From: an uncultured bacterium | Lineage (GTDB): Bacteria > Patescibacteriota > Minisyncoccia > Phycocordibacterales > UBA2100 | Assembly: GCA_903824595.1 (NCBI GenBank) | Contig: CAIJXH010000017.1 | Span: 1-49,186 of the forward strand | DNA length: 49,186 nucleotides | Direction of reading: 5' to 3' | Shown: piece after piece, positions 1 through 49,186 of the stretch | How positions within the stretch are numbered: position 1 is the first letter of the stretch | Layout of the letters: the number at the start of each line of letters is the position of its first letter | Notes under the pieces: generated by a model | What the model saw: only the letters and a program-made list of their open reading frames with translations | What the model was told of the DNA's origin: nothing | The model's database searches: none | Program-made: the position numbers and the translations under genes

Positions 1-927
1 TATTACGTCACCAAACAGGTGGCTGCTGCAAATGGGCATATGACATATACACCATATGTCCCAGGATCATACGCGTTTACCTTGACGTGTAGTTCTGGGG
101 GTAAAGACGGTTCGCCCACTGCACAGAATCAGGTAACCGTGGATGTCAACAATGGTACGACCCAGCAGGTGTTTCAGACAATCTCCACATCCAAGGCTTC
201 CTACGTTCAAGGTGAACCAATCGCCGTTACGTGGAGAGGATTTGAGAAATCTCACTCGAATGATTCCATTGCTCTTGTGATCGATGGTAAGGCATGGTCT
301 GATTACACTGGTCCTACTGCGAATATGTGGTTCTATACCAAGGATGTGGATAATGGTAGTGGCACCGTCGTAGCTCCATCGCCCGGTACATACGAAGTCG
401 TGTACTTCACCAGAGATGGTTCGTCGGAAGTAGTTCGAAGTTCTCCCATTACGGTTACTGCTGCACCGGTGATTCCTCCGACCATCTCCACCGCCAAAAC
501 CTCTTATGTCCAAGGTGAACCAATCGCCGTTACCATCTCAAATCCCAATCAATCGCTCTACAACGATTGGATCGCGTTCTACGATCCAAACGAAAAAAAC
601 AATGGTGATTACAGTATCAATACGTGGAAAGGCGATTGGGTAACCACCAACGGCACCAAGGTATACAACACGGGATCCGTTGCCTCAAGTGTTACCCTCC
701 AAAGCACGTCTCTCGCTCCTGGTGCCTACCAAATCCGTCTTGTTGATTGCAATTCCAAAGCAACGGTCGCTACGGCATCGGTGACGATTGCGGCGCCTGT
801 TTCTGCAGCCAGTGCGGGGAGTAATCTCGCGGCTGTTGGTGGTTCTGTCGATCTTGCACGTATTCAGTCGACACTCAAATCGTTGCAAGCCGCTCTTGAA
901 GCTATTGCTGCACAAAGAGGACAGTAA
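1..927 (+). CDS. Surface/secreted protein, C-terminal part (5' end outside window), with two tandem Ig/Fn3-like domains and a C-terminal amphipathic helix
   Basis: Frame is open from base 1. The motif TISTxKxSYVQGEPIAVT is duplicated. The protein is S/T/G/V-rich and ends in NLAAV...LKSLQAALEAI, a tail style seen in Parcubacteria surface proteins. Confidence 0.75.
   Translation, partial: YYVTKQVAAANGHMTYTPYVPGSYAFTLTCSSGGKDGSPTAQNQVTVDVNNGTTQQVFQTISTSKASYVQGEPIAVTWRGFEKSHSNDSIALVIDGKAWSDYTGPTANMWFYTKDVDNGSGTVVAPSPGTYEVVYFTRDGSSEVVRSSPITVTAAPVIPPTISTAKTSYVQGEPIAVTISNPNQSLYNDWIAFYDPNEKNNGDYSINTWKGDWVTTNGTKVYNTGSVASSVTLQSTSLAPGAYQIRLVDCNSKATVATASVTIAAPVSAASAGSNLAAVGGSVDLARIQSTLKSLQAALEAIAAQRGQ
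178..533 (+). repeat. Intragenic domain duplication (178-230 and 481-533)
   Basis: An identical 23-mer caaggtgaaccaatcgccgttac occurs at 208-230 and 511-533 within longer similar segments. Confidence 0.85.
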
Positions 928-950
928 ATGCAGGGTGAGTATGTATGGAG

Positions 951-978
951 AGGCGATGACCGTTGCGTGTCATCGCCT
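951..978. terminator. Stem-loop between convergent genes
   Basis: aggcgatgac-N8-gtcatcgcct perfect 10-bp stem between stops at 927 (+) and 987 (-). Confidence 0.6.
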
Positions 979-986
979 TTCTCAAT

Positions 987-1970
987 TTAGATTTTCACAC
1001 ACGCGATGGTGTTGGCGATTGCCATTGCGTTGGCTGGAGCGACGCGAGTTATGTGTGGTGCGGCGTCGACGGCGGCGGTGGCGATGATGGGAAGCCCTGC
1101 TTCAGCGGCTTCAAGGAGAACGTAGGGCGCACCTTCTTTGAGAGAGGGGAGAAGAAATATATCGAACGCCTTCAGGTATGTGGCGGCATCGGGGACGAAA
1201 CCAAGGAAGTGGACGCGATCGGCGACGCCGCACTCCTTTGCTTTGCATTGGAGCGCGACTCTTTCTTCTCCGTCACCCATGATGAAATACTCGACGCACG
1301 TGCCGCGTTCTTTGAGAATCGCGACTGCCTCAATCGCGTAGCGGATGCCTTTGTTGGGCGTGAGTTCGGCGATGGTGATGATGCGTGGCGCCGATGTGTT
1401 GAGAGAAAGTATGAAAGATGATTTTTCTCGTGTGAGGAATGCTGGGGGTTCAATCGCAAGGGGAATGTAGCGCGCCCTTCGTCCGACAAGCCACATCTTC
1501 TTGCCGATCTCCTCGTCCTTTTTTGAAATGACGATCACTTCATGCGCGAGGAGCGCTGTTGCCCAGCTGATCGCGTAGATTGCGCATCGGGTGAATGCGC
1601 TACGCGGCTCTTTGAACGGCCATCCGTGTGCGGTGAACACGATCTTTTTGACGCCACACATACGTCCTGCGAGTGCGCCAAGCGCGGCAGCTTTGGAGCT
1701 GTTGAGATGCAGTACGTCTGGCCTTATCGTACGGATGCAGCGCACTATTTCTAAAAAACTCTTTATGTCGGACAGAGTGGATACATCGCGCACCAGCGAG
1801 GGAATAGCGTACGTTTCGATTCCGTCTTTGGCGAGCATCTCCGAAAGTCGCCCTGCAGTACCGTAAGCAACGACGGGCACCACTCCTTCAGGGGCACGGG
1901 TCGTCATGTCCCATACATAGCGTTGCGCACCGCCCCACGTGGCTTTGGTGATGAGGTATAGAATCTTCAT
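987..1970 (-). CDS. Glycosyltransferase family 4 (GT-B)
   Basis: MKILYLITKATWGGAQRY, PDVLHLNSSKA, FTAHGW, ELTPNKG and FLLPSLKEGAPYVLLEA (EX7E) motifs. Start moved to ATG 1970. Confidence 0.9.
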   Translation of the reverse strand: MKILYLITKATWGGAQRYVWDMTTRAPEGVVPVVAYGTAGRLSEMLAKDGIETYAIPSLVRDVSTLSDIKSFLEIVRCIRTIRPDVLHLNSSKAAALGALAGRMCGVKKIVFTAHGWPFKEPRSAFTRCAIYAISWATALLAHEVIVISKKDEEIGKKMWLVGRRARYIPLAIEPPAFLTREKSSFILSLNTSAPRIITIAELTPNKGIRYAIEAVAILKERGTCVEYFIMGDGEERVALQCKAKECGVADRVHFLGFVPDAATYLKAFDIFLLPSLKEGAPYVLLEAAEAGLPIIATAAVDAAPHITRVAPANAMAIANTIACVKI

Positions 1971-2012
1971 GCTTGTGGCTGATCGTGTTTTGTGGCACGA
2001 TTGCCTCATTGT

Positions 2013-3374
2013 ATGACGCTTGTTCCTCAGAGGGAATACCTTGTTCTCTTGATTGGTGATGCGTGTGTGTTTGTGGCGACGCTGTGGATTGCGCTTGCAC
2101 TCCGTGCGTTTACGTTTCCTGCGTGGGATGTGTTCGTGCGGCACCTTGTTCCGTTCTCAATACTGTTCATTGCGTGGGCGCTTGTGTTTTTTGTCGCGGG
2201 ATTGTATGGGAGACACACGCGGTTGTTTCGGAGTGCGCTGCCGTCAAAGATTCTCTATGCGCTTTTGTGCAATATCTTGCTCGCGGCACTCTTTTTCTTT
2301 TTCGTTCCCGTGGGGCTTGCGCCGAAAACAATTCTCGTACTGTATTTGTGCGTCGCGTTTCCGTTGATTTATGTATGGCGAGTTATTGTGTTTACTCGAT
2401 TGCCGCGCTCATTCTCTGGCAAGAAACTTCGCGGAATTCTCATTGCATCTGGTCCCGATGCACGAGAGCTCTCTGAAGAAGTGGCGAGCGACGCACGGTA
2501 TCCATTCGCGTTTGAATATGTGATAGACACGGCGCATACGCCTTCGCATGAAATCATCGAACGTTCGTGTCGTCTTGCGCAGGAAGATGATATGACGTTT
2601 CTTGTGGTTGATTTTTCTGATAAAGCGTTTGTTGCGGCGCAGCCGATTATTTACGATGCGGCATTTCGCAAGCGCAGGTTTGCGATCATTGATATCGTGG
2701 AGTTGTACCAAGAAGTGTTTGAGCGTGTGCCGCTCTCACTCGTCCAATATGAATGGATTCTGTCGCGCGTATCATCTTCTCGCGTGTATGGAGCGCTCAA
2801 GCGCGTTATAGACGTCGTGGGCGCCTTGCTTATTGGCGCGTGTTCTTTGCCCCTGTATCCATTGGTTATGCTTTTCATTTGGGTCGATGATCGCGGCGAG
2901 TATTTCATCGTGCAAAAGCGCGTTGGTCGCTACGAACGTCCGATGAGTATTGTGAAATTCCGTACCATGACAGGTAATGATATGGGCAATTATGGCGCGG
3001 ACGGAAAATCAAAATTGCGTGTGACGCGCGTGGGCAAATGGCTACGCATGCTTCGCATCGACGAATTGCCACAGGTGTGGAACGTGCTCAAGGGAGATTT
3101 GTCGCTGGTCGGACCTCGACCTGAATTGCCGTCGCTCGCGCGCGAATATAGTGCTCATATCCCTTACTACAACGCGCGATATCTCATTACGCCCGGGCTT
3201 ATGGGGTGGGCGCAGCTCAAGCACGACCGAGATCCGCATCACGGCACTGATATTGTTGAAACGAGGAACAAGCTCGCGCACGATCTCTTCTATCTTCGTC
3301 ATCGCTCGCTTCTTCTTGATGTGTATATTATCCTTCAAACAATCCGTGTTGTCCTTTCGGCGCGCGGATCGTGA
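2013..3374 (+). CDS. Polyprenyl-phosphate sugar phosphotransferase (exopolysaccharide initiating sugar transferase, WcaJ/WbaP type)
   Basis: N-terminal TM helices plus KRVID, KFRTM, LRIDELPQVWNVLKGDLSLVGPRPE and PGLMGWAQ motifs. Confidence 0.93.
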   Translation: MTLVPQREYLVLLIGDACVFVATLWIALALRAFTFPAWDVFVRHLVPFSILFIAWALVFFVAGLYGRHTRLFRSALPSKILYALLCNILLAALFFFFVPVGLAPKTILVLYLCVAFPLIYVWRVIVFTRLPRSFSGKKLRGILIASGPDARELSEEVASDARYPFAFEYVIDTAHTPSHEIIERSCRLAQEDDMTFLVVDFSDKAFVAAQPIIYDAAFRKRRFAIIDIVELYQEVFERVPLSLVQYEWILSRVSSSRVYGALKRVIDVVGALLIGACSLPLYPLVMLFIWVDDRGEYFIVQKRVGRYERPMSIVKFRTMTGNDMGNYGADGKSKLRVTRVGKWLRMLRIDELPQVWNVLKGDLSLVGPRPELPSLAREYSAHIPYYNARYLITPGLMGWAQLKHDRDPHHGTDIVETRNKLAHDLFYLRHRSLLLDVYIILQTIRVVLSARGS

Positions 3375-3477
3375 TGTTACGAGCATAGACGACACTTCTT
3401 GAATTCTTCGGTCTCTCGTTCTCCAAAATCCCCACATCCGCCAATGGGGGCGGTAGAAATGCGATATACTAATCAGC

Positions 3478-3639
3478 ATGCAATGGCTTGTCACTGGTCT
3501 GTTTGCGATACCGATCTCCATCGGCGTGTTCGCGGGAGCGATGCCGCTGCTGTATCATGCTGTGCTACAAGGTAGCAACAGTCAGCAAGTCGCGGCGGCT
3601 TCGGAATTCAAAAATCCTGCGGGGGGGGGCGACTCATAG
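3478..3639 (+). CDS. 53-aa N-terminal membrane-anchor segment of the DGR target gene, out of frame at a G9 tract
   Basis: Not in the ORF track. Reads MQWLVTGLFAIPISIGVFAGAMPLLYHAVLQGSNSQQVAAASEFKNPAGGGDS*, with TATACT at 3465-3470 7 nt before the ATG. One extra G joins it in frame to 3744..5657. Confidence 0.75.
   Translation: MQWLVTGLFAIPISIGVFAGAMPLLYHAVLQGSNSQQVAAASEFKNPAGGGDS
3621..3629 (+). repeat. G9 homopolymer at the frameshift point (candidate phase-variation switch)
   Basis: cctgc-GGGGGGGGG-cgactc; G10 or G7 restores one continuous ORF. Confidence 0.75.
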
Positions 3640-5657
3640 CATCTTCGTCTCCTGAAAAGAAATCACTCGCATTCACTTCGGCAACGACAACTCCCAAAAG
3701 CGGAGGACAGACCATTATCAACCAGTATCCCGTCATCGAACGCGTGGAACACCTCAACACCATCACCACGCAAAGCGGCGTTACGCCATCCGACCTCAAC
3801 GCGCTTGAGAACAAGATGCGCTCGCTCATCTCTCTCCAATCCTCCCAACAAGGTGCGCAGACCGCCGCCGTCTCTCAAATGGTCTCCCAATCCCAGAGAA
3901 TAGACAACTTGAGCAATACCACTATCCAAAATCCCACAATCACCGGCGGCTCCATCACGGCCGCTTCTATCGCGGGCACCATCGTCAATGCGATCAACAC
4001 CGACGCCGCGACCATCGACAATCTCACGTCCAACACCGTCACCGCCAGCAATGGCACCTTCACCTACGCCACGACCACGAATCTCGTCGCAACGAATGCA
4101 ACGACCACCAACCTCTCTGCGGTATACGCGTCTTCCGTCCTCTCCACAATCGGCACCCTGAATCTCACCAACGCACTCACACCAGGGAACGGCGGCACCG
4201 GCACCTCGACCCCCGCCTCCCTCGGCAACCTCCTCTCCTGGAACGGCACCACCTACCAAGGCGTCGCCACCTCCTCACTCTTCAACACCGCCAACACCAG
4301 CGTCTCCGGCCTCCTCTCTGCCACCGACTGGAACACCTTCAATGGGAAGCAAGCTGCCGGCTCCTACCTCACCGCTCTCACCGGCGATATCACTGCGACC
4401 GGACCTGGATCAGCGGTAGCAACCTTGGCGATGAACGTCTCCCACTGGTGGACTGCTCTGCAAAACTTCGGCAACGCCAGCACCTCCATGCTCACTGCCA
4501 CCAGTACCGTGTGGTTCACGTCGCTCGCCACTCCCACCGGCACCTTTTTGGCGGTAGATACTACAGGGAAGGTGATCGCGACCACCACGCCCGCCAACTA
4601 CTTCACCAATAGCGGCTCCAACACCTACCTCTCTACTGGCATCAATCTCCTCGTCGGCACCACCACGTCGCTCGCTCCCTTAACGATCTTCAAGACAGCC
4701 GCCTCCGCGCAAGAGCGCATCTCGTACGATGCCACCCGCTATGCCGAGCTCTATACCGACGCCTCCGGCGCGCTCAATCTCAGCGCGACCGGTGCCATCC
4801 TCAACATGCTCAACGGCAACATGTATCTCTGCGACGGCGGCGCGTGCCCGACCACGCCCGTGCAGGGCTACCCGACGTTCGCGAGCCAGGGCAATCTCGT
4901 CTTGGGCAATGCGCTCTATACAAATGCAGTAAATCCGGCTACCTGTCCCTCTGGCATGATTCCCGTACCCGCCTCGCCCGCAAATGGTCAGCAGGGATTC
5001 TGCGTGGACAAATACGAAGCGCAATCATCAAGCGGCAATGAGGTATCGGTGCAAGGCGGCTCGCCGTGGGTATCCATCGCGCAGACCAGCGCGAGAGCCG
5101 AATGCAAGCGCGCCGGCAAGCACCTCATCACGGAGAAAGAGTGGCAGGCGATTGCAAATGATGTCGAGAATGTCGGGTTCAACTGGAACGGCGGTGTCGT
5201 CGGCACCAACCAAATGAGCGACGGTCATTCCGACAACAGCCCCTCATCCGCGCTCGCGACCGCCGCCGACTCCTCGCCCTGCTCTGACACCGGCCAGACC
5301 TGCGACCTTAGTACATGGAACAGCCAACGTCGCGTGTACAAATTATCAAATGGGCAATACATCTGGGACTTCGGCGGCAATGTCTGGGAATGGGTGGATC
5401 AGACGGTTACCAATGACTATCCAATCGTCAACAGCGCGGCGGCTGGATGGCAGGCATGCTCCACAAGCGGCGACGGCGTCTGCGGCAACACGCGCACCAC
5501 CAACGACCAATGGTACCGAGGCGGTTTTGCCACCATTGCGGGCTTCATCCGCGGCGGCAATTGGAACGATGGCGCGATCGATGGTGCGTTCGCGCTGGGT
5601 CTGAACAATTCGCCGTCCGCTGTGGGCACGTCCCTTGGGTTTCGGTGCTCTCGTTGA
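3630..5657 (+). CDS. DGR target-type surface protein: Thr/Asn-rich tail-fibre-like stalk plus C-terminal CLec-fold (FGE-sulfatase) domain
   Basis: Frame is open from the G tract to 5657 (ORF track starts it at GTG 3744). Motifs: CPSGMIPVP, FCVDKYEA, HLITEKEW, IWDFGGNVWEWV, IRGGNW...LGFRCSR*. Confidence 0.88.
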   Translation, partial: RLIASSSPEKKSLAFTSATTTPKSGGQTIINQYPVIERVEHLNTITTQSGVTPSDLNALENKMRSLISLQSSQQGAQTAAVSQMVSQSQRIDNLSNTTIQNPTITGGSITAASIAGTIVNAINTDAATIDNLTSNTVTASNGTFTYATTTNLVATNATTTNLSAVYASSVLSTIGTLNLTNALTPGNGGTGTSTPASLGNLLSWNGTTYQGVATSSLFNTANTSVSGLLSATDWNTFNGKQAAGSYLTALTGDITATGPGSAVATLAMNVSHWWTALQNFGNASTSMLTATSTVWFTSLATPTGTFLAVDTTGKVIATTTPANYFTNSGSNTYLSTGINLLVGTTTSLAPLTIFKTAASAQERISYDATRYAELYTDASGALNLSATGAILNMLNGNMYLCDGGACPTTPVQGYPTFASQGNLVLGNALYTNAVNPATCPSGMIPVPASPANGQQGFCVDKYEAQSSSGNEVSVQGGSPWVSIAQTSARAECKRAGKHLITEKEWQAIANDVENVGFNWNGGVVGTNQMSDGHSDNSPSSALATAADSSPCSDTGQTCDLSTWNSQRRVYKLSNGQYIWDFGGNVWEWVDQTVTNDYPIVNSAAAGWQACSTSGDGVCGNTRTTNDQWYRGGFATIAGFIRGGNWNDGAIDGAFALGLNNSPSAVGTSLGFRCSR
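5550..5657 (+). other. Predicted DGR variable region (VR) and 3' IMH-containing end
   Basis: RGGNWNDGAIDGAFALGLNNSPSAVGTSLGFRCSR*. Codons at the positions expected to vary (aat, aac, gat, atc, ggt, aac, aat, gct, ggc, tcc, ctt) all end in C/T, as expected for derivatives of AAY/ATY template codons. Confidence 0.75.
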
Positions 5658-5671
5658 AGGGGTTACTCTAC

Positions 5672-5700
5672 AATCTTGAATCTATCAATCTATAATCTTG
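5672..5700 (+). repeat. Short tandem 7-8 nt repeat (AATCT core x4)
   Basis: aatcttg aatctatc aatctat aatcttg. Confidence 0.7.
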
Positions 5701-5730
5701 CATTTTGTATCTTCTTCAATCTCTTCCGCT

Positions 5731-5916
5731 ATGTTGCACGACCTCCAAATCTTCCAGAAATCGTATACATTCCTCTTCTGGATAAAACAGGTTACGCAAA
5801 AATTCGCCAAGGCGCACAAGTACGCGCTCGCCACGCGGATTCTTTCTGTCTTCGGCGATCTATGGAAAGTCGGCTCGGGCTTCCGCCCGGTAGCATTGCG
5901 TGAATATTTGACGTGA
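5731..5916 (+). pseudogene. avd: Truncated DGR accessory variability determinant (Avd / four-helix-bundle family); resemblance ends after about 37 aa
   Basis: MLHDLQIFQKSYTFLFWIKQVTQKFAKAHKYALATRI matches the Avd N-terminal pattern LxIFQKxYxxxxW...KFPKxxKYxLxxRI. Unrelated sequence and an early stop follow. It lies directly after the VR-bearing gene. Confidence 0.75.
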
Positions 5917-5930
5917 TATAATCGGATGGT

Positions 5931-6296
5931 ATGAAAGAGAAAAGCAAACAGAAAACGGAGGTGCAGGAGTTGTTTGAGTTTATCCGCGAGCACATGCCGC
6001 TGAAAAGCGAGGTGGCGATGAAAGACGATCTTGCACGATTTGCTACGAAAGATGATCTTGTCGCCATAAAAAGCGATATTGTTGCCATGAAAAGCGATAT
6101 TGTTGCCATGAAAAGCGATCTCACTGAACAAATAGAGGACGTCAAACGATTTGTTACTGACAAACTCGAGCAGAACAAAGAAGAGATCATTGACCGTCTC
6201 ACACCGACCGAAAAAGCGGTAGACAAGGATGTCGTCATGGTCTTGGATCACGAACGCCGCATCCGCATTATCGAAAAACAGTATGCGCGGGCCTAA
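5931..6296 (+). CDS. Small coiled-coil protein with heptad repeats (ATKDDL motif)
   Basis: Clean ORF with extended -10 TGATATAAT 8 nt before the ATG; repeated KSDIVAM heptads. Confidence 0.8.
   Translation: MKEKSKQKTEVQELFEFIREHMPLKSEVAMKDDLARFATKDDLVAIKSDIVAMKSDIVAMKSDLTEQIEDVKRFVTDKLEQNKEEIIDRLTPTEKAVDKDVVMVLDHERRIRIIEKQYARA
6063..6119 (+). repeat. 21-bp in-frame tandem repeat (about 2.7 copies)
   Basis: gccat(a/g)aaaagcgatattgtt x2 plus gccatgaaaagcgat. Confidence 0.9.
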
Positions 6297-6308
6297 TCAT
6301 ATTGAACT

Positions 6309-7115
6309 ATGAAGAGCGAACTTATTAAACGAGCCGTTCACTTCCTCGCCTACAACAACGCGACGGTCGTCGCGCTGGGATTGGTGCTCATCGGCGGGTC
6401 GGCGTTTGCCGCGACGACTGCGTTTACGCCGGAGAACATTCCGCCGGTACCGTCCGTTTTCTCTGCGATTGCTTCCGCGTCGGAGCCGATGGACGCGAGC
6501 ATCCTACTTTCCGCCGACCTTGCCGCGTTTGATTTCGGGACGAAGATCACCGGCGTTTCGGAAACCGACGCGCAGTATGTCGTGAATTATTCTTTGCAAA
6601 CGCTCGCACCAGAAGATGGTGCATGGCGAGGAAGTGAGCGCGATGGCAGTTTCTCCGTCGGGAAAGACGCACTCGGCGATGGTGGGCTTGCTGGATACGC
6701 GCGAGAGAAACTACTGGACATCGAAAACGGCGAGCGTGCATACCTCGCGAGAGCGAAAGAAGCGGAGCAGAAGATCGCCGACGAGCGATCATCTCGTCCG
6801 GCAAATGCTTTCGCTGGTCTCGTCGGACTTTCGCTTGATCAGATTCCCGAGCCGGTCGTCGTGAAGCCCATGCCGGAGCCGGTGCCCGATGTCGCGCTTC
6901 CAATCTCCGCGCCTTCGGTTGTCATGCCAGAGTCGACTTCCGAGTCCGTTTCTGTCGAAACGACGCCCTCCGCGCTTTCGTCTACAGAAGGCGCCGCGAC
7001 GACCACACAGGATATTATTTCTGTCGCGACAACCTCGCCTTCCGATTCAGAAACTGGTTCGTCAGATGCTACGAGTTCGACTCCGCCCGAAGGCGCGACA
7101 TCCGTCACGCTGTAA
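6309..7115 (+). CDS. Membrane-anchored/secreted hypothetical protein with a P/S/T-rich disordered tail
   Basis: N-terminal hydrophobic segment ending AFA; low-complexity C-terminus. Confidence 0.8.
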   Translation: MKSELIKRAVHFLAYNNATVVALGLVLIGGSAFAATTAFTPENIPPVPSVFSAIASASEPMDASILLSADLAAFDFGTKITGVSETDAQYVVNYSLQTLAPEDGAWRGSERDGSFSVGKDALGDGGLAGYAREKLLDIENGERAYLARAKEAEQKIADERSSRPANAFAGLVGLSLDQIPEPVVVKPMPEPVPDVALPISAPSVVMPESTSESVSVETTPSALSSTEGAATTTQDIISVATTSPSDSETGSSDATSSTPPEGATSVTL

Positions 7116-7165
7116 AAGAAAAACAACGCCTCGCACGTTTTCACTCCACGGGGTAGTATAGGAAG

Positions 7166-8074
7166 ATGAAGAAAGTCGTAGTAACCGGTGGGGCGGGATT
7201 TGTCGGGAGTAACTTGGTGCGCGAGCTTCTTGCGCAGGGATGGGATGTGCGCAGCGTCGACAACTATTCGGCGGGGAAAATTCCGAGTCGTTTTTTCGAC
7301 GGCGCAACCTACATCGAGGCCGATATACGCGCGACAAAAGACATTGAAAAGGTGTGTATCGGAGCCGACGTGGTGTTTCATACGGCCGCCAAGCCGCGCG
7401 TTCAGTTCTCGATAGACGAGCCGCTCGACACGACCGACAACAACATCACGGGTACCGTGTCGGTGTTGAAGGCTGCAACGGATGCGGGTGTGTCTCGCGT
7501 CGTGTATTCAAGTTCGGGTTCGGCATACGGCGCACAGGAAACGTTGCCGCTCACCGAAGACATGCCTGCCGCGCCGGTACATCCGTATGGTGTGCAAAAG
7601 TACGCCGCGGAACTGTTTGTGAGCATGTGGCCGTCTATCTACAAGCTCGAAACGGTCTCGCTTCGCTATTTCAATATCTATGGTCCTGGCCTTGATCCAA
7701 GCGGTGCATACGCGCTCGCCATCGGACGATTCATCACTGCGCGCAAAGAAGGAAAACCAATCACTATCTATGGCGACGGTACGATCACGCGCGATTTTAC
7801 TCATGTGCGTGACGTGGTGCGTGCCAATATCTTGGCAGCGGAGAGTGGGAAAGTAGGAAAGGGTGAAGTGATCAATATTGGTGCCGGGCGCAACGTTACG
7901 ATACAGAAACTTGCCGAAATGTTTGGAGGCGAGATCGTCTATGGGGCGCCGCGCATTGAAGCACATGATTCACTTGCTAATAATCAAAAGGCTAAAGAGC
8001 TCCTCGGATGGGAGCCGAAAGAAAATCTGGAAGATGGTATCGCAGAATTAAAACAATTATTTGGCATCGCATGA
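7166..8074 (+). CDS. NAD-dependent nucleotide-sugar epimerase/dehydratase (extended SDR)
   Basis: VTGGAGFVGS, YGVQK (YxxxK), LRYFNIYGP and TRDFTHV motifs. Confidence 0.93.
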   Translation: MKKVVVTGGAGFVGSNLVRELLAQGWDVRSVDNYSAGKIPSRFFDGATYIEADIRATKDIEKVCIGADVVFHTAAKPRVQFSIDEPLDTTDNNITGTVSVLKAATDAGVSRVVYSSSGSAYGAQETLPLTEDMPAAPVHPYGVQKYAAELFVSMWPSIYKLETVSLRYFNIYGPGLDPSGAYALAIGRFITARKEGKPITIYGDGTITRDFTHVRDVVRANILAAESGKVGKGEVINIGAGRNVTIQKLAEMFGGEIVYGAPRIEAHDSLANNQKAKELLGWEPKENLEDGIAELKQLFGIA

Positions 8075-8874
8075 TACTCGACGGCAAAGCCATAGCTGAA
8101 GACATGTATGTGGATCTCGCTCCGTGCTATGCGATGCTCGGTACATGTGTGCGGTTGGGGATTGTCGTTGTGGGGAATGATCCCGTGATTGAGTCTTTTG
8201 TGCGGATAAAATCGCGGAGCGCGGCGCGTCTCGGAGTTGATGTGGTACGCGTGAATTTGTCTGACAAGGTGCAGACGACGGAAGTGATTGCGGAAATTGA
8301 AACGTTGTCGCGTGTGGCGAACGGTATCATTGTGCAATTGCCGCTTCCTGTACCTATTGATACCAACGCGGTGCTTTCAGCGATTCCGCCAGAGAAGGAT
8401 GTAGATGCGATCAATCCACGTATAGCTGATGAAGATAGACGGGTACGTGCGCCTGTCGCGCTCGCCGTTGTCGAGTTGCTTGCACGGGGAAGTGTCGATC
8501 CGCGCGACAAACGAGTCATCGTTGCTGGTTCGGGGCGCCTCGTGGGCGCGCCTGCCGCGTCCTTGCTCGCGAGTCTCGGCGCCCGCGTATCGTTTTTCAC
8601 GCGTACTGAAGGATCGATCGATGATCTCAAGAATGCCGATATTATTGTCCTTGGCATGGGTGATCCGGCTTTTATAAAACCAGAACATCTCAAGGAGGGT
8701 GTTGCGCTTATAGATGCGGCAACGAGCGAACAGGCGGGCAAGGTTGTTGGTGACGCCGATCCTGCGTGTGCTTCAAAAACATCTCTTTTTACGCCCGTTC
8801 CCGGCGGCGTGGGACCGGTGGCGGTGGCGATGATATTCAAGAATTTGCTTGTGTTGGCGCAATGCGCATCATAA
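8071..8874 (+). CDS. folD: Methylenetetrahydrofolate dehydrogenase/cyclohydrolase
   Basis: MILDGKAIA, GIIVQLPLP, EKDVD and TPVPGGVGP motifs; ATGA overlap with the upstream stop. Confidence 0.92.
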   Translation: MILDGKAIAEDMYVDLAPCYAMLGTCVRLGIVVVGNDPVIESFVRIKSRSAARLGVDVVRVNLSDKVQTTEVIAEIETLSRVANGIIVQLPLPVPIDTNAVLSAIPPEKDVDAINPRIADEDRRVRAPVALAVVELLARGSVDPRDKRVIVAGSGRLVGAPAASLLASLGARVSFFTRTEGSIDDLKNADIIVLGMGDPAFIKPEHLKEGVALIDAATSEQAGKVVGDADPACASKTSLFTPVPGGVGPVAVAMIFKNLLVLAQCAS

Positions 8875-8937
8875 CCTTCAAAAGGTGAACATGTGTCATG
8901 TGTTGCAAAAATCTCCATTTTAGGTACTCTTCTGCCC

Positions 8938-10254
8938 ATGGCTCAAAAGAGATTTGCTGCGATTTTTGTCCTGCTTGTTGGAGTGGGTGTGGGGTGGTTT
9001 GTATATAGCTCGCAAATTCACGCGACGCGCCCTTTCAAGCTCGGACTCGATCTCTCTGGGGGCACGCAGCTTGTGTATCGTGCCAAAGTGGATGCGATCA
9101 AGTCGTCGGACATTGAGGGTTCGATGGCATCTTTGCGCGATACGATCGAACGCCGAGTCAATCTTTTCGGAGTATCGGAACCAATCGTGCAGACGGAGCA
9201 GGCGAGCGCGCTCGGTGGCAATGAACATCGTCTCATCGTGGAGCTCCCCGGCGTGACAGACACGGAGAAAGCGATCGAGCTGATCGGTCAGACGCCTGTT
9301 CTTGAATTTCGTATGCTCAAGCCGAATGCTTCTGTGCCGAGCGATTTTTCCGCATCGAGCATCAGTGCTGCGTTTGAAGCCCCTGCGATCACAGGCAAGA
9401 ATCTGAAGAGTGCCGAGCTTCAATTTCAGGGCGGTATGGGACGTCTCACGCAGCCAGTGGTCGTACTGCATTTTGATTCCTCGGGTTCTTCCGCATTTGC
9501 GCTACTTACCAAGCAGAATGTGGGTCGCGTATTTGGTATTTTTCTCGATGGGCAACCGATCTCTACGCCCGTTATTCGAGAAGAGATTCCCGATGGGACT
9601 GCGGTTATTTCTGGTGGTTTTTCTGTCGAAGATGCAAAGACTCTTTCTCGCAATCTCAATTACGGCGCATTGCCTGTGCCGATCGAGCTTATTTCTACGC
9701 AGACGGTCTCTGGAACATTGGGAGATAAAGCGGTGCGCGACGGTGTGATGGCGGGCTTGTGGGGCGTGGGTGTCGTGGGGTTTTTCATGATGCTCTGGTA
9801 TCGCGTACCAGGAGTGCTCGCGGTGGTCGCTCTTGCGATGTATGTCGTCATGGTTCTTGCGTTGTTCAAACTTATCCCCGTCACGCTCACCGCCGCTGGT
9901 ATTGCCGCTTTTATTCTCTCTGTTGGTATGGCAGTGGATGCAAACATTCTTATTTTCGAGCGCGTGAAAGAAGAACGTCGCTCGGGTAAGGATATGGAGG
10001 TGGCTATTCAAGATGGTTTTGCGCGTGCATGGCCATCTATCCGCGACAGCAACATCTCTTCGCTCATCACGGCAACGATCCTCTTCTGGTTTGGTTCGTC
10101 GCTTATCAAAGGATTCGCGCTCGTCTTCGGGCTCGGTGTGATTATTTCGATGATCACGGCGATTTCGATTTCACGCACGTTTCTCTTGGCGCTCGGCGTC
10201 GGAGGAAAAAATGCGTTTACGCGATTTTTGCTCGGATCGGGCATCTCACACTAA
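8938..10254 (+). CDS. secD: Protein translocase subunit SecD
   Basis: KLGLDLSGG, RRVNLFGVSEP, GALPVP and GMAVDANILIFER motifs. Confidence 0.96.
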   Translation: MAQKRFAAIFVLLVGVGVGWFVYSSQIHATRPFKLGLDLSGGTQLVYRAKVDAIKSSDIEGSMASLRDTIERRVNLFGVSEPIVQTEQASALGGNEHRLIVELPGVTDTEKAIELIGQTPVLEFRMLKPNASVPSDFSASSISAAFEAPAITGKNLKSAELQFQGGMGRLTQPVVVLHFDSSGSSAFALLTKQNVGRVFGIFLDGQPISTPVIREEIPDGTAVISGGFSVEDAKTLSRNLNYGALPVPIELISTQTVSGTLGDKAVRDGVMAGLWGVGVVGFFMMLWYRVPGVLAVVALAMYVVMVLALFKLIPVTLTAAGIAAFILSVGMAVDANILIFERVKEERRSGKDMEVAIQDGFARAWPSIRDSNISSLITATILFWFGSSLIKGFALVFGLGVIISMITAISISRTFLLALGVGGKNAFTRFLLGSGISH

Positions 10255-10260
10255 TCTCAT

Positions 10261-11172
10261 ATGATCATCGTCATCTACAGAAAATTGTTCTTCGCGATCA
10301 CAGCACTGCTTGTACTCGCTTCTGTCGCGTCGATTGCGGTGTTTGGCTTGCGTCTCGGCACCGATTTTACGGGCGGCACATTGATACAGGCGACGTATGC
10401 GGGAGGACGTCCGACACCCGAAGCGCTCCAGCGGTCGCTCGACACGGCTGGCTTCAATGGTTATTCGCTTCGCGAAGCAGGATCGAATGATTACGTGGTC
10501 CGCGCCGCCAACCTCACGGAGATCGAACGCACTGATTTGCCTCAAATTCTCTCGGTCGGCGGTATGTATCCTGCGACGATCAGCCAGCTTACCGAGGTAG
10601 GTCCTACCATCGGTGCCGAACTTCGTAGTAAAGCGCTTATCGCGCTCACGCTCGTGCTGCTCGCGATTCTTTTGTTTATCGCGTTTGCGTTTAGAAAAGT
10701 GTCGCAGCCTGTTTCATCGTGGACATACGGACTGATCGCGCTCATTACGCTCGTGCACGACGTGATCGTGCCCGTTGGTTTCTATGCCATGCTCGGACAC
10801 TTTTTCGGCGCACAGGTGGATTCGCTCTTTGTGACTGCGGTTCTCACCGTGCTCGGCTTTTCCATTCACGATACAATCGTCGTCTTCGATCGAGTACGTG
10901 AGAATTTGCGTGTGAATAAAGACAGGGGAAGGCGCGAGGATTTTGCGGAGACCGCCGGTCGTTCGCTCAATCAGACGTTTGTGCGCTCGATCAACACGTC
11001 GCTCACGGTTGTTTTCACACTCTTCGTTTTATATCACATGGGTCCGGCATCCACGCGTGACTTTTCTCTTACGCTTCTCGTGGGTATTATTGCTGGTACG
11101 TATTCATCGATCTTTCTCGCGACGCCGCTTTTGGTGAGCGCGGAGCGATATCTCGCGCGGAAGCGCGCATGA
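10261..11172 (+). CDS. secF: Protein translocase subunit SecF
   Basis: LGTDFTGG, VGPTIG, GFSIHDTIVVFDRVRE, RSINTS and GTYSSIFLA motifs. Confidence 0.96.
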   Translation: MIIVIYRKLFFAITALLVLASVASIAVFGLRLGTDFTGGTLIQATYAGGRPTPEALQRSLDTAGFNGYSLREAGSNDYVVRAANLTEIERTDLPQILSVGGMYPATISQLTEVGPTIGAELRSKALIALTLVLLAILLFIAFAFRKVSQPVSSWTYGLIALITLVHDVIVPVGFYAMLGHFFGAQVDSLFVTAVLTVLGFSIHDTIVVFDRVRENLRVNKDRGRREDFAETAGRSLNQTFVRSINTSLTVVFTLFVLYHMGPASTRDFSLTLLVGIIAGTYSSIFLATPLLVSAERYLARKRA

Positions 11173-11897
11173 TCCGCACGCTTGGCATAGTCGGCTACGG
11201 TGCGTTTGGCACACTGCTTTCTACGCTCGCCAAGCGTTTTGTGCCGAACATTGATGTGCGCGTGTATTCCTTGCGCAAAGAGCCTGATGGCGTCACGTTC
11301 TTTTCGCTGGCTGATACGGCGTCGTCTGATGTGGTGGTGCTTGCGGTGCCTATTCATGCGTTTGAGAACAAGCTCAAAGAAATACTGCCGCTCATGCGAA
11401 CGGACGGTATTATCGTCGACGTGGCGACGGTCAAAGCGCATACGGTCGAGGTGTTGCGGCGGCTGGCGGGCAACCGCCGCTGGATTGCAACGCATCCAAT
11501 GTGGGGTCCTGAGAGCTACAAAAAGAAACACGGTGACGTGACGGGGTTTCGCGTTGTTATAACCGAGCATACACTCGAAATACAAGACGTTGACGCGCTT
11601 TCTCGTTTCCTTTCCCTATGCGGATTCACGGTTGTTTCGATGAACGCCGATCAGCACGACATTCATCTTGCCGAGACGCTCTTTCTGACGCATTTCATCG
11701 GACAAATTATCGCGCGTTCTGGATTTGATCGTACGCCAATCGACACTGCTTCTTTTGGGTATATCATGGACGCGGTCGAGAGTGTGAAAAATGATGAAGC
11801 GTTGTTCCGCGACGTGTTTCGATACAATCCGTATTGCAAAGAGGTGCTGGAGCGGTTTGGGGAGGGGGAGGAAGCGGTGCGGAAGCTGCTGGGGTAG
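11169..11897 (+). CDS. tyrA: Prephenate/arogenate dehydrogenase family protein
   Basis: GIVGYGAFG Rossmann motif, DVATVK, THPMWGP and QHD motifs. Confidence 0.8.
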   Translation: MIRTLGIVGYGAFGTLLSTLAKRFVPNIDVRVYSLRKEPDGVTFFSLADTASSDVVVLAVPIHAFENKLKEILPLMRTDGIIVDVATVKAHTVEVLRRLAGNRRWIATHPMWGPESYKKKHGDVTGFRVVITEHTLEIQDVDALSRFLSLCGFTVVSMNADQHDIHLAETLFLTHFIGQIIARSGFDRTPIDTASFGYIMDAVESVKNDEALFRDVFRYNPYCKEVLERFGEGEEAVRKLLG

Positions 11898-11911
11898 CGT
11901 ACAATGTGCCT

Positions 11912-12586
11912 ATGAAGCTGAAAAAGAAGCACTCGATTGATGAACTGGTGATCTACCAGGCAAAAGACGGAGCGATTGAGCTGCGGGGCGATGTGTCGCG
12001 TGATACGATATGGGCTTCCCTTGATCAGATCGCTCAAATCTTTGGTCGTGACAGGTCGGTGATATCTCGCCACTTGAAGAACATATATAATGAAGGAGAA
12101 TTGAAAGCGACACTAACTGTTGCAAAAAATGCAACAGTTCAAATCGAAGGCAGTCGTCAAGTCGTTCGTACTATTGAATATTATAATCTCGACGCCATTC
12201 TTTCCGTCGGGTATCGGGTGAATTCCAATACCGCGACACAATTCCGTCAGTGGGCGACGCGTATCCTCCGCGAGCACATCACGTGCGGCTACACCATCAA
12301 CCGAAAACGCATTGGCAGTAATTACGATGCGTTCATGAAAGCCGTCGCCGACGTACAGACGCTGTTGCCGGAACATATCACGCTCGACCCGAAAGCGGTA
12401 CTCGATCTCTGGAATCCTAGAGGCGACACCTCTAGGATGGATTACAGATTGCGCACATATACATCGACTTTCTTGTATGACGTGAGAATAATGAGTTTGT
12501 CTCGGTGTTCACGGACGAGTGCCTGGATTTTCGGTCTTGCGGTGAAATGGCGACGGATGATGTCGAAGAAGAACAGAATCTCTTGA
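11912..12586 (+). pseudogene. RhuM-family (virulence/DNA-binding) protein, apparently 3'-truncated near 12410
   Basis: TIWASLDQIAQIF, ISRHLKNIY and YYNLDAILSVGYRVNS..ATQFRQWA motifs. After a palindrome at 12414 the frame runs antisense into the next gene. Confidence 0.72.
12414..12438. repeat. REP-like palindrome, copy 1
   Basis: atcctagagg-cgaca-cctctaggat; related copy at 27440-27472. Confidence 0.75.
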
Positions 12587-12945
12587 CGCAACGTGAGTTC
12601 TTTGTGTCTATCGGCATATCCGATGCGCGTTGTGTGATTGATGAGTCGCCGCCAGAGGGGAATATCGAGAAAAATAATGGTATCGGCTCGTGCGGCGATT
12701 TCCGGCTGAATGCGCGAGTAGAATCCATCCGAGACCCACGATTCTTTCCCGATTGCTTCGAGTGTTTTCTCTCGGATATATGCTCGCACGTTCTCAATGT
12801 TGGGTGTGGTGCGGCTGTTTCTTTGCCCGCCCGCTTCAAACCAAAATCGATCGAGGTGAATGTGCGGTATGTCGAGCTTTTTACTGATTCTCTCCGCCAG
12901 TGTTGTCTTGCCGCTCCCTGGCATGCCGATGATGCTGATGCGCAT
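12442..12945 (-). CDS. Adenylate-kinase-like P-loop protein (FlaR/topology-modulation family)
   Basis: MRISIIGMPGSGKTTLA, HLDRFW, WVSDG and ADTIIFLD motifs; TATTAT 6 nt before ATG 12945. Confidence 0.85.
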   Translation of the reverse strand: MRISIIGMPGSGKTTLAERISKKLDIPHIHLDRFWFEAGGQRNSRTTPNIENVRAYIREKTLEAIGKESWVSDGFYSRIQPEIAARADTIIFLDIPLWRRLINHTTRIGYADRHKELTLRQEILFFFDIIRRHFTARPKIQALVREHRDKLIILTSYKKVDVYVRNL

Positions 12946-13030
12946 GACGACATAATACTTGGGATTGAGAAAGAAATCGATATAGCCATGCGGCATTCGC
13001 TCATTACCCTGCCATGATATACTGCATACA

Positions 13031-14173
13031 ATGGTTTCTTTTCTCGATTCTATAACGAATGTGTTTGCGGGCTCATCGCATGAAAGCGTTGTGGGAATAG
13101 ACATAGGGGCCGCATCGGTGAAAATGGTGCAGTGCCGTGCTTCTCGAGGAAGTGCGATTCTTGAAACATATGGTGAAATAGCGCTTGGTCCGTACGCGCG
13201 CCAACCTATCGGAAAAGCAGTGCGATTGCCGCCCAACGATATGACTGAAGCGCTGCGTACGCTTATGAAAGAAGCGAATGTAACCGCGAAACATGCCAAT
13301 ATATCAATACCGTTTGCCTCAAGCCTCATATCGGTTATCGATTTTCCTGTAGTCGATTCGGCTACGTTGAAAACAATGCTTCCTATTGAGGCGCGCAAAT
13401 ATATTCCCGTTCCTATTTCCGAAGTTACGCTCGATTGGATGGTCGTACCTGAGGACGAGCAAGATGGAAGTGCGTTTGACAGAATTACGAAGGTTGCGAC
13501 GCAAAAAAATGTCAAGAAACAGCGCATTGTGTTGGTGGCGGTGCAAAACAGTACGCTGTCTGATTATCGAACCATCACCACGGCAGCAGGGCTTGACAGT
13601 GATTTTTATGAAATTGAGATATTTAGCGCTGTTCGTTCATCCAATAAACATTCGATCGCGCCAGCGCTCTTCGCCGATATAGGGGCGTCTACCACCAAGC
13701 TCTATGTGGTTGAGCGCGGTATTGTGCGTCTCGCGCATTTGGTGACGGTCGGAGGGCAGCAGATCACTGATACGCTTGCTCGATCCCTTGGGTGGGAATT
13801 TGAGAAAGCAGAGAGAATCAAGCGCGAATGCGGGCTGCATGGTTCCTCTGCGTTCTCTGTCGATGAGAATGAGAAAATAAAGATGGCATTGTTATCAACA
13901 CTCGGTCGTGTATTTTCTGAAGTGAATCGCGTATTATTGAGCTACGGGCAGCGATACAACAAGAATGTATCGCGCGTCGTCCTTACAGGCGGCGGCGCGT
14001 CGCTTCCCGGTATCGCAGATCAGGCAAAAGCCTCGTTGAATGCCGAAGTAGAGATTGCCGATCCTTTTTCACGAGTAGAGGCGCCTGCGTTTATGAGCGG
14101 TGTATTGCATGATATTGGTCCTTGTTTTGCGGTAGCTATGGGGCTTGTACTGCACGCGATGAAAGAATCATAG
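13031..14173 (+). CDS. pilM: Type IV pilus assembly protein PilM
   Basis: Actin-like motifs VGIDIG, EARKYIP, DIGASTT and LTGGGA; first gene of the pilus cluster. Confidence 0.92.
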   Translation: MVSFLDSITNVFAGSSHESVVGIDIGAASVKMVQCRASRGSAILETYGEIALGPYARQPIGKAVRLPPNDMTEALRTLMKEANVTAKHANISIPFASSLISVIDFPVVDSATLKTMLPIEARKYIPVPISEVTLDWMVVPEDEQDGSAFDRITKVATQKNVKKQRIVLVAVQNSTLSDYRTITTAAGLDSDFYEIEIFSAVRSSNKHSIAPALFADIGASTTKLYVVERGIVRLAHLVTVGGQQITDTLARSLGWEFEKAERIKRECGLHGSSAFSVDENEKIKMALLSTLGRVFSEVNRVLLSYGQRYNKNVSRVVLTGGGASLPGIADQAKASLNAEVEIADPFSRVEAPAFMSGVLHDIGPCFAVAMGLVLHAMKES

Positions 14174-14180
14174 AAAATTT

Positions 14181-14876
14181 ATGCCAACCAACCCTATTCC
14201 AAAACCTTCGTTCATACCGCATGAGGCGCCTCAAATGCGTCCAACTGCCGATTCGGCAAGCATGGCAGATTTCTTCATGCTCATCTCGATCGTGCTCATG
14301 GTCGCTTCACTCGGATTGGGTGCGGGTGTATTTCTCTATCAGCAGTATGTGGATACCAGTAACACATCGAAACTCAAGCAATTAGGGACTGTAAAAGACG
14401 CGCTTGAACCTTCGTTTGTAGAAAAATGCACCAAGCTCGATGATCGTATGCAAGTGGCGGGAAAGCTTCTATCTCGGCACGAAGCTTTTTCATTGGTGTT
14501 TAGCGCGCTTCAACAAACGACCATCAAGACCGTCTCGTTCAAATCTCTCATGATAACAAGCGATGATGGCGGAGCAATTTCATTCAAGATGGACGGAGTG
14601 ACCAATAGCATCAACTCGATTGCGCTTCAAGCCGATTTGTTTGGCAAGACTGGTTTCATGAAAGACATTATTTTTTCAGGCATCACACGATCTTCCGATG
14701 GAGTGCATTTTTCGGTGACAGGTGAGCTCAGTCCTGCCGATATACGGTATGCACAGGTGGTGAGCGCCGCGGTGCCTGCATCAGATACGTCGAGCGGGCC
14801 GCCGCTTTCATCGCCGAGCGTGTCTTCTGGGGGTGAAGGTGGAGATTCTTCGGCAAAGTCAGCACAAACAAACTAA
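14181..14876 (+). CDS. PilN-like pilus alignment protein
   Basis: Single N-terminal TM and coiled coil; lies between pilM and pilO. Confidence 0.7.
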   Translation: MPTNPIPKPSFIPHEAPQMRPTADSASMADFFMLISIVLMVASLGLGAGVFLYQQYVDTSNTSKLKQLGTVKDALEPSFVEKCTKLDDRMQVAGKLLSRHEAFSLVFSALQQTTIKTVSFKSLMITSDDGGAISFKMDGVTNSINSIALQADLFGKTGFMKDIIFSGITRSSDGVHFSVTGELSPADIRYAQVVSAAVPASDTSSGPPLSSPSVSSGGEGGDSSAKSAQTN

Positions 14877-14880
14877 TTAT

Positions 14881-15453
14881 ATGGGAAAAATAATCTTTTC
14901 ATTGTGCAGTCTTGGGGTCGCGGGGGCAACGCTCTTTCTGTATACCCAGCCAACCTACGATAACGTAAAAGTCCTTGAGAATCAGAGTTCTGAATATTCA
15001 CAGGCTCTTGCTAAGGCAAGAGAATTGCAAGAATTGAAAAAAAGCCTCCTCGATCGCTACAATTCATTTGAGCCGGGAGATCTCGATCGATTGAATAGGT
15101 CGTTGCCTGATCATGTCGACAACGTGCGTCTCGTTCTCGATCTTGACAATCTTGCTTCAAAACACCGCATGTCGCTTGAAAATGTTGCGATTGGACAAGC
15201 GGCAAAAAATTCCAGCCAGAGCGCATCGGTTGGCGCCGCGCAGCCTATTGGTAAAAATGATCAGAAATACGATTCGCTCACGCTTAGTTTTACTATGCAT
15301 GGCACGTACGAGGATTTCACCGCATTTCTCAAGGATATTGAATCAAGTCTCCGTATTGTAGACGTGGTGTCTTTGGGTATTGTCCCTGATTCATCGCAAG
15401 CGGTTGGTCAGTATCAATACGATATGATGATACGCACCTATTGGCTCAAATAA
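14881..15453 (+). CDS. pilO: Type IV pilus assembly protein PilO
   Basis: TM plus coiled coil, SLPD and GTYEDFTAFLKDIESSLRIVDV motifs. Confidence 0.85.
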   Translation: MGKIIFSLCSLGVAGATLFLYTQPTYDNVKVLENQSSEYSQALAKARELQELKKSLLDRYNSFEPGDLDRLNRSLPDHVDNVRLVLDLDNLASKHRMSLENVAIGQAAKNSSQSASVGAAQPIGKNDQKYDSLTLSFTMHGTYEDFTAFLKDIESSLRIVDVVSLGIVPDSSQAVGQYQYDMMIRTYWLK

Positions 15454-15457
15454 GCAT

Positions 15458-15826
15458 ATGGAATTCTTATCTCAAAATAAAATGCTCGTGATAGGTCTGG
15501 TCGTGCTCGTTGCTGGGTGCGTGGTGTGGTTTGGAGTGCTTGGTTCTGGCGGGAATGCCCCCGCTCTTCTCACCACGGAACGCGTAGCTGATGCAAACGT
15601 GGCAACCGATGCAGATTTAGTCGCAGCTCTCAAGCGGCTTCATGCGGTAACACTGTCTGGTTCGATCTTCTCTGATCCGCTGTTTGCGAGTTTGCATGAT
15701 TTCAGCACACAAATCGTCCCAGAAGCGATAGGAAGAGATAATCCGTTTGCGCCTCTCACCGTAGTGTCGCCTGCCACGACGACACTATCTCCGAAACTGT
15801 TTTCGCCATCGCGCAAGAAGTACTAG
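15458..15826 (+). CDS. Small membrane protein in the PilP position
   Basis: N-terminal TM, GRDNPF motif, synteny. Confidence 0.7.
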   Translation: MEFLSQNKMLVIGLVVLVAGCVVWFGVLGSGGNAPALLTTERVADANVATDADLVAALKRLHAVTLSGSIFSDPLFASLHDFSTQIVPEAIGRDNPFAPLTVVSPATTTLSPKLFSPSRKKY

Positions 15827-15827
15827 T

Positions 15828-17510
15828 ATGGCAGACGTACATGCTCATGATGCTCCGTTTGCGCAAGGAGACATGCGATCACTCGATGATGCGCCTGTGC
15901 CGCAAGAAGTATTGCGATACATTCCGGAAGAAACCGCGGGAAATTATCATCTCGTGCCGCTTGGTGTCGTAGACGGAGTGCTCGAGATTGGCATGGTCGA
16001 TCCGACTGATATTTCTGGATTTGACGCCCTCAATTTTATCGCGCGAACGACGGGTATGCCGTTCAAGGTGTATCAGATTTCACAAGGTGATTTTGAAAAG
16101 GTGTTTGCATCGTATCACGGTATCGGAGGTGATGTGGATAGGGCGCTCACGGAGCTAAAAACGGTGCAAGAAACAAAAAAAGATAGCAGAAACGATTTTG
16201 ATACCGAGTCGGCGCCGCTTGATCTCAATGATCCAGATGTCAAGCGGTCGTCTACCACGAAGGAGCCAGTCAACGAGATCACAGAAAATGCGCCTACTAT
16301 AAAGATGGTCTCGACAATTTTGCGATATGCAATCGATGGAAAAGCGTCCGATGTGCACATTGAACCACAAGGATCAGGCGTGCGCGTGCGCTATCGTGTT
16401 GACGGAGAGCTTCATACCAGTGTCGTACTGCCGATAGGTACTCATCGGGCTCTCGTGGCTCGTATCAAAGTGCTTGCCTCAATCCGCCTCGACGAACAGA
16501 GAAAACCTCAAGATGGGCGTTTCTCCGCATCCATAGACGGCAGATCGATTGACTTCCGTGTCTCCACATTTCCGTCGTCGTATGGAGAAAAGATCGTCAT
16601 ACGTATTTTGGATCGCGATCAGGGGTTTATCGCACTTGGTGACATTGGGTTGTCTGATCGAAATCTCGCGCTCCTGCGCTCGTCAGTCAAGCGGCCGCAC
16701 GGTCTTGTCCTTATTTCAGGTCCTACGGGATCGGGCAAGACAACAACCCTCTACTCGATGCTTTCAGAAGTAGATCGAGAAAAGAAAAACGTACTGTCTC
16801 TCGAAGACCCGATCGAATATTACATGGAGGGCGTGACACAATCTCAAATACGACCAGAAATAGATTACACGTTTGCAAGTGGTTTGCGTACCACGCTGCG
16901 CCAGGATCCTGACGTGATCATGGTGGGGGAAATTCGTGATAGTGAGACGGCAAAACTTGCCATTCAAGCGGCGCTTACTGGGCACCTTGTCCTCTCGACG
17001 ATTCACACCAACAGCGCCGTAGGGACGATTCCTCGTCTTATCGACATGGGAGTCGAGCCTTACCTTATTCCGCCTGTTTTGATAGCTTCGGTCGCGCAGC
17101 GTTTGGTGCGTACGTTTGCGGAAGGGAGTGGAGCCGAGGTTGAAATCACAGCCAGTGATCGGAAGCTTATTGAAGTGCAGATGCAGTCGTTGCCTCTTGA
17201 ACACAGGTTTCCTATTCCTGCCACTGCGTGGGAACCATCCCCGACCGATACGTCGACTACAGGTTTGCGAGGGCGAATGGCGGTGTTTGAAGTATTGGAA
17301 ATGTCCCCGAACATTGAGCGTATCGTGCTAGAAAGCCCTATCGAGTCAAAGCTCTGGACGGTGGCTCGATCGCAAGGTATGCTTACGATGCAGGAGGATG
17401 CGATGATGGCAGCGTTTGCGAAGAAAATTCCATTCTCTGAAGCAAGCAGGCTCTCGACGACCGTTGCTATGGATGAAGAGCCAGCGTCCGCACAAAAAAC
17501 AACGCTATAA
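15828..17510 (+). CDS. pilB: Type IV pilus extension ATPase (PilB/GspE)
   Basis: ASDVHIEP, PQDGR, GPTGSGKTTT, EDPIE, LRQDPDVIMVGEIRD and TGHLVLSTIHTN motifs. Confidence 0.95.
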   Translation: MADVHAHDAPFAQGDMRSLDDAPVPQEVLRYIPEETAGNYHLVPLGVVDGVLEIGMVDPTDISGFDALNFIARTTGMPFKVYQISQGDFEKVFASYHGIGGDVDRALTELKTVQETKKDSRNDFDTESAPLDLNDPDVKRSSTTKEPVNEITENAPTIKMVSTILRYAIDGKASDVHIEPQGSGVRVRYRVDGELHTSVVLPIGTHRALVARIKVLASIRLDEQRKPQDGRFSASIDGRSIDFRVSTFPSSYGEKIVIRILDRDQGFIALGDIGLSDRNLALLRSSVKRPHGLVLISGPTGSGKTTTLYSMLSEVDREKKNVLSLEDPIEYYMEGVTQSQIRPEIDYTFASGLRTTLRQDPDVIMVGEIRDSETAKLAIQAALTGHLVLSTIHTNSAVGTIPRLIDMGVEPYLIPPVLIASVAQRLVRTFAEGSGAEVEITASDRKLIEVQMQSLPLEHRFPIPATAWEPSPTDTSTTGLRGRMAVFEVLEMSPNIERIVLESPIESKLWTVARSQGMLTMQEDAMMAAFAKKIPFSEASRLSTTVAMDEEPASAQKTTL

Positions 17511-17518
17511 TACGCATT

Positions 17519-17926
17519 ATGGAAGAATCAAAGGCACCTCTTAGCATCTTATTGCTTGATGACGACAAGTTTCTCGTCGAGATTTACGGTGAGAAATTCA
17601 CGAAAGCAGGATGTCAGGTACGTGTGTTTGTATCAGTAAAGGAAGCGCTCGATACGTTGCGCAAAGGATTCCGTGTTGACGCGGTCATATTTGACGTGCT
17701 TATGCCAGAATGTAGTGGATTAGTATTTTTGCGACAGGTTATTGATGAGCACTTAGCTCCAGGGGCAGCGCTCATTGCACTGAGTAATCAAAATGATCTT
17801 GCTGATGAGCAGCGCGCAAAAGCAATGGGCGCCGATTTCTATATCGTCAAAGCAAGTCGGATACCGGCAGAAGTCATTAGTACGGTACTCGATGCCATCA
17901 AAGAAAGGAAGCGCAAGACCTCATAA
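17519..17926 (+). CDS. Single-domain response regulator (receiver only)
   Basis: LLDDD, FDVLMP (phospho-Asp), LSN and GADFYIVK motifs. Confidence 0.9.
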   Translation: MEESKAPLSILLLDDDKFLVEIYGEKFTKAGCQVRVFVSVKEALDTLRKGFRVDAVIFDVLMPECSGLVFLRQVIDEHLAPGAALIALSNQNDLADEQRAKAMGADFYIVKASRIPAEVISTVLDAIKERKRKTS

Positions 17927-17929
17927 CTC

Positions 17930-18088
17930 ACGCGTGGATAGTCGGGTACGTATCCCATCACGACACGATTCTCCGAGGTCGGGATTTTTCTGCTGAAAAA
18001 TCCCTCTGTTTCGCGCCGTCGCGCTGCAAAGACCTCGTCGAACATGTCGTGAGGGGATACGCGTGGATAGTCGCTTGTGGATAGTCGC
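17930..18088. repeat. MITE-like / structured intergenic element
   Basis: Imperfect inverted repeats 17949-17980 and 18031-18061; internal hairpin 17981-18004; direct repeats acgcgtggatagtcg at 17930-17944 and 18059-18073; right arm recurs at 35245-35285. Confidence 0.7.
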
Positions 18089-18123
18089 CCCATGACGCGG
18101 GTAGACGCGGTACAATACACGCA

Positions 18124-19185
18124 ATGGATTATACAGCTGTGTTGAAGAAATATGTGAACGTGCTCGTGCACGAAGGTGGGTCGGATCTCCATTTTTCTGC
18201 GGGTGCTCATCCTACCATCCGAGTGGCGGGCGCACTCATGCCAATGCTTAGGGAGCCCATTTTGACACGCGAAGATACGCTCGGATTTTCGAAGGCGCTC
18301 ATGACGTCAGATCAGGAGAAGCGTTTTTTGGAGAATCAGGAGGCGGATTTCGCCTATGAGAGTGAAGACAAGCTGCGTTTTCGTGGCAATGCTTTCTTTG
18401 AACGGGGTTCGGTCGCTGTGGCGCTTCGACTCATTTCAAATGACATCAAAACATTCCAGGAATTGAATCTTCCAGACATCCTTGCGACATTTGCTCGCAA
18501 ATCACAGGGGTTTTTCCTTGTGGTTGGTCCGGTGGGACAGGGCAAGACGACCACGCTTGCGTCTATGGTCGAGCTCATCAATGCCGAGCGCGCGGAACAC
18601 ATTGTGACCATTGAGGATCCTATCGAATATATCTTTGAGCCGAAACAATCACTCATTGATCAACGCGAAGTACGCATCGACACAAAAGATTTTCCGACCG
18701 CACTCATGTCTGCGTTTCGACAAGACATCGACGTGCTTTTTGTGGGAGAAATGCGTGGACCAGAAACAATGGCAGCTGCGGTGACTGCTGCCGAAACGGG
18801 GCATTTGGTTTTCTCAACCATGCATACCAACGACGCCGCCCAGACAGTTGATCGAATTATTGATACGTTTCCTTCTGCACAACAAGATCAAATACGACTT
18901 CAGCTCGCGGCTTCTCTTTCGGGTATATTCAGTCAACGTCTTGTCCCACGCATCTCTGGCGGACTCATCCCGACGTATGAATTACTCATCAACACAAAAG
19001 CAGTCGCCAACCTTATTCGTGAGAAACGAACGCACGAGATTCCTACGGTCATTGAAACGGGTATGTCCGAGGGCATGATCGATATGAATCGCACGCTTGC
19101 CGAATTGGCGACACGGGGCGATATTTCTATAGAGAGTGCCTACCAGTACTCGCTCAATCCAAACGCGCTCCAGCGTCTTCTGTAA
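18124..19185 (+). CDS. pilT: Type IV pilus retraction ATPase
   Basis: GSDLH, GPVGQGKTTT, TIEDPIE, GEMR, AAETGHLVFSTMHT and DRIID motifs. Confidence 0.95.
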   Translation: MDYTAVLKKYVNVLVHEGGSDLHFSAGAHPTIRVAGALMPMLREPILTREDTLGFSKALMTSDQEKRFLENQEADFAYESEDKLRFRGNAFFERGSVAVALRLISNDIKTFQELNLPDILATFARKSQGFFLVVGPVGQGKTTTLASMVELINAERAEHIVTIEDPIEYIFEPKQSLIDQREVRIDTKDFPTALMSAFRQDIDVLFVGEMRGPETMAAAVTAAETGHLVFSTMHTNDAAQTVDRIIDTFPSAQQDQIRLQLAASLSGIFSQRLVPRISGGLIPTYELLINTKAVANLIREKRTHEIPTVIETGMSEGMIDMNRTLAELATRGDISIESAYQYSLNPNALQRLL

Positions 19186-19192
19186 TCGAGTT

Positions 19193-20404
19193 ATGGCAAT
19201 CTTCACCTACCAAGCTATTGATTCCGACGGGAGCAAACGAGAAGGCTCTATCGAGGCTGTTTCGATAGACGTTGCGATCACGGCGCTTCAGCGTCGAGGG
19301 CTGGTCATATCGACCATCAATCCAGAGAAGCCGAAAGCAGCCAATTTCTCAATGAACATTCGTTGGTTTGAGAGTGTAAAAAACGAAGATGTTGTCATAC
19401 TTTCACGTCAGATAACGACCCTTTTTGAAGCACAAGTATCGGCGTTGCGTGCGTTTCAGCTGCTTTCGAGTGAAGCACGTACGCCATTGCTTGGAGAAAA
19501 GCTCTCTGCTATCGCTGGTGATATACAGAACGGTCTTTCAATATCGGTCGCGCTGTCTCATCATCCTGATGTGTTTACGCCGTTTTATGTCAACATGGTG
19601 AAAGCGGGTGAAGAAACAGGTAAGCTCGACGAAACATTCGCATTCTTGGCGGATTACCTCGATCGAAACTACGAAATCACAAAAAAAGCGAAGAACGCGC
19701 TCATCTATCCCGTATTTGTCCTCCTCACGTTTGGTATTGTGATGGTGCTGATGATGACACTCGTTATCCCGAAACTCGCCGACATGCTCGATTCTGCGGG
19801 GCAAGATATCCCCATCTACACAAAAGTGGTTATAGGATTGAGTCAGTTTATGACTCATTACATGGTGCTTTTTATTCTCTTGATTGTGATTAGTGGATTC
19901 TTCATATACCGATTGGCGCGTACGGAGCGCGGGTATGAATTGTTTTCTCGAGGGCGACTCGGAATACCTGTGGTGGGTGGCATCTATCAAAAATTGTTCC
20001 TTTCGCGTATTGCCGACAATCTCTCAACCATGCTGCGTAGTGGCGTGCAAATTATGCGCGGACTAGAAATCACTACCGAAGTAGTGGGTGATCCTGTGTA
20101 TGAGCGTGTGTTGCGTGAGACGGCAGCCGATGTGCGGATAGGACAGCCGCTCTCCGAGGCATTGCGGAAACATCCTGAAATTCCGGGCATTGTGCGCGTT
20201 ATGGTAAAAATAGGCGAAGAGACGGGTAATATGGGCAACGTGCTCGACACCATGGCAAAGTTTTATCGACGCGAGGTCAACAACGCCGTCGATACTCTTG
20301 TGGGGCTTATCGAACCACTCATGATCGTTGTCTTGGCGCTTGGCGTTGGTTTTCTTATTGCTGCAGTTCTCGTCCCAATCTACAACGTCGCGGCGACGTT
20401 CTAG
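19193..20404 (+). CDS. pilC: Type IV pilus platform protein (PilC/GspF)
   Basis: F.YQA start, GEETGKLD, ALIYP, IGEETG and LIEP motifs. Confidence 0.95.
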   Translation: MAIFTYQAIDSDGSKREGSIEAVSIDVAITALQRRGLVISTINPEKPKAANFSMNIRWFESVKNEDVVILSRQITTLFEAQVSALRAFQLLSSEARTPLLGEKLSAIAGDIQNGLSISVALSHHPDVFTPFYVNMVKAGEETGKLDETFAFLADYLDRNYEITKKAKNALIYPVFVLLTFGIVMVLMMTLVIPKLADMLDSAGQDIPIYTKVVIGLSQFMTHYMVLFILLIVISGFFIYRLARTERGYELFSRGRLGIPVVGGIYQKLFLSRIADNLSTMLRSGVQIMRGLEITTEVVGDPVYERVLRETAADVRIGQPLSEALRKHPEIPGIVRVMVKIGEETGNMGNVLDTMAKFYRREVNNAVDTLVGLIEPLMIVVLALGVGFLIAAVLVPIYNVAATF

Positions 20405-20417
20405 GGCTTGTAGGGGC

Positions 20418-20458
20418 TGTGTATAACTCCTTGCGTGAAACGCACGGGTCGCTACAAT
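20418..20458 (+). promoter_or_regulatory. Sigma70-type promoter of pilin 1 with an upstream DnaA-box match
   Basis: TGTGTATAA (20418-20426), then TTGCGT-N16-TACAAT (20431-20458). Confidence 0.55.
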
Positions 20459-20518
20459 ACGCTAGGTAACAGTCGTATATTATTTATTTTTATTTAGCCT
20501 CACGGCACAATCATAGCT

Positions 20519-20992
20519 ATGCATACAAAAAGCTCCCGCGGTTTCACCCTGATCGAACTCTTGGTGGTGATCGCCATTATCGGTATTCTTTCGTCAGTCG
20601 TTTTGGCTTCGCTCAATAGCGCCCGCTTGAAGGGACGTGATGCAGCGATCAAGGGAGCACTCAATTCTGCTCGCAGCCAAGCAGAACTGATCGCATCAAA
20701 CAACGGCGCATATTCGTCGGCTATTTGTACCGATACGACGATGACAGGCATCATTACCAATGCGAAGTCAAACTCCACTGCAACAGCAGCGGCAGCGGCT
20801 ATAAATACTACCATAGGTACAGCAGGATCGACTAACACCGCAACGTGTCATTCCGACGCCAATGGTTGGGGTATTGAAGTGCCGCTTCCGAGTGTTTCTG
20901 CAGGATCTACGTTCTTCTGTGTTGATTCAAAAGGATACTCTGGTGTTTTGGCTGCGACGTCTCTTGGAGCAAACGACGACGATTGTAACTAA
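20519..20992 (+). CDS. Type IV major pilin 1
   Basis: Class III signal RG|[17 protein letters not shown]; C-terminal Cys pair. Confidence 0.95.
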   Translation: MHTKSSRGFTLIELLVVIAIIGILSSVVLASLNSARLKGRDAAIKGALNSARSQAELIASNNGAYSSAICTDTTMTGIITNAKSNSTATAAAAAINTTIGTAGSTNTATCHSDANGWGIEVPLPSVSAGSTFFCVDSKGYSGVLAATSLGANDDDCN

Positions 20993-21007
20993 CGTCTAGT
21001 TTATGTT

Positions 21008-21041
21008 GAAAAACACAGCTTCATACGAGGCTGTGTTTTTC
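21008..21041 (+). terminator. Intrinsic terminator after pilin 1
   Basis: gaaaaacacagc-N10-gctgtgtttttc. Confidence 0.75.
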
Positions 21042-21054
21042 GTTATCATAAAGA

Positions 21055-21100
21055 GTATTCACAGTCCATACTTGTTACGGTAACTAGATGCACGTATAAT
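21055..21100 (+). promoter_or_regulatory. Promoter of pilin 2 with a DnaA-box-like motif
   Basis: GTATTCACA (21055-21063), then TTGTTA-N17-TATAAT (21072-21100). Confidence 0.6.
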
Positions 21101-21144
21101 TCTACCTATTAGATGTTGTTTTAAAATTTCACTCGCAAAATTGT

Positions 21145-21612
21145 ATGCATACAAAAAGCTCCCGCGGTTTCACCCTGATCGAACTCTTGGTGGTGATCGC
21201 CATTATCGGTATCCTCTCATCGGTCGTCTTGGCGTCGCTCAACAGCGCCCGCTTGAAGGGACGTGATGCAGCGATCAAGCGCTCTCTCAGCTCAGCTCGC
21301 GGCCAAGCAGAATTACTGGCATCAAACAATGGCGCATATTCGTCGGCTATTTGTACTGATGCGACACTTGTTGGTATTCTCAACAGTGCGAAATCAAATT
21401 CTGATGCAACTACTGCAGGGGCAGCAATCAATACGAGTGCGGCAGGAGGAGCGGGCAAGCTGACGTGTCATGCTGATGCGAATGGCTGGGCGATTGATGT
21501 CCCTCTGGTGAATGTGAGCGGTACGTTCTTCTGTGTTGATTCTCTTGGGAATGCGACGACTACCGTTGGATCGTTCCTCGCTTCCTCCGCTACTGACGAA
21601 GATTGCAAATAG
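21145..21612 (+). CDS. Type IV major pilin 2 (close paralog of pilin 1)
   Basis: Same prepilin leader; shared [12 protein letters not shown], CHxDANGW and FFCVDS blocks. Confidence 0.95.
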
Positions 21613-21720
21613 CGTCTGATGATTGCTATCCACTTCTGGAAAATTGGACGCTTGTGCACGGTGGCTCTAGCAGTACAATGAATGACAGGTTATCAACATT
21701 ATTTGTAATATACATCGTCT

Positions 21721-22185
21721 ATGCATACAAAAAGCTCCCGCGGTTTCACCCTGATCGAACTCTTGGTGGTGATCGCCATTATCGGTATCTTGTCATCAGT
21801 CGTCTTGGCGTCGCTCAACGTGGCTCGCAAAAAAGGACGCGACGCTCGTCGCATTGCCGACATCAGTCAAATCAAGACCGCTCTTGAGCTGTACTACGAC
21901 GCAAACAGTCAATATCCTACGACCCTTGCGCCGCTTACGGCAAGTAATTACATCCAGGTAGTGCCAACCGATCCGAGCACAAATACCGCATACTCATATG
22001 CTGCATTGCAGGGTGGTGCTTCGTCGGTGGCGACTTGTGGAGGATATCACTTGGGTGCAACTCTCGAAGACTCGAGTAATTCCGCGCTCACCAACGATAT
22101 CGACGCACCGGCAAGCGATACAGTGTGCACAAACGGCGGCACCAACTTCTCGGGTACCGATCCTGTGTATGACGTAAAGCAGTAG
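21721..22185 (+). CDS. Type IV pilin 3 (GspG-like globular domain)
   Basis: Same leader; RDARRIADISQIKTALELYY and VPTDP motifs. Confidence 0.95.
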   Translation: MHTKSSRGFTLIELLVVIAIIGILSSVVLASLNVARKKGRDARRIADISQIKTALELYYDANSQYPTTLAPLTASNYIQVVPTDPSTNTAYSYAALQGGASSVATCGGYHLGATLEDSSNSALTNDIDAPASDTVCTNGGTNFSGTDPVYDVKQ

Positions 22186-22209
22186 GAGGAGATAGAAATA
22201 CACAACACG

Positions 22210-22240
22210 GCACAAACCCCGCCTCGCGCGGGGTTTGTGC
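22210..22240 (+). terminator. Stem-loop after pilin 3
   Basis: gcacaaaccccgc...gcggggtttgtgc. Confidence 0.7.
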
Positions 22241-22255
22241 TGATATACTGGAAGC

Positions 22256-23074
22256 ATGACGTTTGTCGCGTATGGCGTTTTTGGACTCATCATAGGAAGC
22301 TTTCTCAACGTCCTTATTCTGCGTCATGGAGAACGATCGGTCGCGGGGAGGAGCGCGTGCATGTCGTGCCACACGGATCTTGCGTGGTACGACCTCGTCC
22401 CCATTATGTCGTGGGTGGTGTTGCGCGGAAAATGCCGCATGTGTCGAGCGTCTATCTCGATACAATATCCATTAGTCGAAGCGATCACGGGAGTGGTGTT
22501 TGGGGTGATAGGGTACGCGTCGTTGCCGTTGTCTCTCACGATACTGGCGTTGCCTGTTGCGGCGCTCCTTGTTGCAATAGGCGTGTATGACATGCGTCAT
22601 TTGCTCATTCCTGACCTCTGGGCGTATGGATGCGCGGCATGTGCGTTTGCGGGTGCGTGTATGGCAGTATGGAGCGGATATGTAGCAATAGGGGTGCCCT
22701 TGCTCATGATAGAAGGTTTCGTAACCGCATTGCCGCTGTTTATTTTCTGGCTGGTCTCTCGCGGTACGTGGATGGGTTTGGGTGATGCGAAGCTCGCGTT
22801 GTCGTTTGGGTGGTTACTCGGCATACAGGCTGGTCTCTATGCGGTGTTTGCCGCGTTTGTCATAGGCGCGATAGTGAGTGTGGTGTTGCTTGGAATGTCG
22901 TCACGCGGCGGACGATGGATATGGGCGCGAATGCACATCGGATGTGTAGGTGCCGATACATCGGCGTGGACTATGCAAAGCGAGATTCCGTTTGGTCCGT
23001 TTCTCGTACTTAGCTGTTTTTTGACATGGTTTGCGATGCTCTATGGCATTGCGCTTCCTTTTTTTCCATGGTGA
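22256..23074 (+). CDS. pilD: Prepilin peptidase (A24)
   Basis: GSFLNV, RSACMSC, GKCRMC, YD, MGLGDAKL and IPFGPFL motifs. Confidence 0.95.
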   Translation: MTFVAYGVFGLIIGSFLNVLILRHGERSVAGRSACMSCHTDLAWYDLVPIMSWVVLRGKCRMCRASISIQYPLVEAITGVVFGVIGYASLPLSLTILALPVAALLVAIGVYDMRHLLIPDLWAYGCAACAFAGACMAVWSGYVAIGVPLLMIEGFVTALPLFIFWLVSRGTWMGLGDAKLALSFGWLLGIQAGLYAVFAAFVIGAIVSVVLLGMSSRGGRWIWARMHIGCVGADTSAWTMQSEIPFGPFLVLSCFLTWFAMLYGIALPFFPW

Positions 23075-23103
23075 CAGCTTGGTACATATCCACTCGCGAC
23101 ACA

Positions 23104-23730
23104 ATGCTCCGAGATCGGGATTTGTCTGCTTCTTCGCGGCGTGGTTTCTCACTCGTCGAGCTTCTCGTGGTGATCGGTATATTTACTATCGTGACGTCGC
23201 TCACTTTGGCAAATTACAACCAATTTGGCGGGCACGTTGTGCTCGGTAATCTCGCGTATGACGTTGCATTGTCGGTGCGCAAAGCGCAGACGTATGGTAT
23301 TGCCGTGCGGAGGTACGGTACCGATAATTTCAATGTAGGATACGGAATGCACTTTGACAGCGCGCATCCGACATCGTATGCATTGTTTGCCGATGTCGCA
23401 GAAAGTAATAACGGCGTGGGAGATGGCATGTACGATCCTTCGACCGAATTGGTGGAAACGCGCACGTTCAATCGTGGATATGCGATTGTGAATTTGTGCG
23501 AGACGCATGATGAAAATGACAGTGAACGAGAGACATGCGGACTCTCTTCGCTTGATATTGTTTTTAGACACCCAGAATCCGACGCGTATATCAACCCGAA
23601 TCAGTCGACGTGTACGGTAGTGCGCACGGATGGATGTAGCGTACGTGCGCGCGTCGTCATTCAGTCTCCAAAGGGTGATCAAGCGAGTGTTATCATTGAT
23701 CAATCAGGGCAGATTGTCGTCCAACATTAG
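23104..23730 (+). CDS. Minor pilin (FimT/GspH-like)
   Basis: RG|FSLVELLVVIGI leader; exact start uncertain. Confidence 0.85.
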   Translation: MLRDRDLSASSRRGFSLVELLVVIGIFTIVTSLTLANYNQFGGHVVLGNLAYDVALSVRKAQTYGIAVRRYGTDNFNVGYGMHFDSAHPTSYALFADVAESNNGVGDGMYDPSTELVETRTFNRGYAIVNLCETHDENDSERETCGLSSLDIVFRHPESDAYINPNQSTCTVVRTDGCSVRARVVIQSPKGDQASVIIDQSGQIVVQH

Positions 23731-23731
23731 T

Positions 23732-24331
23732 ATGATTACATCTCTTGTTGCATCACGAAATGGTTTGCAGAGTGCGGGTATGCGTGGTTTTACGCTCGTC
23801 GAAATGATTGTCGCCGTCGGTCTTTTCACGGTGGTGATGATGATCTCGATAGGGTCGCTTCTATCGCTGTTGCACGCGTCGCGTAAGGCGCAATCTATTG
23901 AAGCGGTTGTAGACAACCTCAATGTTGCGGTGGATAGTATGGCGCGCGCCATTCGTTTGGGTTCGGAATACCACTGCGGCGGAGGACTTTATTCTGTGAC
24001 GCAGGACTGCCGCGAAGGAGATAGTACGGTTGCATTTTTGCCGAATGGAAAAGACGTGTCATCTCCACGTACGGTGTATCACTACAACGCAGTGCTCAAG
24101 CGCATCGAAAGATCGGTGGATTCTGGTGTGACGTGGGTTCCTATTACCGCTTCAAACGTATCTATCACCAGCGCCGCATTCTATGTGGTTGGATCTGATC
24201 ATAGTGAAAGCGACAACGTACAGCCGAAAGTTATTATCGACATACAAGGAAGCGCGGGAATTGAGGGGGATCCAATGGCGAGTACGTTCCATGTGCAAGC
24301 TTCAGCGGTACAGCGACTTCTTGATATATGA
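23732..24331 (+). CDS. Minor pilin (PilW/GspJ-like)
   Basis: RG|FTLVEMIVAVG leader; exact start uncertain. Confidence 0.85.
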   Translation: MITSLVASRNGLQSAGMRGFTLVEMIVAVGLFTVVMMISIGSLLSLLHASRKAQSIEAVVDNLNVAVDSMARAIRLGSEYHCGGGLYSVTQDCREGDSTVAFLPNGKDVSSPRTVYHYNAVLKRIERSVDSGVTWVPITASNVSITSAAFYVVGSDHSESDNVQPKVIIDIQGSAGIEGDPMASTFHVQASAVQRLLDI

Positions 24332-24852
24332 GAGGATTTACTATCGTAGAGACGTTGGTTGCTGTATCACTGCTTACGATAGCGATTGTGGTTCCTATGT
24401 CGCTTGCATCACAAAGTCTCTCGGTTTCGTATTATGCGCGCGATCAAATGATAGCGTTTCATTTGGCTCAAGAGGCGTTTGAGACGATACGAGAACAGCG
24501 CGATACTAATATTTTGAGTATTGCCCGCGGAGTCGGGAATCCTGATTTGCTTGGAGGAATTCCTGCAACCGATGATAGTCCGTTCATTGTGGATGCTCTT
24601 ACTGATGTGATGACGCCGTGCGGTGCGACGTGTCCTGCTCTTCAGACCAATGGATCGTTATATGGATATAACAGTGGATGGACAGACACTAACTTCACTC
24701 GTACCGTGCGGGCACACTATGTGGGCAGTGGTACTAATGAAGTGAAAGTCACGGTGACGGTGTCATGGCACACGGGTGCGTTTCAAACGCGTACCGTGAC
24801 AATCTCCGAGAGCTTCTTTCGATGGGTTGAAGATGGAAGCGCGGCTACATAA
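24328..24852 (+). CDS. Minor pilin (PilV-like)
   Basis: MRG|FTIVETLVAV leader and AFHLAQEAFE motif. Confidence 0.87.
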   Translation: MRGFTIVETLVAVSLLTIAIVVPMSLASQSLSVSYYARDQMIAFHLAQEAFETIREQRDTNILSIARGVGNPDLLGGIPATDDSPFIVDALTDVMTPCGATCPALQTNGSLYGYNSGWTDTNFTRTVRAHYVGSGTNEVKVTVTVSWHTGAFQTRTVTISESFFRWVEDGSAAT

Positions 24853-24858
24853 TCATCT

Positions 24859-25371
24859 ATGCGTATCATAATAAAACATCACGTCGGGCAGCGAGGATTC
24901 ACACTTCTTCTTGCGGCACTCGTGTCATCGATCGTGCTTGCGATCGGAGTGTCTCTTTCTGAATTGGCGCAGAAATCAATAGTGCTCTCTTCTCTTGGAC
25001 GTGATTCGCAGGTTGCATTTGCGGCAGCTGATTCTGGATTGGAATGTGCGCTGTATTGGGATATGCGAAAAAATTTGTTCCAAATCGGAGTAGCCCCTAC
25101 GCTTGATCCAGCGCCTTCGTGCGATGGGCAAAACATCAGTGTGTCTGTAACGAATGGCGATCGGTCGACGTATCCGTACACACTTTCTTTTCAATTTGCA
25201 CCGACAAGCAATGGGGTGTCGTATTGCGCTCGCGTCTCGATAACAAAAACAACGAATATGAGTACGGGAGGAATCACAAGTGTTGTTCACAGCGATGGAT
25301 TCAGTACTGATTGCGACTCGATCTCGACATCGCAGCGCGCGTTACAGCGCAGTATTGAATTGCGTTACTGA
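24859..25371 (+). CDS. Minor pilin (PilX-like, no Glu5)
   Basis: QRG|FTLLLA leader and AFAAADSGLECA motif. Confidence 0.85.
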   Translation: MRIIIKHHVGQRGFTLLLAALVSSIVLAIGVSLSELAQKSIVLSSLGRDSQVAFAAADSGLECALYWDMRKNLFQIGVAPTLDPAPSCDGQNISVSVTNGDRSTYPYTLSFQFAPTSNGVSYCARVSITKTTNMSTGGITSVVHSDGFSTDCDSISTSQRALQRSIELRY

Positions 25372-25374
25372 TGA

Positions 25375-27472
<2,098 letters not shown>

Positions 27473-27546
27473 CGATAGGACGTGATTAAGAGGTGTTGCG
27501 GTGTACTATTTTTGCGCCGCGCATGATTCCTCCGTATAATGTCCAG

Positions 27547-27855
27547 ATGAATGCGCAAATGCCCGAGTTGTCGATCAGTGATGTGAAGAAGGTTGCTGCG
27601 TTGGCGAGTTTGCCGGTGTCGGACGCGCTCGCGGAGAAATTCCGCCCGCAGTTGCTTTCGGTGCTTGGGTTTGTGGGGGAGATTGGGACGCTCGATACGG
27701 AAGGCGTGGTGGAGACATCGCAAGTGACGGGACTTGAGAATATTTACCGCGAGGATGTGGTGGAAGAATCGAGTATGTTTACACAGAAAGAAGCACTGCA
27801 AAACGCGAAGCGCACGCACAATGGGTATTTCGTGGTGAAAGCCGTCATCGAATAA
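27547..27855 (+). CDS. gatC: Asp/Glu-tRNA amidotransferase subunit C
   Basis: VKKVAALA, LDTEGV, NIYRED and GYFVVKAVI motifs; upstream of gatA; TATAAT 6 nt before the ATG. Confidence 0.92.
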   Translation: MNAQMPELSISDVKKVAALASLPVSDALAEKFRPQLLSVLGFVGEIGTLDTEGVVETSQVTGLENIYREDVVEESSMFTQKEALQNAKRTHNGYFVVKAVIE

Positions 27856-27856
27856 T

Positions 27857-29275
27857 ATGTTGCTCGACCTTTCAATTCGGGAATTGCAGGCAGGATTGGC
27901 AGCCAAGAAATTTTCAAGCGAGGATCTCGTGCGCAAGTGCTACGAAAATATCGCCCGCGAGCAGCCGCGTACCAATGCGTTCATCACCATCGTCGACAAA
28001 GAAACAGCGCTCAAAGAAGCGAAGGAGAAAGATGCGGCGCGGACTCCGTCCGCGCCGCCCCTCTACGGCATCCCATTTGTATTGAAAGATTCGTTTGCGA
28101 CGCGCGGCATCCGCACTACCTGTGCTTCAAACGTGCTTCGCGATTTCATTCCGCCGTACGACGCGACCGTGTATCGCAGGCTCCGCGAAGCGGGTGCAAT
28201 TCTGATCGGAAAAATGAACATGGATGCGTGGGGACACGGCGGCAGTTCGGAGAACACCGACTTTGGCGCGGTGCGCAATCCGTGGGATATTGAGCGAGTG
28301 CCCGGCGGCTCGAGTGGTGGGTGTGCGGCGGGTGTCGCGGTGCGCATGGCGGCATTTGCAATCGGCGAAGACACGGGCGGCTCGATCCGCAATCCGTCGG
28401 CATGGTGCAACACCACAGGACTCAAGGTTACCTACGGTCGCGTCTCTCGCTATGGATGTGTGGCATACGCGTCGTCGTTCGATACAGTGGGTCCGATGGG
28501 GAAATCGGTGGAGGATTGTGCGGCGATATTGGAAGCGACGGCGGGGAACGATCTGCACGATGCGACGAGCGCTCCTGTACCAGTGCCTTCGTACACCGCA
28601 GAACTTGCGGGTGCGGAATCATTCATCAAAGACAAGACAATCGGCGTTCCGCGAGAATTGTTTGGCGAAGGACTCGATCCGGAGATTCGCGCAAGTATCA
28701 TGGCGAGCATTGATGTGCTGAAAGGTCTCGGCATGCAGGTAAAGGAGCTTTCTATGCCGCTTTTCGACTACGGGCTTCCGGTGTACTACCTCATTGCACC
28801 GAGCGAGACGAGCTCCAATCTTGCACGCTACGACGGTGTGCGCTACGGAGGCGATCGCAGTAATTTTACGGAAGAAACAATGCGTCGCATTATGATCGGC
28901 ACCTACGCGCTTTCCGCTGGATACTACGATGCCTATTACCGCAAGGCGCAAAAGGCGCGCACGCTTTTCATTGCAGAATACAAACGTCTCCTCTCCGAGT
29001 GTGACGTACTCGTCATGCCAGTCAATCCGACCGTCGCACCAAAAGTGGGCGAACTCATGGCAGATCCGCTTGCCAATCTTCTCGCCGACGTGTACACCGT
29101 TTCGATCAATCCTGTCGGCGTGCCATCGCTCGCGGTGCCGTCGGGATTCACCAAAGCAGGATTGCCGATTGGTATGCAGATCGTGGGGAAGATGTTTGCC
29201 GAGTCGCTGCTGTTTCAGATCGGGCACGCATTCCAATCAGAGACGGATTATCACACTCGCGCACCCAAGGTATGA
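27857..29275 (+). CDS. gatA: Asp/Glu-tRNA amidotransferase subunit A
   Basis: Amidase signature PGGSSGG and DTGGSIR; SSNLARYDG and GYYDAYY motifs. Confidence 0.97.
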   Translation: MLLDLSIRELQAGLAAKKFSSEDLVRKCYENIAREQPRTNAFITIVDKETALKEAKEKDAARTPSAPPLYGIPFVLKDSFATRGIRTTCASNVLRDFIPPYDATVYRRLREAGAILIGKMNMDAWGHGGSSENTDFGAVRNPWDIERVPGGSSGGCAAGVAVRMAAFAIGEDTGGSIRNPSAWCNTTGLKVTYGRVSRYGCVAYASSFDTVGPMGKSVEDCAAILEATAGNDLHDATSAPVPVPSYTAELAGAESFIKDKTIGVPRELFGEGLDPEIRASIMASIDVLKGLGMQVKELSMPLFDYGLPVYYLIAPSETSSNLARYDGVRYGGDRSNFTEETMRRIMIGTYALSAGYYDAYYRKAQKARTLFIAEYKRLLSECDVLVMPVNPTVAPKVGELMADPLANLLADVYTVSINPVGVPSLAVPSGFTKAGLPIGMQIVGKMFAESLLFQIGHAFQSETDYHTRAPKV

Positions 29276-30633
29276 CCGAACAATTCCCCACACCCGTGAT
29301 CGGCATGGAAATCCATGTGGAATTGAAAACGAAATCGAAGATGTTTTGCGGGTGCAAGAACGATCCCTTCGGTGCCGACGCTCCCAATACGCACACGTGC
29401 CCGGTGTGCCTGGGGCTGCCGGGGGCTCTGCCGGTGCCAAACAGAAAAGCGGTGGAGTGGACGATTCGCCTCGCGCTCGCGCTCAACTGCTCCATCTCGA
29501 TGGAGAGTAAATTCGACCGCAAACATTACTCGTATCCCGATTTGCCAAAAGGGTACCAGATCAGCCAATACGACCAGCCGATCGGGCACGACGGGTATCT
29601 TGAAATCGGTGAAGGCGAGAAGCGCAGCAAAATCCGCATACGCCGCGTGCACCTTGAAGAAGATACGGGCAAGCTATCGCATAAGGAAATAGACGGAGAA
29701 AACGTATCTCTTATTGATTTCAACCGCTCCAGCGTCCCGCTCGTCGAGATCGTTACCGAGCCTGATATGCGCAGCGCCGAAGAAGCGAAAGAGTTTGGTA
29801 AAAAATTGCATCGCATCGTGCGCTATAGCGACGTGTCGGATGCCGACATGGAAAAAGGCTCAATGCGTCTTGAGGCAAACGTGAGTGTGTCGGAGCATAC
29901 AGAGATTACCGAAGACAATCTCCCGCCGTACAAAGTGGAACTGAAGAACATCAACTCATTTCGCTTCATGGCGCTGGCGGCAGACTACGAAATCAAGCGT
30001 CAGCGCGAAGCGCGCGCGCGCGGCGAGAAAATTCCGCAGGAGACGCGCGGCTGGGGCGAGGCGAAGAAAGCGACGCGTCTTCAGCGTGTGAAAGAAGACG
30101 CGCAAGAATATCGCTATTTTCCCGATCCTGATTTGCCGCCGATGCGATTCAAGGAAGAAATGGTCGCGTCGATCAAGAAAAGTTTGCCGCCGATGCCCGA
30201 TACCTACGCGGCGCAATTTGTTGCTGCTGGGGCATCGTACGAATCTGCCGACATTCTCACCGACGACATGGCGACGGCGCAGCTCGTTGCCGAAGCACTC
30301 CCGCTTGTATCCGACGGCAAGATTTTCATCAATTGGTTCTTGCGTAATCGCGACACAAACGCCGCGCTTTCCGCCGCCGATCTCGCGAAGCGTTTTGCTG
30401 ATGAAAAGGGGAGTAAAGTAACAGACGAGGCGGTGATCATCGAATGGGTGAAAACGGTCGTCGACGAGAATCAAAACGTGGTCGCCGAGTTCAAGGCTGG
30501 CAAGGAAAGCGTACTCATGTTCCTTGTGGGTAAAGTGCAGAAACTTGCCGCGGGCAAAGCCGATGCGCAGGTGGTGATGAGGCTGCTCCGCTCACAGATC
30601 GATCAATACACACGCTCTTCTGTGGCGCGATAG
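29272..30633 (+). CDS. gatB: Asp/Glu-tRNA amidotransferase subunit B
   Basis: IGMEIH, YPDLPKGYQISQ, HLEEDTGK and YRYFPDPDL motifs. Confidence 0.97.
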   Translation: MTEQFPTPVIGMEIHVELKTKSKMFCGCKNDPFGADAPNTHTCPVCLGLPGALPVPNRKAVEWTIRLALALNCSISMESKFDRKHYSYPDLPKGYQISQYDQPIGHDGYLEIGEGEKRSKIRIRRVHLEEDTGKLSHKEIDGENVSLIDFNRSSVPLVEIVTEPDMRSAEEAKEFGKKLHRIVRYSDVSDADMEKGSMRLEANVSVSEHTEITEDNLPPYKVELKNINSFRFMALAADYEIKRQREARARGEKIPQETRGWGEAKKATRLQRVKEDAQEYRYFPDPDLPPMRFKEEMVASIKKSLPPMPDTYAAQFVAAGASYESADILTDDMATAQLVAEALPLVSDGKIFINWFLRNRDTNAALSAADLAKRFADEKGSKVTDEAVIIEWVKTVVDENQNVVAEFKAGKESVLMFLVGKVQKLAAGKADAQVVMRLLRSQIDQYTRSSVAR

Positions 30634-30647
30634 CGTATAATGGATAC

Positions 30648-31325
30648 ATGGAACTCGAAGGATTTGCACAATCATTCTCGGCATCATTTTGGATGCTAAG
30701 CGATATTGTGTTTCGGTGGGTGCCTGCAAGTATCGCCTCGCTCACAACAGCAGTCCAAACGGCACAGCCTCCTGTTGCTCCCGTATCGATATGGGATGTT
30801 CCCGCACTTCTTTCAGATGCGCATGTGGGCACGTCGTATGATGTCATGCTGCATGCGTGGATGACGTTTGCGTTGTGCGCTTTTGCCGCGGCGTTGCCGT
30901 TTATAGGTATCATCGTCTACTCCATGGTTCGTGTATGGCAAATACGGCATCTCGAAAAGAAAGAGCACGAAAAAGCATATAGAGCAGCACACGATGACCC
31001 TTCAAAAAGTAAGACACGCTGGAATAGAATCACCGACCATCTTGATGGTGACAAACCTGACTCATGGCGGCTTGCCATCCTCGAGGCGGACATCATGCTC
31101 AATGAGCTTCTTGATCTCAAGGGATATAAAGGAGAAACAATGGCAGACAAAATGAAACAGATAGATAGAGCCGATTTCAATTCGATCGATCTTGCGTGGG
31201 AGGCGCACAAATATCGCAACAAAGTCGCGCACGAGACAGCAGATAATGCGCTTGAGTATCGCGAAGTTCGTCGCGTGATCGCATTATACGAACGTGTGTT
31301 TAGGGAGTTTGGGTTTATTGAATAG
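30648..31325 (+). CDS. Hypothetical membrane protein
   Basis: TM segment, then WRLAILEAD...AWEAHKYRNKVAH helical domain; TATAAT 6 nt before the ATG. Confidence 0.8.
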   Translation: MELEGFAQSFSASFWMLSDIVFRWVPASIASLTTAVQTAQPPVAPVSIWDVPALLSDAHVGTSYDVMLHAWMTFALCAFAAALPFIGIIVYSMVRVWQIRHLEKKEHEKAYRAAHDDPSKSKTRWNRITDHLDGDKPDSWRLAILEADIMLNELLDLKGYKGETMADKMKQIDRADFNSIDLAWEAHKYRNKVAHETADNALEYREVRRVIALYERVFREFGFIE

Positions 31326-31372
31326 GGATGGGGGAGTTTGCAGTGTGTGTCTCTATGTAGTACGCTCTTGAA

Positions 31373-31444
31373 AGCGGGGTAGAGCAGTAGTAGCTCGTCA
31401 GGCTCATAACCTGAAGGTCGTGGGTGCAATTCCCACCCCCGCAA
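31373..31444 (+). tRNA. tRNA-Met(CAT), initiator type; CCA not encoded
   Basis: Cloverleaf with GCGGGG/CCCCGC acceptor stem and a 1:72 mismatch; anticodon arm TCAGG-CTCATAA-CCTGA; overall resemblance to tRNA-fMet. Confidence 0.93.
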
Positions 31445-31451
31445 CACGTAA

Positions 31452-31486
31452 AACGACAAAGCGCACACCAGTGCGCTTTTTCGTTA
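31452..31486 (+). terminator. Terminator after tRNA
   Basis: aaagcgcac-acca-gtgcgcttt followed by T-rich sequence. Confidence 0.65.
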
Positions 31487-31591
31487 CGTGCTCGAGGGAG
31501 CGAAGCGCCTGCGCGTTGTCGTGTGTGGAATTTTGTTGCTTTTTATGAGGGCGTGAGTAGAATGCGCCCAGAATATCACAGGGAGGATTCG

Positions 31592-32365
31592 ATGGCTCTC
31601 CATGGCTTTATGAGGCGTTTTTCTTTCGATCCTTCCAAAGCCGGCTGGCTTGGAGTCGAACGAGAAGCGTTTATTCAAACTACCGACGGTGCGCTCGTAC
31701 CAGAGGCGTCGCGAGTGTTGTCGGCGCTTCGTGCTCATGATCCCAATCGGTTCGGGTTTGAGTTATCGGCGTGTCAGATCGAATCTCGTACGCGACCATG
31801 TTGTGTCGATGAGTTGCTCGATGAGCTGCGCGCTAACGACGATGCGTTGAACGTGGCATTGTCATCGCTCGGTTTGATGGCGAATCACCATGAAGTCGGA
31901 CCAGTCGACATGCCGCTCGATGTATTTCCGGATCCGACCGGGCGATACCAAAGAATCGTCGAGCAAATGTCGCCAGAGGTACGTATGGCGGCGTGCAGGA
32001 TCATTGGTACGCATGTACACGTGGGTATGCCTGATCACGAAACCGCGTTGCGGGTATATAACGATGTTGTGCAGCATGTGCCGCGACTGTGTGATCTTGG
32101 TGATGGATCAGGTGGCGAGCGGCTCGCTATCTATCGGACAGTGAATCCGGATTGTATGCCGCGACCGTATGGCTCATGGTCTGAGTTCCATGGTGTGGCG
32201 CTCGCAGAAGGATTCGCGGATGATCCGCGAAATTGCTGGACGCTCGTGCGAGTATCCAAGCACGGCACGCTGGAGTTTCGGATGTTCGGCACCACGCAAT
32301 ATGTGGAAATGGTGTACGAATGGGCGCGTGAATGTCATCGTGTGTGTATGGAAGTGATGGAATGA
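31592..32365 (+). CDS. Glutamate-cysteine ligase family 2 (GCS2)-like carboxylate-amine ligase
   Basis: LGVERE, ELSACQIE, GTHVHVG and WTLVR..HGTLEFR motifs; SD GGAGG before ATG 31592. Confidence 0.8.
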   Translation: MALHGFMRRFSFDPSKAGWLGVEREAFIQTTDGALVPEASRVLSALRAHDPNRFGFELSACQIESRTRPCCVDELLDELRANDDALNVALSSLGLMANHHEVGPVDMPLDVFPDPTGRYQRIVEQMSPEVRMAACRIIGTHVHVGMPDHETALRVYNDVVQHVPRLCDLGDGSGGERLAIYRTVNPDCMPRPYGSWSEFHGVALAEGFADDPRNCWTLVRVSKHGTLEFRMFGTTQYVEMVYEWARECHRVCMEVME

Positions 32366-32371
32366 TGCCTT

Positions 32372-32416
32372 GGGCGCGGGAGAAGTGTTGATACTTCTCC
32401 CGCGCCCTTATTTTTT
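32372..32416 (+). terminator. Intrinsic terminator
   Basis: gggcgcgggagaagt-N6-acttctcccgcgccc followed by ttatttttt. Confidence 0.8.
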
Positions 32417-32441
32417 ATGTATTGTCTGGTATTCTGACGAG

Positions 32442-33419
32442 ATGAAATTCTCAACATCAACTCACGCAGTGCGTATCAGACGTACGTTTGAGATGTTGAA
32501 ATCACAATCATACGAAGGTGTTTCCGGTGTGTTGTGTATAGACAGCGGCGTATCGGGACCTGTGGTTGGAATGACGGCATGCACGCATGGCAACGAGCCG
32601 GCAGGACTTGCGATCTTCGCCCATCTTCTCGAGGATATGGATATTTGCAACACTCTGTTGCGCGGGACGTTGTTTTTGGTGGTCAACAACGTAGGGGCGG
32701 CAAACCTGTTTTTCGATCTTACTGCGCAAGGGAAAGACACATCTGTAGCACGTTACGTGGATATCAATATGAATCGTTTGCCAAAGGATGTGTGTACGAA
32801 TGATGCGGATACTAGGTATGAAGCATGTCGTACACGCGAACTGCTTCCTCTGTGGAAGCGTTTTGACTATGGCATGGATGTGCATAGTACAACGATGGAC
32901 ATTGAGCCGATGATTATCAGTAAAGGAGACTCGTATGCACTAGAGCTTGCACGTGGATTTCCTGTACGCAAACTCGTATCGCATATTGATAGAGTCCAGC
33001 TCAATACGCCGGTGTTTGCATTCTATGGAGGCACTCATGCGCAGGTGTGTGCGATAGAAGCCGGTCAGCATGAAAAAGACACGGCATACGTCAACGCGAC
33101 CATGTGCGCCAAAGCGTTTCTCCAGAATGCGCACATGCTATCGGGCACATCGCATACACAAATCACCGAGTATCGGGAGTTCTTTATTGACGGATCGGTA
33201 GTGTTTGATGATGTGTCGTATGATTTTGTAACACTGTTCCAAGAGGAGGAGTGTGTGCGCGAGGGACAGGTGCTTGCCACCAGTAGCATCGGACTTCCGG
33301 ACGTGCGCGCGCCATTTGAGGGCGTTCTTATTATGCCTAGTACGAAAAGAGGGAGTGAAAAAATAATGGGAGAAGAGCAGTCTTTTATTTCACGCCCTAT
33401 GCGTGTGCGTAGAGTGTAG
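32442..33419 (+). CDS. Succinylglutamate desuccinylase/aspartoacylase family (M14 Zn hydrolase)
   Basis: HGNE, NMNR, DVHST and IEAGQH motifs. Confidence 0.88.
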   Translation: MKFSTSTHAVRIRRTFEMLKSQSYEGVSGVLCIDSGVSGPVVGMTACTHGNEPAGLAIFAHLLEDMDICNTLLRGTLFLVVNNVGAANLFFDLTAQGKDTSVARYVDINMNRLPKDVCTNDADTRYEACRTRELLPLWKRFDYGMDVHSTTMDIEPMIISKGDSYALELARGFPVRKLVSHIDRVQLNTPVFAFYGGTHAQVCAIEAGQHEKDTAYVNATMCAKAFLQNAHMLSGTSHTQITEYREFFIDGSVVFDDVSYDFVTLFQEEECVREGQVLATSSIGLPDVRAPFEGVLIMPSTKRGSEKIMGEEQSFISRPMRVRRV

Positions 33420-33423
33420 GGTA

Positions 33424-33612
33424 TCAATTCGCCATGGTGCCAAGGATTGTCTCGACAGCGCAGGTGGCGATAAAGAAGGCGAATGCAAATACGCACTGCT
33501 TCCATTCGAGCGCGATGAAAAGCATGCAGAATGCGTATACCAAAAATCCGAGAGAGAATGTCCAAATGACGGAATTGAGTGTGAGAAGCAGGTTCCATGT
33601 ACGTCCGCTCAT
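33424..33612 (-). CDS. 62-aa two-TM membrane microprotein, paralog A
   Basis: MSGRTWNLLLTLNSVIW...YAFCMLFIALEWKQCVFAFAFFIA...; TATAAT 7 nt before the ATG; paralog at 39250-39435. Confidence 0.82.
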   Translation of the reverse strand: MSGRTWNLLLTLNSVIWTFSLGFLVYAFCMLFIALEWKQCVFAFAFFIATCAVETILGTMAN

Positions 33613-33694
33613 GATCACGATTATACCGCGCCCTTGAAGAATGCAGGAGTGGGTGTATAGTGCGCGACGGTGCAATTGGACGGAGGAAAAGATC

Positions 33695-33883
33695 ATGTTG
33701 CGAAATGATCCAGCTGATACGTTTGTCACGGAAGACGTCATTCGTGATGAAAGTGGGCATCTACTCGTGGCGGGGACGCGAGTGGATCTCAAAAAATATA
33801 AAGCACCGCCACCTGCTCCTGCGCTGAAAGGAGGATATGCGAGCACGATTCCTCCAGTGCGAGAGGATGGTCGACCGGTTTGA
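33695..33883 (+). CDS. 62-aa hypothetical protein
   Basis: SD GGAGG before ATG 33695, upstream TATAGT and a downstream hairpin. Confidence 0.55.
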   Translation: MLRNDPADTFVTEDVIRDESGHLLVAGTRVDLKKYKAPPPAPALKGGYASTIPPVREDGRPV

Positions 33884-33897
33884 TTGGTTTTGCGCGG

Positions 33898-33920
33898 GCG
33901 GGGACGCGAAGCGTCCCCGC
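33898..33920. terminator. GC-rich hairpin upstream of argH
   Basis: gcggggacgc-gaa-gcgtccccgc. Confidence 0.55.
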
Positions 33921-33931
33921 ACACTATTTCT

Positions 33932-35272
33932 ATGACAACACTGTGGAATACATCAGGTAAAAAAGTCGACAAAACGGTGCAGGCGTACACCGTCGGCACC
34001 GATTATGTGTTTGATATGCATTTGCTGCCGTTTGATATCGACGGGAGCGTTGCGCATGCAAGAGGATTGCAGAAAATCGGCATTCTCACCGCGAAGGAAT
34101 TGAAAGACGTCCTTCGCGCATTTGCAGAGCTTCGCAAGGATTTCACTCTCGGGCGCATCACGATTACACCTGAAGACGAGGATTGTCATACGGTAATCGA
34201 GCACTACCTCGTGGAAAAACTCGGCGATGTGGGCAAGAAAATCCACACGGGCAGGAGCCGCAACGATCAGGTGCTCACGGCGGTGCGGTTGTACATGAAG
34301 CATCACGTTGCGCTAGTCCGCACGAAGTGTCTCGATCTTGCCGACTCGTGCGTGGAAAAAGCCGATGCGTACCAACATATCCCCATGCCGGGCTACTCGC
34401 ACACGCAGCAGGCAATGCTTTCGAGTGTGGGGCATTATATGGCGAGCATTGCGGAGAGTCTGCTCGACGACGAGTCGTTCCTCGCGAGCGTTGCCGATCA
34501 TATCGACAAAAGTCCGCTCGGCTCTGCCGCCGGATTTGGCAGCGCGATCCCGCTTGATCGTGCATACACGGCGCGCGAGCTTGGGTTTGCCGCGGTGCAG
34601 ATCAATTCACTCTACTGTCAGACGTCGCGCGGCAAATTTGAAAGCGCGGTCATGGAAGGGCTGTCGCAAGTGTCAGCGACGCTCGCGCGTTTGGCTAATG
34701 ATCTCGTGTGGTTTACCTCGCAAGAGTTTGCGTTCTTTGACGCTGACGACGCGGTGGTGACAGGCTCGAGCATTATGCCGCAAAAACGCAACCTCGATCC
34801 TCTGGAGCTTTTGCGCGGCAATGCGGCAATTATCGCGGGCAATCAGCTGGCAATCAAAGAACTCTCGAAAAATCTTCTCTCCGGCTACAACCGCGATCTT
34901 CAGCTCATGAAAAAGCCGCTCATGGAAAGCATGATGAGTGTCGAAGACGGGCTTGAGATTGCACGAGTGGTGCTCCAACATGTGCAGCCAAACGAGAAAG
35001 AGATTCGCGCACGCATTCATCCAGGTATGTTCCTTGCCGATATTGCCAATGACATGGTGCTTTCACGCGGCGTGCCGTTCCGTGATGCGTATGCGCTTGC
35101 GAAGGGAATGGAGGCGAAAGACATGGATCTCGCCAAGAATATCCGCGAAAAGCGGAGTCTTGGCGCGCCGGGTAAGCTGGGGCTCGCGACATATCGCGCG
35201 CGCATCGCGCGCGCTCGACGCAGCATGTATGGACGACATCGTTTTGCAAAAACCTCGTCGAACATGTCGTGA
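33932..35272 (+). CDS. argH: Argininosuccinate lyase
   Basis: KIHTGRSRNDQV, MPGYSH.QQA, TGSSIMPQKRN, GYNRDLQ and GVPFRDAY motifs. Confidence 0.95.
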   Translation: MTTLWNTSGKKVDKTVQAYTVGTDYVFDMHLLPFDIDGSVAHARGLQKIGILTAKELKDVLRAFAELRKDFTLGRITITPEDEDCHTVIEHYLVEKLGDVGKKIHTGRSRNDQVLTAVRLYMKHHVALVRTKCLDLADSCVEKADAYQHIPMPGYSHTQQAMLSSVGHYMASIAESLLDDESFLASVADHIDKSPLGSAAGFGSAIPLDRAYTARELGFAAVQINSLYCQTSRGKFESAVMEGLSQVSATLARLANDLVWFTSQEFAFFDADDAVVTGSSIMPQKRNLDPLELLRGNAAIIAGNQLAIKELSKNLLSGYNRDLQLMKKPLMESMMSVEDGLEIARVVLQHVQPNEKEIRARIHPGMFLADIANDMVLSRGVPFRDAYALAKGMEAKDMDLAKNIREKRSLGAPGKLGLATYRARIARARRSMYGRHRFAKTSSNMS

Positions 35273-35285
35273 GGAGATACGCGTG
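35245..35285 (+). repeat. Second copy of the right arm of the 17930-18088 element; contains the argH stop codon
   Basis: 39 of 41 nt identical to 18025-18065. Confidence 0.85.
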
Positions 35286-35340
35286 TGTTTATGCACATGT
35301 CGGTCTCTTTTGTACAAGAAGTCTAGTATACTTCCATAGT

Positions 35341-38300
35341 ATGCGCGTGATGTCATATGTGTTTTCAGCGCTTTTTTGTCTGTTTGTGTGTGTTCCTGTG
35401 ATGGCGCGAGCTCAATCAACCACGACTCCACCGCAAGCGATTGTTCTTGCTACCGTAAATATTCAGAATGCCCAGATAACAAAGCAAGACGGACACGCGT
35501 TCTCAATCTCGTTCGATCTCACTAATCGAGAGGGCGTGCAACATGATGTTGATTATTCTGTCGAGCTCATTCAGGATGACAACGGACAATTTGTCGCTGA
35601 TCAGAACGTGTACCTTGCGCATCTCATATTGCAGGAACACTCATCCACTCATCAGACAATAACCTACACGGCACCAGCCTCTCTGGACGGGACGTATAGG
35701 ATGTTCATCTCAAGCAAGAACGCGAGCGGGTTTCCTTTTGGTGTGGCATATGTAAAAGATGTGACGTTAGTATCGTCGAGCGACGTGCGTATTTCTCCAC
35801 ATACATGCTATCTCACGGTCAAAGAAGACAAAAAATCAAAGCACTATATGCTCACTGAAGGAGTTGATATTGCAAAGGACGAGACAATACATCTCACGTG
35901 TGTTGCGGAAAATACGAGCGATCATAGCGTATCTATAATTCCTGAATATCAAACACGTTTTCGTTCCGAGTATGGTGATAACGTGCCTCACGTAGGTGGA
36001 AGCCAAGATCCAATAGTTCTTCCGCAACACAAGACAACACAATTCACGCTTGAGCTTCCAAAGGCAACAAAACCACAGGCGTATAGTGTGAATATTTCGT
36101 TTGGGGCATCTCATGGCATTGGTTCTATTTTGGTGCATTACGTTTTGCGGGGTGCCAGCGCCACTATTCAAAACATATCACTTGATCAAAATCGCTACGC
36201 GGCAGGAGATACTGCGCTCGTGTCATTTATGTGGACACCATCCGCTGATGGGTTTCCAGATTCTCGCGCGGGTACGAGCTCGCCAAGTGTCGTATCGTTC
36301 CAAGCGATACTCACCAACCGTTCTGGTGCTGTATGTGGTGAGCTTACACAATCGCTTCCACCAACCATGGTTGTGCACGCCCCGCTTTCCATAGCGGTGA
36401 ATTGTCTCGATCCACATCTTTCTCTCGATCTGCGTGATGTGCATGGAGTATCTCTGGCGCGAGGTGTTTTGGTGGTTCAAAGCCCTGTTCGTACGTTCTG
36501 GATATATCTCATATTCATATGTATCGTGTCGATGGTGGTATTGCTATGGTTCTTGAGAAAAAAGATGCGCGCTCGTGTCATGGCGCCCATGCTCGTCATG
36601 GGTGTGATAGTTCTGTTGCCCGGATATGCAAGGGGAGACACCGTGATGTTTCCATTTGGACAAGCTTCTGGACCGGCACACCTCGCACCCATCACGTTTA
36701 CGTTCAATCTCGATAAAAGTTCTTATACTCCAGGCAGTGCTCTCACGCTCACGTCGTATGCCGAAGGGACGTTTTGTGGCAATACCGTGTTTGAAGCATA
36801 TGCATATTTTGTGGCAAATTTACAGGGAGATTGGCGGACAATTATGAATGCGATCGTTGGTCAATGGGCTCAGCCTATTGGCGGTAATGGATGGTTCGGC
36901 ATACATTCCGAATCTGATTCAGGCTACCACACTCAAATTGGTCCTTTCTCGACGGTATTTACCGCGCCCTCGTATCCAGGCACATATCCTTTGTATATTT
37001 ATGCCGCCGGTGCTCAAGCTGATTTGAGCGGTCGATGGTTCTATGACGATCGGACCGTGGCTCTTTATTTCACTGTGACGGGCAATTCTTGCTGGTTCAA
37101 TGGAACACCAATCGCACACGGCGGATCGACGTACGCATATCCTACCGCAACGAGCGTGTGTGGCGTATCAGGACAAGTACGCGTATGCAACAATGGGGTG
37201 CTTTCTGGGTCGTATCCGTATAGTTCGTGTATTTCAAATCAAGCGCCGCTGTTCTCTATAAATTCTGTTACTGCCGATAGTGCGTGTACGATCAACAAAC
37301 CCTACTATGTTGCTCTATCCGCCACCGACCCCGAGAACGATAAGGTCAGGTATGAAATTCAATGGAATGATGGATCGCCCGTCGAATCTGTGCCAAATAT
37401 ACATAATACTCCATCAGGAATAGTGGTAACGCCATGGCTTGGAGCGTGGACAGACTCTGGATCGACATTGCCTGCCGAGTTACTTGGGTCGCAAACAAGC
37501 GTCATCGGCACCTACATATATTTGTTTGGAGGACAAGACAAGAATGGCTCGGCTATTGATGCGATATATCGCGCTCCTGTGTCAAATCCAACCTCGTGGG
37601 TCGACACGGGCGCAAAATTGCCCGCTCGTATTTTTGCGTCGCAACGCGTGATCATAGGAGATTATGTATATCTATTTGGAGGTTACAACACAGGTCCTGT
37701 TTCTTCTATTTATAGGGCACCGATATCCAATCCTCTCGCGTGGGTTGATACGGGAGCGACGTTGCCCGGAGCGCCTGTTGCGTCAGAGGCGGCAATCATA
37801 GGGGATTTTGTGTATCTTTTCGGCGGATATACTGATGATATATATCGTGCTCCTGTCTCAAACCCTCTTGCGTGGGTAAAGACAGGCGCAAAATTGCCAG
37901 GGGTCATAGGGTGGTCAAGTCTCGCTGTGGTAGGCGACTACGTCTACCTCTTTGGTGGCAACACGGGAGAACCGAGATGGACAAACGTCATCTGGCGCGC
38001 TCCTGTCTCAAACCCTCTTGCATGGACGGACACTGGTGCACATATTCCAAGTACGCTTGATTGGTCGCAAGCACAAGTTATTGGCGACTACGTGTACCTT
38101 TTTGGTGGATACACTGATGCGGGTGGCTCGCAGCATGCAATGAATACGGTGTATCGTGCTCCCGTGTCGAATCCTCTTAGCTGGGCTGATACGGGGTTGG
38201 TTCTTCCTGATGGACTCGCTGGGTCGCAGGCTGTGTCTGTGGGAGGCGCGGTATATATGCTCGGCGGATTCCAAAACAATCGCGGACGTTCAAACGTCAT

Positions 38301-39219
38301 ATACACCGCGCCTCTCAAGCAGTTCGTACCTTCAGGGACCGTGGTGAGTGTTTCTCATACGTATGCAACGAGCGTCTCTCCGATCGTGAGTATGAGCGCT
38401 ATCGATATGAACGGCATGCGGAGTAATGTGGTTACCTTGAACAGAATGATATGTGCGGTTTCTATGCCGCCAACAGTTCATGCGATCGTCGGAAGTAGCT
38501 CTGGGGGCAGTGCGTGTGTCGTCAATCAGCCCTATACGCTTACCATGCAGGCGACCGACCCCGAAGGCGACCAGCTCAAATACGAGATAGATTGGGGAGA
38601 TGGGTCCGCGCACTCTTTTGCTCCACTCTCCGGGTACGTCCCTTCTGGGACAGCTCAAACTGTTTCTCATACCTATGCTGCGTACACCGCAAGCACCATC
38701 AAAGTGCACGCCATAGATACAGGCGGCAATGTCTCTGCTGAACAAGATAGCGTGTTCTCGTGCGAATGTCCGCACGTGTTTCATTGCAATAATCAGACCA
38801 TCGAAGAAACACTATCTAATTGTAGTGTGCACAGGGGAGACACGTGCGTTGCGCCAAAATTTTGTTCGGAGGGTGCGTCAGTATGTTATGCGCCACCTTC
38901 ATTCAACCAAATCCCCAATCCAAACAACCCAACGGGCGCCAATCTGACAGGACATTTGCAAGCCATACCATCGCTTGTACGCAAGGGTTCCCCGGTCAAG
39001 CTCTATTGGAGTGTTGGCAATGTCAGTCGTTGCTCCGTATCAAGCTCTGATTCTGCGGCAGCGCATGATAGGTGGAGCGATTTCGCATCGACCAACGCGG
39101 GCGTGTCTACATCTGCCATACAAAGTCAAACCATCTACACGCTGCAGTGTTCAGGGCAAGCGGGATCGTTCACCGAAACAGCGACCGTGAATCTGGCGCC
39201 TGTAACGAGCGAAAAATAA
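35341..39219 (+). CDS. Large multidomain surface protein: signal peptide, Ig-like region, internal TM hairpin, Kelch-like beta-propeller, two PKD-like domains, Cys-rich segments
   Basis: Signal peptide ending ARA; six repeats VIGDYVYLFGG...IYRAPVSNPLAWxDTG; two ATDPExDxxxYEIxWxDGS motifs; TATACT 8 nt before ATG 35341. Confidence 0.88.
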   Translation: MRVMSYVFSALFCLFVCVPVMARAQSTTTPPQAIVLATVNIQNAQITKQDGHAFSISFDLTNREGVQHDVDYSVELIQDDNGQFVADQNVYLAHLILQEHSSTHQTITYTAPASLDGTYRMFISSKNASGFPFGVAYVKDVTLVSSSDVRISPHTCYLTVKEDKKSKHYMLTEGVDIAKDETIHLTCVAENTSDHSVSIIPEYQTRFRSEYGDNVPHVGGSQDPIVLPQHKTTQFTLELPKATKPQAYSVNISFGASHGIGSILVHYVLRGASATIQNISLDQNRYAAGDTALVSFMWTPSADGFPDSRAGTSSPSVVSFQAILTNRSGAVCGELTQSLPPTMVVHAPLSIAVNCLDPHLSLDLRDVHGVSLARGVLVVQSPVRTFWIYLIFICIVSMVVLLWFLRKKMRARVMAPMLVMGVIVLLPGYARGDTVMFPFGQASGPAHLAPITFTFNLDKSSYTPGSALTLTSYAEGTFCGNTVFEAYAYFVANLQGDWRTIMNAIVGQWAQPIGGNGWFGIHSESDSGYHTQIGPFSTVFTAPSYPGTYPLYIYAAGAQADLSGRWFYDDRTVALYFTVTGNSCWFNGTPIAHGGSTYAYPTATSVCGVSGQVRVCNNGVLSGSYPYSSCISNQAPLFSINSVTADSACTINKPYYVALSATDPENDKVRYEIQWNDGSPVESVPNIHNTPSGIVVTPWLGAWTDSGSTLPAELLGSQTSVIGTYIYLFGGQDKNGSAIDAIYRAPVSNPTSWVDTGAKLPARIFASQRVIIGDYVYLFGGYNTGPVSSIYRAPISNPLAWVDTGATLPGAPVASEAAIIGDFVYLFGGYTDDIYRAPVSNPLAWVKTGAKLPGVIGWSSLAVVGDYVYLFGGNTGEPRWTNVIWRAPVSNPLAWTDTGAHIPSTLDWSQAQVIGDYVYLFGGYTDAGGSQHAMNTVYRAPVSNPLSWADTGLVLPDGLAGSQAVSVGGAVYMLGGFQNNRGRSNVIYTAPLKQFVPSGTVVSVSHTYATSVSPIVSMSAIDMNGMRSNVVTLNRMICAVSMPPTVHAIVGSSSGGSACVVNQPYTLTMQATDPEGDQLKYEIDWGDGSAHSFAPLSGYVPSGTAQTVSHTYAAYTASTIKVHAIDTGGNVSAEQDSVFSCECPHVFHCNNQTIEETLSNCSVHRGDTCVAPKFCSEGASVCYAPPSFNQIPNPNNPTGANLTGHLQAIPSLVRKGSPVKLYWSVGNVSRCSVSSSDSAAAHDRWSDFASTNAGVSTSAIQSQTIYTLQCSGQAGSFTETATVNLAPVTSEK
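37447..38313 (+). repeat. Six Kelch-like coding repeats (about 48 aa each)
   Basis: Repeated YLFGG and RAPVSNP motifs. Confidence 0.85.
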
Positions 39220-39249
39220 CAATACGCGGAAAACGGGAACCGCAAGAAA

Positions 39250-39435
39250 CTAATTCAGCAGTGTTGCCAAGATTACCTCCACGATGGTGACGGCGATAAA
39301 GAGCGCGAATGCGAACACGCACTGACGCCAGTCAAACTCAATGAACAACATACAAACAGCGTAGGTGCAAAACCCGACACATCCTATCCATAACGCGGAA
39401 TTGCACGCAAGAACCAATCCACCGATCTTTTTCAT
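39250..39435 (-). CDS. 61-aa two-TM membrane microprotein, paralog B
   Basis: MKKIGGLVLACNSALW...YAVCMLFIEFDWRQCVFAFALFIA...; TATACT 7 nt before the ATG. Confidence 0.82.
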   Translation of the reverse strand: MKKIGGLVLACNSALWIGCVGFCTYAVCMLFIEFDWRQCVFAFALFIAVTIVEVILATLLN

Positions 39436-39507
39436 GTACATAAGTATAGCGCATTTCGACGCATGATACCCTTTGGATACTGACCGTGAGGCGGTATACT
39501 TATCATG

Positions 39508-40188
39508 ATGATCTATTACGATAACGTAACGAAAACGTATGGCAGTGCATCGCCTGCGGTACATGCAGTTACGTTGTCTATACAACCGGGAGAATTTGTG
39601 TCGATTGTCGGCCATTCTGGAGCGGGGAAGACGACGTTATTGAAGATGTTGTTTGCAGAAGTGCGACCGACAGAAGGTGATGTTTATTTTCGCGAACATC
39701 CGATTTCAGGTTTCCGTACCGCTGAACTCTTGAAACTGCGACGCAATATAGGTACGATTTTTCAGGATTTCCGCCTTATTCCGACAAAGAACGTGTATGA
39801 GAACATAGCGTTCGCGCTTGAGGTAGCAGGAAGAAGCGACGAAGACATCGAAGCAGATGTGCCCCATGTGCTCGAGCTCGTTGGATTGCCTGATAAACTG
39901 TGGAGCTTTCCATCACAGCTCTCTGGTGGCGAACAGCAGCGCGTGGCTATTGCGCGCGCTATTGTCAATCAGCCCGATGTGCTTATTGCAGATGAGCCAA
40001 CAGGCAACCTCGATCCTATCAATGCGCACGATGTGGTGGAAATTCTAAAAAAAATCAATGATCTTGGTACGACTGTGCTTCTTACGACGCACAACAAATC
40101 AGTCGTCGATTCCATCGGGCGACGCGTCGTCACAATGGACCAAGGACGCATTATCCGTGATGATGCGCAGGGAAAATACGTTTTGTAG
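39508..40188 (+). CDS. ftsE: Cell division ATP-binding protein FtsE
   Basis: GHSGAGKTT, IFQDFRL, LSGGEQQR and ADEPTGNLD motifs; adjacent to ftsX. Confidence 0.94.
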   Translation: MIYYDNVTKTYGSASPAVHAVTLSIQPGEFVSIVGHSGAGKTTLLKMLFAEVRPTEGDVYFREHPISGFRTAELLKLRRNIGTIFQDFRLIPTKNVYENIAFALEVAGRSDEDIEADVPHVLELVGLPDKLWSFPSQLSGGEQQRVAIARAIVNQPDVLIADEPTGNLDPINAHDVVEILKKINDLGTTVLLTTHNKSVVDSIGRRVVTMDQGRIIRDDAQGKYVL

Positions 40189-40200
40189 TAGAATGACACT

Positions 40201-41127
40201 ATGGCACTTTGGATAAACATACAACGGGTTGCTCGATACGGACTCATCGGATTTGTGAGAAATGCTTTCGTGTCGTTGTCGGCGGTTTTGGTAATGACGA
40301 TCACGTTATTTGTCGTCTCTGGTATTATGCTTTCAAACGCGGCACTCGAGGCAACGCTAAAACAGCTGACCGATAAAGTGGATGTGACCGTGTATTTCCA
40401 GACCGATGCTTCTCAAGATCAGATAGCGCAAGTCCAAAAGATGCTCACGGCGTTGCCTGAAGTGGCGTCGATTGCTTTTGTATCGCGCGATCAGGCGCTG
40501 GCGTTGTTTCGCGAGCGGCACAAAAGCGACCAGTTGACCCTTCAAGCGCTTGATGAACTCTCGGATAATCCGCTCGGAGCTTCGCTTGAGGTGCGAGCAA
40601 AACAAACATCACAATACGAGTCGATCGCGCAATTCCTTGAGACTCAGCAAAAGAGCGATGGTGCGGGGTCCGCGATTGATCACGTGAACTTTTTTCGGAA
40701 TAAAGGTGCTATCGATCAGCTCACGAAGGTCATTGATGCGTCCCAGCGTGTTGGTTTTGCCGTTGCGCTCGTGCTCGTACTATCGTCGCTTTTGATCGCA
40801 TTCAATACGATACGATTGGCAATCTACACGTCGCGCGATGAAATAGGCGTCATGAATCTCGTGGGAGCATCACATTGGTATGTGCGTGGACCATTTGTCA
40901 TGTCAGGCGTGTTATATGGTGTTGTCTCGAGTCTCCTTGTGTTGCTGTTGCTGTATCCTGTGACGGCATGGCTTGGCCCGGCAAGCGGTCGTTTCTTCGG
41001 TTCGTTCAACGTATTTACGTATTTTGTTGAGCATTTCCCACACTTTTTTGCTGTTATCAGCAGTTCTGGTGTAGCGCTCGGCGCGTTATCCAGTTATCTC
41101 GCTGTCCGCCGCTACTTGCGGATATGA
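40201..41127 (+). CDS. ftsX: Cell division permease FtsX
   Basis: NPLGASLEV and NTIRLAIY..RDEIGVMNLVGAS.WYVRGPF motifs. Confidence 0.94.
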   Translation: MALWINIQRVARYGLIGFVRNAFVSLSAVLVMTITLFVVSGIMLSNAALEATLKQLTDKVDVTVYFQTDASQDQIAQVQKMLTALPEVASIAFVSRDQALALFRERHKSDQLTLQALDELSDNPLGASLEVRAKQTSQYESIAQFLETQQKSDGAGSAIDHVNFFRNKGAIDQLTKVIDASQRVGFAVALVLVLSSLLIAFNTIRLAIYTSRDEIGVMNLVGASHWYVRGPFVMSGVLYGVVSSLLVLLLLYPVTAWLGPASGRFFGSFNVFTYFVEHFPHFFAVISSSGVALGALSSYLAVRRYLRI

Positions 41128-41140
41128 TATTGTAGTCTGT

Positions 41141-42793
41141 ATGAAGCGTGCGCGCGCCGATCACAAATATATTTTCGTCGTGGGCGGCGTCATGTCGGGT
41201 GTTGGCAAAGGCATTGCGACCGCCTCAATCGGCAAAATACTTGCGGCGCGAGGACTTTCTGTGAATCTCGTGAAAGTCGATCCATATCTCAATGTTGATG
41301 CGGGCACCATGAATCCTACCGAGCATGGCGAAGTGTTCGTGCTTGATTCTGGTTTGGAGACCGATCAGGACATGGGCAACTACGAGCGTTTTCTCGATCG
41401 TGATCTCGGACCAGAAGACTATATGACCAGTGGTATGGTGTACCAGAGTGTTATTGAGCGCGAGCGCAATTTGGGCTATGGCGGCAAGTGTGTCGAAGCG
41501 GTGCCGCATGTGCGAGGTGCGATTGTCGAGCGTTTCGAGCGCGCAGCCGCGCTCGCCAAATCTGATGTCACGGTCGTTGAAATCGGCGGTACGGTTGGTG
41601 ATTTTTCAAACGCGCTCTTTATCGACGCGGCGCGCGTGTTGAAAATGAAATATTCTGAAGACGTGCTGTTCGTTATGGTGTCGTATTTGCCGGTGCCTTC
41701 GACGATCGGAGAAATGAAGACACGCCCGACGCAGCACGCGGTAGCGGCGCTGAATTCGTATGGTGTGCAGCCTGATGTTATTGTTGCGCGCTCTACGCAT
41801 CCGCTTGATCAAAAACGCAAAGAAAAACTTGCCATCCAATGCAGTGTGGAAGCAAATTGCATCATATCCGCACCCGATGTGGATTCGGTATACGATGTGC
41901 CGCTCAATTTCGAGCGCGACAAACTTTCCGACATTTTGCTCGAGACGCTTGATCTCCAGCCGAAGCACGAGTCTGACATGAGTGATTGGAGGCGTTTCGC
42001 GGCGCATGCGCACAACGGCAAAGGTACGGTGAAAATCGGCATCGTCGGCAAATATTTCGATACGGGCGACTTCGTGCTTTCCGATGCGTACCTCTCGGTG
42101 ATTGAGGCGATCAAATATTCCGCATACGCTGCGGGTGTGAAGCCCGAGATTTCATGGCTCAATGCAAAAGAGTACCAGACCAATCCAAAAGCTGTGTCGG
42201 AGCTCGCGGCATACGACGGCATCCTCGTACCGGGCGGCTTTGGTGAGACGGGCATAGAAGGCAAGATCAATGCGATTCGCTTCGCGCGCGAACACAAGAT
42301 TCCGTACTTCGGGCTTTGCTACGGTATGCAGCTCATGACGATTGAGTATGCGCGCAACGTCGCCAATCTCGCGGGTGCACACACGACCGAAATCGATCCC
42401 AAGACATCGCATCCCGTCATCATGATTCTGCCCGATCAGGCGGAAAAATTGGCACGCAAGGATTATGGTGGTTCGATGCGCCTCGGCGCGTATCCGTGTG
42501 TGTTGAAGAAGGGGACAATCGCGCGCAGTGCGTATGGTGCGGAAGAGATCTCCGAACGCCATCGTCATCGCTACGAGGTGAATCCAGAGTATATCGAGCG
42601 CTTGGAAAAAGCCGGACTCATCTTTTCTGGCAAATCGCCCGACGGCACGCTCATGGAAATCGCCGAACTCCCGAAGAACGAACATTCTTTCATGCTTGGT
42701 GCGCAATTCCATCCCGAGCTTCGCGCCCGTCCACTCTCTCCACATCCGCTCTTCAACGCGTTTATCGCGGCGGCGATACAAAAGCGTATTTAG
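41141..42793 (+). CDS. pyrG: CTP synthase
   Basis: KYIFVVGGVMSGVGKG, DPYLNVDAGTM, GLCYGMQ, ERHRHRYE and QFHPE motifs. Confidence 0.98.
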   Translation: MKRARADHKYIFVVGGVMSGVGKGIATASIGKILAARGLSVNLVKVDPYLNVDAGTMNPTEHGEVFVLDSGLETDQDMGNYERFLDRDLGPEDYMTSGMVYQSVIERERNLGYGGKCVEAVPHVRGAIVERFERAAALAKSDVTVVEIGGTVGDFSNALFIDAARVLKMKYSEDVLFVMVSYLPVPSTIGEMKTRPTQHAVAALNSYGVQPDVIVARSTHPLDQKRKEKLAIQCSVEANCIISAPDVDSVYDVPLNFERDKLSDILLETLDLQPKHESDMSDWRRFAAHAHNGKGTVKIGIVGKYFDTGDFVLSDAYLSVIEAIKYSAYAAGVKPEISWLNAKEYQTNPKAVSELAAYDGILVPGGFGETGIEGKINAIRFAREHKIPYFGLCYGMQLMTIEYARNVANLAGAHTTEIDPKTSHPVIMILPDQAEKLARKDYGGSMRLGAYPCVLKKGTIARSAYGAEEISERHRHRYEVNPEYIERLEKAGLIFSGKSPDGTLMEIAELPKNEHSFMLGAQFHPELRARPLSPHPLFNAFIAAAIQKRI

Positions 42794-42828
42794 CCGTTAG
42801 TGCTTTTTACTCGTATTCATTTTGCAGT

Positions 42829-43323
42829 CTATTGAATCTTGAACGAGCGCGCTGCGGATTCAATGATTTTCTTCTTGTAGTGTGGGAAATGTTCCTGCAG
42901 ATGTGCTGCAATACGCTTCTCGAGTATTTTTGGGCGGTGTTCTAGCATAGGTGTCTCTGCGATAATAGAACGGTATGCTTCATGGGCGACTTGAAGAAGT
43001 GAGACCATCTCATCTTCCGTTGATTTCATAATATCATCGCCAAATATCTCTGGGTCAACACCTGCCGTGCGCAAATAATTCTGTATCTCGATCATTTCTG
43101 CTTTGTGCATATCCCACTGTTTGCGCGGCGTTTCCATGTAGAACAAGCGAGCGCGATTCCTTGCGTTCTCGATGATCTCATCTTCTTCTGTTCTAGCGTT
43201 GGATGTTTGTTCGTTATCTTCCCCGAGTCCTTCGGACGCAAGGCGCTTCTCCCACTCCGCTTGTAATGCGGCTTGTTTCTCGGCGGATAATACTTTCTTC
43301 TTCGGACCAGATTCTATGCCCAT
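42829..43323 (-). CDS. Hypothetical protein
   Basis: Charged helical ORF filling the gap; TACTCT 8 nt before ATG 43323. Confidence 0.7.
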   Translation of the reverse strand: MGIESGPKKKVLSAEKQAALQAEWEKRLASEGLGEDNEQTSNARTEEDEIIENARNRARLFYMETPRKQWDMHKAEMIEIQNYLRTAGVDPEIFGDDIMKSTEDEMVSLLQVAHEAYRSIIAETPMLEHRPKILEKRIAAHLQEHFPHYKKKIIESAARSFKIQ

Positions 43324-43360
43324 AGAATAAAAGAGTATCACACGGATATACAAAAAAGAA

Positions 43361-43382
43361 GTCCGGATTGTGTAATCCGGAC
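43361..43382 (-). terminator. Terminator of the small minus-strand gene
   Basis: gtccggatt-gtgt-aatccggac with a U-tract on the minus strand. Confidence 0.6.
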
Positions 43383-43397
43383 ATGAGATGCATGTTG

Positions 43398-43646
43398 CTA
43401 TTGGATATATCGCTTTCTTGTAGAGTAATTCATCTGAATTTTAAACATTTCAAACGACACTCCCTGATCTCCGTCATCTGGAGATATTCCGGCCTCTCTC
43501 CTAGCGGCTACCCATATGCGCCGCAGTCGTTTGTCCGCATCAAAAGCGAGCATCCAGCTCGCACCTCCATTTTGGATAGTCTCCACAAGAATCTCCGCGC
43601 GGAGACTCTCTTTATATACCTTATATTGGTCAAAGGTTACGGTCAT
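43398..43646 (-). CDS. 82-aa hypothetical protein
   Basis: SD AGAGGAGG upstream; terminator downstream. Confidence 0.6.
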   Translation of the reverse strand: MTVTFDQYKVYKESLRAEILVETIQNGGASWMLAFDADKRLRRIWVAARREAGISPDDGDQGVSFEMFKIQMNYSTRKRYIQ

Positions 43647-43765
43647 TTCATGACCTCCTCTTCTCTATTTCAACGATGCTCAAACGTTGATAATACAGAT
43701 ATATTCTACATATGCAAGAGATCATCGAACGTTGCATGCAATCGTGACAAACGCTACACTAACGC

Positions 43766-44806
43766 ATGTCAAAATTCTACGAAGGGTTTACGTTTGACGA
43801 TGTGCTTATTCGCCCCGGCGAAAGCCGTATGGAGCCACGGGAGGCATCGCTTGCGACGAGGTTGGCGGGGATTGATCTCGCGCTGCCGTTCCTCTCGGCG
43901 GCGATGGATCGCGTGACAGAAAGCTCGATGGCGATTGCGCTCGGGAAGCTGGGTGCGCTCGGCGTGATACATCGCAATTGCACCGTGGAAGAGCAGGTGC
44001 GAATGGTGCGCGAAGCGAAGGCGGCAGGAGTGTCTGTGGCTGCCGCGTGCGGACCATTTCACCTGGAGCGCGCCAAGGCGCTCGACGAAGCAGGGTGCGA
44101 TGCGATCGTCGTGGATTGTGCGCATGGACACAACATGAACGTGATGGAGAGTGCGAAAAAAATCAAGAAATCGCTCAAACATGCCAAACTCATCTTCGGC
44201 AACATCGCGACCGCCGAAGCGGCAAAAGCAGCATGCGCATTTGCCGACGCAGTGAAGGTGGGTGTGGGTCCGGGAAGTATTTGCACTACGCGTATTGTCT
44301 CGGGTGTGGGCGTGCCGCAGCTTTCGGCGATACTCGATGTTGCTGCTGTGGCGGCGAAGAAAAAAGTTCCCGTCATTGCCGATGGTGGTATGCGCACCTC
44401 GGGCGACATCGCAAAAGCGCTCGCGGCAGGAGCGTCGGCTGTCATGCTTGGCAATCTCTTGGCGGGTACCGACGAGGCACCGGGCGCGATCGTGGAACGT
44501 GAAGGAAAGAAATATAAAGAATATCGCGGCATGGGATCGCAAGCGGTGATCGAGAGTGCTTCCGGTTCAGAACGCTATCTCACCAAAGGCAGAAAGGCGG
44601 TGCCAGAAGGAGTGGAAGGGCTTGTGTCGTGCAAGGGTTCGGTGAGCGAGATTGTGGCGACGCTTGCGTCGGGTGTGCAGGTGGGCATGGGATACGTGGG
44701 CGCGTGTACGATTTCTGAATTTTCAAAAAAATCCCGCTTCATCCGCATTACACACGCTTCCATTGTGGAAAGTAAGCCGCACTCGCTCGCGGGGATTACG
44801 GGGTAG
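43766..44806 (+). CDS. guaB: IMP dehydrogenase (short form lacking CBS domains)
   Basis: [33 protein letters not shown] and PEGVEG motifs; 346 aa. Confidence 0.93.
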
Positions 44807-44848
44807 TGTTCTCGGATTATATAGAACAATGACCTTGTTGTGTATCAA

Positions 44849-45715
44849 TCACTCGCTTGCCCATGTACGCGTGAATATCTTGTGTCCCTGAGTATCGAAA
44901 ATAGACATCTCACCAGGATTGCATTGTGTTCTGATGCTCCATAGCGCCGTGATCGATCCAAGTACACCATTTACGTTTTTGCATTGAAGAAAAATGGTTT
45001 CTGTTGCGGATGGGTCAGGTGTCAAGGATTGATCATAGTCGATGATGTGATAGACAGTGGAACCTGTGAGATATTTTGCCTCCACAGGGAGACCAGAAAC
45101 ACCAACAACCATACCATTGGCAAACGCCATTCGTTGTATACGCGGATCAGGTGGTGGTAGCGGTCCGTCGTAATTGTCGCCGTATGTCTTCACATACGAC
45201 GTAATTTCTTGCGCGGTTGGTTGCGATATTGACGCAAGAGCCGTGATACTCCCTCTATCCTTCAAAGCGGTAGTACACCCTCGTATCATTTCTACACGTG
45301 TTCTGGGTCCGATTGCTCCTTCATCAACCTTTGTGATTGCGATATTGTGAGCTGATTGCCAGTGTTGCAATGCTCGAGAGGTCGCTGTATTCAACTGACC
45401 AGTGATCGGTTCATCATATTCGCCTTCTGCCGAGAGAAACCTTTGCAATCTCGACACTTCGCCACCTGTATCAGCATCAGTGGCATCGAGGGAGAAATCA
45501 TGGGTCACCAACAAACAATGCGCGGCTGATGTTGTGGAATGCCCCTGTTCAGTGCCTCTTTTCATCATTTGTGTCGCTTGTGTAATCGCTTGCGACGCGA
45601 CTTGTGTGGCGGAATCTCTTGCGGATTGCGGAAGTGACGGATTGGCACTCACAATCCCAAGGAGAACGAGGGCGGTTTGGAGAAGCGCAATGATCGGTGC
45701 GAAGACGGAGGACAT
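44849..45715 (-). CDS. Secreted protein with a peptidoglycan-binding (PGBD-like) domain
   Basis: Hydrophobic N-terminus; GGEVSRLQRFL...TG.....T..ALQHWQ..H.I...G.IGPRTR motif. Confidence 0.8.
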   Translation of the reverse strand: MSSVFAPIIALLQTALVLLGIVSANPSLPQSARDSATQVASQAITQATQMMKRGTEQGHSTTSAAHCLLVTHDFSLDATDADTGGEVSRLQRFLSAEGEYDEPITGQLNTATSRALQHWQSAHNIAITKVDEGAIGPRTRVEMIRGCTTALKDRGSITALASISQPTAQEITSYVKTYGDNYDGPLPPPDPRIQRMAFANGMVVGVSGLPVEAKYLTGSTVYHIIDYDQSLTPDPSATETIFLQCKNVNGVLGSITALWSIRTQCNPGEMSIFDTQGHKIFTRTWASE

Positions 45716-45814
45716 GATAATTATGAGTTACTTGATATGGATGAAGTGAACCATGGAAAAGATCGCGGGGCAATGCGTATGATGGGGAAAATTCTGGAGC
45801 GACGCGCACTCATT

Positions 45815-46060
45815 TCAATCAGCATGCTTGCGGATGTTCAGGAGTCGGTATACGTCATTTTCGATGCGGAAATAGAATCGGACGTTCCTACTGACGCGCG
45901 CTTGCCACACATCGGTTGTCCCGCCGTATTTCTTTGCGTGCAAAGAAGGGTGTCGTATGTCGCGCACAAGATACGCAATCTGCTTTTCAAACAACATTTG
46001 CACCGACGGGGGAAATGTCTTGAATGCGCGCCTAAAACTTGGTGTGCGGACGATATTCAT
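45815..46060 (-). CDS. RelE/ParE-superfamily toxin
   Basis: 81 aa, basic; TPSFRRAFK, HPSLHAKK and WQARVSRNVRFYF motifs; ATGA-coupled to the upstream antitoxin. Confidence 0.82.
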   Translation of the reverse strand: MNIVRTPSFRRAFKTFPPSVQMLFEKQIAYLVRDIRHPSLHAKKYGGTTDVWQARVSRNVRFYFRIENDVYRLLNIRKHAD

Positions 46061-46287
46061 GCGCGAAGATCCTTCATCAATTCCTCAACGGAATGAAAAG
46101 GTCCCGCGACATCGCCCTCCGCGTCTTCCTGTATGCTCGCGCGCAACCACGCGGGGAGCTTCTTCATTGACGGTGTTTTCGCGGGTGTGTGACGGGCAAT
46201 GCGCGTCAGAGACTCATACTCCTTGCGAGAAAGTACGACGAGATCATCGTTGATCGACAGGGACTTCGGGATGGTCAAAGTAGCCAT
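46057..46287 (-). CDS. Putative antitoxin
   Basis: 76 aa; DLVVLSRKEYE and a C-terminal GPFHSVEELMKDL motif; TACAAT 6 nt before the ATG. Confidence 0.78.
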   Translation of the reverse strand: MATLTIPKSLSINDDLVVLSRKEYESLTRIARHTPAKTPSMKKLPAWLRASIQEDAEGDVAGPFHSVEELMKDLRA

Positions 46288-46427
46288 GACGACATTGTAG
46301 CACAATGGCTGGTTTTTATAGAATGGCACGCCGCACTCGCTTGCGGGGATTACGGGGTAGTCGAGCATGTGTTGACGGGATACATACCAAGATAGTACAT
46401 CAGCCCGTTTTGTTTTAGAGTATGTGT

Positions 46428-47360
46428 ATGGATTTGATCGCACGGATGGTTGCTTTTTGTATGACGATTCTTGCGGGGCTGTCGCACTCGGTCACCTATG
46501 TAGCGCCTTCACAGGTGATCGCCGCTTCACCTGAGTCTGTGAGTATGGTGTTTGGTGGCGACATGATGTTTGATCGCACCGTTCGACAGGTGATGGAGAT
46601 CAAGAGTGACGACTTCATTTTTTCATGTATTGACGACGTGTTGCATAACGACGATATCACGGTTGCAAATCTTGAAGGTCCGATAACTGAACACGCATCG
46701 ATCAGCGTGGGTTCACTGCCCGGTGACGGTTCAAATTTTACGTTTACATTTGCGACGAGTACCGCAATGCTTCTGGCGCGACACCACATTACTGTCGTAA
46801 ATCTTGGCAACAACCACGTCGTAAATTTTGGTACGAGCGGTGTACGCTCGACGATTTCTTTATTGCGTGAAGCGGGGGTGGATTATTTTGGAGATCCGAT
46901 TGCGCATAGGGTGACAACGTATGCCATGCATGGTGTGAATATCGCACTTATCGCGTACAACGAATTTGATTCTGGGGGTGCATCGAACGCTGCGTCGACT
47001 ACTCGCGCGGATATTCTCTATCAGAAAGCTGCGGGATATATGCCGATCGTGTATGCGCACTGGGGCGTGGAATACGCGACGACAAGTCCTTCATACGTCA
47101 GAGAACGTGCGCACTCGTTTGTCGATGCGGGTGCGATGTTGGTCATCGGCTCACATCCGCACGTGGTCGAAGATCACGAACTGTATCGTGGTATCCCTAT
47201 TTACTATTCACTCGGTAACTTTATATTTGATCAATATTGGAACGACGCGGTGAGGAATGGACTGCTCGTCTCGGTATTGCTGAATCGCAGGGGCGTTGCA
47301 AGCGTGCGTGAAATCCCTATACAACTTGAACATGATAGACGGACGTGTATGAAAAAATGA
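46428..47360 (+). CDS. CapA/PgsA-family metallophosphoesterase
   Basis: GDMMFDR, NLEG, NLGNNH, HWGVEY, GSHPHV and YSLGNFIFDQ motifs. Confidence 0.92.
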   Translation: MDLIARMVAFCMTILAGLSHSVTYVAPSQVIAASPESVSMVFGGDMMFDRTVRQVMEIKSDDFIFSCIDDVLHNDDITVANLEGPITEHASISVGSLPGDGSNFTFTFATSTAMLLARHHITVVNLGNNHVVNFGTSGVRSTISLLREAGVDYFGDPIAHRVTTYAMHGVNIALIAYNEFDSGGASNAASTTRADILYQKAAGYMPIVYAHWGVEYATTSPSYVRERAHSFVDAGAMLVIGSHPHVVEDHELYRGIPIYYSLGNFIFDQYWNDAVRNGLLVSVLLNRRGVASVREIPIQLEHDRRTCMKK

Positions 47361-47374
47361 GATACACTGTGGGG

Positions 47375-48505
47375 ATGAAATATTATGTCGTCCACATGCT
47401 CGGATGGATCTATCGGCATATTGCGGTGCATTTTTTTTTCCTGTTTGATTCGGAACCGATTCACGAGTTTATCACCGAGGGCGGCTACTACTTGGGTAAA
47501 ATACCGGGAATGCGTGCGCTTTTGCGCGCCATGATCAGGGTTACACATCCAGCGCTTCGTACTGAACTTGCAGGCATTGTGTTTGATATTCCGATCGGAC
47601 TTTCTGCTGGGTTTGATTATGAAGGTCGTTTGCCGAGGATTCTCTCCGGGTTTGGGTTTGGTTTCGAGAGCATGGGCACGGTGACCAATGGAGCGTATCA
47701 AGGCAATCCGTATCCGCGCATCAAACGACTCGTGAAGTCACGCTCGATGCTCATCAACAAAGGCTTCAAATCGAGTGGTGTGGACTCTGTCTTGCGTCGC
47801 GTGGGCACCAAATCGTTTGATATTCCCATCGGGATCTCGCTGGGGAAGACCAACACTGTTGCCATCGACACGCATGAGCAAGCGGTTGCGGACGTAGTTG
47901 AAGCATTCAAAAAAGTAGAGGCGTCGGGTGTGCCGTTTGCCTATTTCGAACTCAACATCAGCTGCCCGAATCTCATCAAAGATATTTCGTTCTACGAGCC
48001 GTCGCGCTTGCGGCAGCTGCTATCCGCGGTGTGCGGCTTGCGCCTCTCGCGACCACTCTTCATCAAGATGCCTATCGTATTGTCCAACGACGAGACACTT
48101 GCACTCGTCGATGTGGTGCGGGAATTTCCTGTTGCCGCGGTGATCATAGGCAATCTCTTGAAAGATCGCACCGATCCCGCTCTCGATCGCAAAGAGATGG
48201 AAGAGTTTGGAAAATACAAAGGCAATTGGAGTGGCGTGCCATGTCGCCGTCGATCCGACGAGCTTATTCGCCTCGTCTATCAGCGCACCGAGGGCACACT
48301 GCCGATCATCGGTGTGGGAGGTGTCTTCACCGCCGAAGATGCATACCGCAAGATTCGTCTCGGCGCATCACTTCTTGAAATGGCGACCGCACCGATTTTC
48401 GAAGGACCGCAAGTCCCTGCTGAAATCTGCGCCGATTTGCCTGCACTTTTGGAGCGTGATGGATTTTCCAGTATCAAAGAGGCGGTGGGAGTGGATGCGC
48501 GCTAA
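47375..48505 (+). CDS. pyrD: Dihydroorotate dehydrogenase (class 2 architecture)
   Basis: PIGLSAGFD, QGNPYPR, SLGKTN, ELNISCPN and IIGVGGV motifs. Confidence 0.92.
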   Translation: MKYYVVHMLGWIYRHIAVHFFFLFDSEPIHEFITEGGYYLGKIPGMRALLRAMIRVTHPALRTELAGIVFDIPIGLSAGFDYEGRLPRILSGFGFGFESMGTVTNGAYQGNPYPRIKRLVKSRSMLINKGFKSSGVDSVLRRVGTKSFDIPIGISLGKTNTVAIDTHEQAVADVVEAFKKVEASGVPFAYFELNISCPNLIKDISFYEPSRLRQLLSAVCGLRLSRPLFIKMPIVLSNDETLALVDVVREFPVAAVIIGNLLKDRTDPALDRKEMEEFGKYKGNWSGVPCRRRSDELIRLVYQRTEGTLPIIGVGGVFTAEDAYRKIRLGASLLEMATAPIFEGPQVPAEICADLPALLERDGFSSIKEAVGVDAR

Positions 48506-48511
48506 TGAGCA

Positions 48512-48772
48512 CTATTCATAAATATCATGTGTTCCGACTCGATAAAATCGAGCGGTGTGTTTTTTGTCTTCGAAATCGAAAATGATACGATACGAGCTAT
48601 TGATCGAAAATGCATAAAATCCTTCAAGCGCACCGGATAGTTTGTGCGTCTTGAGTCTTGGATCAAAAGGATTTTCACGAAACAGGATCTCTTTTTTCTC
48701 CGCGAGGTTTTGTATCTCCGTCGGCAGTTTCTTGTACTGTCGCGCAAAAGCGGGGAGATACAGTATGTGCAT
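48512..48772 (-). CDS. RelE/YafQ-family mRNA interferase toxin
   Basis: F.RQYKKL, NPFDPRLKTHKLSG and YRIIF...VGTHDIY motifs. Confidence 0.9.
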   Translation of the reverse strand: MHILYLPAFARQYKKLPTEIQNLAEKKEILFRENPFDPRLKTHKLSGALEGFYAFSINSSYRIIFDFEDKKHTARFYRVGTHDIYE

Positions 48773-48774
48773 AC

Positions 48775-48990
48775 TTACCGTAAATCGCGAAGCGAACGGA
48801 GTGTCTTTCCCTTGCCTTGTGCAAATGCGCGGCGATCGGCGTGCAGTTCTTTCGCGAGCGCATCCTGTTTGTATGCGCGAAGAAGGTGGCGAAAGAATTC
48901 ACTCGTGGACGCAAACTGTCCGCGCTTGACCTCGGAGCGCATGTCTTTTGCGAGGTTTTCCGGCAGCGATATGTTTACAATGGTTCTCAT
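48775..48990 (-). CDS. Ribbon-helix-helix (CopG/ParD-like) antitoxin
   Basis: MRTIVNISLPE...FASTSEFFRHLLR; directly upstream of the toxin. Confidence 0.87.
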   Translation of the reverse strand: MRTIVNISLPENLAKDMRSEVKRGQFASTSEFFRHLLRAYKQDALAKELHADRRAFAQGKGKTLRSLRDLR

Positions 48991-49008
48991 GTAATACAGT
49001 GTATTACA
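48990..49008 (-). promoter_or_regulatory. Palindromic operator overlapping the -10 box of the toxin-antitoxin operon
   Basis: tgtaatac-agt-gtattaca; it contains the minus-strand TACACT 7 nt before the ATG. Confidence 0.7.
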
Positions 49009-49084
49009 GTTGTAGCGGCAACGCAATACGCAATAGGTGGGTGGTCTGACCTGCCCGCACTTCTCCCCACGTCATAAAGCCAAA

Positions 49085-49146
49085 AACAGGGACGATTCGC
49101 TAAAATAGAAGTGTCGAACTCATATTTTTAGCAAATCGTCTCTGTT
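49085..49146. repeat. Long imperfect inverted repeat before an ORF start at 49152 that leaves the window
   Basis: aacagggacgattcgctaaaa...ttttagcaaatcgtctctgtt (19/21 complementary). Confidence 0.7.
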
Positions 49147-49186
49147 CTCGTATGAACATACTAACCCGCAGGCGGGAGTTTTTGCA

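What the first reader, a model, noticed from the sequence alone, without database searches (positions are those of the whole stretch)
3478..5657. DGR target adhesin with a poly-G ON/OFF switch: phase variation layered on hypermutation
Seen: an ORF missed by the track starts at ATG 3478 with its own -10 box, encodes a membrane anchor and stops at 3639, just after G9 (3621-3629). The downstream frame is open from the G tract to 5657, so G10 (or G7) gives one ~726-aa anchored protein with a fibre-like stalk and a C-terminal CLec domain carrying a VR. Known: homopolymeric G tracts near the 5' end of surface genes drive slipped-strand phase variation, and CLec/FGE domains are the standard DGR targets. 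Inference: this epibiont may both diversify a host-binding tip and stochastically switch its display, and the assembled allele is OFF. I do not know of this combination being described for a CPR DGR target.
Basis: partly seen in the sequence, partly recalled or inferred. Interest (0 to 1): 0.85.

Follow-up and report, generated by a model that had tools for sequence, protein, structure and literature searches.

The report
Frameshifted surface-protein gene at poly-G tract
A gene for a membrane-anchored, lectin-tipped surface fibre in a tiny pond bacterium is knocked out of frame by a run of nine Gs that looks like a slippage-prone on/off site, while the retroelement that once diversified its tip has been lost from this genome.

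Summary
ATG 3478, G9 at 3621-3629 and TAG 3637-3639 are there, and the downstream frame is open to 5657. G10 or G7 gives a 726/725-aa protein. Homologues show one gene is split between 3608 and 3705.

The C-terminal domain folds as the lectin/FGE fold of DGR variable proteins, and relatives sit beside Avd, TR and RT. Here the DGR is dead. Only 37 Avd codons remain, and this 97.6%-complete genome holds no TR or RT. The variable region was identical in three runs.

G9 stands in contigs of two runs and G8 in a third at low depth; both are OFF, and no ON allele was seen. The genome lacks MutS/MutL. It has ten G/C runs of 8 or more, biased to gene 5' ends, and a second G9 breaks a sugar-pathway gene.

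My reading: a slippage-prone, contingency-type tract caught OFF (about 0.5). The main rival is a young pseudogene (about 0.3).

Side lead: 41 of 44 cassettes without a same-strand avd in related genomes carry a poly-G or (GA)n tract just upstream of RT.

The parts
3465..3470 (+).
   Evidence: Read. No + strand promoter-like site was listed here by the scan of 3200-6400, and I saw no good -35 by eye.
3478..3639 (+). 5' piece of the split gene: a 53-aa ORF with the start codon, a hydrophobic membrane-anchor helix and the 'QQVAAAS' linker motif, ending at TAG just after the tract
   Evidence: hydropathy. It aligns colinearly with the N-termini of 10 homologues.
3621..3629 (+). G9 homopolymer, the site of the frameshift. 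G10 or G7 restores one ORF; G8 and G9 are OFF
   Evidence: G9 stands in contigs of runs X1 and X2; G8 stands in a contig of X3 at depth 2.7.
3630..5657 (+). 3' piece of the split gene (the frame is open from 3576): linker, Thr/Ala/Ser/Asn-rich stalk and C-terminal domain. It has no internal stop and no canonical start before GTG 3744
   Evidence: Homologues appear.
4902..5654 (+). C-terminal FGE-sulfatase/C-type-lectin-fold domain (251 aa folded)
   Evidence: Pfam PF03781 scores E 8.2e-5, 22.8 bits against a cut-off of 23.3. The A2 profile hits PDB 5vf4 at E 2.9e-9 and SUMF2 at 2.5e-6. The AlphaFold model has pLDDT 90.9. Foldseek top hits are TaqVP (E 3.6e-8, TMq 0.56), FGEs, and Mtd (E 4.1e-6).
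5538..5653 (+). Relic variable region (VR), the last ~38 codons
   Evidence: It aligns to the template repeats of five relatives (L012, L032, L033, L030, L027) at 75-81% identity. Of 22-27 mismatches, 11-14 lie at template adenines, where A content is 0.20-0.23. No TR copy exists in the genome. The stretch is identical in runs X1, X2 and X3.
5731..5841 (+). Stub of the DGR accessory gene avd: the first 37 codons, inside a 61-codon ORF 5731-5916 that then diverges
   Evidence: tblastn with the L012 Avd matches residues 1-37 at 38% identity, E 1.5e-5. No Pfam hit.

Best explanation
The locus is one gene for a ~726-aa surface protein. It has an N-terminal membrane anchor, a Thr/Ala/Ser/Asn-rich stalk and a C-terminal C-type-lectin/FGE-fold binding domain. 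The family serves as the variable protein of DGRs in Patescibacteria-type small genomes. In this genome the DGR has been deleted down to a 37-codon avd stub, so the variable region is a frozen relic. The gene is out of frame at a G9 run in the linker between anchor and stalk. I read that run as a slipped-strand hot spot of the contingency-locus kind. With no MutS/MutL, replication slippage should change its length often, toggling the anchored protein between OFF (G8, G9) and ON (G7, G10). The sampled populations are OFF. Shown: the split, the fold, the family's DGR association, the loss of RT/TR/Avd, G9 in two runs and G8 in one, the lack of mismatch repair genes, and the 5' bias of long G/C runs. 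Inferred: that slippage is frequent and reversible, that the ON form is made and used, and that OFF/ON is under selection.
For: Split gene and its repair lengths. No other lesion: the 693-codon frame has no stop, and the domain keeps all columns that are invariant in 21- and 71-sequence alignments (the query is a row of both, so this is partly by construction). Tract-length difference with nothing else changed: X3 contigs cover about 2,590 nt of 2800-6400 with 0 other letters and a single 1-base deletion at 3621. X1 (depth 9.9) and X2 (depth 7.4), from two studies, have G9. No MutS_V or MutL family match in a 97.6%-complete genome; the controls ring in 11 of 14 genomes. Homopolymers: G/C runs of 5, 6 and 7 number 401, 52 and 11, against 904, 230 and 58 expected under independent bases. 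Yet 10 runs of 8-10 exist. Of these 10, 6 are coding, and all 6 read poly-G in the mRNA. Five of the 6 lie within the first 47 codons. Four are intergenic. A second G9 (contig C19) splits a Gfo/Idh/MocA oxidoreductase inside its Rossmann domain, between GlmS-like and DegT genes. That gene needs -1/+2, whereas this gene needs +1/-2, so a one-directional miscount cannot explain both. Genus sample: 9 of 40 long G/C tracts from 7 other genomes become an ORF at least 100 aa longer with a 1-2 base change, against 48 of 1000 random positions (p 9.5e-5). Eight of those 9 are within 65 codons of the start. In-frame tracts lie in the first 60 codons in 8 of 17 cases, against 19.5% of controls (p 0.009). 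At least one G8/C8 run occurs in 58 of 61 genus genomes.
Against: No ON allele was seen; both lengths found are OFF. The G8 rests on one 254-nt contig at depth 2.7, which the tool itself flags as possibly an error. All reads data were contigs, which hide minor variants, so within-population heterogeneity is untested. X1 and X2 may be the source samples and so are not independent of the assembly. The count of long G/C runs (10) is not above the independent-base expectation (about 20 for runs of 8 or more); only the shape of the distribution is odd. If the continuation rate of the 6-to-7 step is used as the null, 10 against 6.1 is not significant (p 0.09). Homologues have no Gly run at the site. 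No close orthologue exists in 41 relatives, 185,579 species genomes or JGI metagenomes to test conservation. Loss of the DGR beside the gene fits decay of the whole locus. The ORF-based 'OFF-like' test uses crude ORF calls. Five of its 9 positives are one recurring element (the DGR RT junction), so they are not independent.
Confidence: 0.5

Rival explanations
1. Young, fixed pseudogene. After the DGR cassette was deleted the target lost its use, and a slippage event at a pre-existing Gly-codon run was simply the first inactivating lesion. The tract changes length (G9, G8) because it is mutable, but the gene is never used again.
For: RT, TR and most of avd are gone. Decayed cassettes of the same family occur elsewhere: L013 has Avd 1-20 fused to RT 77-290, and L028 has Avd 1-80 plus an RT tail. 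All three populations sampled are OFF, and the two lengths seen are both OFF. A 99%-identical partial protein from another contig (P0001) is also called from the GTG-3744 equivalent, which suggests the upstream frame is closed there too (inference only).
Against: No second lesion in 2,028 nt downstream of the tract. All conserved residues of the domain are kept. The same genome keeps four G8 runs in frame in other 5' coding regions, and the genus shows a 5' bias of such runs, which is hard to explain by decay alone.
Confidence: 0.3
2. Sequencing or assembly miscount: the true tract is G10 and the gene is intact.
For: Long G runs are error-prone. Depth is only about 7-10 in the two runs that show G9, and these may be the very reads behind the assembly.
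Against: Logan's independent assemblies of two runs from two studies both give G9. Four G8 runs in coding regions of the same assembly are in frame, and two G10 runs were assembled. The other G9 needs the opposite correction. The third run shows G8, not G10.
Confidence: 0.07
3. The frameshift is bypassed during expression: RNA polymerase slippage on the G run, or ribosomal frameshifting, gives a steady low level of full-length protein from the G9 allele.
For: Only general knowledge (recalled, not from any call) that polymerases slip on long homopolymers. The downstream frame is intact.
Against: No RNA data: no RNA run held the stretch. No frameshift-stimulating element was looked for or seen. 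From recall, known transcriptional slippage sites are mostly A/T runs.
Confidence: 0.05
4. The VR is still diversified in trans by a DGR RT/TR on an unbinned contig, plasmid or phage of the same cell.
For: The genome is 97.6% complete, not closed. DGR RTs occur in 21 of 60 sampled genomes of the genus.
Against: No TR-like copy of the VR anywhere in the 22 contigs. The avd stub shows the cassette was deleted in place. The VR is identical in contigs of three runs.
Confidence: 0.05

Closest known systems
DGR variable proteins with the C-type-lectin/FGE fold (TaqVP of Thermus aquaticus, PDB 5vf4; Mtd of Bordetella phage, PDB 1yu4)
   Same: The C-terminal 251 aa fold like them (TaqVP E 3.6e-8, TMq 0.56; Mtd E 4.1e-6, TMq 0.45). 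The variable stretch sits at the very C-terminus. Close relatives sit next to Avd, TR and RT with adenine-biased VR/TR mismatches (L012: 17 of 20 at template A).
   Different: Here there is no RT, no TR and only an avd stub, so it is an orphaned ex-target. It also carries an N-terminal anchor and a long stalk, and it is frameshifted.
Poly-G/C contingency (phase-variable) genes of Campylobacter, Neisseria and Helicobacter (abstracts of PMC8355987, PMC5084427 and PMC2823697 seen in the listing)
   Same: A G run of 8 or more in the 5' coding part of a surface or glycan gene, whose length sets the reading frame. The genome has no MutS/MutL. There are several such tracts per genome, some intergenic.
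   Different: Switching has not been observed here: no ON allele and no within-population length spectrum. The organism is an uncultured small-genome pond bacterium, not a host-associated pathogen. In four literature searches I found no paper describing homopolymer switches in Patescibacteria/CPR.
Hypervariable 9-mer repeat gene of a Gracilibacterium (PMC6851277; title, abstract and passages read)
   Same: A CPR bacterium with a surface-type gene that varies through simple-sequence repeats, attributed there to slipped-strand mispairing.
   Different: That case is in-frame copy-number variation of a 9-nt unit (PTD repeats), not an ON/OFF frameshift at a homopolymer, and no DGR is involved.
Homopolymeric tracts near gene 5' ends as a general prokaryotic feature (PMC2831843; abstract only)
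   Same: The 5' bias of tracts inside coding genes.
   Different: A general statistical claim; it does not cover this lineage or DGR cassettes as far as the abstract shows.

Membership tests
Diversity-generating retroelement (working DGR locus) | DGR-type reverse transcriptase in the genome | tested here: not met
   PF00078 search of the own genome gave 0 matches, with the control ringing in 3 of 14 genomes. tblastn with a relative's RT gave a best E of 0.65. The protein search of G000 gave 0 matches, against 21 of 60 genus genomes.
Diversity-generating retroelement (working DGR locus) | Template repeat matching the VR with adenine-specific mismatches | tested here: not met
   blastn (word 7) of 5300-5700 against all 22 contigs found only the self hit and chance hits of 51 nt or less. 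The repeat finder on 1-12000 found no such pair.
Diversity-generating retroelement (working DGR locus) | Accessory gene avd | tested here: not met
   Only residues 1-37 of about 112 are recognisable at 5731-5841. The ORF then diverges and stops at 5916.
DGR variable-protein family (as an ex-target) | C-type-lectin/FGE fold with the variable stretch at the C-terminus, and homology to proteins with a proven VR/TR pair | tested here: met
   Fold. Profile to PDB. Homologue L012 has VR 6567-6684 and TR 7171-7288, with 17 of 20 mismatches at template A. The window's 5538-5653 aligns to five relatives' TRs, with about half of the mismatches at template A.
Pfam PF03781 FGE-sulfatase | Score at or above the gathering cut-off | tested here: inconclusive
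   22.8 bits against a cut-off of 23.3, E 8.2e-5. Several homologues carry PF03781 in the precomputed column. The fold search agrees.
Simple-sequence contingency (phase-variable) locus | Homopolymer of about 8 or more in the 5' coding region, whose length sets the frame | tested here: met
   G9 at codons 48-51 of a 726-codon gene. G7/G10 are ON; G8/G9 are OFF.
Simple-sequence contingency (phase-variable) locus | Tract-length polymorphism between or within populations with an otherwise identical sequence | tested here: inconclusive
   G9 in X1 and X2. G8 in one X3 contig at depth 2.7, with 0 other differences over about 2,590 nt. Contigs only, so there is no per-read spectrum.
Simple-sequence contingency (phase-variable) locus | Both ON and OFF alleles exist and switching is reversible at high rate | not testable with these tools
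   Only OFF lengths were seen.
Simple-sequence contingency (phase-variable) locus | Conservation of a variable-length tract at the same site in orthologues | tested here: not met
   None of the 10 aligned homologues has a Gly run at the break, but they are distant. No close orthologue was found.

The most novel reading that the evidence does not exclude
Small-genome Patescibacteria of this genus and its neighbours, which lack mismatch repair, run a set of poly-G/C (and GA) contingency tracts. These tracts sit not only in surface and glycan genes such as this ex-DGR target but also inside the DGR cassettes themselves. A variable-length tract (G8-G14 or (GA)10-15) lies just upstream of RT, in the junction with the oppositely oriented avd where avd was found, in 41 of 44 such cassettes. 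It often abuts a -10-like hexamer. A second tract lies in the 3' part of RT in the sub-clade linked to this protein family. If these tracts set avd/RT expression, the hypermutator itself is switched on and off at random.
Probability: 0.3. Interest if true: 0.8.

Novelty: new member of a known kind. Interest (0 to 1): 0.55.

Why it matters
If the tract really switches, this would be evidence that uncultured episymbiont-type bacteria with minimal genomes use the same cheap stochastic strategy as mucosal pathogens to vary what they display on their surface. Here that is a lectin-tipped fibre that probably contacts a host cell or is a phage receptor. It also gives a natural example of what happens to a DGR target once its retroelement is lost. 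The side observation may matter more: simple-sequence tracts built into DGR cassettes of many related genomes. It would make the long-open question of how DGR activity is regulated in nature directly testable, by comparing tract length with VR diversity in existing metagenomes.

Tried and rejected
- **Close orthologues to compare tract length: none found.**
  - In 41 relatives only weak partial hits appeared, best E 7e-11.
  - GTDB species genomes gave two good hits (L012, L013) that match only from residue 165 or 343 on.
  - JGI metagenome contigs matched only the C-terminal half.
  - The second G9 gene (contig C19) has no match at 1e-20 in 60 genus genomes.
- **First structure job.** The 21-sequence alignment A1 gave pLDDT 38 and was discarded. 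The second, with 71 sequences, worked.
- **Single-sequence PDB search** gave only weak hits, best E 0.047.
- **Promoter scans.**
  - Nothing on the + strand before 3478. The 3 sites in 3200-6400 compare with 1.5 expected.
  - Nothing at the two intergenic tracts I read by eye as promoter spacers. The scan only accepts 16-18 nt spacers, so this neither supports nor refutes that reading.
- **Frame analysis of the avd-RT junction tracts was inconclusive.**
  - Anchors taken from HSPs and permissive start rules gave contradictory 'in frame' sets.
  - By my hand tally of the rows whose avd-sense ATG lies 1-12 codons before the tract, about 7 of 18 were in frame. That is what a non-coding tract would give.
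  - I therefore do not claim that these tracts shift reading frames.
- **Rejected: the + strand ORF across the C8 at C11:873 as a gene.** It is antisense to a RodA/FtsW-like gene.
- **Rejected: the idea that long G/C runs are in absolute excess.** They are not; there are 10 against about 20 expected under independent bases.
- **Selections I made before counts.**
  - N-terminal alignment: I used 10 of the 14 proteins fetched. P0001, P0002 and P0012 start inside the protein. P0005 was left out by oversight.
  - A1 used 20 of the best 23 hits.
  - A2 used 64 of the 150 listed representatives plus 6 earlier hits, chosen for shorter length and a single matched stretch.
  - The 40 genus tracts are all 39 listed tracts of the six genomes G074, G021, G070, G024, G001 and G060 from the listing, taken before I knew their context.
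  - The 40th region is the longest listed tract of G047, added to fill the call. It turned out to be an RT-junction tract.
  - One search left 411 matches unlisted.
- **Papers.** Supplementary files were not consulted.
Full report
**What is in the sequence**

- ATG 3478 opens a 53-codon frame. It runs through a G9 at 3621-3629 and stops at TAG 3637-3639.
- A second frame is open from 3576 to 5657. Its first canonical start is GTG 3744.
- Changing only the tract length in silico gives one ORF of 725 aa (G7) or 726 aa (G10) from ATG 3478.
- G9 gives a 55-aa product.
- G8 gives only a fusion to a TTG-3488 frame with no hydrophobic segment.
- The 53-aa piece begins with a strongly hydrophobic stretch.

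**It is one split gene**

- A search of the large protein collection found 442 relatives at E of 0.001 or better among 8,000 scored candidates. The best are 40-80% identical over the C-terminal half.
- I read the gene through by reference and aligned its N-terminal part with 10 homologues.
  - The hydrophobic helix and the 'QQVAAAS' motif of the ATG-3478 frame line up with the homologues.
  - The 'QTIINQYPVIERV' and 'RIDNL' motifs of the long frame line up with them too.
  - The break lies in an unconserved linker.
- GTG 3744 is the Val inside 'IERV', so it is an internal codon and not the start.
- None of the 10 homologues has a Gly run at the break.

**What the protein is**

- The stalk (residues 21-440 of the long frame) is 18% Thr, 12% Ala, 11% Ser and 9% Asn.
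- The last 251 aa:
  - score just under the Pfam FGE-sulfatase cut-off (22.8 against 23.3 bits);
  - as a 71-sequence profile, match PDB 5vf4 (E 2.9e-9), SUMF2 and FGEs;
  - fold with pLDDT 90.9.
- Foldseek puts the DGR variable protein TaqVP first (E 3.6e-8, TMq 0.56). Formylglycine-generating enzymes and the phage tropism determinant Mtd follow.
- The domain family is large: 3,115 cluster representatives at E of 0.001 or better.

**The family is a DGR target family, but the DGR here is dead**

- In the Nomurabacteria-labelled locus L012 the homologue ends in a VR (6567-6684). Avd follows at 6782-7117, a TR at 7171-7288, and an RVT_1 reverse transcriptase. The TR differs from the VR at 20 positions, 17 of them template adenines.
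- I tested twelve related loci.
  - Avd plus RT follow the target in L012, L030, L032, L033, L034 and L035.
  - Avd alone, up to the contig end, follows in L027 and L029.
  - Two loci are decayed (L013, L028).
  - Two gave no hit for either protein (L031, L036).
- In the window only Avd residues 1-37 are recognisable, at 5731-5841.
- No RT is found in the 97.6%-complete genome by family or by protein search.
- No TR-like copy of 5300-5700 exists in any of the 22 contigs.
- The window's 5538-5653 aligns to five relatives' TRs at 75-81% identity. Of 22-27 mismatches, 11-14 lie at template A, where A is 20-23% of the bases. That is the footprint of past DGR action.
- Contigs of three runs carry the same VR.
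- So the 'hypermutation' layer is a relic.

**Is the G9 real, and does it vary?**

Only Logan contigs were available.

- X1 (depth 9.9) and X2 (depth 7.4) come from two studies. Both are flagged as possible sources of the assembly. Both span the tract with G9.
- X3 is a third sample. One 254-nt contig at depth 2.7 has one G fewer.
- All X3 contigs together cover about 2,590 nt with no other difference.
- G8 is also OFF.
- P0001 is a 99%-identical partial protein from another contig. It starts at the GTG-3744 equivalent, which suggests a closed upstream frame there too (inference).
- No ON allele was seen, and within-sample heterogeneity could not be tested.

**Genome context that favours a slippage hot spot**

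- No MutS_V or MutL family match was found in the genome.
- G/C runs of 5, 6 and 7 number 401, 52 and 11. The independent-base expectations are 904, 230 and 58. Ten runs of 8-10 are present, whereas A/T runs fall off steadily.
- The ten runs are not an absolute excess (about 20 expected). What is odd is the heavy tail after a strong depletion.
- Six of the ten are in coding regions.
  - All six are poly-G in the mRNA sense.
  - Five lie within the first 47 codons.
  - Four G8 runs are in frame: a secreted or anchored 230-aa protein, a 657-aa Cys-rich protein, an anchored PG_binding_1 protein next to a TraG-like ATPase, and a 144-aa ORF.
  - Both G9 runs break their genes.
- The second broken gene is a Gfo/Idh/MocA oxidoreductase lying between GlmS-like and DegT genes.
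  - Its Pfam match starts at profile position 47, because the Rossmann start is in the other frame.
  - It needs -1/+2, while the window gene needs +1/-2. A one-way miscount therefore cannot explain both.
- Four runs are intergenic. Two of them, by my eye only, sit next to -10-like hexamers. The scan did not call these promoters.

**The genus**

- At least one G8/C8 run occurs in 58 of 61 sampled genomes, with runs up to 19.
- I examined 40 tracts from 7 other genomes.
  - Nine gain an ORF at least 100 aa longer with a 1-2 base change, against 48 of 1,000 random positions (p 9.5e-5).
  - Eight of those nine lie within 65 codons of the start.
  - In-frame tracts lie in the first 60 codons in 8 of 17 cases, against 19.5% of controls (p 0.009).
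- Caveats: the ORF calls are crude, related genomes are not independent, and five of the nine are one recurring element (next section).

**Side lead: simple-sequence tracts inside DGR cassettes**

- The four RT genes closest to the cassette of this protein family (L012, L032, L013, L033) carry G16, G12, G8 and G8 at one place. It lies just after the 'STVKRF' motif, near RT residue 290.
  - The conserved C-terminal tail is in another frame in L032 and L013.
  - It is apparently in frame in L033.
  - It cannot be scored in L012 because of an N-run.
  - None of the 32 other RT loci has a tract at that place.
- RTs are common: 101 of 301 genomes of L012's order and 21 of 60 of the window's genus.
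- In most of these cassettes avd lies on the opposite strand, head to head with RT.
- A G8-G14 run sits within 150 nt upstream of RT residue 1 in 37 of 51 unique loci. A (GA)10-15 run sits at the same place in 4 more.
- The ten loci without a tract are the 7 same-strand-avd cassettes plus L131, L138 and L139.
- A TAnnnT hexamer directly follows the G run in 11 of 37 loci. The background rate is 0.011 per position (p 2.5e-13).
- In some loci the ATG of RT lies 10-20 nt after the tract. The tract may therefore be a promoter spacer or a leader rather than coding sequence.
- My frame analysis was inconclusive.
- This resembles divergent phase-variable promoters such as hifA/hifB of Haemophilus (recalled, not from any call).
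- One search for DGR plus homopolymer listed 12 of 21 papers. None deals with this, by title.

**Literature**

- Searches for phase variation with Patescibacteria or CPR returned 4 and 5 papers. A broader search over 'contingency loci' and 'slipped-strand' with CPR synonyms listed 20 papers, none holding either phrase.
- The relevant passages I read concern a Gracilibacterium gene with hypervariable in-frame 9-mer repeats (PMC6851277) and possible phase variation of the host of TM7x (PMC6275545).
- PMC8144416 states, in the passages seen, that one DGR clade is restricted to Patescibacteria.
- I did not see supplements.

**Verdict**

  - This is an orphaned DGR target, not a currently diversified one.
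  - The G9 is a credible but unproven slippage switch, caught OFF.
- I put 0.5 on a contingency-type tract, 0.3 on a young pseudogene, and the rest on miscount, expression bypass or a trans-acting DGR.

Noticed in passing
Own genome G000, contig C19:3759-3767 (locus L059 2260-2268, minus strand): A second G9 run splits a Gfo/Idh/MocA oxidoreductase inside its Rossmann domain. G8 or G11 would give 309/310 aa. The gene lies between a GlmS-like (SIS plus GATase) gene and a DegT aminotransferase gene, so it looks like a sugar-modification pathway. It has no match at 1e-20 in 60 genus genomes.
   Followed up: yes
Own genome G000: C3:1955, C4:48729, C4:72899, C4:89675, C4:106291, C4:111602, C11:873, C16:13510, C17:3621, C19:3759: These are all ten G/C runs of 8 or more in the genome. 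Four G8 runs are in frame near 5' ends of ORFs. Two G9 runs are out of frame. Four runs are intergenic: upstream of a radical-SAM gene and divergent mscL, upstream of a DUF5663 gene near a tRNA, between a RodA-like gene and a signal-peptide protein, and between a DUF6803 gene and alaS.
   Followed up: partly
Own genome G000, C4:106291-106300 (L055 2292-2301) and C11:873-880 (L057): By eye, the G10 lies between a TTGACG and a TAGGAT hexamer (19-nt spacing) upstream of a radical-SAM gene. The G8 (minus strand) lies just before a CATAAT hexamer upstream of a secreted protein gene. These are candidates for promoter-spacer tracts. The scan tool called no promoter at either place.
   Followed up: partly
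Loci L086-L088, L097-L099, L104-L143 (DGR cassettes of the window's genus and of L012's order): avd and RT lie head to head on opposite strands in most of these loci. A simple-sequence tract (G8-G14 in 37 loci, (GA)10-15 in 4) sits just upstream of RT, in the short junction between the two genes where avd was detected. That is 41 of 44 cassettes that lack a same-strand avd. A TAnnnT hexamer directly follows the G run in 11 of 37. This may be a random on/off or level switch of the hypermutator.
   Followed up: partly
L012 8353-8368, L032 2011-2022, L013 6830-6837, L033 2033-2040: The four RT genes closest to this protein family's cassette carry G16, G12, G8 and G8 at one conserved place near RT residue 290. 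The conserved C-terminal tail is in another frame in L032 and L013. No tract stands at that place in 32 other RT loci. In L012 the run is followed by a G7 and a run of N.
   Followed up: partly
L013 6121-6917 and L028 1602-1838: Other genomes hold decayed cassettes of the same family. L013 has Avd residues 1-20 joined to RT residues 77-290 with no TR. L028 has Avd 1-80 followed by an RT tail fragment. Loss of the retroelement next to a retained target therefore recurs.
   Followed up: partly
Run X1, contig record 4 (4,372 nt, depth 20), touching window 5375-5395 and 5545-5569: A contig of another, more abundant organism in the same pond holds two copies of the 25-mer at 5545-5569, 888 nt apart. 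This is probably the VR and TR of an intact DGR of the same family. The same joint is seen in all four runs.
   Followed up: no
Own genome G000 (whole): No MutS_V and no MutL (DNA_mis_repair) family match in a 97.6%-complete 0.77-Mb genome. G/C homopolymers of 5-7 are 2-5 fold depleted against base composition.
   Followed up: yes
window 5667-5696: A promoter-like site (TCTACA, 18 nt, TATAAT; 10 of 12) lies just upstream of the avd stub's ATG 5731. It is one of 3 sites in 3,200 nt against 1.5 expected, so it is not significant on its own.
   Followed up: no
window 174-230 and 477-533: Two 57-nt direct repeats, 82% identical and 303 nt apart, lie inside the first ORF (1-927). That ORF has a weak phage 'Head_binding' Pfam hit (E 0.0012). 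It is probably a repeated domain of another surface protein.
   Followed up: no
window 1992-3374 and 7166-8074: The split gene is flanked by a Bac_transf sugar transferase upstream and, further downstream, an NAD-dependent epimerase. This is a cell-envelope and glycan neighbourhood.
   Followed up: no

Follow-up and report, generated by a model that had tools for sequence, protein, structure and literature searches.

A putative DGR remnant in a Patescibacteria genome: a variable region still in place, its diversifying machinery apparently lost

The DGR prototype is that of Bordetella phage BPP-1, in which the order is mtd-avd-TR-brt. Orphan DGR targets are already in print: the available text of a study of Treponema denticola isolates reports FGE-sulfatase-type target genes with no TR and no RT (PMC4891356), and that of a paper covering Nostoc describes all3226 as having 'remnant TR-VR homology' with no RT nearby (PMC7517822). 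TaqVP of Thermus aquaticus (PDB 5VF4) is presented, in the available part of its report, as a CLec-fold DGR variable protein (PMC6328139). A modelling preprint, in the portion available, argues that DGRs cease to work in environments that are stable or whose change is too slow (10.64898/2026.02.18.706561).

We analysed a window of 49,186 nt (the whole stretch of DNA studied here; contig CAIJXH010000017.1, positions 1 to 49,186, forward strand, assembly GCA_903824595.1), which comes from a draft genome of 770,876 bases in 22 contigs that is 97.62% complete (G000). We read one locus in this window, with a probability of about 0.88, as the remnant of a chromosomal DGR in an ultra-small genome of the Patescibacteria/CPR type, in which the variable region (VR) is frozen and the machinery has been lost. 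The features of the locus are as follows.

3478..3639, plus strand: short ORF of 53 aa, out of frame with the target body and encoding one hydrophobic helix
3621..3629, plus strand: G9 homopolymer at which the two frames meet; the 49-kb window has no other G/C run of at least 7
3744..5657, plus strand: target gene of the DGR, 637 codons long when counted from its first start codon, ending GFRCSR-stop
~5538-5654 (or 5655; ~118 nt), plus strand: VR at the C-terminal end of the target, its template now missing, placed by alignment to relatives' TRs
5658..5730, no strand: VR-avd spacer, 73 nt, 34% G+C
5731..5841, plus strand: avd stub, codons 1-37, followed in the same ORF (61 codons, to 5916) by unrelated sequence
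5842..6308, plus strand: replacement DNA, 467 nt at the place of the relatives' avd 3' part, TR and RT
5931..6296, plus strand: gene for a small coiled-coil protein of 121 aa, from an unnamed family
6309..7115, plus strand: gene X, a conserved downstream neighbour at the far edge of the lost cassette, whose 268-aa product has a hydrophobic helix at its N terminus

The first-pass annotation had proposed that an avd-TR-RT block was deleted here, and comparison with relatives bears out the loss. In 12 of the 15 informative target-family loci an avd and the locus's own TR lie at the homologous place behind the homologous VR, and the RT is present in all ten of these whose contigs reach far enough. 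The other three informative loci are L015, which is collapsed, and L021 and L023, which are unclear. In L010 (CALREW010000002.1, a Candidatus Nomurabacteria MAG) and L011 (CAYRQI010000001.1) the order is target, avd (112 aa, bAvd E 4.9e-25), TR, RT (RVT_1 E 8.3e-16) and gene X, and their target C-terminal domains are 83% and 68% identical to that of the window. Gene X of the window is 47% and 39% identical to the genes directly after the RT in L010 and L011; L016 and L019 also have a homologue behind the RT, and L015 has one behind its deletion scar, i.e. it is the next gene after the cassette in five loci, four of them intact and one collapsed. Homology and synteny with the intact relatives indicate that the 3' part of avd, the TR and the RT have gone from the window locus.

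The relatives' DGRs are, or were, active: the mismatches between their own TRs and VRs lie mostly at TR adenines (17 of 20 in L010 and 14 of 16 in L011). Where the local TR/VR alignments are clean, mismatches fall at 14 of 25 adenines and 0 of 90 other bases in L011, and at 13 of 27 and 1 of 91 in L014. More mismatches at bases other than adenine were found in L022, L025 and L029 (12-22 of ~111), an excess that we attribute to alignments overrunning the TR.

L015 has lost the same block by a different deletion, flanked by microhomology, and shows an independent breakpoint. In this locus avd breaks off at codon ~53 and runs straight into the final ~115 nt of the RT ORF; ~10 nt at the junction can be aligned to either side, and the stretch equivalent to L010 6979-8513 is missing. 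L015 has also gained a HicA/HicB pair between the VR and avd.

The target consists of a long Thr/Ser/Gly/Ala-rich region followed by a putative C-terminal FGE-sulfatase/C-type-lectin-like domain, which scored just under the cut-off against Pfam PF03781 (E 6.6e-5; 23.1 bits, cut-off 23.3). Over its C-terminal 245 aa the target shares 63-85% identity with the corresponding domain of 18 family loci (L010, L011 and L014-L030, less a 73-aa piece of L030 at 63%), and strong homology links it to targets with a TR of their own. When a profile of 14 homologues was compared with solved structures, the best match was 5VF4, i.e. TaqVP (E 0.0012), a weak and partial match covering profile positions 47-161; SUMF2 was also matched (E 0.012). 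A single-sequence PDB search gave weak matches to the FGE family (E 0.04-0.8), and an AlphaFold model of the C-terminal 245 aa from a 14-row alignment had a mean pLDDT of 40.1, too poor for fold comparison.

That the target ends in a typical VR, as had been claimed from the sequence of the window, was confirmed: its last ~118 nt align to relatives' TRs, with the mismatches concentrated at TR adenines. The window's own TR being gone, this pattern was measured against relatives' TRs only. The VR is 70-80% identical to the 12 TRs compared, and 86-87.5% identical to those of L010 and L011 over 5538-5617. Across the 12 comparisons it differs at 48-57% of TR adenines (11-21 of 23-37) and at 12-23% of other bases (11-26 of 88-114); with the L011 TR, for example, mismatches fall at 13 of 25 adenines and 14 of 93 other bases. 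Fisher tests gave an excess of mismatches at adenines for every one of the 12 TRs (p 5.5e-5 to 6e-3), although these tests are not independent, the TRs being related to one another. At the protein level, variability over 14 homologues is limited to the adenine-derived VR positions.

The codons of the VR were compared with the L011 TR by eye. The TR predicted by the first-pass annotation had an adenine-bearing codon at 11 places, and all 11 are AAY or ATC in the L011 TR. The accompanying claim that every variable codon keeps C or T as its third base holds for the 11 codons that align to AAY/ATY in that TR, but two further codons, gcg and gtg (ACG in the TR), end in G and had been missed.

The window VR differs from its nearest TRs at 12.5-18% of bases other than adenine, compared with 2.5-7.5% for those TRs among themselves. 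Drift after the loss could explain these extra differences; they could equally reflect a lost TR from another cassette lineage. The avd stub and the 3' flank of the VR are closer to the L016/L019/L024 type than to the L010/L014 type. Dating the loss by synonymous drift in the last 21 nt of the VR was considered and rejected: these third positions are precisely where TRs of separate lineages diverge, and what the window has there may be no more than a copy of its own lost TR.

Behind the VR, the reported Avd-like ORF 73 nt after the target is present as described, with exactly 73 nt between the stop codon (5655-5657) and the ATG at 5731. This spacer aligns weakly to the same spacer of L016, L024, L014 and L017. 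A sigma-70-like site at 5667-5696 was no better than chance, and neither promoters nor terminators stood out from chance in scans of 5500-6400. The further observation that likeness to Avd fades after about 37 codons, near 5841, agrees with tblastn, in which the Avd proteins of L010 and L011 match the window through residues 1-37 only (5731-5841; 38% identity; E 7e-6 against the window and 1e-4 against the genome). The stub is 51% identical to the Avd of L024 over the same residues; with the closer Avd of the L016/L019 type the BLAST alignment stretches to residue 60, the identity sitting in the first ~37-46 residues. In an HMM search the stub matched Pfam bAvd and 23S_rRNA_IVP at profile positions 2-36 of ~107, but with E values of 0.012-0.014 that lie below the cut-off. 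Such a score is as expected for one third of the domain, full-length Avd proteins of relatives matching bAvd at E 4.9e-25 and 3.1e-20. Similarity to relatives at the DNA level stops at 5822, and the exact left breakpoint lies somewhere within ~5822-5868. The 61-codon ORF is a pseudogene.

The loss was not a clean deletion: a block of about 1.7 kb in relatives (L010 6930-8628) is replaced in the window by 467 nt of other DNA. Neither at the DNA nor at the protein level does this replacement resemble any of the 21 related loci with which it was compared, and it contains no RT fragment. It carries the gene for the 121-aa coiled-coil protein, with three 21-nt tandem repeats at 6054-6119. A paralogue of 165 aa is found on another contig of the same genome (C7; 42% identity over residues 40-121, E 2.7e-13), and an exhaustive HMMER search with the 121-aa protein found 124 library proteins at E <= 1e-3, three of them, including the query, at E <= 1e-10. 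Pfam gave no match at cut-off for the 121-aa protein, ten sampled matches or the paralogue. A word-based search came back empty for this protein, which reflects its limited sensitivity; orphan status was rejected, since tblastn in the genome and HMMER found relatives.

A junction of this kind could be produced by a chimeric assembly or a collapsed repeat, with the cassette still present in the real genome, and VR/TR repeats and strain mixtures do often break or mis-join metagenome assemblies. We compared positions 4400-7400 of the window with Logan contigs of three runs from two studies (X1, X2 and X3), and all three cross the left junction at 5841 with no differences from the window. The X1 contig covers the whole stretch, but X1 may be the source sample of the window, and independent support therefore comes from X2 (from another study) and X3. 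Contigs of X2 (5478-5948 and 5929-6371) span the replacement; those of X3 (5396-5715, 5712-5989 and 6221-6947) leave gaps at 5990-6054 and 6206-6220. All three runs cross into gene X, X3 through its 6221-6947 contig. Moreover, collapse of the VR onto the TR would drop avd and leave the RT in place, the reverse of what is observed, and the 121-aa protein is recorded on four contigs in the protein collection. With separately assembled contigs of X2 and X3 agreeing on the junction, we regard an artefact as extremely improbable.

One further run, X4, from a third study, holds a 151-nt contig of depth 2 that joins 5702 to 5909, skipping the whole stub, and is ~92% identical to the window on its left side. 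It may derive from a relative with a further deletion and is too thin to build on.

The first-pass annotation had found no second copy of the VR and no RT in 49 kb, and the same holds for the whole 770,876-base genome. The best match to PF00078 in the genome had E 0.067 and 11.7 bits, with a cut-off of 29.6, and tblastn with the DGR RTs of L010 and L011 gave nothing at E < 0.4. A search for DGR RTs across the order found them in 140 of 400 other genomes and gave no candidates in this one; such a patchy distribution fits frequent gain and loss. Searched against all 770,876 bases, the VR matched only itself, the next best matches being 17-19 nt long at E > 1. The genome contains no complete Avd (about 110 aa, four-helix bundle), and the stub is its sole avd-like sequence. 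Among 36 genomes of the same genus there was no syntenic copy of the locus; two encode FGE-type proteins, only 33-34% identical, and in one of them (G036, locus L009) no DGR parts were found behind the FGE-type gene.

These searches bear on the suggestion that the target is served in trans, i.e. that the VR is still diversified by the RT, TR and Avd of a DGR on unassembled DNA, a phage or a plasmid, the local cassette being one lost copy. DGRs can act on remote targets, and in T. denticola the available text reports several remote target genes per TR (PMC4891356). Some genomes of the order have several RT matches (up to seven in one), the genome analysed here is a draft in which regions of this type would assemble badly, and run X3 holds contigs of other organisms that are VR/TR-like at 5577 and avd-like at 5773-5819. 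Nevertheless, four different queries found no RT, TR or second avd in the assembled bases, and the VR is identical in the contigs of three runs from two studies, although contigs lose rare variants and this identity is compatible with VR variants at low frequency. In addition, a TR acting in trans would need to match this VR, and the nearest ones found anywhere show differences at 12-23% of positions other than adenine. Because a genome that is 97.6% complete lacks the RT, the TR and any other avd, and because contigs of all three runs carry the same VR, diversification in trans is disfavoured; we consider it improbable, and infer that no cassette acts in trans from unassembled DNA.

The state of the target gene bears on whether the loss of the cassette was part of a wider decay. 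The ORF at 3478..3639 most likely encodes the genuine N-terminal signal anchor of the target, and joining it to the target frame would require one more G, or two fewer, in the G9 tract. The reading frame of the long ORF opens at 3579 but contains no ATG, GTG or TTG until 3744, and homology to relatives' targets is already seen at 3675-4232 (tblastn, 30% identity, E 0.003). A simple repeat is present in all five distinct loci whose contigs include the 5' end of the target. The window (G9) and L011, with (CT)11, are out of frame; L010, with (CT)10, L016 and L026, with (AG)21, and L018, with G12, are in frame. The repeats take three forms (poly-G, CT and AG) at positions that are not identical, which suggests repeated independent origin.

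It could be argued that the whole locus is decaying: the anchor and the body lie in different frames, the body lacks a start codon before 3744 though homology begins near 3675, and a target that is not made would lose its cassette as part of gene death, with no useful variant being fixed. However, the 637-codon body contains no stops, one extra G restores the frame, and the C-terminal domain has a protein identity of 81-84% but a DNA identity of only 74-79% to those of L010, L014 and L015, which indicates purifying selection on the domain for most of its history. Comparable repeats, in and out of frame, in relatives with working DGRs suggest reversible switching and not death, and the length of the G9 tract could also be a homopolymer error of the assembly. 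We therefore judge decay of the whole locus to be rather unlikely. Offered tentatively, and judged less likely than not, is the idea that this target family, one of Patescibacteria surface proteins, has two separate layers of variation, DGR rewriting of the ligand-binding tip and on/off switching by a slippage-prone 5' repeat, of which the window would have dropped the first and kept the second (G9, currently off).

Returning to our main reading, a DGR remnant with a frozen VR, the ancestral order would have been target(VR)-avd-TR-RT, with gene X next in line. One or more rearrangements would then have taken out avd from about codon 38 on, together with the TR and the RT, and left the 467 nt of other DNA with its copy of the small coiled-coil gene family; this may have been a deletion followed by an insertion, or a single replacement. 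Since there would be no mutagenic retrohoming without TR RNA and RT, the VR would be a fossil of the last homing event, changing now through ordinary mutation only. Of the two outcomes envisaged by the first-pass annotation, service in trans is disfavoured as described above, and the freezing of a selected variant is just one reading; neutral decay fits equally well, because the G9 tract puts the 5' end of the target out of frame.

The locus offers a clean, delimited natural loss of a DGR, whose edges are set by the avd stub and the conserved gene X. It also carries a warning for annotation, as a VR-like C-terminus with an Avd-like ORF does not imply an active DGR. Losses of this kind provide the field evidence for the turnover of DGRs argued in the available text of the modelling preprint (10.64898/2026.02.18.706561).

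The kind of decay seen here, an orphan target with DGR parts deleted, is ordinary and already known. The window shares with the DGRs of its intact relatives L010 and L011 the target family, a VR at the end of a putative CLec/FGE-type domain, adenine-derived VR codons, an avd directly behind the VR and the same downstream neighbour; it differs from them in that the TR, the RT and the part of avd starting at about codon 38 are missing, with the gene for the 121-aa coiled-coil protein in their place. With the orphans of T. denticola and Nostoc, as far as the available text of those reports describes them, it shares a VR-bearing target that has outlived its diversifying components. Unlike those orphans as there described, the window retains an avd stub in place, has syntenic relatives that delimit the lost block, and has in L015 a second breakpoint.

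The window is the whole of contig C17 of genome G000, which comprises 770,876 bases in 22 contigs and is 97.62% complete. The locus under study consists of the following features.

3744..5657, + strand: target ORF of a diversity-generating retroelement (DGR), 637 codons, C-terminus GFRCSR-stop, with the variable region (VR) at 5538-5654
5655-5657, + strand: stop codon of the target
5731, + strand: start of an avd-like ORF of 61 codons, 73 nt past the target stop
5931..6296, + strand: coiled-coil ORF, 121 codons
6309..7115, + strand: gene X, the conserved downstream neighbor, 268 codons

The C-terminal 245 residues of the target gave a borderline match to the Pfam FGE-sulfatase family (E 6.6e-5, 23.1 bits vs a cut-off of 23.3). 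The first-pass annotation had placed an avd-like ORF 73 nt behind the VR-bearing target, and this was confirmed; in the profile search that it had proposed, the first ~37 residues of the 61-codon ORF aligned with the start of two profiles, bAvd and 23S-rRNA-IVS (E 0.012-0.014; positions 2-36 of ~107).

We searched species-representative genomes with the C-terminal domain of the target and obtained two close loci, L010 (from a Candidatus Nomurabacteria MAG) and L011, whose target domains are 83% and 68% identical to that of the window; a metagenome search contributed 17 more loci. The gene order in both L010 and L011 is target (ending in GFRCSR), avd, template repeat (TR), reverse transcriptase (RT) and a gene X homologue. 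The Avd of the intact cassette has 112 aa (bAvd E 4.9e-25), the TR is a non-coding duplicate of the VR, the RT matches RVT_1 (E 8.3e-16), and the gene directly after the RT shares 47% (L010) or 39% (L011) identity with window 6309..7115. Fifteen close relatives were readable behind the target, a count that excludes L018, L026, L027 and L030 (contigs too short behind the target), L012 (31% protein identity and no DGR parts) and L013 (a chance match of 23 residues). Avd and TR are present in 12 of the 15 (L010, L011, L014, L016, L017, L019, L020, L022, L024, L025, L028 and L029), and the RT is also found in all ten of these loci whose contig extends far enough, i.e. relatives keep avd-TR-RT behind a homologous target, which is what the proposed synteny check was to establish. 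One relative, L015, is collapsed, and the remaining two are ambiguous, namely L021, where avd diverges after ~38 codons, 70 nt short of the contig end, and L023. Behind the homologous target of L023 (700-1555) a 124-aa four-helix protein of the 23S-rRNA-IVS family replaces the family's usual Avd, and its first ~24 codons recur as a direct repeat joined to what by eye is a putative C-terminal piece of an RT; no TR was found on the contig, which ends there. L023 is possibly another rearranged cassette.

By sequence comparison, the window VR is a genuine DGR VR. TR/VR mismatches fall at TR adenines in 17 of 20 cases in L010 and 14 of 16 in L011, and the same bias is seen in clean local TR/VR alignments; L022, L025 and L029 have higher numbers of non-A mismatches, which we attribute to alignments extending beyond the TR. 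The TRs of L010 and L011 align with window 5538-5617 at 86-87.5% identity. When the window VR was compared with each of 12 TRs, mismatches affected 48-57% of TR adenines and 12-23% of the remaining bases (p 5.5e-5 to 6e-3 by Fisher tests, which are not independent because the TRs are related). An alignment of 14 homologous proteins is near-invariant before the VR and then variable where the TRs read AAY. The typical VR described at the target end by the first-pass annotation is therefore upheld. In its predicted TR, all 11 of the 11 adenine-bearing codons are AAY or ATC in the TR of L011, but two ACG codons were missed (by eye).

The Avd proteins of L010 and L011 matched the window by tblastn only at 5731-5841 (residues 1-37, 38% identity), in agreement with the earlier statement that Avd resemblance is lost after about 37 codons near 5841, and the RT proteins of these loci gave no tblastn match in the window. 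The stub is closer to the Avd type of L024 and L016/L019 (51% over residues 1-37; 42% over a stretched 60 residues). As DNA similarity to any relative ends at 5822, these limits at the stub place the left breakpoint at ~5822-5868, best at 5841/5842; right-hand homology restarts in gene X from 6324 (ORF start 6309). The interval that begins at avd codon 38 and ends with the stop of the RT spans ~1.7 kb in L010 (6930-8628); its counterpart in the window is 467 nt (5842-6308) without similarity to any cassette part. This difference supports the proposal that an avd-TR-RT block was deleted, and our confidence in reading the locus as a dead DGR whose VR is frozen is about 0.88.

The alternative, that the VR is diversified in trans by a DGR elsewhere, is very improbable, because genome G000 contains no second VR-like sequence, no RVT_1 match better than E 0.067, no bAvd-like sequence besides the stub and no tblastn match to two DGR RTs. 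A DGR RT search across the order, which detected RTs in 140 of the 400 other genomes, likewise gave 0 candidates in G000. The absence of TR and RT claimed for the window thus extends to all assembled bases of the genome.

We compared the window with public sequencing runs as Logan contigs. Run X1, possibly the source sample, has one contig over 4400-7400, run X2, from a separate study, covers 5478-5948 and 5929-6371, and run X3 covers 5396-5715, 5712-5989 and 6221-6947, all with 0 differences, so the joins in the window are not an artefact of a single assembly. The consensus VR is identical in the three runs, but contigs cannot reveal rare variants and this is therefore weak evidence for freezing. 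Loose ends in X3 at window 5773 and 5819 involve a contig of another organism from the same pond, which has 47 nt in common with the stub and reads like a full-length L016-type Avd on both flanks of the match; a close relative with intact avd may co-occur in this pond.

L015, whose target domain is 83% identical to that of the window (81% in global alignment), is a second DGR collapse, independent of the first. It aligns with L010 as follows.

L015 1-1081: L010 target and spacer
L015 1602-1761: L010 avd codons 1-53
L015 1752-2449: last ~115 nt of the L010 RT reading frame, and gene X

The avd and RT-end pieces overlap by 10 nt, which suggests that L015 lost the equivalent of L010 6979-8513 through a deletion flanked by microhomology. 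Between VR and avd, a 520-nt insertion (1082-1601) carries a toxin-antitoxin pair on the opposite strand, HicA (E 2.2e-16) and HicB-like (E 6.7e-13) in Pfam. A 151-nt contig of run X4 (depth 2), in which 5702 is joined to 5909 and the stub is absent, hints at a further-reduced relative and is too thin to count.

The ORF at 5931..6296, which encodes a coiled-coil protein and contains three 21-nt tandem repeats, is a real small gene. A word-based protein search with its 121-aa product found nothing beyond the query, whereas an exhaustive HMMER search gave 124 matches at E <= 1e-3, of which 3 reached <= 1e-10, query counted. A 165-aa paralogue on contig C7 of the same genome (12818-13315; L031 2319-2816) shares 42% identity over residues 40-121 (E 2.7e-13), with 93 nt at 75% DNA identity, and adjoins a putative Obg/YchF-like GTPase gene (read from translation by eye). 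The Pfam cut-off was reached by none of the query, ten sampled HMMER matches and the paralogue. The family thus has two members in G000, whose C-terminal ~40 residues are conserved; the 21-nt repeats belong to the copy in the window.

Of non-A sites, 12.5-18% differ between the window VR and its nearest TRs, vs 2.5-7.5% among those TRs themselves. We do not read this excess as drift after the loss, because the VR 3' flank, spacer and stub resemble L016/L019/L024 and the scaffold L010/L014/L015, and because TRs of different lineages differ at exactly these synonymous sites. Across the target scaffold (4648-5600) the nearest relatives are L014, L010 and L015 (81-85% protein identity), and 5602-5841 has more in common with cassettes of the L016/L019/L024 type; the locus is possibly a mosaic, perhaps because lineages have exchanged cassettes.

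Homology to the targets of relatives starts near 3675, yet the target body has no start codon between 3579 and 3744. Simple repeats are found here and in relatives.

Window 3478..3639, + strand: anchor ORF, 53 codons, membrane helix, ends just past the G9 run
Window 3621-3629, + strand: G9 run; G10 or G7 would fuse the anchor ORF to the target body
L010 3754-3773: target (CT)10, in frame
L011 3719-3740: target (CT)11, out of frame; loss of one unit would restore the frame
L016 and L026 1346-1387: target (AG)21, in frame
L018 3658-3669: target G12, in frame
L019 2275-2285: RT G11, mid-gene, RT out of frame
L024 2598-2635: RT (AG)19, mid-gene, RT out of frame
L010 8390-8405: RT G16, near 3' end
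L011 8454-8461: RT G8, near 3' end
L028 2033-2040: RT G8, near 3' end

The G9, the sole G/C run of at least 7 in the window, may represent the 'off' state of a phase-variable gene, a frameshift that has become fixed, or an assembly error in homopolymer length. A simple repeat lies early in the target coding sequence of every relative with the target 5' end on its contig, with three repeat types at non-identical places, and we regard these repeats as candidate switches that turn DGR target genes on and off. Across 21 related loci and 12 kb of the window, each of the 11 remaining tracts above threshold is located either in the 5' end of a target or within, or at the end of, an RT gene. The mid-gene tracts of L019 and L024 occupy the same spot between two conserved RT motifs, where L016, with its RT in frame, has no repeat. 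Among the 30 highest-ranking RT loci in the order (L032-L061), all but L032 have a sense-strand G8-G14 (26 loci) or (GA)10-15 (3 loci) whose end lies 1-64 nt ahead of the first RT residue in the alignment, behind a small hairpin in several (by eye), and their 111 kb contain just two further tracts. Several other G/C runs of 8-10 lie within ~20 codons of long-frame starts on G000 contigs C3, C4, C11, C16 and C19 (e.g. C11:873, C16:13510, C19:3759), a hint that repeat gating may extend to further genes. At title and abstract level, we found no publication combining DGRs with phase variation, homopolymers or simple repeats.

The decay of DGRs has been described before. In a large survey (PMC5758913), the terms sought for orphan targets after DGR loss did not occur in that sense. 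Excerpts of other reports describe T. denticola isolates in which 2-6 target genes of the FGE type coexist with 0 TR/RT, several such genes being termed core-DGR remnants (PMC4891356), remnant TR-VR homology at Nostoc all3226 and a degraded cassette in Anabaena sp. 90 (PMC7517822), a classification of DGRs as active or inactive from SNVs (PMC8144416), and, in a modeling preprint, DGRs made inoperant by a stable or too slowly changing environment (10.64898/2026.02.18.706561). The observation in the window is confirmed and its interpretation as a deletion is supported; as orphan targets after DGR loss are already in print, the finding is the correct reading of an ordinary event.
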